64,000 nt of DNA. Origin: Pseudovirgaria hyperparasitica. Taxonomy: Eukaryota. This document shows positions 1-64,000 of the stretch, piece by piece. Under the pieces are notes generated by a model. That model searched no databases and was not told where the DNA came from. It was given only the letters and a program-made list of their open reading frames with translations. The stretch lies in NCBI GenBank assembly GCA_010093815.1, contig ML996569.1, one strand, 5' to 3'. Every line of letters begins with the position of its first letter. The first letter of the stretch is position 1. A program made the translations under genes and the position numbers.

Positions 1-1929
1 TATAGATCTATAAAAGATAGACCTAATAGTTTTAAAGTTATATAAAATATAGTAAGATAGGTTATTACGGACCGAAGTAGACTATAAGTAGATCTTTATA
101 GACGGCTTACTCTACTACGATAGAAAGTACTATATACTAATAGATAACGCACGATTTACTATAGTTAGCCGATACTATAACGCTAACCTAGTAGAATATT
201 TTAGATATATACGCACCCTAAGCTCGATTTATTAGTACTATTTTTAGGAAGATATATCTAAGTATGTTAAAGAATAGATAGCTACTTATCTAATTTATTA
301 AAGAATAAAGGTACCTAGGTATAAGCCATATAGGAACTTATAGCCTCTACTAGTCCCCCTCTTTATATAGGAAGATATTACTATAGATTTTATAGTTAAC
401 TTACCTCTAAGCGAGATACTTAGAATAAGTTATAATTTAATTCTTATTATTATAGATAGACTTATAAAGATATCTAGGTACGTCCCTATATAGAAGACGA
501 TTATATTAAAAGAACTAGTATAAGTATTCTAGAATAAGATTATTAAGGTCTATAGTATACTAAAAAGGATCGTTATAGACTAAGGAAGTATATTCACGTC
601 TAAATTCTAGATATTATTCTACGAAATGGCCGGTATAAATAGAAATATATTAATAGTATTCTATCTATAAATAGATAGTTAGATAGAGCGATAGAACTAA
701 ACGCTCGAGGCCTACCTTCGTGCATTCTATAATTTTAAATAAGATAACTAGGCCTCTCTACTAAGTATAGTAGAATTCGCGTATAATAATAGTTATTATA
801 GTATAATAGGTATTACGCCCTTCTAGGCGAACCTAGAACGTAGTCTAAGAATAGGTTTCAAACCTTACACGGTCTAGTTCGACCAAACGATAGATATTAA
901 CATCCACGCGTAGGAACTAGTAATTAAAATCTTTAAAACCGCACGTAACTATCGCGTAATAATCTAGTAAGTAAATAAGTTATATATAAAGTACTATAAT
1001 AGATTAGTTAAAGATTAAGCGTATAAGAAGGGAGATAAAGTTCTCCTTAATATCCGTAATATATAAATATCGCGAGTAAATAAAAAGCTTAATTATAAAA
1101 TAGCTAGTCTCTTCCGAATTAAACGTTATATTAGTATAAGAGTCTACGAGCTCGACCTAGGAAATAATATAAAAGTCTATAACGTATTCCACGTCTTATT
1201 ACTTAAAAGGTTTTGATCTAATATATATAAACGTATGAACGTATAATTATACTCTATTATACCCTAAGATAGACTAGACGTATACGAAGTAGACTATATT
1301 ATTAAACATAGACTTAATAAGAATAGTATCTAAAAGTATTAAATCTATTAGAAGAACTATACCGAGGATAAGAATACCTAGAAACCTATAGTATATATCT
1401 TAAGTACCGCGATAGCTATATATAAATAGAGGTTATAGGATAACACGTTACTACCGTAAACCTAGCGCTATTAGGGCCGTCGTAAAAAGAAGAAGAATAC
1501 TATAGAAAACGAAGTATTAAATTACGAATCCTAAACGCATACTAGGAAAACTCTATAAGGTAGCCCTATAATTTAAGCGATATATAGTTACTAAACGCGA
1601 AGAAAATATAAATAACCGTTATAGATACGCGACGCGATATATTATAATAGAATAATATAGAGAAGTCTAGAATAGACTAATATAGACTATTATATATAAG
1701 AAGAATATAGAACTAAAAAACTATAAAGGTACCCTACTACGGAATTAAACTCGTAATATATAATATAAAAGGTTAGAGTACCCGAACTAATAACTACTAG
1801 GCTACTAGTTTAGGTACTCTAATATAATTTAGAAAGATAAACTAATTTATATATAATATCTATACTTAAGTAACTTAAAGGAAATTAGAACCTAAAATTT
1901 AATAGTTATAGAATAAATAAGAACGTATA

Positions 1930-3378
1930 TAATATTATTAAGTTAAGAATTAAATTACTAGAAAACTAGTAGATAGGTATCTAAATAGTCTAAAAAGGAC
2001 TAAAACGGATAGAAACCAGGTAGATAGAGCTAATATAGACTATATAGAAACCCTAGTAAATAGAGCCATAGAGCTACTCCTCTATCTTATTATTACTCTT
2101 AGAGCGTAGTAAATAAATTAACTAAGTAATAGAGTAACGGAGGTTAGAGACCTTATCCTCTAGAGTAACTATACGCTTAGTTAGAGCCTAGTAAGATAAT
2201 AACTAAGCGCTAGAGCGGAGCGACTAGACCTAAAGTTAGCTAACGTAGTCTAGAATAATCTAGAATAGAATATATACCCTCTTATAAGGTAACTTAGAAG
2301 GAGAACTAGTAGATCTCTTATAAGACCCGTTAGTAGCATAAGGTAGATAGAAAGGAATAGTATAAATCTCTTCTACGGCCTTAGTAGCTAAAACTAACTC
2401 CCTAGAATAGGTAGTCTAAGTACTAGAAATCTTATAGTAACTAAAAATTATAAGCTAAGGTTAATAATAATTAATAGTTTCTAAACTTATACTTTAATAA
2501 CCTCTAGGAAGAGCTTATAGCGCTCCCTAAACTCCCTATATATAGAAGCTAGGTAACCGCTAGAACTACTAAGAGTCTTATAGACACGAAGATTATTATA
2601 TATATCTTATATATAAATAGGAACCTAAAAATATATTAGTATAGACGACTTTAGATTACCCTAGACTAAAATAGTCTAATAGACTTACCTAAAGATAAAC
2701 TTTACTAAGGACGGTATAGCGGCGGTAGTAGATAGGGAGCTTAAAGATTAGATATATAGGCCTATCACGGTTAGTAGAGTAGTAGCTAATACTAGAGTTA
2801 GAGCGGAAGAGATATTTAGAGCTAGTAGCGTAAGCCTTAATATACTTAAAGTATATTAAACCGTAGTTCGCCGTTTTCCTATAGCGTAAACTATAACTAT
2901 ATTTAGTATCTTTAGCGACCTAGACCTTATTATTACTAGAGCTAGATTTAGAGTAAATATTAAGGTCCTAAAAGAATCTAGAGTAACTAAGTTAGTCTAT
3001 ATTAGACTAAAAAGAGGAATAGTATTTAGAGCGAGATAGCGAAGGTATAAACTCTTAATTATTATCTATAATAAGATCTTCTTTATCCTCTAAAGAAGGT
3101 AGAGTAGATAGATAGCGTAAGTAGATATAGATAGACTTTATAGCTACCTCTTCCGTAATACTAGTACTAGGATTATCTAGATTAGAGTGACTAGTAGCTA
3201 CGTTAGTAGTAATAGTAGTAGTAGCCTTAGCTACCTTCTTCTCTAACTTAGAGCGCGCCTTTATACTACTATAATAAGTAGATTTTTTAGCTAGTATAGC
3301 TAGGGTAGAGGTAATTCCTTTAGAGCGAGTCTTATAAGAGGAGAAGGTAGGCTTAGAAATAGAACTAGTATTAGATAT
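1930..3378 (-). pseudogene. Antisense, intron-containing Cys-rich accessory gene inside the gypsy element (RIP-inactivated)
   Basis: About 107 stop-free codons from 3378 to 3058 despite RIP; later stops in frame are TAA/TAG (ex-Gln). De-RIP CGLMCFKC...CRRC....KVC.Q. Intron 2625-2688 (GTAAGT..ACTAAT..TAG). 3' end approximate. Confidence 0.65.
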
Positions 3379-3865
3379 CTATATATATATATTAGCTAGA
3401 GATCTAAGAGTAGAATACTTATTTAGCCTTAAAGGCGATTAAAGAAGCTAAATTAGTAACTATAATAATATAAATAGATTATATAGGACTAGCTCTAATA
3501 AAAATAGACTACTCTAGACCCGAACGGATCTAAACTAAAGAAGATAGTATATAAATTAATAACTTACCTTAAGAGTAAGGTAGATATACTAGAGAAGAAA
3601 ATTTAGAATAAGAGAACTAAATATAAGCTTAGTTAATATAGTAGTTATATAACCCGCGGAGCTACCTCTAAGGTAGTAGCTATAAAGTAAGGGATAAGCG
3701 TATATATAAATAAAAGTAAACTAGAGCTTAAGTTTACCGATATAAAGACTATTAATAATATTATATAGATTTAATTAGATACGCGTATAAATATAACGCT
3801 TATAGAATTATAGATTTATATATAGCTAAGTACTTTAGGGCGAAGTATAAAAAGAAGAAGAATAT

Positions 3866-4105
3866 TATTAGGGCTAATACTAGGATAGACTTAACTAGAC
3901 TACTATAGTCTAGTATAGTCTATAATAGGTGGACCTAGGTTAAGCTAGCTAGAATAAGCAAGACTACTATATAAGTAGACCGTATATACTTAATTCCTAC
4001 TCTTTAGAAATTAACCTCGTTAGAAGAGTAGACTACCCTTTTAAATATATTCACGAATCCTTCTATAACCTATTAGACTACTATTCTACGTCTATAATCC
4101 TTACA
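3866..4105 (+). repeat. Gypsy 3' LTR (240 bp), copy A
   Basis: Starts TATTAGGG (de-RIP TGTTAGGG) just after the PPT and ends CCTTACA. Similarity with copy B stops exactly here. Confidence 0.75.
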
Positions 4106-4109
4106 TTTA

Positions 4110-4690
4110 TATAAGGAGGCGGGCTCTACGTACTAACTAACTATACTAAAAGGACCGAATCTTAAAGCTACTACTTTAAGGGTAGAGTATACTACTTATA
4201 TATAACTACTATATATATATATAATTAACTAGTAGGCACGTGCCTAATAATATCTCCCCTTTTTAAAGGCGCGTGCCCTTATATATTATAGGTATCTACC
4301 TTATAAAAGATAAACTAAACTAGCTATAATAGGCCTAGTATAAACGAATTATATATACACCTAATTAATACTTATAATACCGCCTCTAGTACTAGACACG
4401 CTAACTTACCGTAGTAATATTACTACTATATTATCTATTATATATATAAAGTACACGTAACGTGGTAAGCTAAATAGAATCGTATAAAATTTAATAACGG
4501 TTAACTAGACCGAGAGTTAAACCCGTGACCCCGTAGTAGCTTTAAGATTATATAAGGAGGCGGGCTCTACGTACTAACTAACTATACTAAAAGGACTAAA
4601 TCTTAAAGCTACTACTTTAAGGGTGGAGCATACTACTTATATACGACTACTATATACATGTATAATTAACTGGTAGGCACGTGCCTAACA
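4110..4690 (-). mobile_element. TRIM (non-autonomous miniature LTR retrotransposon), 581 bp
   Basis: Two 140-bp direct repeats, 4110-4249 and 4551-4690 (TATAAGG..CCTAACA = TG..CA). Minus-strand PPT AAAAAGGGGAGATAT at ~4250-4264. Non-coding 301-bp interior. Confidence 0.85.
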
Positions 4691-6892
4691 AGTTATAGAA
4701 TAAACAAGAACGCACATAATATTATTAAGTTAAGAATTAAATTACTAGAAAACTAGTAGATAGGTATCTAAACGGTCTAAAAAGAACTAAAATAGATAGA
4801 AACTAGGTAGATAGAGCTAATATATACTATATAGAAACCCTAGTAAATAGAGCTATAGAGCTACTTCTCTATCTTATTATTACTCTTAGAGCGTAGTAAA
4901 TAAACTAACTAAGTAATAGAGTAATAGAGGTTAGAGACCTTATTCTCTAGAGTAACCACGCGCTCGGTTAGAGTCTAGTAAGATAATAACTAAGCGCTAG
5001 AGTAGAGTAACTAGACCTAAAGTTAGCTAATACGGTCTAGAATAATCTAGAATAGAATATATATTCTCTTATAAGGTAACTTAGAAGGAGAACTAGTAGA
5101 TCTCTTATAAGACCCGTTAGTAGTATAAGACGGGTAGAAAGGAATAGTATAAATCTCTTCTACGGCCTTAGTAGCTAAAACTAACTCCCTAGAATAGATA
5201 GTCTAAGCGCTAGAAATCTCGCGGCGACTAAAAATTATAAGCTAAGGTTAATAATAATTAACGGTTTCTAAACTTATACTTTAATAATCTCTAGAAAGAG
5301 CTTATAGCGCTCTCTAAACTCCCTATATATAGAAGCTAGATAACTACTAGAACTACTAAGAGTCTCACGGACGCGAAGATTATTATATATATCTTATATA
5401 TAAATAGGAACCTAAAAACGTATTAGTATAGACGACTTTAGATTACCCTAGACTAAAATAGCCTAATAGACTTACCTAAAGATAAACTTTACTAAGGATA
5501 GTATAGCGGCGGTAGTAGATAGGGAGCTTAAAGATTAGGTATATAGGTCTATCGCGGTTAGTAGAGTAGTAGCTAATACTAGAGTTAGAGCGGAAGAGAT
5601 ATTTAGAGCTAGTAGCGTAAGCCTTAATATATTTAAAGTATATTAAACCGTAGTTTGCCGTTTTCCTATAGTATAAACCGTAACTACGTTTAGTATCTTC
5701 GGCGACCTAGACCTTATTATTATTAGGGCTAGGTTTAGAGTAAATATTAAGGTTCTAAAAGGACCTAGAGTAACTAAGTTAGTCTATATTAGACTAAAAA
5801 GAGAAATAGTATTTAGAGTAAGGCGGCGAAGGTATAAACTCTTAATTATCGTCTATAATAAGATCTTCTTTATCCTCTAAAGAAGGTAGAGTAGATAGAT
5901 AGTACGAGTAGGTATAGGTAGGCTTTATAGCTACCTCTTCCGCAATACTAGTACTAGAATTATCTAGATTAGAGCGACTAGTAGCTATATTAGTAGTAAT
6001 AGTAGTAATAGTCTTAGCTATCTTCTTCTCTAACTTAGAGCGCGCCTTTATACTACTATAATAAGTGGATTTTTTAGCCGGTATAGCTGGGGTAGAGATA
6101 ATCTCTTTAGAGTAAGTCTTATAAGAGGAGGAGGTAGGCTTAGAAATAGGACTAGTATTAGATATCTATATATATACGTTAGCTAGAGATCTAAGAGTAG
6201 AATACTCGTTTAGCCTTAAAGATAATTAAAAAAGCTAAATTAGTAACTATAATAACGCGAATAGATTATATAGAACTAGCTCTAATAAAAATAGACTACT
6301 CTAGACCCGAATAGATCTAAACTAAAGGAGATAGTATATAAATTAACGACTTACCTTAAGAGTAAGGTAGATATACTAGAGAAGAAAATTTAGAATAAGA
6401 GAACTAAATATAAGCTTAGTTAATATAGTAGTTATATAACCCGCGGAGCTACCTCTAAGGTAGTAGCTATAAAGTAAGGGATAAGCGTATATATAAATAA
6501 AAGTAAACTAGAGCTTAAGTTTACCGATATAAAGACTATTAATAATATTATATAGATTTAATTAGATACGCGTATAAATATAACGCTTATAGAATTATAG
6601 ATTTATATATAGCTAAGTACTTTAGGGCGAAGTATAAAAAGAAGAAGAATATTATTAGGGCTAATACTAGGATAGACTTAACTAGACTACTATAGTCTAG
6701 TATAGTCTATAATAGGTGGACCTAGGTTAAGCTAGCTAGAATAAGCGAGACTACTATATAAGTAGACCGTATATACTTAATTCCTACTCTTTAGAAATTA
6801 ACCTCGTTAGAAGAGTAGACTACTCTTTTAAATATATTCCTAAATCCTTCTATAACCTATTAGACTACTATCCTACGTCTATAATTCTTATA
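4691..6892 (+). mobile_element. Gypsy element copy B, 3' 2.2 kb (antisense gene, PPT, 3' LTR 6653-6892)
   Basis: Direct repeat of 1904-4105 at a constant 2787-bp offset, differing almost only by C/T and G/A transitions. Confidence 0.9.
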
Positions 6893-9800
6893 AAGAAATA
6901 CGGCTTTTCTTCTAAAGGTTATAAGTATTAAGACTATTATAAACTTAAAGCCTCTAAAGAAGATAATAAGTTAGATAAGAAGTCTTCTAAGTCTTCCTCT
7001 AAAAAGAACTTCTTAAGTAAGTAATAAAAGGCTAATAAGGCTAAAGTTATTAAAATTTTAGATTCTAAATCTAACTCTAATAATAACGTTATTAGTTTCT
7101 TTATAACTATAGCTAATATAAATAGTAAGTAATCTTAAGTAGTAAGTTAGCCTCTTATTTTAGTAATATTTTTAGACCTAGATATTAAAGCTATTAGACT
7201 TCTTACGAATTCTAATATAACTATAGATATATATAACTAGATCTTTAATTTAGGTGTATTATAATATATATTAGATTATATAAATAACTTTACCTTACTA
7301 GAACCGCGTACCTCTAGTAATATATTAATTATAAATTATTAGAAGATTTCTATTAATAGTATTAGAATAGTTTTTCTAAATTATATTCTCTTAGATAATT
7401 CTATAAAAAAGATTAAACTTACTAATATCCTCTTTAGTAAGTAACTAAATTCTATACGCCTTTTCTTCTAGTTATATATTAGAAATTAAGGGTATAGTTT
7501 AAGAGTAAAAAGAAATAATCTCTTCTTATACGACTACTATAGATCTAAAGTAATATAGATAAAATTCTATAAGGGCCTTATAAAGATTTACCTACGCTAT
7601 ATATCTTCTCCGCTTCCATTATATACTATAGTATACTTTATATTATATAAAGAATTCTATTATACTATAGGTTATTATTACGTTATAAATTCTAAAAGAC
7701 TTTATAAAGATTTTAATATAATCTCTAAGCGGCTAAGTAACTTCTACTATAAGAGTTATAGTATATCTAAATCTATATATAAGAAGTCTTTAAGCTTAAA
7801 TAGATAATATAAGATACGGTTTAATAGAGTTTATAGTAATCTCTCTAGTAAAATACTACGTAAGTCTCTAAATAGATTATAGTACTATATCTCCTTTATT
7901 AAAGAATTAACTTATTTTATATAGATCTATTTTATAAAGTATAAGTCCGAAGCTCCCGAAGTTATTATATAATTCTTTATATATATTAAGAAGTAGTTTA
8001 ATATAGGTATTAAAGAATTTATATCTAACTAAGGCGGTAAATATATTACTAAAAGTCTTTAAGACTTCTTTTATAAAACGGGTACTATATATATTACCTC
8101 TCCTATCTACTCTTATAAGTCGAATAGTATAGCTAAAAGATTTAACTATATAGTTTAAATATTAGTAAGATCTATTCTCTCTTCTAATACTAAGTTAAAA
8201 TTCTAGACTAAAGTAATTTATATAATAACGTTTATTAAGAATATTATACTATATACCTCTCTTCTAATAGTTAATATACTATATTATACTCTCTTTAGTA
8301 AGAAGCCTTCTATCTAAAACTTATATCTATTTAGAGTTACCTACTATATATATATCCCGAAAGAAGTACGAAAGCTAGATAGTAAGCTTCTCTATAGATT
8401 AGAGAAAGGTATTCTAGTTAGCTATAGTAAATTAGATAAAATCTATAAGTACTATATTCCTAACTATAAGGTTATTATTAAGTTATAAGATATTACTTTC
8501 GTACTCTTTAATCCGAGACTACTTCTATAGTAATCTCTTTCCTTAATTATTATAGAAAGAGATAGCTCTAAAGAAGAGTCGGATAATAGAGGAGTATCTT
8601 ATAATATACTAGTCGTAATCTAAAATATATAGAACCTCTAGCCCTATATAGAAGATATAATAAGTCTTACTAAGATACTCTAATAGAGATTATCTACCCT
8701 TTCTTATAGTAGGACGTCTCCTACTATATCTAGAGTAAATTAACTAAAATTCGAATCTTCCTCTAGCTATAACCTACTATATAAAAGTCTATATCTATTA
8801 AGATTATCTTCTAATATATCTTATTTTAGAAGGAAACGTAAGTATATAATTTATTTTAATAACTCTATAAATTTAGTAGATGCGGAAGAGAAGAAAATAA
8901 TCTATACTCTATTAGTTAATACTACCTTAAATATAGATATTCCTTTAAATCTAAAAGAGGCTAGGAATTCTTCTAATTAGTATTAGTAGTAAATAGCTAT
9001 TAAAAAGGAGCTAAGAAGTTATAAGATTAATTAATTATAGTAGAAAGCTCTACTTACTACGAATATCCCTATAATAGTTAGCTCTAGATAGGTATTTAAT
9101 ATTAAGACTACTATAGATAATACTAAAGTTTATAAGGTATATCTTATTATATAGGGCTTTACGTAGAAATATAGTCTTAATTATAATAAAACTTTTATAC
9201 CTATTATTAAATATAATTCTCTTTATATTATACTCTAATAGGCTATATAATTTAATAAGTATATTTACTAGATCGATTTTAATACTATCTATCTAAATAG
9301 TAGTCTATCTAAAAATATCTATATATGATACCCGCTAGACTTTAAAAAACTAGGTAAGATTCTTAAGCTCTAAAAGGTAATTTATAGATTAAAATAATCT
9401 AGTTAGAAATAGTTTTATACCTTATATAACCTTCTTTAATCTCTTAAATTTGAATAGTTATAGTTTAATCTATATATCTTTATTAGATATATTATTATTA
9501 CTATCTATATTAATAACCTACTACTTATAGAGAAGAAACCTTATATTTAATACTTTAAGTAATAGATTATAGAACGTATAAAATATAAAGATCTTAGAGA
9601 AGCGCGCTTAATATTAGGTATTAAGATTAATTAATCTTAAGAAGACTAAATTAAGCTTTCTTAAAAGGCTTACTCTTAATATATTCTAAAAAGGTTTAGT
9701 ATAATAGATTATAATAGTAGAAAGACTCTAGTTAATATAAATACCTTTCTAATAAGATCGGAAGAAATTATTAATTAAGAACGCTAGCTTATATATATAT

Positions 9801-10816
9801 AACTAATTAGATTACTTAATTATCTCGTTACTAGTACGCGTCTAGATCTTACCTTTATAGTTAGAATATACACTACTTTTAATACAAATCTATTAGAGTA
9901 ATATACTTAAATAGCCTTTAGTATATTATAATATATTAAGTATACTATCAACTAATACCTTATACTAAAGAAATCTAAAGGCGTAATAGAAATTAATATA
10001 TTCTTAGATACTTCTTAGGGTTTAGATTCTAATACCGCTAAGTCTATCTCTATATATATTCTTTAATTAAATAGAAGCTTAGTTACCTAGAATAGTAAGA
10101 GATAATTATATATTACTAAGTTAATATACAAAGTAGAGTATATAGCCTATTTAAAGACTATAAGTTACTTATAGTAGGCCCTACTAGATATAAAAGAGAT
10201 CTTTATAAGTTATAATATTCTAGTTCCTTATCTTCTTATAGATAATTAAGCTGCTATAGTACTTATCTAAAACTAATAAATTACGGTATAGTCTAAATAT
10301 ATAGCTATATATTATTACGTAGTCCGTAAATTATTTACTAATAGAGTTATATCTATATAGTATATTATAAGTTATAATAATATTACTAATATAGGAATAA
10401 AAGAACTACCCTTACTACTACTAGATTAAATAAAGATAATAATTAGTTTATAGTAGAGTTATTTCTCTTATAGTTATATCTCTTCTTTATTCTTCTTAGT
10501 ACTATCTCTTACTATTACTCTTTTAAGCTTTCCTTTATTTAATTATTACTAAGTATATATATATACTTAGTATAGAGAAGTATTATCGGAAGGTACTTTA
10601 AGTAAGAGATACTATTTCCTAAACGGGACTAGTGTCTAAACGGTTAAATAGCTTTGACTCTATCCCTAGAACTTAGCTATATATATAATTATAGAATATA
10701 TTTAATAACCTTAATCACGTCTACTTTCTACTTATAATAGTAGTAAGGTAATCTATATAGACTCTTAGAGATAAACTAAGGTATTGTATCTCTCTATGTA
10801 AATAGAGGACGTTACA
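6893..10816 (+). mobile_element. Ty1/copia LTR retrotransposon (PR-INT-RT-RNaseH, 3' LTR), RIP-inactivated; 5' part interrupted by gypsy copy B
   Basis: De-RIP motifs WIFDSGASQHM (~7238), RVHSDLSG (~7826), SDQGGEY (~8025), SNGVAERFN (~8120), YKARLVAQGFTQ..G.DYDETFAP (~9131), YVDDL (~9506), EAEYIA (~10130), DNIADIGTK (~10380). Integrase precedes RT, the copia order. Confidence 0.92.
10581..10816 (+). repeat. Probable copia 3' LTR
   Basis: Purine run AGAGAAG then TATTAT (de-RIP TGTT..). Ends GTTACA exactly where the adjacent gene is truncated. No partner LTR in the window. Confidence 0.55.
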
Positions 10817-11195
10817 ATCTTTGCCAGCGGCTATCGTTGTTATAGAAGATACGCGTTACTCGTTCTCCTTAAGATGGCTCTGTTTTAGTCTCTAATGCCG
10901 CTCCTATGAGGTGCATTATTGCTACTACCTCTCCAAGGTCCCTAGAGTCCTTATTATCGGGCGGGTAGGAAATCTTAAAGAGTCGACGTGTTATATGTCG
11001 TATATCTTTATCGTTCTTAAAGTCTTATAGACGAGACTAAGCCCGCTATGCCATATGTATTGCTTTGGCAATAGCTGGTTAAATATCTATGCTATCATTT
11101 CTACATGATTCATCGACATAATAGCGCACCTCCGCCGTAACTAGAGGAAGGTAAAGAAGATAGGTAGAGAGTAGGAATACTACTAGAGAAACCAT
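10817..11195 (-). pseudogene. Secreted-protein gene killed by RIP and truncated by the copia LTR
   Basis: MVSLVVFLLSTYLLYLPLVTA-EVRYYVDESCRND.. signal peptide. Single frame with 5 premature stops, all TAA/TAG (ex CAA/CAG). Ends RIFYNNDSRWQR at the LTR. Confidence 0.75.
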
Positions 11196-11290
11196 TATAG
11201 AGTAGAACGAAAGTTAAAGAATAAAGATTCCGGGAAATTCTTAGTTATAACTTAAATATTATATTTCGATTAAAAAGCGCCATATTTCTA

Positions 11291-11668
11291 TTAAAAAGCG
11301 CGAGCGAGGGATATACTATCTACCCAGACCAGTATAACATCGAAGTTGACATTTCTTAGTCTTAGCTTATTGTAAATTCCTCGTCCTCGAGAGTAATTAG
11401 CTCCTGCATAGTTGTTGACAACGATCGTATGAGGTAACAAGCTCCGTAAAACCTTGGCCTCTGCTGGAGACACGACCACGTCGAGTTTCTCCGCGCCAGG
11501 ATTCAGCGGGTGAGCGGGTAGATAGACCCTCGATCTTGGCTGCCAGTGCATCATCGCCAGCTCTGAATGACACTCGGAGAACCATAAAGCCGGCGTAGTC
11601 GACCTTTTCGCCCGCAGCGCAGCGGCTGCTGCCCAGGGCAACACAAGCGGTAGCCAAAAGAGCCTCAT
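11291..11668 (-). CDS. Small secreted protein (effector candidate), 3' end RIP-affected
   Basis: Hydrophobic N-terminus MRLFWLPLVLPWAAAAA then LRAKR (Kex2-type site). TpA enrichment rises toward the 3' end, so the stop may be RIP-made. Confidence 0.55.
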   Translation of the reverse strand: MRLFWLPLVLPWAAAAALRAKRSTTPALWFSECHSELAMMHWQPRSRVYLPAHPLNPGAEKLDVVVSPAEAKVLRSLLPHTIVVNNYAGANYSRGRGIYNKLRLRNVNFDVILVWVDSISLARAF

Positions 11669-11802
11669 GTTTAATCCCGCGTAACATCATATGGAACCCT
11701 AAACGCGTTTCGACGATGAATAGAGCAATAAGCAACCGATGACCGTGAGTCTGGCGTTGGAAGCCAGTGAGAAGTCCTTACCTAGGTACCGGATGCTTAT
11801 CC

Positions 11803-11957
11803 ATCTCAGTAAACTCAGACCCCCACGTACGTAATCAACGTCAAGCCGCTAAGACGACGAGGGTCTCAGGGTCTGAGCCTTTTTGGTTCAGACCCTCTTG
11901 GAGAAAGGCGTAGCGCCTTGGCGTCCTCTTCGTAGAGAGGTCTGAGTTTACTGAAAT
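11803..11957. mobile_element. MITE-like element (~150 bp)
   Basis: Perfect 16-bp inverted repeat TCAGTAAACTCAGACC (11806-11821) / GGTCTGAGTTTACTGA (11939-11954). Internal hairpin AGGGTCTGA..TCAGACCCT reuses the motif. No clear TSD. Confidence 0.55.
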
Positions 11958-12279
11958 AAAGTCACGCAGCAGCATCGTATCGCGATAACCCAAGGGTTTT
12001 GAAAGCAGAAGAATCCGACTCCAAAGTTGTTATCCCATTAAGGACTGAATTTACGTACTCAAAGGGATCACTATGTGCTCTATTAGCTACCTGAGAGAAC
12101 ATGTCCTCACGTCAGGAAGCTGTTAAAAGAGAGATCTGATTCAGAGTCGATGCCATATGAGACTAGCAGTTCTCGAGTATTGAAGCTACTCACGTGCAAC
12201 AACATGATTAGTCTGCTTACTTTTGTCGCTCAGTACTCAGCGTCAAGCACTCCACGCTCGTCATTGGAGATCGTTCGTC

Positions 12280-12410
12280 TTAGGAGTTCGTTCATTGCAG
12301 CTCGAATCGAAGAATCTCATCAGTGGGCAAGAAATGCAAAGCTCAATAGGAACCTATTTCGCTATCTCTCCTCCATCGCCACAGTGTTCCTTCCTTTATA
12401 CATGATCTAA
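12280..12410 (+). pseudogene. Possible CorA-like membrane-protein remnant
   Basis: IEESHQ..NLFRYLSSIATVFLPL resembles the CorA-type LT..A..FLPL helix. Isolated fragment ending right after the motif. Confidence 0.3.
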
Positions 12411-12710
12411 ATAGGAATGACCATATTTCTATCAGTCGAGCCCATCGGCGCAATGCGCATCTCAAGGGGGTAGTCCCACCGTAAACACCACACTCCATTT
12501 TAAAGGAGAAAAGAATGATATAGAGAATAGAGAAGGAAGTTCCCTGTCGACTCTGTGGCCTAGAAAACATACGCATGTGGTATCAATAAGAGAGTGCAAA
12601 CAGAATAAAACATAGACAACGCCACCAAAGAGTAATGCTAATATGTACGATCGAAATTCCCATCAAAGTGCCGTTAATCCGTGGCCGTCATCGTCGTCAA
12701 GTGTCATGCA

Positions 12711-14779
12711 TCATCTGCCGAGGGGTTTGGTTTCGTAATCACTAGCCCAACCTTGTTGCTGGTAGCTTTGACCGTTATCTTCGTCCTCGTAGAAATCACC
12801 GCCCGAGCTAGCATCAAAGCTACTGCGGGCACTGATGTCGCCTTCATACTCATCAGGAGGACCTGGTGGAAGCGAGTCCCATTGCAACCCAGCAAGAGCC
12901 GGATATTGGGCGAGCAGTGCAGCAGGCAAAGCATATCCGCCCGAGGAACCAGGCATGCCCATCCCGCTGTCCATGCTAGGACCGGAGTATTGGCCAAATG
13001 CTGAGCCCGCAGACATCTCCATGCCTGGAATTGGTGGTACCATCGTGCTCATCATGCCGTTTTGCTGCTGCATTTGTTGTTCTTCTTGCCAGCCCCTCTC
13101 CTGTGCTTCTTCGTCAAGCAGGGGCCGGATGCACACACGACCCGCCTCTGATCGAAAATGTCGTCCAAGGGCATCAGCACGAGCAAATCTGCGGCCACAA
13201 CCCCAGGTTCCATTTTCTTTGAGGACGCCACGACATACGAACTTCTTCTCTCCAGAGTGGAGACCCTCGTGCCTCTTCCGGTCATGCTGACGTGCGAAAG
13301 CTTTACTACAGACGCTACAGACGAAAGGACGCTCGTCGGTGTGCGTGCGAAGATGTGAGCGCAGGTTGTAAGCACGTGTGAATCGCTTTGGACATAGAGA
13401 ACATTGAAATGTTGCTGGATGCTTCTGTTGGCGCTTCATGTTACCGCCTTCTGTGCCTGACCCTGTTGAGGCAGGTCTGGACGGGTCTGCTAGGTCCAGG
13501 ATGTAGTCCCGGTTAGGCAGATTGGACGTTGAGGACCGGCGAGATGATTTTGTGGATGGGGACGGAGAGCGTGAAGTGGCAGATCTTGGTGACAGGCCTT
13601 GATCATCACCAGGGCTCGAAGCACGAGTGCTTTGACTGCTGAAAGGATCAGACTTTGCGCGCATGCGATTCCGGCTTCGCGCTGGTCATAATTGTTAGTC
13701 TCAGTTTAACCAATGATTTAAATATCCTCACATCTGTCTGGAGGACTTAGAGCGTCGCCTGGATGCTGCTGAGCTGGCTTAGGAGGCTCAAAACTTGTTT
13801 GTCTGGACGGAGGCGCAAAGTCAATATTGATCTCGGGAGGAGACATCTGATCGGCGTGACCACTATAGTCTTGAACAGTGCCTCCAAGAGTCGGAAACTG
13901 TTCCTGTGCTTGGCTGGAATATATGCCTGAATTGGGCCCTAGGCCATAATTGTCGGCCTGTGTAAAAGGGGGAAGCTGATGTTGCTGTGGGAGCAAACTG
14001 GGGGAAATATGAGGACTGTGGCCAGGAGACGGCCCTCGATTCTCGTTCAAAGTGAAGTGCCCAAAGCTGGAGAGATCTTGGAACAACGCAGGGTCCTGCT
14101 GGGCTCCCAAGAGTGGTGATGGGTTGTTTTCTGGATCAAAGTTGTCTTGGTTCCCTAGATATGGCGAAGGATGTGCGGAGTTTGAAGAGACATCGGAGAA
14201 GGTGTCTGACGGTGCTCTGTGGTGACCGAACCTCATGTTCCCCCACTCATTGTTCTGCATATTCTGCATAGGAAAGGCGGCACTAGAGGGATCGAGGGAG
14301 GCATGTCTCGAGTGGCCCGGTGAAGGAAAGCCACCTTGGTTCAGGTTCGGCGAATGGTGAGGGCTTATACTTGTGGCGCGGTGCATATTGTTATGCGGTT
14401 GTAGGAGGTGAGGAGGGGTTGGTGAGTGGGCTTGCGACGTCGCCATCTGGCTCATGAGAGAGTTCGAGTCTAGCAGTGACGGATCGAGGAAGGTGTTGTT
14501 GGAGGTCTGATCGTCAAGGAACGAGGGATCGATAGTGTTTCCAAAGATTCCCGAGCTATTACTGTTGTCAATGCCGACGAAGTGATTTGATTGTGGGTCG
14601 AAGCTAGTTTGGTTCAGGTCGTATGGCTGGGCAGAATTCGAATTGAGCTGTGAAGTGAACTGAGGCTGGTCCAAGGCTAAGCCAGTGGCAGTGGAAGGGT
14701 CGAAGGAAGCATGTGGCGAAGGCGAAGGGGAGTGCCTTATATGAGCATGCGAGGCAGAGGGAGAGCGACCCCGGTCCAT
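12711..14779 (-). CDS. CRZ1: Calcineurin-responsive C2H2 zinc-finger transcription factor Crz1/CrzA
   Basis: MDRGRSPS start; [11 protein letters not shown] docking-like motif; [37 protein letters not shown] fingers; intron 13682-13731 joins two ORFs in frame. Confidence 0.95.
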
Positions 14780-16643
14780 GGTGTAGACAGGGCGAATGAT
14801 GCTTTTCTGGGAAGACAAAGTGAGAGCTCTGACCAGGGACCCGTCACAGTCTCGGCGGGATATGGGCAGCTCTGGTGCGCGTAACGAGTGGTTGGGAAGA
14901 CAGAATAGACTGGTGAGAGCCTCAGCTTGCGCGCGAGTCTGCAGAAGGGCGGCAGAAGTGCGGATGGTGGAATGTAGAGGGCGAGGCGCAGCAGTAATTG
15001 AGTTGATGTTGGAGTCAAGGATGTATGGACGTGCGACGCGACAAGAGGGGCTCGAAGTAGATTGGCGGTAAGCGGCTAGAAGAGCAAGTTCAGGATGGAA
15101 ACCAAAATAGACAACAAATCTCGCTCGGCAGCGCTTGCTGAGAGGAAGCTGGCGCGTCGAGTGGAGACAGAAGTGAGAAGGGACGATTGTTGTTCGTGTG
15201 CTTGGAAGCGGGCTGTGCAGCGTGCGCGGTGCGAGGGATGAAGGGATGATGAGGTTTTGGAGAGAGATAAGTCAGCAATGCGGCCCCGCTGACGTGGTAA
15301 GAAGTTGGAAGATGGAGAGTTTCAGTTATTGAGACGAAGGAGTTTCGCAATCAGATGTAAGCAAAGATCAGATTGAGGATATAGAGAAGGAAGTGTTGTT
15401 TGAAGCATTCCTAAGTATCGCGAAATGACAGGAACCAAACCACCTACACTGTTGCATAATACTGTACGAAACTCAGGAACCGGACCAACAGACCAGAAAT
15501 AGGCAGCAAAGACTGATGGATCATGTGGGGGAACTTGAATCCCGATTCTGTTACGCAGTTGACAGTCCGGTGCAGGTATAATCCAGAATGTAAGCACCCG
15601 AAATAGTAGTATATACTTACTGTACTGTTATTAATTACAAGCAAAACGCCAAGGGAGCCAGGACCGGGAGTTTTGCTGCCCGTGCCGCGTAAATGGCCCC
15701 TAATTTCTCGCAATTGCCCGCCCAAGAGTCCGTGAATGCAACATTTAGCTTTCTCGGCGTCGTGTTTCTGTGAATAGATCTACAGTATTATCATACGATG
15801 ACGAATGGAGAGTCAGAACTGCAGAACTGCGATAATTCACTCGCCACACCCTGCTTTCCAAATCAACCTCGTACTGGCTTGCGATTGGCCAACTTCCCGC
15901 TCAAGCCACCGCCAAGTGAGCCATGTAGAGCCCTGATACTGGGACTGGGCACATTAGTGACAGTACACTTGCATCCTACTGCCGGTCGATCTCATGCACA
16001 CTGAACACTCTGTGGTCAACGAGTCTGCAACCGTAACATCCTCATCAACATCTGTGCATGATAAACGCCCTTCCTTCCCCGCATTGAAACCATGATAACG
16101 TACTGCACTGCTCGTCTAACCAACTACGGACGCCTCAAGCGCACACGATGCATCGCAATCAATGCTAATTATCTATCCTCGCTGTCCATGCACGCAAACA
16201 GCTCTGGAAATACGCGACCATGACTCTTTCTCTCTGTAATAAAGTAAGTCCGAATATAGCAGCCCTGCAGTTACATTTATCGCCATTCTGTCGAATCATA
16301 TTCCCGCAGTCTTCTGTCCTGGTACGGATGGATCCATGCCTAACCCCACTTCCCGTGCACAGCCTCGCCCGTCGGAGCGTAAGGTGTACTGTACCCACCT
16401 GTAAGGCTATTTTGCGAGGCAGACTTGCGCTCAACATCATATGTTTCTATATTTAGAGTTCTGTCGTAGTTACTCCCTGTGCCGCCTTGTAGACTGCCTT
16501 CATACCTACCTACACCTAGTCCTGTCGTCTCGTGAGAAGCATGCCCCAGCATCCAATCAGTTGGTATTTACAGCATTTTTGGCTCCATAGCGTATGAAGC
16601 GCCAAGCCTATTATCCTAGGTACACACCTAATCACTGAGCACA

Positions 16644-17605
16644 ATGTCAAATCCCCAACTTGATGCTGCCTCTATCGCCCGTCTCTCCTTGCACGATCCT
16701 ACCTCCTTTGGCATCCAGCACTCCCAAACTCTGCACCGTATAGCGCTTCTACAGCACTGGAACATTTCCCCGGGCTCAAGAGTGCTGGAGATAGGATGCG
16801 GGCAAGGTGACTGTACGACCGTACTCGCCCATGCCGTGGGCGAAAACGGGAGCGTAGTGGCGGTTGATCCCGCCGAACTGAACTATGGTATGTATAATGT
16901 ATGTCGCTGTCAGTCTTGGCGAACGAGCGGAACACGGCGGAGTACCTAATAATACTCCTCCTACCTTACAGGTACTCCCATACCCTCGGCCAAGCACAAG
17001 ATCACATCTCGCAAGGTCCGCTGGGTAAGCAGATTACCTGGGTACAGCAATCACCGCTGGAGTACCTCTCTTCCTTGTCTCCACGCACTGGTGACAGCAA
17101 AGCATTCGACGTTGCAGTACTTGCCCACTGCCTCTGGTACTTCTCTTCCCCTTCACTTATCCTGACGACCTTCCGCGCACTTAGGCAGCATAGCAAGCGT
17201 CTCCTCCTTGCGGAATGGTCGTTGGTAGCAACGTACTCCGCCGCCCAGCCTCACGTACTAGCTGTACTCGCCCAGGCCGCACTCGAGAGTCATAAATCCA
17301 AAAGTGACTCGAATGTCCGCACAGTGCTGGGACCAAAGCGACTCACCAAGCTAGCCCTGGCTGCTGGATGGCAGTTAGAGAGTGAGGCTCGCTTGCAATG
17401 TGGCGAGGGACTGTTAGATGGACAATGGGAGGTTTCAACTTGTCTTTCTGCGTCTTTTGAGAGAGAAGTCGAGCGAGTAAGCGATGAGAGGGAGCGAGGT
17501 GTGATTCTTGCATTGCGAGATGCGTGCGAGGCGAGCTTGGAGGGTGTATGTGAGGGTCAAAAGGGTGTTAGGGGAATGGATGTCTGGGCTGCTAGTTTCA
17601 GCTAA
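16644..17605 (+). CDS. Class I SAM-dependent methyltransferase (UstM-like family), apparently frameshifted after its intron
   Basis: VLEIGCGQGD motif I, VVAVDP, FDVAVLAHCLWYF, LLAEWSL. Intron 16888-16971. Exon 2 appears one base short. Confidence 0.8.
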
Positions 17606-18696
17606 TCAAACGAGTCGTTCAGGGCTATGTAGATTGACTACCGATTAGTACACAGGCTGATTAGAGTTCCGAATAGCACAGTATCGCATGCAGCTATCGT
17701 GGCGGAGGGGCCGTATAGGACTAATTACCTTTATTGGAAGGATCCAGTACAACGTCTTGGTAGTACCTTCTCCATCGGTAAGCCGAATTACACGTTACAA
17801 GTTCGAATCTTGTAGTATCTACAGTAACCGTCTAGAACTATGTCTCGCTGCTGTGTTCTGCCTCGTCTTACTTCCATTAAGCGTATCGAAACAAACCCCC
17901 GCTGATCTGAAAAGACTTAGCCATTCATAGTAGTAGGTAAAGCGCATCACTAAAGTGCAAGTCCTGAATCTCTCAGCTACTGAACCTTGCAAGTCATCCG
18001 TACGTCACTGGGGAACAGATTTTGTCCAGGTGACTTGACAATCTGGATGATGAGGTTGCACCATCGAAAGAAACGACTAACAGATGACGAGAAGAAAGCT
18101 CATGGTAATCATTATAGAGATAAATTGTATATTGGCGACTTTTTGAGTATAGGTTCCTAGCCACGAAAGCTTGTTACATTTTACTCCCAAAGCTTCTTAT
18201 GACCGGTATAGAATGGTAGATATAATATTTAGATATCCAGTGCCGAAAGGCATAGAGATTAATATGTTTGTACGTTACTTATAGATAAGCTCATATCTTT
18301 TATGAACATTAGACATGCACCTCTATTTTGATGGAGCCACTTGAGTCTAAGTCGTATCCTTATTTGACTGCTGTCAACCAAAACATACCGATGGTCTGGG
18401 TACAATTCACTTCAATCAACCTGCAGGACTATTTTATAGACGTCTTGCGTTAAACCTCACGAATGGGCCCCTACTCTGATCTCTGCCTCCATTCCGCTTC
18501 GTGAAAGCTGATGCTTTTCTGACACTACTTCAAGATAAATACTAGGGACAAGCCTGAGTATGAGCCTCCCATAACGATAGCTACGATAGTGGCTTTGGCT
18601 AAAACGGCTCCTGCTACAACTGGCACGCGCTACATCCTGCTCACGCAAGGGAGACTGGAGAGTTCTAACACACAATGTCACCGCCAGCCCCCATAT

Positions 18697-21203
18697 TTAC
18701 CCAAACTTCAGCCCGTTACTAGCATTCCATCGCGCGTCTTTCAAAGGCTTCGATCCAGCACTCTGTCCATCTCCAAATTTGATTCCCATTTCCGGTGTCC
18801 ACATTCCTGCGACCGGACCAGCATTTGCCCTCGTCGGTGTCGGCGCCGTTAACGGCTCAGCAGGCGCCTCTACGGGTGGTTGATTCGCTGCATACGACTC
18901 GCTCCTTGCCTCTGCCTTTTTCTGCTCTTTCAAGACATGTGCATTGTCTAAACTTAGACTCGCCATGCCTGTACTTAGATCACTTTCCAACTGACTTGCC
19001 TCGGCGCGGCGCTGATATGCAAAATTGCGAGAATCGTCGCGGAACCGAGTGGTGATCTTTGCCAGGTCATTATAGAATCTCCTCCCAACCTCGACGTTGT
19101 TGATGATCTCCTTATACTTGAAGAAAGCGTTTTCGAGCATTTGTAGAGCTTCCTCGCGGTGCTTAGAGGATGTGTCGCCTTTTCTAGCGGTCGTGAAGGC
19201 CGAGTTGGCTTCTTGTAGGCGACGCACAAGCTCGCGCTGTTCCTTTTCTTCCTGTTTGACCATGGCTTGGTCGTCGTCGTATAGTTCTAGCCGTTTCTCG
19301 AACAGGTCTTCGAACTGGACGGCCTCGATATTTTGCATCGGGTAGTCTCGCTCAAGCCGTGCTGCCTCTTTGAGAAGTTCTGCGCTGATGTCGTCTTGTT
19401 TAGCCTTGATGCGTAAATGCTCAACTTTTCGCTTTCTTTTGTTTTCAAGCCGGTTCACTTCGTTCAGACATCCTCGCAACTTGCTCGTCTCTTTTTCCAC
19501 AGCTGGATTCAGAGTGACCCGGCGACTGCTTGGAACAAATTGTTCCAGATCCCGATCTGTTGCACCCAGGAGTGTGATGTGATACTCATGTTCCTTTAGC
19601 TTCTTGCGTACGAGACCATCACTGTTATCGGCTTGCTTCAGATAGCCGCCAATTTCATCAATCTGGGCAAACAGCTTAGGCATCGCGTCCACAGATGCAG
19701 GCCTTGCCCATCTTTCTGTCCCATATTTACGACGCGCTCTGTCATCCTCCCCTTGTTCTGCCCTAAGTAGATCGACACCTTCTTGATAGCTCGCAGTATC
19801 ATTGTCTCGGACTTTCTTAGTCTCTTCGATAGATCTTCGTATACGGTTGATTCCATCTTGATCCCTGATTTCTTCGGCGTGAGCAACGAGGCCAGGGGGC
19901 AGGCCAAGAGGCTTCTCGAGAGCCTGTAAAGATCCTGGCAGGTTAAGACTTGTGAGCATGTCGTGTATCTTTGCATTGAGCGCTTCTAGCTCTTCAATGA
20001 TACCATGGTTGATTAGGCGGTCTCTGCGATCGGCGTATATACTCGCGGCGAGGTGCACCGAGTACGGTACAAGTTTCGAGAATAATGGTGCTCCCAATTC
20101 AGTCTTCTCGCCCAGCTTAGACGTAGCATTGGCTAGCTCCTCCGGTACCTTTGACGACACCATATTTGCTCTTTCCAACGACTTTAACTCACTTTTTGGC
20201 GGCACTATCTGCAGATAAATCATGTCATTATCCTTCTCCGCTCTCTTCAAGTCTTCTTGCACTATGTTCTTCAGACCCGTGAGATCGCCAAGGACGACTT
20301 TGTTGATATATCGTGCTTCTTTTAGACCTTCACTCACGCATATCAGGCTGTCGTTCAGCCTCGCGACTTCTTCGCCAAACTGTCGTTTCTCTAGACAGAA
20401 GCGAGACGCCCGGTACTGAGCAGCAGCAGCAAAATGGTGGTGCTTTGCTGTCATATGATGTATCCATTCACTGCTAATCGAATCCGATTTGATCCCAGCT
20501 TCGCCACTCTCGTTATAGTAGTCTGAAACCTTCGCCGCAAGTTTTGCTATTGAGGAATCCTTCAGACCAGTCTTGATGGCTTTCTGCCAGACACTCTCTT
20601 GCGCTTGGGCTAGCATCAGCCGCTCGAGACTCTCCAGCGTCATGATGTCCATGTCGTCGGGTGGTGTAGACCGCATTTCCGGTATGACGGTAGACTTGAG
20701 ATACGAGAGTACTCCTGCTGCCATCGAGAAGTAATTGCAGGCTATTTTCAAGCCTTGCTCCGTGTTTCGATTCGAGGAAACAGCTAATTGGGAGTACATA
20801 GAAGCCAGGTTGAATACGACATTTGCCAACTCAAACCGCAGGTTGTTCTCCGAATTTGGGCGCGAGGTCTGGTATCCTATGGCAGGATACCATGTGAAAT
20901 CCACCCCAATATCTATGGGAAATTTGCCCGTCAACCATATCAACTGCGCTGCATATGCTTGTATCCTCTTAACGCCACTGACATGTGGCTCTACAGCATG
21001 GGCCGCACTTTTTCGTAGCTCATCAATGGCATCGAGATCGTTCTTGAACATGTCAGGGTGCTGATCATATTTCGTGGATATGTATTGTCTGATGGCATCC
21101 GACAGTTTGATCGTGTGGGTGCGCCTGAAAGGCAGGAGAAGCATATTACTTAAGTCTGTTAGCAGAGCTCAAAAATGGAACATGACACGACTGACGAAGA
21201 CAT
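18697..21203 (-). CDS. RIM20: pH-response regulator PalA/Rim20 (BRO1 + ALIX V domain)
   Basis: YDQHPDMF, FTWYPAIG, KDNDMIYL, LNLPGSLQALEKPLGLP motifs. 8-nt first exon ATGTCTTC, intron 21149-21195. Confidence 0.95.
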
Positions 21204-21780
21204 CTTGACATTGACCAACGACTCGGATACATGCAAGCGTGCAGATGTTTACGCGTTGGTGTTAGGAAAAGAATGACGTTCCGCCCCAGTCTTGAGCACC
21301 GCCACATGCCATATGGCCGATGCTCTTCACTTGCCCCGCGATTTCTACTAGGCTAGCCACTGCGACTGCTCAAAGCCGCAAGCATTTAGACATCACTAAT
21401 TTAGGGCGCAATGACTTTCGTAATGCGCTCTAATATGACAGTCTATAATGATCTATGAGATGGTGCGAAAGATCTTTTGACAGTAGAGTCAGATTCTCCG
21501 GCCGAGCAATAGTGAGGGCTATTGAGACAGTTCTGATACGCCCGTGGGACACAAGGGCGGCCTGCAGCCCGCGACCAGATGGATATGTAATCCGCGCAAG
21601 CAGCCGTGTATCACGCAATCATCAAAGGACAAATCTCCCATATTTAGTCCGTCGCTGCACTAACACACATTCTTGCTCCTTTGTAATCTCGAAGAAAGCA
21701 CTCGACGTACAAATAGCCACGGCAGCCTCTATACCTGATCGTGAACGTCCTAGAAACCACCACCACCAGAGTGCCTCATC

Positions 21781-22152
21781 ATGTCCACGTACAATAAGTA
21801 TCAATTCAACGTCAGCATGTCCTGCGGCGGCTGCTCCGGCGCCGTGAAGCGCGCCATGACCAAACTCTCGCAAGAAGATGCTGGTATGTCCTCCATCTCC
21901 TCCCCTTGATCACGCTACTCCCTCTCTTTCCATCTATGTTGTCGTCCGCTCTAATTCCCAACAGGCAAGGGCATCAACATCGAAGCCTCACAATTCCTCC
22001 ATGAACAGAAGTCTCCCGACGAGCCCAACGTATTCATCGCCATCGACAAAGATGCAGATGCTACAGACTATGAAACCGTACTAGAACGGATCAAGAAAAC
22101 CGGAAAGGCGGTCAACTGGGGCGAGAAGGAGGGTCAGAGGGTTGATGTCTAG
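21781..22152 (+). CDS. ATX1: Copper chaperone Atx1 (HMA domain), 96 aa
   Basis: YQFNVSMSCGGCSGAV metal motif and YETVLERIKKTGK; intron 21884-21964. Not found intact in the ORF track. Confidence 0.92.
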
Positions 22153-22704
22153 TGTGCGTGAGGCAAATGTTGCGGACCCACATGCGAAGAGAAGAGTGAA
22201 TCGTTATGATACCTTGGCATGAAAACATAAATACATGATTATGGCTCGTGCTGCATGACACTGTGCTTTCTTCGTCGAGTATGTACAACTCACCACGTTA
22301 CTTGCCCTAATCGTTGTTACAAGCGACTGCAAGATGTCTGTGTGAAGTGGAGATAAAGCACCCCCAGAATGAGAGGTAAGGATTCTGATTACAGGACTGA
22401 CAAGCCTGTATCGTTCTATGTCTAATGGTGTATCGTAACCAGTGTAATTAACCAAAACCGCAACCTCTAGCAAAATTGTATCCCATGAACGAGTGAACCG
22501 AAATGCCTGTTGTTTCTCTTCGCCATGACAATCTAAACGCCTGAAAATAATGCTGCTTTTGAGATTCACACAACGCTAGAACGCGGGGAAAAATCCAACG
22601 ATGTCGTGTCGGTAAAGAGGATGTGACTATATCGGGTTTGTAGGTGGTGAGTGGTGGAAGTGGAGATCGTAATTCCAGATCAAGCATAGTTCTGTGAGGC
22701 TTTG

Positions 22705-23350
22705 TTACATATGCGCAGTGTTCTCTTTGCGCAGTTGTCGTTGGCGCTGCTCTCGCTGTTCAGCGAAGACCTTCCTGCTCATCTCCAGAACCATCTCGAA
22801 GCCTTCGCGTCCCTTGGCTGCATTCTGCGAGAAGCGTTCAACGGTGACTTGCTCGATACTGTTCTTTACTTTTTGCCATCCGCCGCAAAGGGCGGTGATC
22901 CGTGCTGTTTGCTCAAGTTGTGTTTTTGTGTTTGGTGCAGAGATGGATGGCTTGTAGATGACTGTTTCTTGTACAGACAGTAGTTCTGACCAGGTCATGT
23001 TCATCGAACACATAGTAACCTTCTTCGCCTTCGGATCAACGTATGATGTTTCGTAAACGAGGGAGGTATCCTGGCCGCCCAGGAAGGTATTCAGCCATTT
23101 CGGCGCAGATTGCTTGCACGTTATCAGTCGCTCCGTCCGTAACTGTGCTCTCAGATTAGTTCTCTCCTGTGTTCCTGATAATCTTAGGAATACTCACGAT
23201 GCCTGTGGACGGATCTACACTTCGCGAGAGCGTGTCGACGGCTATCACATGCGGAGTCTTCTCGTTCCATGGACCATATTTCCGCCAGTTTCCAGTCGAA
23301 ACCTCCTCCCACGAGTAGTCAAACTCGTTTGTGGTGGAGAAGACTTTCAT
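22705..23350 (-). CDS. UPS2: PRELI/MSF1 mitochondrial lipid-transfer protein Ups2
   Basis: MKVFSTTNEFDYSWEEVSTGNWRKY, GI|LRTERLITC across intron 23143-23197, ERFSQNAAKGREGFE. Confidence 0.9.
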
Positions 23351-24268
23351 CGCGATACCGCTGAGGGACGGATGAGGTGGACCGTAGATAAAGCTTGTAG
23401 TATTTTCGCGTTTGTTTGATGAAGAGAGACCGGGACCGTCGGGCACTAAGCGTGTCGAAAAATTGCCTTGGCAGGGAGGGACCGGTGACTCGGCGGTGCT
23501 CTTGTTCGCCGTGATTCCTCAGAATTTTCAGTATACTTCGTTGTTCCTCCTCTTACAATTTCATATCCAGTATCGAGAGGGGGAAGACAATGTCGAAACG
23601 CACGCGAGTTACAATTATGGTGGAGATGCGGAAAGAGGGTCACCTGGATTTAAGAGGTGGATCTTTTGTCGAGAAATGCGCTCGAGCTTTTCGCCAACGC
23701 TAGCCAAAATACCGATGTGCTGCTCTTGGATTGGTCAATATTTGCCAGCATTAGAGCCTCACCCGTTTTCTTTTCGACAACCTTGGCGTCTTATCATGGT
23801 CCACGTTGGGGGTATGCCAGGCTTGTTCATGTTATCAAAGCCAAAGAGACTTGTTACCCCTAAAAGTGTACACACTGTTGTACAATACTTAACACCTTTC
23901 TCCGTGGCTCATGTTGTCTTCTTGCTGTGTCAAAACACTATCGTCGCTACAATGAACTGTCTCGGACTTATGTCAGGCCCATCCTGCCGCTAATAAATGT
24001 TGATATAAGCATCAGTCCCTGATTTCGGTCGGGGTCTGTCAAGCCCCCTCAGCGCCGAGGTCGGCTGGATGGAGAACGACAAGCTAGAAAACTGGATCAG
24101 ATCCATCACCTTTGGATGATACGGCATCCCCCTCAATATCTGGTGTGACAATTGTGGTAAAAAACTTTGTTAGAGCTGCATTGCTGATTATGATAATCCT
24201 ATGAAAGCCAGCTCGCTAAAAGCAGTATACGGTAATCGCCAACGATACCCATATTAGCAAATTTCACG

Positions 24269-25359
24269 TCATGAGAAGCTTTGCTCGTTAAATATGTTGC
24301 CACGACGCAGCTGTTCTACCACATTGTCGAAGCTGTTTTGCTGAACTTTTTGGCTCGCCAGATTGACTGCAAAATCAAGGTCCTGAGGATATAATACGTT
24401 GTCGCTACTGCGACAGAGTGCATATATAATGCCCGCATTGAAAGTGTCGCCGCAACCCGTCGAGTCGACTACTACAATGCTGGGTTGCCCAGGAGCAGCT
24501 TGGAGGGATGTCCATCCATCAGAACTTCTTGATCTCGTCAAGGCATGCGCACCATCGGCTCCCCACGTACAGCAAAGCGTCCTGGCCACAGGGCTATTCT
24601 TGGCTTCGCTTTCAAGACACGCCTGTGCTGATCGGTATCCTCTGCTCTACAGAGATCATCAGAATTAGCTGTCGATAACGCGAAAAGGTGGCTCACTTTT
24701 GCCCAGGAACAGGAGTAGAAGATTACGTCTGCCGCTGCTGCTAGAGCTTCAAGTCCGGGTCTTCCAGGCTTCTCAATCTCCACGCTAATAGTCGTGCCAA
24801 TAAGGGTTTTTCTTATATATTTAACGCATTCCAGCGCGACCTCTGGTATGCGTCCCTGTCAAGCTTAGACTCGCAGACTATGGAAGAGAGATAGGCATAC
24901 CTCAAAATGGCACCACCGTAACGCGCGCGAAGAGGAGGCTTGTTCAAGTTGATCGATCATGTCCTTAAATTCCATAAAGTGCATTTCAGATAAGCCGTTG
25001 TAATTAACAATTGTCCTCGTAGAAGTGGCCTTGCTTTGTATGATGTAACTACTGGCAGCTTCTTGACTGTCCTCCCTGTGGAAACAATGGTCAAACCAGA
25101 CTCCAGGAAGAGAATTTTTGATTGTTTTAGTTGCAGCACAGTCTCTGGCAGGTAACGTTGCACATAGCTCAAGCCTCAGGTTCCAGTTGTTATCCGATTT
25201 AGCTAACTGCTGCAACACCTCGAGTGTGTTTGGGCAATTCCCACCGCGTCTTTGTAACAAGCTCTCAGCCCTGAGCTTTTCATCTTCTCGTGGGTAGTGC
25301 GAGACGCTCAGAATTGTATCGAGATAGCAAGCTCCGACGGCAAGAATCACACCTGCCAT
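24269..25359 (-). CDS. PfkB/ribokinase-family kinase (ketohexokinase-like)
   Basis: RRGGNCPNTL, HFE|GRIP, CTWGADGA, DSTGCGDTFNAG. Two GT-AG introns (~24857-24900, ~24647-24696). Confidence 0.88.
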
Positions 25360-25821
25360 AGCTCCTAACTCGAAAGTGTCATAAGTCTGAAAATAACTGT
25401 AGATAAGATTCGAAGTGGAAGAACAGGCGAACGGCACCTTTTTCAGTGCCAAGGTTGTTTATATTGTACGTGCGACGGTAGCTAGACCTACAAGCTGGCT
25501 GGCCAGGAAATAGTTGCGAAGCTGCCCTGGCCTTGATAAGGTCGAGGAAATAGAGCCTTCGAATTCTTCATCTGTCAACGCAGTAGTGTAATGATTAATT
25601 ATTTGAAAAGTACAGTGCTAAACGGTCTTGTCTGTGCGCTGAATCCTGCCATTGGAATTCCAAAAAGGGGAAGGCGCGCCCGTTGACCGCGTCTGCGCGC
25701 AGTGACGCACGCATGCTTCCAGCTGTCCAGAAACTACTGCTTTCGAGGGGCTTACTCAAGCATCTGGATTCAAGATGCAGTGCAACCTCGTCTTGGCTTC
25801 TTGACTTCATTGACGATCGCC

Positions 25822-27493
25822 ATGAGCGTATTCATATACCTGGGTACATCGTTTCTACTCTTCCTGGCCTCAATATATCTCTTACCATCGTTTCTCGTCA
25901 CCTCCGCACGATTGCTAGGTTTCGCGCTCATCAAGGGCTCTCAGGGACGACGCGAGCTTCTCACTACGCGTACTGAGCTTGACAAGGAGAATCAGGGACC
26001 TTCAACACACAGTCCAGGTTCCTCTGAACAAGAGGAATGGGAAAAGGCTGAGACTCATGACTCAGGTCGACCGAAGCATGACGTGAAGACAGACAAAGAC
26101 TGGGAAGGCATCATCGGTTTCTTTCATCCATTTTGGTGAGCCTTGACGTCTTTCATAAGTAAAGTCCTACTAACACACTGACAGTAATGCAGGCGGTGGA
26201 GGGGAGCGAGTTTTATGGGCCGCAATCTTAGCAACCCAGAAACGTTGGCCAGGTGCCATCTGCGTTGTATATACCGGGGACCATGATGTTGATAAGATTT
26301 CTATGCTTCAACGTGTGAAGGAGCGATTCAATCTCGACATCTACTCTCCGACAGTCCACTTTCTTTACCTCACCTCTCGTCGATATGTCTTGAGTTCCAC
26401 ATGGCCTCACTTCACGCTTCTTGGCCAATCGGTGGGCTCTCTCCTCCTTGCCTGGGATGCCTTTAGCCTTCTTGTACCAGACATATTCGTTGATACTATG
26501 GGCTATTCATTTGCCCTCGCGTTCTCACACTACTGTTTTCCAAACGTACCCACTGGTGCATATGTTCACTATCCTACGATATCAACAGATATGCTTAATA
26601 ACCTATCAAAAGACGGGCAAGGCGTGAATGCAGGCACAGGAGAAGGATTTCGAGGAAAAGTAAAGCAGAAATACTGGCGCCTGTTTGCAAGATTATATGG
26701 CTGGACTGGTGGTACCATCGACGTTGTGATGGCTAACTCTACATGGACGAAGTCGCATCTGCGCAAACTATGGAGTCCTTCCCGCGAAGCAAAAGGCATG
26801 AAAGAAGAAATAGAAGCCATCTTCCCACCCGTGGCAGTAGAAGAGCTCGCGAAACAGATCGAAGTCAGCGAAGTAGGTGAAGCAGAACGCGGCCCCTTCC
26901 TCCTATACATCGCGCAATTTCGCCCCGAAAAGAATCATCAACTAGTTCTGGAGGCCTTCGCAGAACTCGTCAAAAACTCACCGAAAACACCAAAGGGCAC
27001 ACCAAGGTTAATTCTCATCGGCTCCGTGAGAGACGGGGATGACGCATCGCGCGTCTACAAGTTACGGATTCTCGCCCACGAACTCCGAATCAAGGAACAG
27101 GTGGAATTCATATGCGATGCCTCTTGGCCACAAATCCTCGATTGGCTACGGCGCTCCTCCGTAGGAGTAAATGGCATGTGGAACGAACATTTTGGTATTG
27201 GCGTTGTAGAGTATCAGGCCGCGGGATTGATCAGTGTGGTGAATAATAGTGGAGGACCGAAGTTGGACATTGTCATCGATATTGATGGAAAGCCTACTGG
27301 GTTCCATGCCTCAACGGCCTCGGAATATGCTGATGGTTTTTTGAAGGCTTTGGAATTGCCGTCAGACCAAATTTTGGCAATGAGGCATCGTGCGCGGAAG
27401 AGTGCCGAGAGGTTTACGGAAGGTGCGTTTGCGAGGAGTTGGATCACGCAGATGGAGAAGCTTGTTGATATGCAAATACAACGATATAGATAA
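25822..27493 (+). CDS. ALG11: Alpha-1,2-mannosyltransferase Alg11
   Basis: GFFHPFC|NAGGGGERVLW across intron 26136-26184; YVHYPTISTDML; AQFRPEKNH; MWNEHFGIGVVEY. Confidence 0.96.
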
Positions 27494-27949
27494 GTGGCTA
27501 TAAGTGGCTTGCTATGTGCGCTTGTATCTATGGATATCATCGAAATTCGGCTCGGTTCAGTGATCTAAGTGAAACATTATGACGTCTATTTCGTCGGATT
27601 AGTTGCTATATTCTTAACGTGCTGTCGGACTGAGCTGCACTGTCTGTAGGTGACAGTTGTGGGTTCGAGCTAGACAGAGCAGAAGACCTTACATATGTAG
27701 GTAATCAATCAATCACATTTACACGTCACTCACGCGTCAGCTTGTGATGTATGAGAAGTCTAAAATTGTAAAGAGTTGTATAGATAGGTCAACCACCTAT
27801 ACGCACACGAATCAGAAAAGTTCGAGATAGGCATACACCATCTATTACCCAGAACTCCAATCGCTCGATCAATCACGCCATCGGTCTTGGCCGGCCGATG
27901 TCACTTCTGTGTATCATCCACAACAAGCTCGTCCGTTCGCCAGTCACGC

Positions 27950-28668
27950 TTATAGGGCAGCAAATACGACGGCAACGACGGCTCCAGCGATTCCTGCTCC
28001 GACAGTGATATGACCGGCCGCACCGGTCTGGACCGGGTTGCCTGCGCTGTCTGTAACCGTGCCTGAGGTGGGCGAGGCACCAAGGGGGTTTTGGGGTGAC
28101 ACCTCTGTGTAAGTGATTAGTACGGACGAGTAGGCGAAATTCACGGCGGCAACGCCGCCAGGTGGAAGTAGGAGAGCTCTTACCGGTCGTTTGGGTGGCA
28201 GCACCTGATTGAAAAATCATGTCAGCGTTATTTAAGGTACCAGGTAACAGGGAGGTTTAGAAGAATGCTAGATATGACTTACTACCTGTTGGGGTAGACG
28301 ATGGGTTAGAGGAGGGAGTTGGGTTGGAAACCTGATGACCCTTTTCTTTGCAGGCGTCGGCAAAGGCCTTCAATGCAGTATCGGCGGAGTCGCCGCAAAC
28401 TTCTTGAATGGAGCTCTGAACATCGGATGCGTTGTCTCCGCAGATGGAGTTGAAGTCGGCAATATTATCTTGAGTGCTATATGGCCTTGTCAGTCTACAA
28501 TCTTTCGTCATATATCCGCTTATTGATGCTTTTCCCAAGACCGCGCATATTTGGAATCGATATCCGTTGGGGGATTTACTTGATTGCAGCAAGCATGCAC
28601 GCTGGTGGTGTGGCAGCAGCCAGATTGACAATGGCGGCGAACGCAAATAGAACGATCGATTTGTACAT
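27950..28668 (-). CDS. GPI-anchored cell-wall protein with Cys-containing N-terminal domain
   Basis: Signal peptide MYKSIVLFAFAAIVNLAAA, TPPACMLAAI, Cys domain, S/T-rich linker, hydrophobic C-terminal GPI signal. Three introns including a 21-nt exon at 28184-28204. Confidence 0.85.
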
Positions 28669-29577
28669 TTTGAAAGTGGTTTTCGGATAATGTATCTGCC
28701 AAGTATGAATCGGAGAAAAGGAAGACTGGGAAACGGTCGGAAGTATGAGTATACGCGTCGAAGTCGGATGAGTTGGAATGAGTGTATGGGTCGCCGGGGC
28801 GCCGAAAGAGTGACCAGTAAAGAAGAAGTGAGAAGAAAGTACAGTGAGAGTACAAGTCAAGTAGATGGTTTCGTGACAGGAAGAAGTGAGGTTGAACGAG
28901 TGGAAGTCAACTGGGCAGAAAGGAGAAATGGAGCGATACCACGTGGGGATTAGCGGCTCCGAATGATTACTGCGACCGGGTCGTCCTGAAACAACAACCT
29001 ACCTCATGTCTGGACACTAAATATAATCATAACGGCTAGTCGCTGGACGACGGAACGTCTCTCCTCAGTGCACCTGTTTTACAATACCTCATGTTGCGGA
29101 CGAAATCATTACTACGAACACTGGTTAGTCAATATTCATAAGGGTGTTGCGAACTCAACTAGGGACTTCCACACGAACTATAGATTCTGCGATTTTATGT
29201 GCCTCTTCCTACCTACTGCTACCCACTGCTACGCTGTAACCAAGTATTCACAAAGTCACCTCCACAAGAACGTACCATAGGTTCAAAATGCTGCTCAATT
29301 TGGCCACGTTTCTCCGGATAGTATAGCAGCGAATGGGACCCGTTATGGGCTATGCCTTCAAAATGTGGAGATGTTTCATGACACTGGAACCCTCACGAGA
29401 TTCGGAAAAGCTTGCAGTTGTGTGAAAGGTGGGATCACAGATTTAGTCTCTTTTAACGATGTATCAAATCGATCAAGACAAGCTGCACCGAAGCTATGAC
29501 CATAGCGCCAAGCCATGATATTGAATATAGCTTCCATCCCATTGGAACTCAACTTCCCAAATACATACACATTCACA

Positions 29578-30198
29578 ATGCCACCTCGACTGCCATGCAC
29601 CGCTCCTCGTATTTTCCGCCCGTCCCTTCGCCGCATTCCCTGTCGCACCCTCATTGCCGCTCCAAAAGAAGGCTCCGGGCCCCTCCTAACGCGGCGCCCC
29701 GACCGCGAACTCCCGAACATTCCCTCACGCTGGCGTCACCTGCGCACCGTCCCCATCTTCCTACTTGTCCTGGGAGCCTCTGCCGCCGGAATCTTCAATT
29801 ACCAAAAATCCTCCTCCTCGGTGGTGTCCAGCACACTATACGCGTTACGAATGAGCGATGAAGCGCGGAATATTCTGGGCGACGAGATATATTTCGCCAA
29901 CAAGGTGCCGTGGATCTGGGGCACGATTAATCAGGTGCAAGGACGGATCGATATTAGTTATAGGGTGAAGGGGACAAGGAGGAGTGGCATGATGCGCTTT
30001 GTGAGTGCGAGGAGGGAAAGGATGGGGTTTGTACGTGTTCATGTAAACGAAGGGAAATGATCTGAGCTAATCTGTTTAAAGTTTGAGACGAGCGAGTGGA
30101 GTCTGACGCTAGATGATGGAACAGTGGTGCAGTTGTTGATGGAAGATGGGCCAGATCCGAGCGCGCACACTGACGATGAGGAGTGGGAGGAGCAATGA
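29578..30198 (+). CDS. COA1: Cytochrome c oxidase assembly factor Coa1
   Basis: IFNYQKSSSSVVSSTLYALR, LGDEIYF..PWIWGTINQVQGRIDI; intron 30031-30081; F|FETSEWSL. Confidence 0.9.
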
Positions 30199-30922
30199 AT
30201 GGCGAAACAGATTTGAAGCAAGAGGTTATTTCTATCTTAAAGAAATAAGAAGAATATAAACAGAGAAACGAGGGGTACCAATGATCTCTTCCTATAAGAC
30301 CGCCACAAACGCGCGTTGCGGCGCACCAGAGTCGGATATACAGCTGAGACGGCCGTGGGAAACGGCGCATTGGTGTATATTAATTACAGTGCATATATGC
30401 TTCGTATTGTAAGATACAACATTAAGCTGTGCATATAGCTTTCCGAGAAGCCATTGACTTCTCTCACACATATACTTGCATTCTTTAAAAACGTAGACTA
30501 TATTGCTGAGTGCTGTGTTTATGAACGCGCTGTTCACTCACCATTATACAAAGGCGCAACGATCATGTAATGGAGCTAGGAACTAGAATGATTGCCCTGA
30601 GCTAGATGTTGCGAACTATTCTCGCGGTCGCTGAAGCTGAGCGAAAGGGTGTGTATTGTAGCATACGTGTCACGTGTCACACCTCTCAAGGAATGTTTCG
30701 ATACAGAACATAGAAAGTTGTGTAGTGGATTTCCGATTGAACTCACCTTTTAGGTTCATTCGTCAGATTACTGTTATATAGAATAAACTGCCGCCAACAT
30801 GCGCCATGGCCTGTCTATCATTTTTTCTCGACTAGTCCAACGCCCATGTTTCTCAGAATGCGGCTTCCTGCGCCGTGTGGATGCGAATTGAGGATGATGG
30901 GAGCTGTTGTAACCTTGCCCAG

Positions 30923-33900
30923 TTACATGTCGATAGTCTCGTGGAATGTGAGAACACCATTAGCACTGAGGAACCCGTCGACACCTTCAGGTAGACGTGC
31001 AAATTGGGGTGCAGCGACTTGGGGAACGGTAGCTTGACCTCTAGCGACGTTGGGCTCGTTCACCTCGTTCGATATGTCGGTGACCAGTACAAGACCGGCA
31101 GTTTTGATGGCTTCTACAAGCGCCGGTGCGAGATTCTAGTGATCATCAGTCAATGAAGAAAGTACTATAACGACTAAAACTTACCAATAGGCGTGAGCTG
31201 CACATCAAACCCATTAGATTGTTGTCCCTAGCGATCTGGACTGCCTCCTTCACTGATACCGTTGTCCGCCCACTGCTTTGAACGGCTGGAGCATCTGTAG
31301 GAGCTGCTGCTAGGCCAGCACCAAGCTCATTGCACAGAAGGACAGGATCTATGTAGTAATTAGTGGCTGGAAGATCGTAAGAATGATCTACTGACAATTA
31401 GGTTGTTTCCAATTGAGGGCAGTACAGATATCCTGGTTGAACGAGGAAAAGACTACCGAGCGTACATAGCTGTCAGATGCCTCACGCAGCTGCCTTGCAT
31501 GATCAAAAACGACCGATAGGAGAGAGTCTGCAAAATCATTGATGTTCTGCGTTGGTCCCAGTCTTGCACGCTCTTCTTCTACGCGATTCGGGTATAATAC
31601 ATGGAGTTCAACGTGGACTGATGGAGGCAGCATTGCAAGTGCTTCGTTCAAGGTCATGTGAGATGTCGCCAAGGCCTGATGGATCTGCGGGATGTTTTCG
31701 AAGGAAGTCTTAGGGGTATCTAGTAATAGACCTTCGTCCGTACGTCGTCTTCGTCCTACGATGATAAATTCCTCGTATGTCAATCTACTGACTGCAACGT
31801 CCAGGCCACAGTGGTTGATTGTCCATTGAGGGTAGAGAATAGGAATGCCATCACTAGTAAGTTGAACGAATATCCGGACATACTCGCCAGATAAACTAGA
31901 TCCTGTGATTAGAGCATTTGGATGCGAATCGAACTGGCTAGTGGCCTTCCAGTATGTGGCGAATTGAGTGATCTCTAGGGGCATGCCATGGAAAGGTTTG
32001 ACGACTTGGAAAGTGAAGCTAATACTGCCAATGACTTTTGACCTCGGATCAAACAGTTCCATATCGCAGTAGCCAGAACTGCTTGACTTCCCCGTGAAGC
32101 GGCGCGAGAGTGCTACGGCATGCGCAATAAGCTTGGAACCAAAGTTGGGGTAGAGCTCAAAGTCGATCGTAAAAGAGTCTAGGTTGTCAATTTGGAATGA
32201 AATCATCCGTGCGTCTTCCTGGATGGGAAGATGAATGTTTCTTGGAATCAAGTCTGTGGACTTTGACGATACTGTAAGTCTTGCAGCGGGATATTTTGCG
32301 TTGTCAAAGAATTCGACTGGTTTGGCTCCAGGTCTTCCAAAATTGAGTACCACAAAAGTTTTGGATTCCAGGAAGTTGTGCCCATATCTCCTGACTGGTA
32401 TGATTGGTGGCGGTAAAGACAAATCTGGTATTCCTTCTACCTCTATAGATAATGTAGCCGGGGTTGTCGAAGATAAAGGCATGGCCCCAAGTATTGGAGG
32501 AGATATCTGCTGCGGACGGTGGGTGGATGGAGCGGTGACAGCAGCCAAGAGTTGTATACATCCTAGGTGGCCTTCCCATGTCGCGTAGTACATAGCAGAC
32601 AGTGATTTCTCATCTCTTGCATTGACATCAACACCACTCTGTAGCAAGATCTGTAAACATTCTTGATGTCCCTCACTGGCAGCGTGAAACAAGGGTGTCC
32701 ATTGGTAAAGCTTGTCAGGCTCGTCTAGGTCGGCGCCATAGTGACGGAGCATAATGAGTACGTGCGGGAGTAGACCAGAACGAGCCACAAGATGTTGTGG
32801 ATACAAGCCCTCTGCATCTGGTAGTATCTGGGGGTTCTTCTGCAAAATAATCTCAATGATAGCTTGGGAGTCGTGCTGACACGCCATACTGAGCGGAATG
32901 TGGTCCGCTTCTCCTGAAGGGTCGATTTCAGCGCCAAGTTCGAGTAATTTTTCTACGCAGGCCAATTCCGAATGCTCGATGGCATGTAGCAACGCTGTGT
33001 ATCCATTCTGATCCTTGTAGTCCGTTGTGTCCGGAGCTGCAGCTACGAGATCTTGAATCATGTTGACATAGCCATGTATACATGCATAATGTAGAGGAAT
33101 TCTTCCGTAGCTATCAGGTATCCTGACGTTGACTTGGCCATGAAGACCAATATTCAATATCCAACTACGCCCAGTTATTGCGGCAATATGTAGGCAGTTC
33201 CGCTCATTTATGTCATCTTCCTGGTTCAGGTTGACGAGTTTGCTATCGAGTAGCAACCGAAGTGACGATTCGGGTGCTTGATCCAGGGCGTTCAGAAACA
33301 CTCTGCTAACACGGTCCTGTGCGTCAGGCAATGCGCGTATTCTTTTCGTCCATTCCTCGATGCCAGAATTGTTCCCTAGAGCAATAGACTGAGATATCTG
33401 TGAGTCAAAGTCTACGTCCACTTCTGCACTATCTAGAGCCATTGCATTCTCATCTCGTCTAGGTGAGGCGAACTGAACATTCTCGCCTTCAGCCCAGGCG
33501 CTAAAATCGAGCAGATTGGTCGTCGCTTGATCGGATAACTCAGTAATTACATCTCTGTTGAACACTGGTTGAACTTCGACGGCACGTGATAGATATAATT
33601 CCTTGGTTCGAGACTGCTTATCATAAGTGTGATGCTCAGTCCCTTCACTCTCATTACGTTACCTTAGAAGTTTTATCCCACTGGGTTATGGTAAGCACAC
33701 GATAACCGCATACGAATGGTTGTATAGCATACCTTCTTTAATATTTTCGAGAACGCCGTAGCGTTGACTTCGACAAATTGCTAACATAGTCAGCGATAGA
33801 TAACGTTGTTAGTGCGTGCTAATTCTAACCTGGAGCTTATTCAAATCACCACTGAACTGCTTGAAACCTTCTTCAAGGGAAATAAATTTCGAGGAGACTT

Positions 33901-34494
33901 TGACTGGGGCAGGCCGAGACTGCATGGATGTCTTCTTATCCAATAAAGTTGTCAATCGCAACTTGAGCTGTGCTCCATCGTTAGACGAACGTTTATAGCT
34001 ATAGATGCAACTTATAACCCACCTCAGCTTCCTTTTGTAGATAAAACTTGTTGACCTTCTCAAGCTCACGCTCCTAAAATGAAAGTTCAAAATCAAATTG
34101 CAGCTGTGGAGTGGGGGACTAACTAGACGGAAGAAGAACGTTGCCTTGTTTGCTTGCAAAGACGCCTGTGCATCGAGTATCTCTGGTGTTGCAATCGACT
34201 CATGTTGGGGCTGGATGATCGGTGTAGCACTCAACTTTTTGATGAGCTGACAGTACAAGTCAATTGCGAGTTTCATAGTAATCAAGGCATCACGAGCTGA
34301 CCTTCTTTAATGCCTTATAGTCGACAAAGCTCGCAGCGTATTCTGGTATGTCCAGCTGCCGCTTCTGGATATGCTTGCCGAACTTCCTAGTGGGGAAGTA
34401 CTCATCAGTCATAAAAGAAAGCTGGATTTTGCAGCAGAAAAGTCATGGAGCATAAACAAGACGGCTGAGGAAATATATGGAATAGGACATACAT
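30923..34494 (-). CDS. PHO81: CDK inhibitor Pho81/NUC-2 (SPX, ankyrin repeats, GDPD-like domain)
   Basis: M|KFGKHIQKRQL SPX start, FSKILKK|WDKTSK, ankyrin repeats, LPPPIIPVRRYGHNFL, LNWKQPN|YPV. About 9 introns. Confidence 0.95.
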
Positions 34495-35081
34495 TTTGCG
34501 AGGGAGCGCTGGGAAGGCGGATTGGCCTCCCAATGACTTGAATAATCACTGACTTCCAAGCCTCATTAATGCAGAAGCAAAGAACGAAGGCAGCGGTAGA
34601 TGTAGAAGAGAGAGGCGTCGGGGTGAAGGGCAAATTCACGACTTGCCCTTAGAGGATATTTGAATGTTTCCCGCAAGATTGGTTTGGTCGTTTGGTGACC
34701 ACGAGGACGGGTAAGTACTATTCCTGACTTTAGTTTCTTCCAATGTGTATAAACTAAACTCGGCGGAGATCAAAGAGGGCTAATACGTCCTCAGCGCATG
34801 CATATGCAGAGAATACAGCTCAGATTCAAAGTCTGCGAAGGGTCAAGTTTAGAGCGCGTCGAGTCTGTGACCAATCTCAAAGGTGGCTCGACCACGACCG
34901 GGACGGCGCAAGGTCTGCTGCTAATACCCCTCGTCTTAGTACCTTCCTCGCAACGTCAGCAGTCGCCCGCGTTAATTAACAAAGGTAAGGAAACATGATC
35001 TTGGTACGGCTGTATTACGGAGACCAATAGAACGAGAGCATTTAGACATGTGCGAGGATCACGATTTGTAGCATATGATAG

Positions 35082-35087
35082 CACGTG
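35082..35087. promoter_or_regulatory. CACGTG E-box, putative Pho4/NUC-1 site upstream of PHO81
   Basis: GCACGTGAC lies ~590 bp 5' of the PHO81 start codon. Confidence 0.4.
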
Positions 35088-35573
35088 ACATCGCTGCTCG
35101 GCGATGCATCGGCAGTTTTAAGATAAGATTGTATACCTAATGAAGTGTCGAGGGAAACAACAAGTGGGCTGTTTACACTACATGACGAGCTCTATGCAAC
35201 TCCCAAATGCTAAAATAAAGACCAAGCATGCGTGCGATATGTATCGGAAACTTCGCCGAGCATACCCTATAGTTTTGTACGCAACTCCGTTGTGCTATTT
35301 TTTTTTTGAAAACTGGAGTGACGTCGTAGCCTGCGGCCCAAAACATTATAGTAGTGCCAGCAAGAACCCTTTTCTTGAAAGCTTACGGATATGATTCGAG
35401 TTTGTTTCTTTCCATCGTCAGCTCATATGGCTTTACAGGCCATAAACCCCCCACCCATCAAGATTTGAATGTTCCCCTTCTCTGGAGCCTTCAACATCAT
35501 CGGAGAGACCACGGAAGATTGGTTGGTCCCACGGCGTTCTCACCGCAAGATCAAGTGGCAAGTCTTTGCATTG

Positions 35574-38500
35574 TCATAGCTCATCATCGTCCATATCCGA
35601 TGGTTTAATGAGACCGCCAACCTTCATCGCCCGTTCTCGCTCATCGGCCTTTGCCTTAGCTGCTGCTTGCTCTCGCTCTTCACTGTACAACTCCGCATTG
35701 TCGCCAGAGAACTCTTTCAGCGAGATAAGGAAGTCACGTAGAATGAGCTTGAAGCGATTGATATCATTGTTCGATCCAAATAGGCCGTCAATGAAGGATG
35801 TGATTTGTGGCCTGTTGCAAGATTAGCGGGGCGTGGAGGTTTGAACTCACTCAACTCACGTCTTAAGATTCGGGAACGCGTTGGTCAATAGACTTCCGAC
35901 AAATTGTCTAAGGAAGTCTCTGTTTGATGTGCCGGCTGGTGCCATCTCTTGAGTGTATATTGGTCCTTGAAGCTTTCCTGAATCGACAAGCCAGAAAAGT
36001 TTGGCAAGTAGCATCGACTGTGACTTGAAACCAGCCTTATGATCACTATCCGTGACAACGAAGAAAACATCTTGGAGGAGAACGGTGTAGAAATTCTGAA
36101 AGAAAGTATTGCAGGTGTTGACATCCGTGTCTGACATGTTGGTGATCAATTCGAAGCACATGCTCAATCCTGCATTCTCGACCTCACGATTATCATGCTT
36201 ACTAGCCCACATGCAAGCATCGATGACAAATTTGAAAGATCGTGCATCGAGCTTTAGCAAAGATGGGAAGCAGCGTAGGTTGATAGTCCTGAGAAGTTTG
36301 AAGAACTCCACACGGTGCTCAGGGTATTCGGAGAAGTCCTTATTGATCATGTCGAGCGTGCATTCAAATACAGAGTCCATAATGTTCATAATTTGGTCTT
36401 CCATCAAACTCTGTGGAACAGTTAGCAGGTCACTCAACCACATGCGGCTGCTAGCCGAACCATAGACTCCTGCATGAATTTGCCAAGAGTGGGTTTCCAA
36501 CGTACATGTAGTTTGTTGATGATAGTAGTCATGACATTCAAGACCTCGGCTTCGCGCGCGTCAGGAACGTTTCGCTTGTAGTCTAGAAGAACAGCCTCGA
36601 GCAGTTGTGGTACCAGGCTCTGGTGAACCATCTCGAGATCATCGGCCTTCTCAACGTAAATGTTGATCAATTTCAAGATTTCCTTTTTGATAGTACGCAG
36701 CCCGCGAACCTTCGGCATTTTCGTTGCGATGTTGCCATCCCTTTGAACTGCCTCATCTATCAGGCTACTGCTGGCGCGATACATGGTGAGCATATCGAGG
36801 TAGATCCGACCAATCTGTGGGTAGAAATAACTACCGATAGAGCTACAAGCAGCTACATTAGTTTTCATGATGTTTCCGATTATCTTGATGGTATCTGCAT
36901 CCTGTAGAATGCTAGGATCGGCATTGGCAGCCTTGATAATAGAATCCCAAGCTTGGTTCGGGAGAGCCATCAGATCGCTGATCAATCTCTCTTGTTGAGG
37001 TTTCTGGCCTTGGGCGCTGATCATGAAGCCACAGGCCTCGTAGAACGTGTGAACTTGCTGCGGTGACAAGTCGCATGTGATCTTCTGCAGGCTGCGAACG
37101 ATCTCGTCGATGAAAGCTTCTTGCTCTCCAGCCTGCTGTACGACGAAGTGTCTTCTGCATTTGTTTGCGATCTTAATGAAGGTGTCGCATGCCATATCCT
37201 GGACTCCTTCATGGGTCTCATGCATGAATTCGAAAAGCTTATTAACGACAGTCTTCAAGAACTTCCAGTGAGCCTTGAGAAATCGAGGATACTGACCGAC
37301 GATGTACATGATGTTGCTGGCAACTACAGCTTTGTTGTCTTTGCCGCGCTTCATCTCCGTCAGGCCGAGTAAGTCTTTGATTACGGTGACTAAGAAACGT
37401 TTCTCAGTATCCTCGTTCATCGCGCCTGATATAGAGCCGATTGCCCAGCAAAGCGTGTTGCAATTGGCCCATGACCATTCGGTACCGTCAACTTGGCGCG
37501 CGAGCTTGTCAGACATAATGGTCTCAGTATCCGCAACATCCAGATGGGTAAGGAACACCAAACACTCCCTCGTCGATTTGTATAATTGAATGGTGTCACT
37601 TTCTTTCACAAACTCGCGAACGATCTCGCCTTCATCGTTCTCCACGATGAGCACTTCTTCAGGTCTGACCATCTTTTCTATCATCACCTGGCGGAGATTC
37701 GTGAGAACTTCAGCGTATTTGTGCTTGCGAAGAGGATAATTAGCCATCATACTGGCCTGGCTTGCGCTACCGTTGATACCCATAGTTATAAGGGGATTTA
37801 TATCAGATATTGGCAGTTGCTGCATCTCGTCAAAGAGTTCAGAGACCAGCTTTGTCCAGTACTCTAGGCAGATCTTGAATATTTCGCGGTCTTCAATCTG
37901 ACTAATCCTGATTAGGTAGAAGTGACCGTGGCGGAGAAAGTCTTGATTCGGAATATTCTCGATGGCATTTAAGTGCATGGAGAAGAAGTTGCACAGGAAC
38001 AAGGCCAGATTCTGCACAAATTCCTGGTCACGACTACTACTACCAGCGTATGTACTCTTTAGGTCCATCGCCAGTGGTATGATCGACGAGATGGCAGTCA
38101 AAGTTTCTGTAAACATGTTGACGAGTTTCTCATCGTAAGCGGGTTCCGTGTGCAACCCTGCTATTTCCGTTAAGCACTTGAGTGTGATGTTCCGGAACTC
38201 AGGCACGTCTAGAAAACGACTTCGCAGCGTCTCGATAAGGCTGAAACCACTCGCCGGTGTCTCGAAGATATAGCCCAACGGGATCCAGTTCAAGAATCGA
38301 AGAAGGGTCTCCAGGGTCGCTCTAATTAGACTGGCTTGCGAAGCTGTCTGCAGGACCTCTGAACAGAGAGTATAGATTGATGTAAACTCATCTGCCATGC
38401 TTTGCTTCAACTCTTTGGTCTTTTGAGATGTCATTTGGTCAGCGGAGAAGTCAAATACTTCTTCCGACAGCAGACGCAAAATGGCCATATTGTTTTCGCA

Positions 38501-39141
38501 GATCGGAATGCTGCTATGTGATGCGGAGATGATCTCGTTGATAAATGTAGGCCAGTTGTGAGGCCATTCCTGCTTCAAGATAGATACGAGAACGAGATTG
38601 AGTTTGTTGACGAAGGTTCGCTGGCGGCGGAGGCTCTCTTCAGAGGTCGAGGCTGTAATGATGAAGTTGACAACGAAGTTTCGGATTCCTGGTACCCTCG
38701 ATTAGATAACGTATATGATGGGTATAGAAGGAAAATTCACACCGTGACACTGATCTCGAGGCAAAACCTTCCATCTTGTCATAACCACACTGTCTAAGAC
38801 CTGCAGACCCAGAACTGAAGCTGGTCAGTACGTAATCCACCCAACCTTTTGAAACTCTCACATTTAGTCTGCTCATATTGCGCCTCTGACAGAATCTTGT
38901 CGACCAAGAGCCAGGCATCGGGGTTCTCCTTGAACTGATTTACGTTAGAAGTGGAAGAGAAAATCAGGATAGACCAAGTGACCATACCTGGTTCAGGGTA
39001 GTCTGTGCTTGTTTTTGCTTTGATACAGATGTCAGCACATCTCACTTGCCTCCAGACTAGCGGTTTGATACATACAGCTTCGCCTCGACCTTCATAGAAT
39101 GTTCGAACAGTCGCGTCTAGCTCGCTGATCGACATAGACAT
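35574..39141 (-). CDS. CRM1: Exportin-1 (Crm1/KapK)
   Basis: [61 protein letters not shown], acidic C-terminus DDDEL. Six introns. Confidence 0.97.
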
Positions 39142-40154
39142 CTTGAGAAGATGGGCGTGGGATGACGATGTCCGGAACGAAGAGTCTTGAGTTCAATATG
39201 GTCTCGAACTGTCGTTGAGTACTCAGATCATATGCATAGAGAGCACCAGAGCTTCGTTGGGCGCGTGTCTGAAGATGCGCCAGCTGGCTTTGCGAAGCCT
39301 CGTCAACCCGAGCTTGACCGTTACAGCGGGGTACTGTGACAAGCACGAAGGGATACAGGCAAGAGGAAAGGGAATAATCGACACGGAAAGGGACAGCGAC
39401 ACGAATCGGGGATATATTGAGGCTGTAGAGCTAAAGTCTGTAAGAAAGAGAGGTATGGCGTGTGTGAGGGTGGTGAAAAGAGATAGAGCTTTGGCGGGGG
39501 ACGTGTAATGAGCAGGCGGCGCTTGGACTCTTTCTCCGCTATGCATGGCAGCTAAGGCAAAGACATACCAACACATCTCTGTTGCTCTCATTCACGGATG
39601 TATATCTCTACATTATTTATCAAGATAAGCCTTGAATTAGATTTCCTATCCTGATCAGAACAAGCCTTTCCTCTTGCATTAACACCCTAATCTTGCATTG
39701 AAAGCCAGTTACTGCTTTTGTACGTTTTCAGCGGCATCAGTCAGAGAGATGTCGCTCCCTCAGATGCAGTGTCATGATATAGTGATGTTGATAACGAGCG
39801 TTACAATAATGTTACAGCGAAGGAAATTACAGGCTGCCTAGGAAGAGTTGCATTGATAGTACCAGAACACTCTAGCATCCACTCATCTAATACGCCACAC
39901 TTCTGAAACGACAAACGTTCTCCACTACTTAGGCTAGGATCCTAGTGAGCCTTCCATTGCTTCCCCGCGCCACGATCCTCAACTTCTATGATAGCATCGA
40001 TAGCATAACTTCTCCCTTTGAATACATCGTCGTCGCGATCGCAGCGACAGCGACAAAGAACACATTCTCTATATCCGCAGAAACCCCTCGATCATCAGTC
40101 TCACATCTAGCAGTTACACTTCTGTTTGACGTGTCATATCAACAATCGCGAGCC

Positions 40155-40820
40155 ATGACTTCCCACTCAACCCACACGCGTACCATCAACTCCTCATCTC
40201 GCCCGGGCACACCCGCCCAAGTCGAAACCACACCCGCAACAAGCTCACACCCGGTCACAATCCCCAGTAATACACTACGCCTACGTGCCACAGCAGCAAA
40301 TGACAGACATATCCAATGGGCTGAGGACGTGATCGACAACGAGGGCATGGGCAAGAAGAGCAGTAAAGGTATGCCCCGACAGTATATCTCCAAGACGTAC
40401 AAATGAGCATGCCGCATCAACTATGACTCTTCCGGACCCCATTCTCTATCCCCTGTCCCATACAAGGATCCAAACACTAGATAGCTAACACATCCTTCAG
40501 TATGCTGTATATATCACGCCCCACGTGCTGTGGGTGAATCTTCCTCCGAATCAGACTCCAGCTCCAGCTCTGATGAGAGTGATTCCGACAGCGAACCTGA
40601 TACATCGCGTGCGCGCCCAGCGGGAAGGCCGTCCGCGAGAAGACCACATAGTCATGATCACAACCACAACCACGACGATGAGTGTGGAGACGATAATGGT
40701 ACACCGGGTGGATCTAGTGTAAGGAACAATAAGGCAAAGAAGGCACGGCGGAGGAGTCCAAATGCTTACGAGAAGATGCCGCGGCGGGGAAAGGGAAAGA
40801 AGCCAGAAGGCGAGGCTTAG
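40155..40820 (+). CDS. YPI1: Protein phosphatase 1 regulator Ypi1 (inhibitor-3)
   Basis: [27 protein letters not shown] across intron 40369-40500; SPNAYEKMP. Confidence 0.93.
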
Positions 40821-41225
40821 GGCGTATGGGTTCGAAAGTACAAGAGTATACGATCGTCACGATCACTGCATACAGATTTACTACTGGGCTATGGCATATT
40901 TCGGTGTGGATTGAGACCTGCGGAAGCACAATGCAAAGGTCTATATTAGACGATAGACCAGTCCTTTTAGGATGCGACAACCATTCACGACGAGAAAAGA
41001 GGGCATGAAATATTCATATTTCATTCAGCAATGTCCGTAGAGTTGCCACAAGGAATGACTGGTATAGATACACATATCGCCACATCCACAGAAACGCCTG
41101 TAATCAAACCCCATCCGTCAACGCCAGGCACCGTCCATGGTATACGACAAAAGAAACCCGTCTATACCACTCCCTCTTCCTGCCCAATCAGTATATGCTG
41201 GAAGCTCACCACGTCAGAACCTCCC

Positions 41226-42205
41226 CTAGAAAGCCTCGCCCATATCCCCCTCCTTTCCCTCCTTCCTCGCTGGATGATGGGCCAAATCTGGCTTAATCAG
41301 ATGGGCAAACCGCGTGTCCACATTCAGAGGCCCAGAGATATTCAACGGCATGCGCGGACCAACACTCTCTCGTCTCGCACCAGCCCAGTGATTCGGTTGC
41401 CCACGTGTAGGAGAAGTTGTGACGGGGGTTTTGCTATAGTAGCTGGGCAAGATGCTGTCTCTTGCACGGCGGAATGTGTTGCGGATAGGTGTGAGAGCGC
41501 GGAGTGGAGAGCGCGGCCAGCGGGAAGATGTGTCGTTATCGTGGTTCGAGGGTTCCTTATACGACGAATACAGAGATGGCGACATTGTGACTGGCGGGGG
41601 TAGGGAGGTATTGATGCTCAATTGCTTCTGATTCGTGACGGGCGTCGGAGTAGCAATTGCGCCATGGGCACGTACGTTCCTCGCCGTTATGCCCGTATTC
41701 TTGTTGCGGAAGACGAAGGAAGCGATGATGTTGAAGATGCCAAGGACAAAGACAAGAATGCCGGAGGCGATGACGATGCGCCAGAATGCCAGGCCAAGGG
41801 AGGCTTGAGAGGTGGCCTCTTTGTTGAGATTACCAAGCATATTGATGCCAAGGATCATCATGGCCAGACCGAGAGAGACAAAGCCGTGTGTTGGGGATAA
41901 AATAGGCCAGTTGCGGGCGAAGTAGCCAGCGAAGAGGGATAGCTCGGAGACAATAAGGAACATGCTGACAAGAGATGTGATGAGGTTTGTGGCGGCGTCG
42001 AAGAAGAAGAACTGATATACGCTTAATATTATATGCTGATGTGAGGTTTTGAGATTAGGGGACATACCTTGGACACAATAATGGTCTTCACGAGCATGAC
42101 CATGCTTCCTGCGATGACGGAGAGGAGGGATATGATATTCATAATGCGGAGGACATTGAGGATGATGTAGCCTGGACCGGCCAGTTTTTGCGCGGATAGA
42201 GGCAT
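41226..42205 (-). CDS. Conserved fungal multi-pass membrane protein, unknown function
   Basis: LAGPGYIILNVLRIMNII, FFFFDA, NWPILSPTHGFVSLG; hydrophobic helices then a disordered tail; intron ~42013-42067. Confidence 0.8.
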
Positions 42206-43603
42206 CCTCACAGATATTGACGATATTGTAATATCAAGGTATAAAATAATAGTTTTCGAGGACCGACCAGCAGAAAAAGATACTTAATAGGTGAAGATGT
42301 GATATGAGCCAGCTCTAGAGACAGACAGTAGATGATGGGGAAAAGAGTTAAAGACAAAAAGTTCCAGGCCAGGAAGGCGAAGGATAACCTCGCTCTCTGA
42401 ATAGAGGCAGAACACAATAGATGAAGCGAAACTAATGATGAGGGACGAAGAATACGAAGCCAAAGTGAACAGCAGCAGATCTTCACTTGTAGTAGCCAGC
42501 AGCGATTTCACTTGTACGGTGATGCCGGAAGTCGTGCACTGTCATGTAGCATACGTGCATACGATAGTTAGGCCATCGACTGGTTATCAACTCTCGATAT
42601 GAGCATTCCCATGTCTAATCTGGGATCTGAAACGACAGGAATGGTCTGAAGTTTGACTAAAATGTATGGCAAGCGGCTGGCGACGATACTAGCACAGAGT
42701 ACACCGCGTATGGGGCTTCAGAGATATGAGTCTAAGGTCTTCAAGGTCTCCGCTGGCCAGTCTATGACTCTAAGGTTCGACGTGGGATGATTGGTGCCCA
42801 GTGGACGGTGATGGTAAAACGATTGGCAGAGCACGGCGGTTGTGTTTCAGAATGCACAACGCTTGGCCTGGCGCGACCCGGTCGCGTTGTTGTAGACCAG
42901 GCTCATTCTACTTGTCGGCGGTTATGGCGAGGAACCGTTGGACACTGTTACTATTATGTTACACTGACCGACTGATGATATGACGATGTCCATTTCCAAA
43001 TTCATTGTGGAGATGGAATGTATTGGAAGCGATTGAAAAGCTGAAAGCGCGCGGTTCATGGTGCGTCGTATCATTCTCACGCACCGCACTACTGTCCTAA
43101 TTAACGTCTACATGTAGATAACGTTGATGCGTTGGTGGAGAAAGTGGATGTTTTCTACCCCGGCTTTCTTGTCGCTATCGCATCCATCCTCCATGTGCTC
43201 TCAGCGCGTGTCACACACAAAGTGCGGCATATCACGATCAAACGAGTGAACATAATTCATGCGTCAGGTACGGCAATCGCACTGCAGTTAGTCAAGGTGA
43301 GTTACTGTCGCATTGAATAGAAGAAAAAGTCACGATCAGGATTCTATAGATAGATAGTGAATGCTTGAAAGCGTGATGAAGGGAGCCCTAATTAATACGA
43401 AGCCAATCATCCAAGAGTGCTCCTTAGAGAGCAGTCTTTTGGGACCAGCCGCGCGATTATCGCATGCAAGTTATCCTGACATTCTTCCATCAGCCACCTT
43501 TCATTTTTTGTGCTCTTCCCCTTTCCGAAAATTGCAGACATCTTCAAAGCGACGGCTGAGATACGCCTGAGTTAGTAATACATTTACGCTTGTACTGTAC
43601 ACC

Positions 43604-44035
43604 ATGGCTCGCGGAAACCAGCGTGACAAGGCTCGCGAGAAGAATCTCAAAGAACAGCAAGGCAAGGTACGTCTACAAAACTTTATAAGCGCTTAACTCG
43701 TTTGATACGGCGCATATCATAGCGATCTCGCCAACAATATCCGCTTCTATCGTCGAAACATCTCTGTGATTGCAATCACAAAGAATGAATGACTAAAGCT
43801 CTTGTAGAAATCCGCCAACACTGTACGCAGCGAGTTCGTCCGGAGCAGCATCGTGATCATTTGTATTGATACCCGCACCAGATGTCCGGCACCCAACAGC
43901 AGAAAGCCAAAGAGGATGCCGCTGAGATCATGCGCAAGAAGCAAGCTGCAGGTATGCTGTCAGACTTTTTCGCATGTGCGGAACTAACACTAGGATTCAG
44001 CTGATGCCAAGAGGGCTGCCGAAGGCAAGAAGTGA
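43604..44035 (+). CDS. SERF/4F5 small EDRK-rich factor, 60 aa, 4 exons
   Basis: MARGNQRDKAREKNLK.. signature. Exons 43604-43666, 43808-43822, 43882-43951, 44001-44035 total 183 nt in frame. Confidence 0.92.
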
Positions 44036-45676
44036 TGATTTAGACAGGCACTAGCATATGGGTGATGAGAGTACTATCAGGTACTCTCGATTATATTCTA
44101 CCAATTATGAAATTATGGGCGGATTTTAAGCATAGCAAAACACTATACACCGATTTGGACTTTTTGTTTCAAACCTGACTCCGCTTGAAGTCTTCCCTGT
44201 GGTGTTACCCGCTAACGAGCGCTCCACTCTACGTCGACCTATTTCAAGCACAGAGGCAGAGTTTCTACGAGTCTAGAAAGTATTCTACATTGTGTACGGA
44301 AGGACAAGGAGTGTATGTACCATCGAAACCCCGTCATTCGCACTTCCTCTCTTTGTTACTTCATGATGCACTCACTCAGTATCAGTATCAGCTCTGTCAA
44401 GTCCATGTACATCAAGAGACTACGTTCCTCCCCTGATCTCAATACTTTAGCTTCTGCCTCTCCTTTCCGGAGAGCTACGTCGCCATGAGTAAATATTGAA
44501 TATAGTAGCTACCCGCATTCCGGTGGGCCGAGGCTGCACAACGAAGTTTCCTGGGTTTTCATAGAAACGGAGCACCGAGGATGCAACTGTGTGTGCTACC
44601 TCGCCACATCATACAACCTAGCTTGACAAGCTTGTATCAATGTAAGATATTAGGTGAAAGAGCTGTGTGGAGACTAAATGAAAATCTTAAATTGAGATCG
44701 TCCCTGAGCACCCCATGCAACCTGAAATCCATTGAAGTATTTTATACCACTTTTAGAACAAAGCTATTCAGCATGATTTTGGTTTTCGCTGTGCCATGTG
44801 AGCGACAGACTTAATGGGCAAAGGCCAGGCATGTCATCTGTGAAGCAAGGCTAAATTGTAGCATACATCTTGCAATGCTCTTTAGACATGTCCTGGTGAT
44901 GTCTATGATGTCATACGCTCATGCGCTCTACTGTGGTGAACAGGAAATATACTTGTAGGATTTAAGGACAAGGTCATTCAATGATACCCTGGAGAATTAG
45001 AGCAATGTCTTTGTGCTGTATCAATCAATGTAGGGCAAGGAGTTTTAGAGAGTACTGTGGTTACTCAAAGGTCTGTGCTGGGCCAGAGGGAGAGGGAACA
45101 AGAAAGGGAGAAAAGAAACGCTCTGCAAGGTGGATGAGCTGAGTATGGTCAGGGGCAAAAGATTAGAGCCCACTCAGAACTTTTTCACATTCTTGATTGA
45201 TGGAGCTAGAAGCTTGTTTGTAATTTTATTTAATATGGGAAGAAACAACGTCAGTGACCAGTATTTTCGTGGATATTAAGGTGCTTTCTGCGCTGTGTAA
45301 ACCTGTCAGATATGACAAGACATGCACGTCTAGAATATGCCAGTGAATAAGTCTTGGCACAATGCTAATTGTTGATTCTATCGACCTCATGTACATGTTC
45401 AAGGCTGTTCTATATCCCAGAGGATATTTATACACTGCAAACGACAAGAACAATATAGACTTGAAGAATGCTAGGATCACAGATGGCATACACTCTGCCG
45501 TTCATCATCACAACCAAGTATTTTCGATACCATTGACTTCTCTTGTCTTCTTGCGATGTAGCTTCAGGTCTACGTTACATCAACGAGATGCTGTTACAAA
45601 TTGGAGCCCTGCGTATATTGTGCATGTAACGCTGTATAACAACTTTGGTCGTAGGAACATTGTATCTTCCAGATGG

Positions 45677-48303
45677 TTAGTTTTGATCCATGTGAGAACC
45701 AGCTTCCTGCAATAGACAAGAGTGATAATCGGTCAAGAATGAATTGTCTTCGACACTGATCGGACGATCAGAGTCGGCACCAATACTTGAGGCTGCAGTC
45801 GAAATCGAGCCATTACCAATGCTGGAGTGCGAGCCTGCACCTGATTTAGACATATTTACGACGGAGCCAAAGCTCGAGCCAGACTCTGATAGCGGTCGAA
45901 CTGGATCGTATACGGAGTCATGCATCCTGTGACAATAGTCTATGCTATCTGCCATTGCGATGTTTTGTCCCGTACCAATACCGAGACCAATCCCCACTTC
46001 AGTGACTGGCACATTGAGATAACAGTCTTGCGACGGTATATTGCCAATGACTTCCGCAGATGGACTTTTAGTATGCGCTTGGCCATTGGGTGAAGCACCG
46101 TAATCATATGGAGGTGAGTGATTGCGAGCGAGAGGACCATATCCCACGGTTAGGACTTGCGCAGTAGGAAGCGATGGTTCTGCTTGAGAGTAACCAGTGG
46201 CGAGAGGTTCTGCAGGGTTACTCATGAGGCTATGTGTGACGTTCCGGACTTCACTCCATACTCGCTTCCCAAGGCTCCAGATCATAGCCCAGTCTTGGAG
46301 TGATGCAAGACCAAGAGTAATCTGTTCTTCAGCGGCTTCGCGTTTCGTTGGATGAGGGAGCACTCCAGCAGTATTGCAGGCACTAACATGTGCCATAATG
46401 CCCATAGACATTCCACATATCAACAGAGGGCTGTGTTTTCGGTGGTTTGTACCTATAGTGAGCTGTTCTAGCATACGTTCGCTTGCTTGTCGGGCTCTAA
46501 CAGTATTGTTCGTGAGGAACAGCCTACGCGCTTCGGAGATTCTACCAACATCCGGAATAGGAGAGCACCTAGAGGTACCTTCAATCTCTTTATAGAGAAG
46601 GAATGATCTTGGGCGATTCAAGGCGATGGTGAGACTAAAGCATAGATTAGCTATGTTGATCTGCATTTTTCTTGAGTAAATGTGACTGTGGTAATGATAG
46701 ACGACAGAGTTCTTTCAACGTACGTATCTATGAGCATGTTGGCGTGCCACATCACTTCGTCGACTTCACCTTGGATTGATATGATCTCCTCTTTCTTGCC
46801 ATGTGCAAAAGCTTGCCAGACCTCAAGCTTGCGATTCGCTTCGTCAACCTTCTCTGAAGGAACTGGAAACTTGTCTGATATGATTGGAAGGATATCTTTA
46901 CTAATCACGGCTACATCGATAAGGAAAGCCATAGAGGAGAAAGGTCGACTACAAGGAGCATATGCACGGGCGACATACTCTTCGCGCGTTCGAGTTTTGA
47001 AGACGACCTGATTGATGGTCAGTACAGTCAATGAAAGTTGCCGAAGGGGACAGCATGCCTCTCCACCATAGTCCGACTCCTCTCCAGGTAGATCAACATC
47101 CTTGTCAGTATAAGAAAGACTGAACGATGGAAGCTTGTGTACCCCAGCAAATATCGACTCCGTGATGTAAAGGCCCCAGAACGTTCTTCTCCAACACTCC
47201 TCAAGCACATGGTCTCTTTCACCGTTGACGGTGGCATAGTCTTTTTTGTCCATACCTAGTCTAAGAGCCACACCAATAGCCGCACCGATTGTGTCTTCAG
47301 AGCCGTTGAAGTCATCAGTCGAGTGGATTGCGATTGCCATCAGTAGGTTCGCTTGGACGTAGAAGCCATCGCGTGGGCACGAATTAGCGGACAATCTGAC
47401 AATGGCAATGTCCTTCAAGGCTAAAGTATCATAGATCTTGGAGTAGAAGGAGCCGATGTATTCCAGCACGGGAATGAGATGCTTGACCGTATTTGGATGT
47501 TTTTGAATTCGACTCTTCAGCGCATCCATTGGGAGAGTATAAGGATGTGCTTTATGAAAATTTGCATAGTACAAAGCGAGCAGATCGCGCCCTTCATCCT
47601 TGAGAGCATCGTTGTCGGAATGTAGAGCGACACCGGAGCTCAGTGGTGAGAATAGGGTAGATGTTTCATCTTTGGCAAAGCTGGTAGATGAGTTTTGTGT
47701 TGAGACAGGGTCAAACGTCTGTGCAATTGCTCTTTTACGCTTTTTTGCAACAGCTTCAGCAGCCTCAGTCTTTGCTCTTGCAATGATTGCTTGTATAGAG
47801 CCCTTGTTATGTCCGCCTCGTTTCGAGACTAGATAGACACATTCTGGCCATTGTTCCTCCGGGTAAGAGCGACATCGAGTGCAGACTTCGCCGCCACTGC
47901 ATTTGACATGGCGTTGATTGCATGGCACGCAAGCCTTGGACACTCGGTCTGTCCTCGACGGGACTGTAGTCCGGCTCAGACGTTTTTTTGCTGATGCTGG
48001 TTGTTGCTTTGATTGCTGAACCGACTGTCTTTTAAGGGGATGTTGGGGACCTCCAGACTGCACACTTGAGAATGTTGCAGTTGTCGGTGGGTCCTCATAG
48101 TACATTGGCAAGTAGTTTGGAGCCGGTGAGGGTGTTTGATAGGTATGAAAGATTGGCTGCTGCTGCTGTTGTTGTTGTTGGCACAACGGTCCAGCTGCCA
48201 CAGACTCCTGACCTGAGGAATGAAGATGAAGGAACTGAAATCGTGTAGTCCATGGTGACTCCTCATCATAAAATCCATGGTTCGCATCGTGAGATGCGTT
48301 CAT
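45677..48303 (-). CDS. Zn(II)2Cys6 transcription factor with fungal-specific TF domain
   Basis: CVPCNQRHVKCSGGEVCTRC..ECVY; YYANFHKAHP; ECWRRTFWGLY. Introns 47008-47058 (GC-AG) and 46635-46723. Poly-Q near N-terminus. Confidence 0.9.
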
Positions 48304-49176
48304 GGTTGATCTTGCGAAGAGTTAACGGCCAGACCGAAGTTGCGACCAGCCAGAATGGTCTGATCTGGAGTTGGAATACAATCAAGAGCTGGAACGAAGA
48401 TGTCGAGAAACGTGGGAGATGACGTCCCTTCTGAACGTGGAAGGACTATATAAGTTTTTCAGGCTGGCAAGCGAGGTCTGCAGGAAACGTGGTAAGGTAG
48501 TATAGAACAGCGTGGACAGCACTTGCCCATGCTAATCCCACCCAAGCCCAATACCTTGGCACAAAAAAGTGAAGACTGTGAGTTCGGTACAAGGTGTTCA
48601 ACACCGAGACACACAGCCTCAATGGCAACATATCCAGCAGATCCCTGTTCGAACTAAACCGAGTCCAATGTTATAACGGTCGTTTAATCGAGTCGAACTC
48701 AGCAGCTCTTGTACTACGTGAATCGCCTTGATCACCAACACTGTAGAGCTTTCACGTTTTAGCGATGTCACCGTGTGTATAGATCTCGATTCACGGGGTC
48801 AAACGTGCTCGAGTGTTGGGATATTAGATGTAATCGTATGTTTCTCGACTAGATTTAAAACTGTGAGACAATTGGAAGGTCATAAAGGCATCTGCATGAA
48901 TGATATATGGATACTTCTGACTATTAAGTGAACTGAAGGAGGCTGGAGATATATACCGAAGACACCAACTCCGTGTAATGCCCTAAATCCATTTCCTAGT
49001 CATGTGTGTAAATCGATGAGTCCACACTTGCGCAAACAACAGAGAGTCATAGAAATTGAAGAGCGGGAGGCACAAATATACTGTACAACTCTTGAAAGGG
49101 GCAGCATCCACTCTATACAGTGCCAGCAGAAGTGCTCATTGCCGTCTGTTGTCGACGTGGGAACAGTCATACGTCG

Positions 49177-52100
49177 TTAAGTCCTTGCCAGAAACGGAGG
49201 GAGCCAGTTCCCTAAAGCCTTCCCTGGCGTCTTTGGGGACGAGGGTGAGTAAGATGGAGCGTAGCAATCTAGCACATTTGCATCTGTCGTCAAGATGGGC
49301 TTGAGAGCCGCGACGTCTGTCAAGGATGACGTGAGCCGGGAAGCCGGCTCGCGTGAGATGGGGATTATGCTTGGCAAACTAAACGCCAGCGACGGGCTGC
49401 GCATCTCGTTCACTTCAAAGGCGCGTATGAGCTCGTCGATCTCCACGGATCTCGTGCGGGGCGCGTGTCCGATTGCTAAGCTCAATGTCAGTTTTCTTGC
49501 TGCAGCATACAACAATCATTTGAGCTGAGAGGGCGATTCGAATCAAGGGTTGGTCGCGATCTGCTCAATAATAGGACCTGATCGAGGGAGATCCATGCAT
49601 TCAGGATGTAATCTCACCACCAGACTCCTTAGAATCTTCATTTGCATCCGCAAATTCGGCTTCAGGGGTCGTGACATCTTGCTTCTCTACGGCATCATCT
49701 GTGGTGGCAGCAGCAGCGGCGGCGGCCCTTTCTCGTTGTCTTTCGGCCACGGCGGCTGCTCTTTGCTGGGCAGCCTCTAGATTAGCTTTGATATTCTGCT
49801 CGTCTCTTAATTTCCGCAACCGTTCGACTTCCTCAACGCCTCCGCTCTTCTTCAACTTCCCCTCGTCGACAAAGCTTGCCAGTTCCCGACCAAACTCTCC
49901 ACCTCGGCGACTCTCTAATTCTTTTTGACGGACTCTCTCGGCACGGTGTATAGCCTCGAGTCGACCTTCATGGTTCGGTTGGAGGGCACGAACCTCGCCT
50001 AAGAAGTTGTCCTTTGCCTTGCGTGGATCGACAGCTTGGTCCATTGTAAGGGCAAGGCGATTGGCGTTGCCCCGAGTAGTGCCTGAAGCAGATCGATTAG
50101 CTCCGGGAAGATTTTGTTGTTTGGTTGCCTCTTCAACAAGTTGGAATGTTTCTGCTGCCTTATCCAAATCATCCTGGAGGTCAGCGGCAAGGTCTTCTTG
50201 CATAGACAACAATTCTCTTTCATCGCACACGACTTGCAGTTCTCGTTCCCAGATCTTGGTCCAGATAGGTTTCTCCTTGCGTAGATAGTCTTGGAGCTTC
50301 TTTACCTCTGATGTGGCGATCTGAATATCCTTTGCGACAATTTCCAGCTGGCGGGGCTTGGGTCTGACTCCACGTGACACGACATCTTTCCTGAGATCTT
50401 CCACAAGGTCCTGGAGGTCATCGACGCGGTTGACGATCTTCTCAGAGTCGTCGCTAAGCGTCTTCTTGCCCGCATTGACGTATGAACGGCCTGTGTCTCC
50501 CTCAAGCGTGGGCACAGCAGCTTTGATTGCTGTCGACTTGACGGTAGCGGCTTTGGCACGGACGTTAGCCATTGATGATTCGACATCGGTCACAAATGAA
50601 GTGTACGTCTGCCGCACAACCGCAAGGTCCCGGCGTAGGGACGCAACTTCTCCCAGCTGAGCCGCGGCGTCAATTGACAATTCAGCAACGACTGCTCCAG
50701 GTTGGGGCGAGATTGGCGTAGTGAGCATGGAACCTCGACCAGAAGTAAGTCCCGGAGGAACTGCAGCAATGCTGGCGATTTCCTTGGCGGTGTCTACCTG
50801 GCGCGCGGACACTCGTTGTAGAGCGGCTTGCTGTTCGTCCACTGTTGCTTTGATTCCTTCCACAAGTTTTGTTAGGCCTCCAAGTCCGTCGTCTATGTGT
50901 TTTTTAACCTCGTCTAGTACCTCGACATTGAGGACAAGGACTGCACGATCCTTGATATCGCTCAGATCTTCAAGCTCGTACCGCACCCCTGATACGGGAT
51001 CTTGAATGTGGATTTCCGGCAAATCAACGCCATTGTTGTGGGTGTTCCACGCAAACTTCTCGATGAAAGCAAGCTGTAGCCGTGGTATCGACACATCGGC
51101 GCCATCTGAAAACACGAATTTCTTCACTCTGCTCTTGTATTGTAAGAACAGCGTCAATTCTTTTCCAGGTTGCGGCGAACCTTCCGGGATAAACTCGGTG
51201 GTATGCGGTGGGGACGGTGATTTCTTGCGCGAGTTGAACATGGAAGGCAGCTGAGATCGCCTCTGAATTGAAGGTTTCTTTTCAGGCAACATTGCCAAGT
51301 CCACGGGTTCCAGAATAGGACCAGAAAGTGTCGCCCCAAGCTCTGCACTCTCCTTCTCAAAGTTACCCATGCTTGGACCCAGTTTGTCTTCTGGAGTCTT
51401 GGCGATAGGGCTTGAAGCTGGCTGTAGTTCGTTAGGAGCTTCCATCACGGGGTGGGATATGCCATTTGGCTCTTCTTCCTTAATCTGCTGCGAGACATCA
51501 TTGACTCGGCTCGATGTTTCCAGCTGTGGCATCCTCGTCGACTTATCACGACGTGCCATCACAGATCCGCGGGTGCGTACAGCGTGCATTGATTCACGTG
51601 CATCCCGTCCCCTGTTCGGTATTGGCGTATTTTGCGACGAAGGCATCATCGGTATGCCATTAGTGCCAACGAGCTTCTGCAGTTGGTATGCAGAAAATCT
51701 CCTAGAAGCTCGTCGCTCAAGATCCCCACCACGCTGCAGAGCTGCCAGTGCATCTTGTTGTTTTGGTGGTGGAGGCGGAGGAGGAGGAAAGTCTGTGTAT
51801 GGAGGAGGTGTTGGCTTAGGAGGTTCGGGCATCTGTTCCTCAGTTGGGTAAGGTGAGATGACTGGTATATTTTGCATGGTGTTGCTAGATAGGGAAGAGT
51901 CATTCGAAGCGACAGTATCTCGGCTTGCTGTCTTAGTTCGGGAATTAGGCGGCACGCTTTCATATTTGTTGGGTGAAGAGCGCCCGGGCGCAGATGTTGT
52001 TCGCGGTGGTGGGTCGACCGAGCTTGTAAATCCCATGTCACCACTGCCTTGCCTGTATGCCGACGGTCGATTGCTTGACGATCTCTGGGGGATCTCTTCG

Positions 52101-52708
52101 TCCAAGTCTAACGTACCGCCTGTGCTGCTCACGCTCCCCTGTCTTGCTGTCCCATTCGTACCATCAATACCCTTCCTTTGTCGTAATCTTTGTTGCTTTT
52201 TCTTCAGACCATGTAAAAGGTTGATTATGATATCTCGGATCTTCGGAAGGTAGCGATCGAGGCTGGCTTGCGACGCTTCTTGGCTCAGTGTCTCTTCTAG
52301 TATTCCCCTTAAGGATTCTGGGACATTTCCTAAGTCTGTAGTCTCTACTCCAATTTCATTGAAGGCTCTAGACGCAATGTTGAACTCGTACCCAAGGCGC
52401 ACATAGACATCTGAAACCTCGCCCTCGGTCGCATTGTTTCGTGACCATTGCGTCAACGTTTCGAGTAGCTGCTTTGTCGCGACGAGGAGATGTGTGACAC
52501 TTTTCTCGATCTTCGAAAGCTGTTGCTGAACCTATGGCGATGGATATATCCGTCAGCATGAACTCGAACAGTATTGTGTAATTTCCGCGCGCATCGAGGA
52601 GCGAGAGACGAGACAATAACTGACTGTTTGTGGGCGCCTGTCACGGCCACCGCGTGCTGAACCAGCCGAGGATCGCTGTTGAGCGATATCATCTGTATGG
52701 GTTGCCAT
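49177..52708 (-). CDS. BUD6: Actin-interacting polarisome protein Bud6/Aip3 (unspliced form ends at 49601)
   Basis: LSKIEKSVTHLLVATKQLLETLTQW, ERRASRRFSAYQ, LFLQYKSRVKK, VDDLQDLVEDLRKDV, EKPIWTKIWERELQ. Intron 52532-52624; optional intron 49476-49617. Confidence 0.93.
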
Positions 52709-53532
52709 ACCGCTGGTTGTTTGTGCGAGGATGATTCTGAGCGAATGTCGACTCCAGTGCGACTCTTTGTCTTTGACGTGGATAGTTCTTGGTGACAGCC
52801 CAAAGCGGCGACGTCGCCTCGTGAAGGCGTTATGCTACGATAAGCCCAGTGCGTTGTGAAGAAGTCTTGTTAATACTGCGTGTGTGCAAGATCCATGGAC
52901 AAGGTTTGAAGTGTGTACCTGAGAAAATGTAGGCGACCGAGCACGTTATGATCCCTGATGAGAACTTGAGGTTCTGTGATGTCCAAGCGTCCGTGCACCT
53001 GGACCCCAAACGCGACCTGATTAGGCTTATGGCCGGCCGTATATGCACGCCATTCTTTCTCATCGCTAGTTCTATCCCATTCCATCCTCGGCAGCCTTAT
53101 ACTGATTCTATTCTGCAGGCTATCAATCATTGTGAATTTTCGTGCAAAGGAGCACTCTCCTTCTGATACCATGCCACGAATCGCTTTAATGAGGTCCTAC
53201 GGCTAAGATATTCTTGATGATCGCCGGAAGACTGAGGACGCTAGGGAATACGTAAATACATATATACAGAGGCCTGATAATTAACTCCTAATCCATGCAT
53301 GAACGCCAACCCTCAGATGTCGTCGGAGCCTCGCTTCCGGCTATATTGAAACATTACCATTAAAACACCATTATAACGCCATACTGGACTCGTATGATGA
53401 GCATATGCGCTGTACAGTGATAGCCTCTTTAAGAAGTTGAGTATTCATGCGAAGGACCCGACGTGGTGTAAACGTGTGCTAACGCTTTAGGCATGGCTAT
53501 TGCTATATCCAATATGCGATCTTCCATCGCCC

Positions 53533-54671
53533 CTATGAACCGGGGTGCGCAGTGTCATTCAAAGCCACACAGACGGCACCACGATGGTGTCCATTGTATT
53601 GCCTGATGATACTCTGACTACTAAGCTCCCATAGGCGGGCATAATGATCCGAGCATGCGGTTACGAGGTACGCTGAATCGGCACTGAATGCACAATCCCA
53701 GACCCAACGTTGGTGTCCGTGCAGAGTCGTTTCAAGAGGAAAGCTCGCAGGGGCACTGCTGAGCGGATCGTTGTTCGAGGCCGTGGTGTCTACAGACCAT
53801 ATTCGAGAGGTGTGATCAGCAGAGCAGGTTGCCAAATGCCGGACGTCAGGAGAGAGAAGGACTCGGGTGATAAATGTTTGATGTGCCGTGAAGCGGGTGA
53901 CGGGCACGAGCGTGGTAACATCCGCTTCTAAAATCATACGCCAAACGTAAACATTGCCCTGGTCAGATTAGTGTTAGCAGTTCTGTGTGTGTTCCGATTC
54001 ATACCGAGTTGTTCCCAGCGCAAAGGATAGAACCATCGCTTGCGACGGTGACACTGGCCACACTGACGTCGTCCTCAGGAATCAGTTGGTGGCTACACTT
54101 GTTCTCGCCTAAATCCCATACTCTAACGTTCCCACCACGATCACAACTAATGAGTTCGCCTTGATTTGGGTGGATAACCACATCGTTGACGGGAATCCCA
54201 TGACTATAGTTCCGTTGTATGTTGCCGCTTCTCGTGTCCCATATCTTGACCGTACCATCTTCTGAGCTTGTGACCATCCATTTTCCTTCGCAATGGAATG
54301 CGACACCTGTAATGTTGTTCGTATGTCCCTCAAAGATGGTGAGTGGAGTTGGATTACTGCCTTTGATGTCAAAAAGCTTGATTGTATGGTGACCAGCGGC
54401 AGCTAGGAAACGTTTATCGGGAGAAATACAAAGACGGTTGACTTGCGAGTCGGGGTGGGGTATCGTTCTCGAACATATTCCTGAGAGTGCTTCCCAGAAC
54501 CTGGAGTATATGTTAGATTGAGCATTGACAGCGCTTCTAGTCATCGCGCGCGCATTACAGGTTAACTAACCGGATGGTGTGATCGTAGCCAGCTGCAGCG
54601 AGCTATTAGCAGAGAAGTAAGAGGGGAACAGAGCAATACATACCAGTACATAGAATGACGGAGCCGCTCAT
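53533..54671 (-). CDS. LST8: TOR complex subunit Lst8 (WD40)
   Basis: SVILCT|AGYDHTIR|FWEALSGICSRTI, GHQRWVWDCAFSADSAYLVTA. Three introns. Confidence 0.96.
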
Positions 54672-56469
54672 TTTGTCTCCTGCTTTTGACAATCCCTCGG
54701 ACAATTCATTCCTCGTTATCGATGAGAATCCGCACCTAGCAGAGAGAGCGACCGAGTTCAACGTGTTATGAGGTTGCCTTAGGTATGCAGAGAGCGTTCT
54801 TTTTACAAGTCGCGACGATGTTCAGGGCGAATTACGAATCTGTAGATGCGCCGAGCTAGCCCCACTAGAACCATTCTATCCATCCTGGTTCCTGGGGCGG
54901 ACATCCGAAGGGGTGGAGCGGAAAGTGGAAAGCGGAACTGCTTCCCAGCGCCAAACCTTGCTATTGGACATTTGCCTCTGCCGCTTGATATACGCCTACA
55001 CTATCTACACCTTAGAAACATCTAACCCAAAAGCTAATTGTTGATCTCTGAGTAAAATCTAGACTCTCCACAGACTCTATAGCTTAAACACAGTGCAACA
55101 GATAAAGCCTCTGGCAATAGACAACAGTGCCCTGATAAAACTCAATATAATTTTGTCTACGTCCTAGATTCAGGATACACATCTACCTAGGTAAAAGTCA
55201 AGTTGCTGCCAAGCTGACGATGCAGAGAACGGTCAATCGATGATGTCATGCGTTGAGGACCATGGACATTCAAGGTGACAATGCATGAGTAATTGTAATT
55301 TCTCCTCCTTCGGCTCCATGAGTCAACTCAACTCTCCTAAGATCAGCCTCACATTACCCACACTACCCACATACGCCACCATGGACTCCAAAGTAATCAC
55401 CTCAAGGAGGGGTTCAAAGCCAGAATGGGCGCAGTCCCTTTGAGAAGCCTCTAATATGGACAACAAGGATAACGTGGCAGTCTTAAAAGCTAACCAATCC
55501 CCAAAACATCATTTGTTCTTTGGATTCACGATTATGCGAACTAACACTCTCCAAGCGGCTCTATGAGGGAAGTATTAGTGTAGAGCAAGGGTCGAAGAAA
55601 GAGAGAGCAATGTGGATCGGTGGTATGTGGCATGGGCGCACACATACGTCAGCAAAGAGACCTACGCTCTGTAGGGGTAGGAGGTCTCGGGCAGAAAGTC
55701 ATTTTCGCGGAAGGTCATCCAGTGTCTTTAGGATGCACGTGTTGCGGTAGAGTTGGGTGTTGATAGGATTGTAGTATCTTACCATACTCTGCAACGGTCA
55801 ATGACGCTGTAGCCAGTCTGGACACACTGGAGGCCATCGTGGACGCGATGGGATCTCAGATGTACACCAGGTATGACTTGAGTGTGCGTGAAAAAATTGT
55901 CAGACTCACTGTCAAAGTCGTACAATCATGTCGCGAAAAGGTCGAGTGTGTTGGTGGGATAAATGAATAGCCAGAATAGATCTGAAAGTAAAGTCCGAAT
56001 CAGCCACAAAAACTCGTGGAAGTAAATCGAAGCATGATGGGTATTGATTGGGTAGCATTAAGAGGACGACAAAGACACAGTCTATCATGATTTGAGGACG
56101 AGTATGACCAATAGAAGAAATGGGACCGTGATTTATTTATAGGACCGTCTCAATAGGTGAGCTATTGTGCAGATCGTCTCAGCCCGAGACGTTACAGTAT
56201 GCACATACTCACATATAATCGTCCTAGTAATGCAAGTAGCTCGTCTCATCATGACAATCAATCGAGGATGAGTATCATGTTATACCTTAAGCGTCTGTGC
56301 CATCCAATGTAGAACCCTCTCAATCGAGATCCGTCGCGACACCATCAAACCACAACCCATGTCATTGCGTTCCAGAACATATAACCTTGTCTCGTCATAT
56401 GGTCATATACACGTGAAGCTAGCCGTACAGCGACCCAAACGCAAGCATTCCCTCCTCCGAGCCAAGAAC

Positions 56470-58233
56470 TTATTTCTGCGAACTAGAAGGGGTATCAACA
56501 GCGGGTTTGATGGTGGGTTCAGAAGGCTTAGCGTCCGACTCTGAGGCTTCGGTAGTAGTAGATGCGGGAGATTTGACAACAGGAACGACATTTGTTGGGT
56601 CCGATGTCTTCTCCTTCTTATCGGGAAGTGTGCCAGATTTTGAGAGCTGGTTGTCCAAGTCCTCGTCTTCGTTGTCTTGATCATACAAGTCACTATCAGC
56701 CGAGTCGCTCGAGAGCTCGGTGCCATCGCCGAGTAGGATCACACGCGAGGACATACCTCCGCCACGACCACGGTGCTCAAAATCCATATCAAGATCGTCG
56801 GGACTGTCGTCAAAGCGATGGTGAATCCCCGGTCCCCGGAATTCGGCTAAATTTGACCGCGTCATTATAGTTGCTCAGGCAGAAAGAAAGCTTAAGACTT
56901 GCCGTACTCTGGAGGTGCACATGGCCCATCACCCTTTGAGACTCGGTCTGCAACTTCCTTGTACCATTCCTCGAGTGTTTTTCCTTTCAATAAGGCTACT
57001 ACAATCATGGTCATGTTGTCGCATCCAACTCCCCCAGTGTCGCTGTTTGATGCCAAACAATTATCCATCATGTTCTCACAGATCGCGGATAGAGCTTGTC
57101 TAGCAACAATCCCCCGTCGCACGAACTCGATGACGGCCTGGGAAGACTGACAATCCCAGATACCTAGAGCATTTAAATTAGCAACGAGATATGGAGCTAG
57201 TCATGAGGTTAACCCTACCGTCACACGCAACAACAAGAAACTCATCGTCATCGGATATGTCGTGAATGGTTACATCAGGGAATGCTGTGACTATTTGCTG
57301 CTCTGGAGGCAAGTCTGCGCTCTTCTTAAATTCGAAGTCTCCAATAGCGCGCGAAAGTGCGAGATTGCCATTTACGCGGCCGAAGTCAACGAAGCCACCG
57401 GCAGCCTGAATACGGGCCTTTTCTCCTATTCCTCAGTCAGCTTTGGTCCTCCTTGCGGACAGTGGTAATTATGCAGACCTTCGTTTTGGGGCTTGTGGTC
57501 GAAGGATAGGGGTTTTGCCCTCCCCTTGATGCCTAGGACGGTCCTTGAGTCGCCTGCGTTTCCCTGACAGGATTAGTACCGTATTTCGCGGCTGGAAAAA
57601 GGTACATACGACGAAAATCTGGTCATCAGAAATGATGCCGACGGAGCTTGTGCAACCCGATACTTCCTCTTCATACTTCGGATCTATTCGCTTGCTTAGC
57701 TTCTGAATCCGGACAGCTGGGATCAAAAGATCTCCTTACCACTCAGAATCGCTCTGTCCGTAGCTAAAAATCCATCCTTCAGGGCCTGCTCAATATCGCC
57801 CTTTTTGAACGACTCTTGCCTCGCGATGATTTTATGGAGGTTCTTCCCAGTGTATATTGCAACTTTGTCACCACCATGTCCGTCATACACGCCAAAGAAA
57901 CTTAGTCGCTTTGCCCCGTCCATCGGCTTCCCGTCTCCATCTTCGGGCTTCAAGTCAAGAATGGTAGCGTGCGCATCCTCCATGCTAATACGCCATCCTT
58001 GCATCGAAGAAACGCCATATGCGAAGCGATCGTCCGTGCCATCTTGGGAGTGCTATCTCAAAGAGTCAGCTTTCAAAACACTGCGTGGTAGAAGGCATCT
58101 CGCAAAACGCGTCGCGGGGTCAAATTTGGGCCGCGGCGAGACTTAGTGCTCGCCCCCCGCGTTAGTACGCTGGGTAATGAGGTCAAGTGAGTTTTACCTT
58201 CTCCACGACAGGCTCAGAAAGGGTTTGACCCAT
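56470..58233 (-). CDS. PTC2: PP2C phosphatase Ptc2/Ptc3
   Basis: MGQTLSEPVVEK, SMQGWRISMEDAH, FFGVYDGHGG, GVGCDNMT, PPEY|AEFRGPG. Six introns, the last GC-AG. Confidence 0.95.
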
Positions 58234-59493
58234 GATTGTCGCTGGCTACGAAGACCTCGCAGTAGGCTGTAATTACGCACGGTTGTTGGTTGCGGATGTA
58301 ATTTCTCAGTGTAGATTTGTGAAGCGGATGGAAGGAGAGTGGGGGAAGGGCGCTAGGCGAATGACGAATGGGCGACGACACAAGAATGCGAGCTCGCAAA
58401 GTGAACTAGGCGCTGGAATAATTGTCGCAGAGGTAGGTAAGTGAATGGAAGAGTGGGAAAAGAGGTATTGGAGCTGTGGCTGACGGAAGGTAGGAGAGGC
58501 TCGTGTGTGAGGTGTTTGTGTGGAGAGTGGAAGTGAGCCTGGAGTGTACCCACGAAGAATGGATAGCCACCTGGGCATCAGGTATCCCATCGTCATACGC
58601 CTTAACCGAAAATGGCATCGCGCTTGCTACAACAAATCTGCGCTCTAGATTTTCCACTTACCCTCACTCACTGTCCTCCACCTACGACATGATTGACGCT
58701 GCTGCTCAAGTGCACGCTGCAACTCCCTCTCCCCGCCGCTTCGCTCTATTTCTTCGCTGCGCCTCATGTACACATGTCCAGGTCGAAAACGCGTAGACCC
58801 TTCCTGGACTTGTGTTTTGTTGCCTCAGCCTCCTGTGCCACAGCTTAGTTCAATACCTGTCTTCCCCGGATCCCGCACCTCAGGTATTTTGGCCTATTCT
58901 TCGGATACTTGAACCTGGTGGTATTTCATTTACCCTTACTGATATCTTGTCAATTGCTGTGATATTCTCTGGCGGCATATGAGTGCTGGACACCAAGGCT
59001 CAAGGCTTGCCGCCGAATATGTCTGCAAAGTCGTTACAGGTACATTGTACGTCATGGTCTGTTCCCTACGCTGAAGGATCAAAGAAATCCTCGGAGGGAG
59101 TCGACTATCCGGCTTCTAGGCTCTCTAATCAGTTGTAAGAGTAAGCTTCTATTAGTCTATAATCCCAAATGTTACGCTTTTCCACAGTACTCGATCCTGA
59201 TTGACTAACTATGGAGGGGACGAGTCTGCCCATCTTCACATTTTCACGAGTTCTGATTATGGCCTCGGTCGAATTGATTTAGACTTTTCGATATATTCAC
59301 ATTGGTATTGTAGTCTCTCATAAATTGAGCACGCATTCCATCTTGTTCTCGTAAGGATATATATATTCGGTCGTGTGCTTCCAATGGCGCACGGACCTTT
59401 TCACATCTCAGCCTTGTCACCGCCACAATTCCGGGGAAAGCTTTCTAGCATCGCACCACATCCTCGTGTTGCCAGGATGACTTCCTCGGTGTT

Positions 59494-61784
59494 ATGGATG
59501 AGCAAGTCTTGAAGCTGGGAAGCTTGCATCTTAACTGTCCTAGGGCCGGACTTCAACTTTGTCTCGCTCTCTCCATAACTCTCTTTGGGTCTATTACAGC
59601 TGACAATCCAACCAACATATCTCAGAGAGCTCTACTAGCTGCATTACGATCTCAATCGGTGTGGGTTCGTAGAGGGCAGGCTCTACATCTACTATTCGAT
59701 ATCACGGTCTTGGGTGAAAACCAAGATATTAATGAAGCGAGGTCATTTGGACAAACTCTGGCTGACAGTGATGTTAGTGACAGCCAGTGAGAGGTCTTCG
59801 AAGGATTTACTGACCCTGGAATCCACAGCTCTTTCGTCAACTCAACCTCAATGCAAGTCTATGTACTGACTTACAAGATTCCCCAAGATCGGAGCATTCG
59901 AATCGATGCTTATTCCGGATCAATGTCAGCCATAATCGAGAAGATGCCGACGTTGAGCCCTCGAAACTGCATCACTTGCTCTCCGGCGTACTTCCAACGG
60001 ATCTGAATCCTCCTAAGGCTATTCGTATGCTGGAGCTTCAGTGTGTTCGGATGGAAATTGTGATTATCAGCTTCTTGCCTTCGACAGAAGAAGAATCACA
60101 ATCTGAAGACCTGGAGTTCGTGGCGCCGATAAGTATGCCAACAACGCGAAAATCTACTACTAAGGAGGGCTTAGACACTTATGATCCCTGCACATCTGAT
60201 CAGCGGAACACATGTGTCAAGGTCGCAACCGACAAAGTTTCTAATATCTCTTCGAGCGCTACCACATCAGGGCGATCTTCCATACCTTCTCTGGGGACGT
60301 CTCACAGTGAGCAAGCATATAGCGATAAGCAAGTGAATCACACAATGGCATCTTTCAAAGATGGCCCGCCAGCCATTCACAGACTACTGGATGTTGCAGT
60401 CCGGAGGGCCATTAGCGCCAGACTGCATAAGACGGCCAAAGGAGTCAACATGAAAGCCGATAATCTAACAGCGCGTCTAGCTAATGTCGCGCCAGCGTTA
60501 TTCTCACCAGGGTACATGAGAGCGGTAGCAATTCGTGCATGTTTTGTTCCCACAATATCTCAAGCACTTTCACGATCAGTCCTGTACAACACACAGTCGC
60601 CTTCTTTGAAGACGAAGCTACTCCGATTGAATTTGTGGAGTCAGACAGGAACAAACTCAGCTTTTCAGACCACTGATAAGCATCATCATTATCATCATCA
60701 TCAACTGTTATCAAGTGCAAGGCTATGGCAGCTGCTCCAAAAGTCGCTATTTGACGTAAAAGCTGCGAGGAGGCTCATACCACTGACACAAGCTAGCAGT
60801 TTCAAGAATACCTCTCGCCCAGATTCAGAAACAGCAGATGATGCTGTTATTGAGATAGAGGAACATGTGGATGACTCCGATGTAGCTGAGGACTTGTGGT
60901 TACATGATGACTTTTATGTTCAATTTGACGCAACACAAGCAGGCCATTCCGATTGCAACGCTATGAAGCACGACACAAAAATGACCATATCTCGCGACGG
61001 ATTGCTCAACAAAGATACGGACATGACTTTCGAATCAATTGGAGGTATGCCCGAGATTCTTCCCCCCAACAGTAGCTTCACAGCAGAATCTCAACATCGC
61101 ACTGCGTTGGACTTTCCCGAGCTCCTCGCTCCAAGCCAAACAAGTATGGTCCCACGAGCACGTTCCACGCGCAGTGGAACATCAGCCGCACAGCCAGATG
61201 CTGAACTCTCCGACCGAAGCGGGTCAGGTAGTCTCTTCGATTGCACCCTTTGCCACGATATCAACATCAAGCGCGACTTATTCAGGCCGACGTCCTTAGA
61301 AGCCCTGCAGCCCGCACTAGATACGTATATCGACCCTCGAACTAGTCTGCGGCACACTGTGGCTATGCCACCCGACGAAGTGACTACATCTAGTACTACA
61401 TTGAGCGCTATGATGCTGCAGTCCTCATCGGACCTTCCTACTCCGCAAACGCACAGAGCGGTAACGTTTACTGAGGAACTGGACGATGAGGATCGTCACA
61501 TCTCAGACTGCGTTCAAATTACATATCGCATTACGGAGACAAGGAGCACGCCTGAGCATCCTTCGCTTTTTTGCAATGAGGACGAGTGCATATTGAGCCT
61601 TGAGGAAGCGATGCTCTTGGAAGAAGCTTACGATGAAGGATACTTCTCACGCAACGTATCGCAAAATGCCACATCGATAGAATATGACGAGGTTGAACAG
61701 TACGACAGTACATACGTGCAAACGACTAACGAATTGGACATGTTTATAGATGACATCGATGACAGTGACATGCTAGAAATATGA
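59494..61784 (+). CDS. Hypothetical protein (5' exon structure uncertain)
   Basis: 602-codon ORF 59976-61784 that lacks an ATG at its start, plus an upstream 98-aa ATG ORF and a branch point/acceptor near 59866-59877. No recognisable domain. Confidence 0.6.
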
Positions 61785-64000
61785 CGATACTCATATGCAT
61801 AAATTACGATCAACAGAGTCAAGCAACACAGGTGAACATGCAGCCATTGTTACATAGGCCAAGAATCTGAACAAGCCTTAAGTCGAACCTCGAAGAAAGT
61901 TCTGACCAGTCCATGACTCGTTCCTTCAGCAGAATAAGGCGCAATCTGGGCTCAGCTGAGCCAAGTCGTCCAACTGAGAGGTATGAGACCACTTCTCTAT
62001 ACGAGGATGAAACAAAAGTGCTTATTTCGCAATACATTTTTCAAATCGAGGACAGTCGTTCCGATAATGGTCAATGGCAGATCCATTGGTGATCGGCGCT
62101 CAGAATTGTCTGCGCCTCTACTTCTTATTAAAGTTGCGATCCAAGGCCTCCTGAAGTTCGCGGAATGACTTTGAAACGACATTTGGCATCCCGATCTTAT
62201 GTTAGTATGTATGCGAGAGTCAGGATTGGGGTTATCATGAAGCCAGGACAATATCGTTGACGCTGTTCAATAGAAGCTACATTTACGGATGAGCCTCTCA
62301 CGCATTCCGGCTGATTACGCATATTGTCGTGTGCCAATGTTGATGAGACCTGGGTTACAGCTCGAGCAGGCGGTCTATGTCGAGCATGAATAGCAACTGC
62401 TTAATCCTGGGTGCGGATATGCACCAACAGAGTGAGTAAAGAAGGCCATTGGAATCTGTACATGAGAAGAGCACGAATAGCATCGTTTGTGGCTTACCTT
62501 GCACCCGATATACGGGCGAGATCTTCGGGAAAGCTTGTCTGTACAACTGGCGGCTGACCTTCAAGTGACCTGACGAGATCCATGAGGTGTATGAAAATGC
62601 GATTACCTGGAGAAGCTCGGGTTATATTGCGAGATTCACGTGACCCTATATTTTCCCCATTAAAGGTTACCTTGCTATCGGAAACAAGCTAGACCGAAGG
62701 AGGTTTGAGCAGAGACATCCCGAGTAGAACTAATTAACCCTAGGCAGCAAAATTGGGAAAAAGAAGAGACAAGTTTCCCATGTACGACAGAGACGAGAAA
62801 CACGACACCAAGGGCTCCCCAGATAGAGGCGACGACTGTGTCCTCATGTCGATCTATTCTGCTCTGCCCAACCACGCGTAGATGTAGTAGTATGTCCTCC
62901 GTACATCGGCATCGCGTGTTACATTTTCACTTCGGGAAATTCAGACGAGCGGCAATCGAGTGGATTCAACGCTCGAGAGCTCAAAGCGGCGACATCGAAC
63001 GTTCTGCATCAACTACTGTCCCTATTGAAGCATGAGTGTCCTCTTCGATAGCACTGGTACTGGTCTATGCATTACATCAATAACTGACTGTGTCATTCGT
63101 CAACCTCACGCACCACATACCTGCAGCATGTTATTCACGAGGGCGTGCTGCTGGATGCAGAATCTCCTCCAGCTGGCTCAAGCGGACAATCTACGCGGCC
63201 CTTTGATTACCTTTGGCTCTTCGCCGCTCATCTCACCTTTGACCTCTGGTGACACTGTATCATCCCTGGTAATCTAGCCTAGAGAGCCTGGTAGCTACGA
63301 ACGAATATGCAGCCGGTATCCCTGTCTGCATTGTCCATATCACAGACAGATGCATTTCGACATTCGGCATACCTCGTGCTACCCAACGTGGCCTGTAGGC
63401 ATGGCTTCTGCATATATCCCTAGGACGTCGCGCAATCTGTACCTGGGGCCTTTGGTGGAAAGCCTCATGCTTGCTATAGGCTCCAGTATTGACAATTTGA
63501 TCTGGACATTGTATGTCCATATCCATCATTCTACATTCCAGATTTCTTTCAATTTCGATTACCTCATCAAGGTCGTCTCTTGCAGGTCGCCCTTTCCTCC
63601 GTGTAAATAGAGTATACTGGAGGAAGTCGCGGAAGAACATCGACACCGCCAGTCACTGTATACCAAGCTCTTATGACCGCAGTACTTTCCTTCAGATTCA
63701 TCACTAGCCCAGGTAGCTCAGCTACCCAGATACCCACTGTCCTTCGACGAGGAACATTTACGACTCCTTCGTTCCTTCTCAACGCATAGGTCTCGTGGTA
63801 CGACTTTCAACCAAATCAACGCTGACATAAAACAGACTCGACGATTTTTCTTGTTAACCACCTTTGCACAGCTCTTGTAACACTCCTAGTGACCTGTATC
63901 TTCACATCTTGTGTCACTGTGTCCTCTGCAAAGACCAGTAGTATTTGCTGGGACTCACCAAGTGGTTCTTGGCGCTCTTAACTTTCTGCTCCTTTTCGAC

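Follow-up and report, generated by a model that had tools for sequence, protein, structure and literature searches.

Anatomy of the element and its spacer

The window analysed here, a stretch of 64,000 nucleotides, is fungal DNA made up of two parts that differ in composition. From 11 to 64 kb, it is gene-rich, with a GC content of about 0.45–0.55 and genes for BRO1/ALIX, CRM1, ALG11, Aip3/Bud6, and a Zn2Cys6 factor. The first ~10.8 kb are AT-rich, with a GC content of 0.22–0.33, a TA/AT ratio of 1.5–2.2 (versus 0.5–0.8 in the gene-rich part), and a (CA+TG)/(AC+GT) ratio of 0.01–0.21 (versus 1.2–1.5 in the gene-rich part). This DNA is saturated with repeat-induced point mutation (RIP), and the two indices bear out the heavy RIP mutation that a preliminary description of the locus had proposed for it. 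The two copies of a 2.2 kb repeat located in this part retain 7 and 6 CpA and 2 and 4 TpG dinucleotides, alongside 453 and 440 TpA. A RIP-mutated remnant of a copia element adjoins, which we used as the second control for the codon model described below.

The plus strand at positions 2–1450 carries the RIP-degraded remnant of a Ty3/gypsy pol gene (integrase, SH3-like domain, and chromodomain), identified by Pfam, by its relatives, and by a RIP-aware codon score of +32.4 bits. The window starts inside pol, and the 5′ LTR and its primer-binding site lie outside it. Pfam recognizes SH3_Tf2-1 in 2–1450 with E = 2e-9, and a Chromo match reaches only E = 0.1, below the cut-off. The rve domain gives no Pfam match in the element's own pol, a miss that reveals how strongly RIP lowers the sensitivity of such searches. 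A search of the longer length class found 11 proteins related to pol among 3140 candidates. The best of them are P0002–P0004, whose C-terminal 480 residues match the remnant from end to end with E-values of 2e-48 to 1e-38 and 28–29% identity. These proteins carry PF00385 and end about 20 residues past the chromodomain, which places the pol stop of the present element near 1450–1460.

The 3′ LTR spans positions 3866–4103 of the plus strand (238 bp) and has TA...TA ends, TG...CA before RIP. Its limits are set by the end shared between copies A and B of the repeat and by joints in sequencing contigs. In a self-comparison, the likeness of the two copies stops exactly at 4103/6890. We also compared contigs from four sequencing runs with positions 1–7200. 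Among the contigs listed, one joins position 2890 to 3868 with TG between the two and reads TGTTAGGG, and one joins 4103 to 4763. Loose ends also occur behind 6892. Directly 5′ of the LTR, a polypurine tract (PPT) can be read on the plus strand at 3848–3865, with AAAAAGAAGAAGAA at 3850–3862. By the same kind of reading, the opposite strand beside the LTR appears to hold no TGG-type primer-binding site. With the end of pol, the PPT, and the LTR in place, the spacer between pol and the 3′ LTR occupies positions 1451–3865 and measures about 2.4 kb, in good agreement with the gap of ~2.3 kb between chromodomain and PPT given in the preliminary description. To judge from this layout, in which integrase is followed by a C-terminal chromodomain and the PPT is accompanied by a TG...CA LTR, the element is a chromovirus-type Ty3/gypsy retrotransposon.

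The beginning of the spacer contains a 21-nt purine-rich word, TAAAAAGAAGAAGAATAYTAT, at 1483–1503 of the plus strand, about 30 nt past the end of pol, where a PPT is expected. It equals the word at 3848–3868 in 20 of 21 positions, a match that is marginally significant only (score 37; mean 24 and maximum 40 in 200 shuffles). We also considered the region 1450–1950 as an LTR copy of 3800–4110 and rejected it. Only the 21-nt word matches, and an alignment collapsed to purines and pyrimidines equals the null.

The second copy, B, lies on the plus strand at 4691–6890 and consists of a 5′-truncated second spacer and its LTR, repeating positions 1904–4103 of copy A. The two copies are 93.6% identical in a gapless alignment of 2200 bp, and 139 of their 141 differences are transitions. 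Copies that differ only by RIP transitions are silent on selection, and the comparison of A with B has to be read with this in mind. One of the listed contigs, from another copy with 18 differences, bridges 1864–1998 and stops fitting left of 1864, so the start of copy B at the equivalent of 1904 is a truncation and not the boundary of a unit. In one sample, at least 14,433 contig pieces fit positions 1–7200 at a likeness of at least 80%, and all 30 bins of this interval are covered. Every copy seen here is dead.

An open, periodic frame on the minus strand

Inside the spacer, the minus strand carries a coding-like frame of 229 codons at 3378–2692 (candidate exon 1), distinguished by its openness, by its TA phase, and by a codon model. 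Both copies in the window hold it, copy B at 6165–5479. The frame opens with ATA, possibly a former ATG, and closes with a TAG at 2691–2689. Its first 107 codons form a stop-free run, the minus-strand ORF 3378..3058 (6165..5845 in copy B), and the 122 codons from there to 2692 contain five stops (TAA, TAG, TAA, TAG, and TAG) common to A and B.

We evaluated this openness against Markov nulls of our own, with 300 sequences for each of orders 1–3, built from the same 10.8 kb. The probability of a run of at least 107 codons is 0.007–0.013, and that of five or fewer stops in 229 codons is 0–0.003. The stop-free stretch of ~107 codons pointed out earlier is present in both copies and exceeds chance, with P about 0.01. 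The same description held that the frame continues with only former Gln codons as stops. All five stops are indeed TAA or TAG, but the claim is unfalsifiable because TG is nearly gone (2–4 per 2.2 kb copy); across 1906–3420, 34 of 34 in-frame stops are TAA or TAG. A second yardstick is provided by 11 host ORFs subjected to RIP in silico. Their longest open run is 95 codons, and none of 3974 windows of 229 codons has five or fewer stops, the minimum being 6. Saturating RIP thus leaves real genes less open than this frame, and a real ancestor would have had to be almost free of Gln and Trp.

The region 3378–2692 exhibits the strongest 3-periodicity within the RIP-mutated DNA. TA dinucleotides, which RIP leaves as its footprint, fall into the three codon phases as 30/24/82 in copy A (p = 1.8e-10) and 33/20/79 in copy B (p = 3.3e-10), and each half of the region is periodic by itself (p = 4.5e-8 and 3.9e-5). 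The excess lies at the boundary between codon positions 3 and 1. The copia remnant is skewed in the same way, as are the 11 host ORFs once RIP has been applied to them in silico (43.5%). Followed in blocks of 90 nt, the periodicity begins at 3378 and fades near 2700, and the flanking spacer on both sides is flat in TA phase (p = 0.37 and 0.87). Because TA is palindromic, its phase cannot tell the two strands apart.

The strand was assessed with a codon log-likelihood model of our own, which sets a sense frame against the five others. Genes of the window, subjected to RIP in silico, served to train it, and it was checked on two controls only, pol and the copia remnant. The model finds the right frame of both, with the pol score given above and +66.6 bits for copia. 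The minus frame 3378–2692 scores +26.9 bits in copy A and +29.6 in copy B, and its best 120-codon windows reach 22.8 and 24.6, versus a maximum of 20.7 in 100 null sequences. In a strand test, the first 107 codons give +27 bits for the minus strand, compared with +22 and +46 for the controls, and the training ORFs are positive in 11 of 11 cases. These 107 codons read as low-complexity sequence rich in Ser, Thr, Ala, and Lys. Codons 108–229 are strand-neutral (−0.5 and +1.7 bits), with a coding score of only +3.6 and +5.5. The assignment to the minus strand rests wholly on the low-complexity first half.

Candidate introns, residue content, and homology

A candidate intron of 64 nt (minus strand, 2688–2625) begins directly after the closing TAG of the frame, a notable position. 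Its length and signals are of the fungal type, with GTAAGT at 2688, ACTAAT as branch site at 2640–2635, and TAG at 2627–2625, and copy B has its equivalent at 5475–5412. In DNA of such composition, GTAAGT is expected 14 times and seen 17 times. Per 10.6 kb on both strands, 2.4 complete intron-like motif sets are expected and 4 are seen, two of them being the A/B pair. The intron put forward in the preliminary description has its GTAAGT, ACTAAT, and TAG in both copies, but the motif set is unspecific, as 2.4 such sets would arise by chance per 10.6 kb.

Removal of the 64-nt intron would bring a weak candidate exon 2 of 44 codons (minus strand, 2624–2493) into frame. It has one stop, five codons in, followed by 39 open codons. 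Its TA phase is 7/5/15 in copy A (p = 0.045) and 6/5/15 in copy B (p = 0.030), with codon scores of +3.0 and +4.9. A second intron of 77 nt (minus strand, 2492–2416; GTATAA...TTAG, without a branch-site motif) may follow. Its length leaves a remainder of 2 on division by 3 and would join exon 2 in frame to a 51-codon open run, a similarly weak candidate exon 3 at 2415–2263 of the minus strand. An alternative end of this intron at 2441 (52 nt) breaks the frame. Exon 3 has TA phases of 7/7/14 (p = 0.17) in copy A and 7/6/15 (p = 0.07) in copy B and codon scores of +2.6 and +2.1, and the 119 codons past it are flat, with 13 stops. Since these pieces were chosen by their open runs, the figures lend candidate exons 2 and 3 slight support. 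The 'Gln-rich helical' second exon proposed previously (2624–1906) scores −19 bits and is without TA periodicity. We regard splicing of the antisense frame as a weak candidate, suggested by motifs.

The residue content of the 229-codon frame does not agree with the Cys-rich protein that had been read from it. The frame has no Cys codon, one His, and 25 Tyr, 15 of which lie in the last 76 codons; the C..C patterns described earlier arise when codons for Tyr are taken to have once encoded Cys. In RIP-mutated DNA, such codons may stem from Tyr, from Cys (TGY), or from His (CAY). We examined the excess of Tyr as a trace of former Cys and rejected it, the share of Tyr being equal to the share of TA in open frames of RIP DNA. 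Both copies are RIP-saturated, so former Cys or His residues are irrecoverable from A and B. The zinc-binding reading depends on an arbitrary reversal of Tyr to Cys, and the proposed role as a regulator or anti-silencing factor is an overreach.

Searches for homologues returned blanks. Pfam finds no family at E up to 1 in the six frames of 1904–4103 or in the frame of copy B with stops set to X, and PF04195 (TRP28 / Transposase_28) in particular has no match at E up to 1 in the six frames of 1904–4103. A HMMER profile of both copies has no match at E ≤ 0.001 among 1.84 billion representative proteins compiled from public sets, and PDB sequences yield none at E up to 1. The 107- and 76-residue ORFs have no usable match in the ESM Atlas (best score 0.89, recognition 1998), and a metagenome scan with the ORF alignment gave 595 pattern matches, none of which was confirmed. 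These blanks are weak evidence because saturating RIP alters about 29% of residues in host genes. In RIP-saturated DNA, TA phase and a codon model trained on host genes RIPed in silico can point to former coding frames where homology searches fail.

Origin of the frame, known parallels, and implications

We interpret 3378–2692 as the RIP-destroyed relic of an element-borne antisense coding sequence in the pol-to-LTR spacer, a reading to which we assign about an even chance. Against it count the blank homology searches, an openness beyond that of real genes under RIP, the strand-neutral second half, and the scarcity of such spacers among the relatives. By type, the relic would probably join brtn of Boty and gene23 of Grande among the aORF-3R genes, antisense additional ORFs that lie between pol and the 3′ LTR. 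Of the antisense accessory gene announced in the preliminary description, the position, the orientation, the presence in both copies, and the coding-like frame stand, and the claims of zinc binding, function, and novelty go too far.

The same block could also be a spacer that was never a gene, decayed from trinucleotide-biased, low-complexity sequence with ACT/AGT/TCT runs, whose coding look comes from the TA phase of RIP. Most of the signal for coding and for strand comes from 3300–3060, as such an origin would have it, and copy B has a 9-nt tandem array inside the ORF (5991–6012). None of the 3974 windows from real genes RIPed in silico is as open as the frame, the run of 107 codons by itself reaches a P of about 0.01 and not less, and a homologue was found by none of the searches. 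However, codons 108–229 are not low-complexity and yet keep the same TA phase (p = 3.9e-5), and the edges of the periodic block are sharp, coinciding with the first codon of the ORF and its closing stop. Tandem Repeats Finder detects no array inside the ORF of copy A. Each strand also has one very stop-rich frame (21% and 24.5%), a pattern on both strands that is not to be expected of a simple (ACT)n relic. On balance, we find an origin without any gene somewhat unlikely.

A coding relic need not have served the element. In this account, a host gene or another mobile element contributed a block of 2.35 kb that was captured or nested, in reverse, between PPT and LTR and travelled as a passenger. 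We fetched 78 related metagenome loci with P0002, reached the end of the chromodomain in 45, and found a recognizable LTR pair in 18. The gap between pol stop and LTR is at most 340 bp in 13 of the 18 and 519–648 bp in three; of the remaining two loci, one has a gap of 1172 bp and one has a doubtful LTR pair. A pol-to-LTR spacer of 2.4 kb is unusual for the clade, and with 13 of 18 related loci at 340 bp or less, the block appears to have been gained in this lineage. On either side of it stands the duplicated 21-nt word (20 of 21 positions), which takes in the PPT together with the LTR's first 3 nt, but this duplication is only marginally significant. Transduction and nested insertion are discussed as origins of additional ORFs in the pertinent part of PMC7264820. 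RIP-normalized tblastx of the spacer, however, uncovers no similarity that would point to a source, with one 25-residue match only (E = 0.039) in the rest of the window and low-complexity matches only (at most 30 bits) among the 78 related loci and their gag regions. For pol, which served as positive control, the normalization lifted the top score from 154 to 208 bits. The presence of the block in both copies and of contig pieces over its bins, within the full coverage of 1–7200, further indicates that it was kept through amplification. We judge a mere passenger to be quite improbable.

That the coding relic lay on the plus strand, in the in-phase frame and sense to pol, with the open minus frame as its mirror image, is very improbable. 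In its favour, the palindromic TA makes the periodicity strand-blind, the in-phase plus frame has 12 stops in 230 codons (5.2%, near the 5.9% of in-silico-RIPed real genes), and codons 108–229 score +4.5 and +3.7 in the plus frame versus +3.6 and +5.5 in the minus frame; in addition, the 1172-bp gap of one relative, L011, accommodates a sense ORF of 233 codons. Against it, the first 107 codons give the plus frame −9 bits and speak for minus by 27 bits in the strand test, and 3378–2692 in full yields −4.5 for plus and +26.9 for minus.

If the frame is the relic of an element-borne antisense gene, its 687 nt at 3378–2692 would have belonged to the element when the family multiplied. Transcription may have proceeded from a promoter of its own in the 490 nt between ORF start and LTR, or from the LTR. 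The product would have had about 230 residues, or about 325 should both candidate introns be real, with a low-complexity N-terminal half and a more ordinary C-terminal half. By analogy with the plant cases, it may have been an accessory factor of the element, probably nuclear or nucleic-acid-binding. An antisense intron would outlast retrotransposition, since splicing of the sense genomic RNA leaves it in place.

A fuller version of the antisense gene would have three exons (3378–2689, 2624–2493, and 2415–2263) and encode ~325 residues with a Cys/His-rich module, acting as the element's own regulator. The strategy of brtn and gene23 would then have been invented independently in another fungal lineage. 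We hold this version to be decidedly doubtful. If true, it would describe a protein family without detectable relatives, whose introns were kept by lying antisense to the genomic RNA.

The closest parallel is fungal. As cited in the passages on Boty of PMC7264820, PMC8365987, PMC4227169, and PMC5987419, the primary source of which is Zhao et al. 2011 (Virology 417:248), brtn is an antisense gene between pol and the 3′ LTR of the element Boty in Botrytis cinerea and Sclerotinia sclerotiorum. Boty, too, is a chromodomain-bearing fungal gypsy element with an extra gene antisense to gag-pol in the pol-to-3′ LTR interval. It differs from the present element, of which every copy seen is RIP-dead. 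No sequence relation to brtn emerged from the search of 1.84 billion representative proteins, the sensitivity of which RIP lowers; the likeness is one of element type, position, and orientation. The earlier suggestion of a gene possibly undescribed for this family should be moderated, as an antisense gene at such a position has already been published for a fungal gypsy element, namely brtn of Boty. A non-exhaustive search of the literature found no fungal antisense pol-to-LTR ORF besides brtn.

The plant parallels invoked in the preliminary description (Grande, RIRE2, and Retand) are present in the literature. In the sections of PMC7264820 and PMC11963269 that treat them, the plant aORF-3R genes include gene23 of maize Grande, that of RIRE2, and that of Retand, the last of which carries the TRP28 domain (PF04195). 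The pol-to-3′ LTR region of Retand measures 2.9–6.6 kb, and the antisense ORFs occur in most copies, have their own promoter in Grande, and are suspected of a nuclear or DNA-binding regulatory role (same sections of PMC7264820 and PMC11963269). The present element shares the long pol-to-3′ LTR region with an antisense ORF. It differs in that the plant elements belong to non-chromovirus lineages, whereas ours bears a chromodomain, in that its frame has no PF04195 match, and in that its spacer (1451–3865) has no tandem-repeat arrays.

A more distant parallel is offered by the antisense genes of retroviruses such as HTLV, whose antisense transcript comes from the 3′ LTR and whose antisense product is spliced. 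The antisense promoter is mentioned in the relevant passage of PMC7264820. Shared would be the closeness of an antisense gene to the 3′ LTR, a promoter of its own, and possibly splicing, which for the present frame is a candidate only. These are animal retroviruses without sequence relation to the present element.

With all copies seen being dead and no relatives of the protein known, what biology stands to gain stays modest for as long as no unmutated relative comes to light. If real, the frame would give fungal LTR retrotransposons a second, apparently unrelated example of an antisense accessory gene. It would also support the pol-to-LTR interval as a recurrent site of gene gain in retroelements, a view that has so far been mainly plant-based.

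Borders of the spacer block and the gap of a related element

In copy A, the gypsy remnant at the start of the window, a 21-nt word is present twice with 20 of 21 positions identical, directly after pol (positions 1483–1503) and at the LTR (3848–3868). It contains the polypurine tract (PPT) and the first three nucleotides of the LTR, and its two occurrences enclose a 2.35 kb spacer block. This duplicated word could be a scar of the spacer block's arrival, but its match exceeds shuffles only marginally. In L011, a related gypsy locus from the metagenomes, the gap between pol and the 3′ LTR measures 1172 bp and harbors a sense-oriented ORF of 233 codons (L011 8231–8932). The translated ORF reads like a coiled coil, matches no Pfam family above the cut-off, and has no similarity to the window spacer.

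Repeats and a copia remnant beside copy B

Two direct repeats of 144 bp each (4107–4250 and 4548–4691), 93% identical and separated by 297 bp, lie between the end of the copy A LTR and the point where copy B, the 5′-truncated second copy of spacer and LTR, begins. The layout of 4107–4691 resembles a miniature terminal-repeat retroelement. The segment 4553–4691 is also found alone in contigs of a second sample, amid sequence of normal GC content without a match in the window, a solo-repeat-like occurrence. At the opposite end of copy B, the LTR adjoins a RIP-degraded Ty1/copia remnant on the plus strand (6891–10400; RVT_2, 1.9e-24; SH3_retrovirus, 1.6e-8). The 5′ part of this remnant (6932–7291) scores 24.0 bits under the RIP-aware model, a codon score trained on in-silico-RIPed host genes, and equals in coding-likeness the antisense ORF, the minus-strand frame of the copy A spacer (3378–2692).

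Extent and contexts of RIP

The integrase core (rve) goes undetected by Pfam in window 2–1450, although the integrase is plainly recognizable, whereas the SH3-like domain of the same region is still found at 2e-9; this disparity is a concrete measure of how far RIP blinds profile searches. Between copies A and B (1904–4103 versus 4691–6890), paired CG-versus-TA changes account for 78 of the 141 differences and transitions in CpC/GpG contexts for a further 38; therefore, RIP erosion is not limited to CpA. In the Pseudovirgaria hyperparasitica genome, RIP wears away not just CpA but CpG as well, with TpG or CpA as the intermediate step, along with a portion of CpC.
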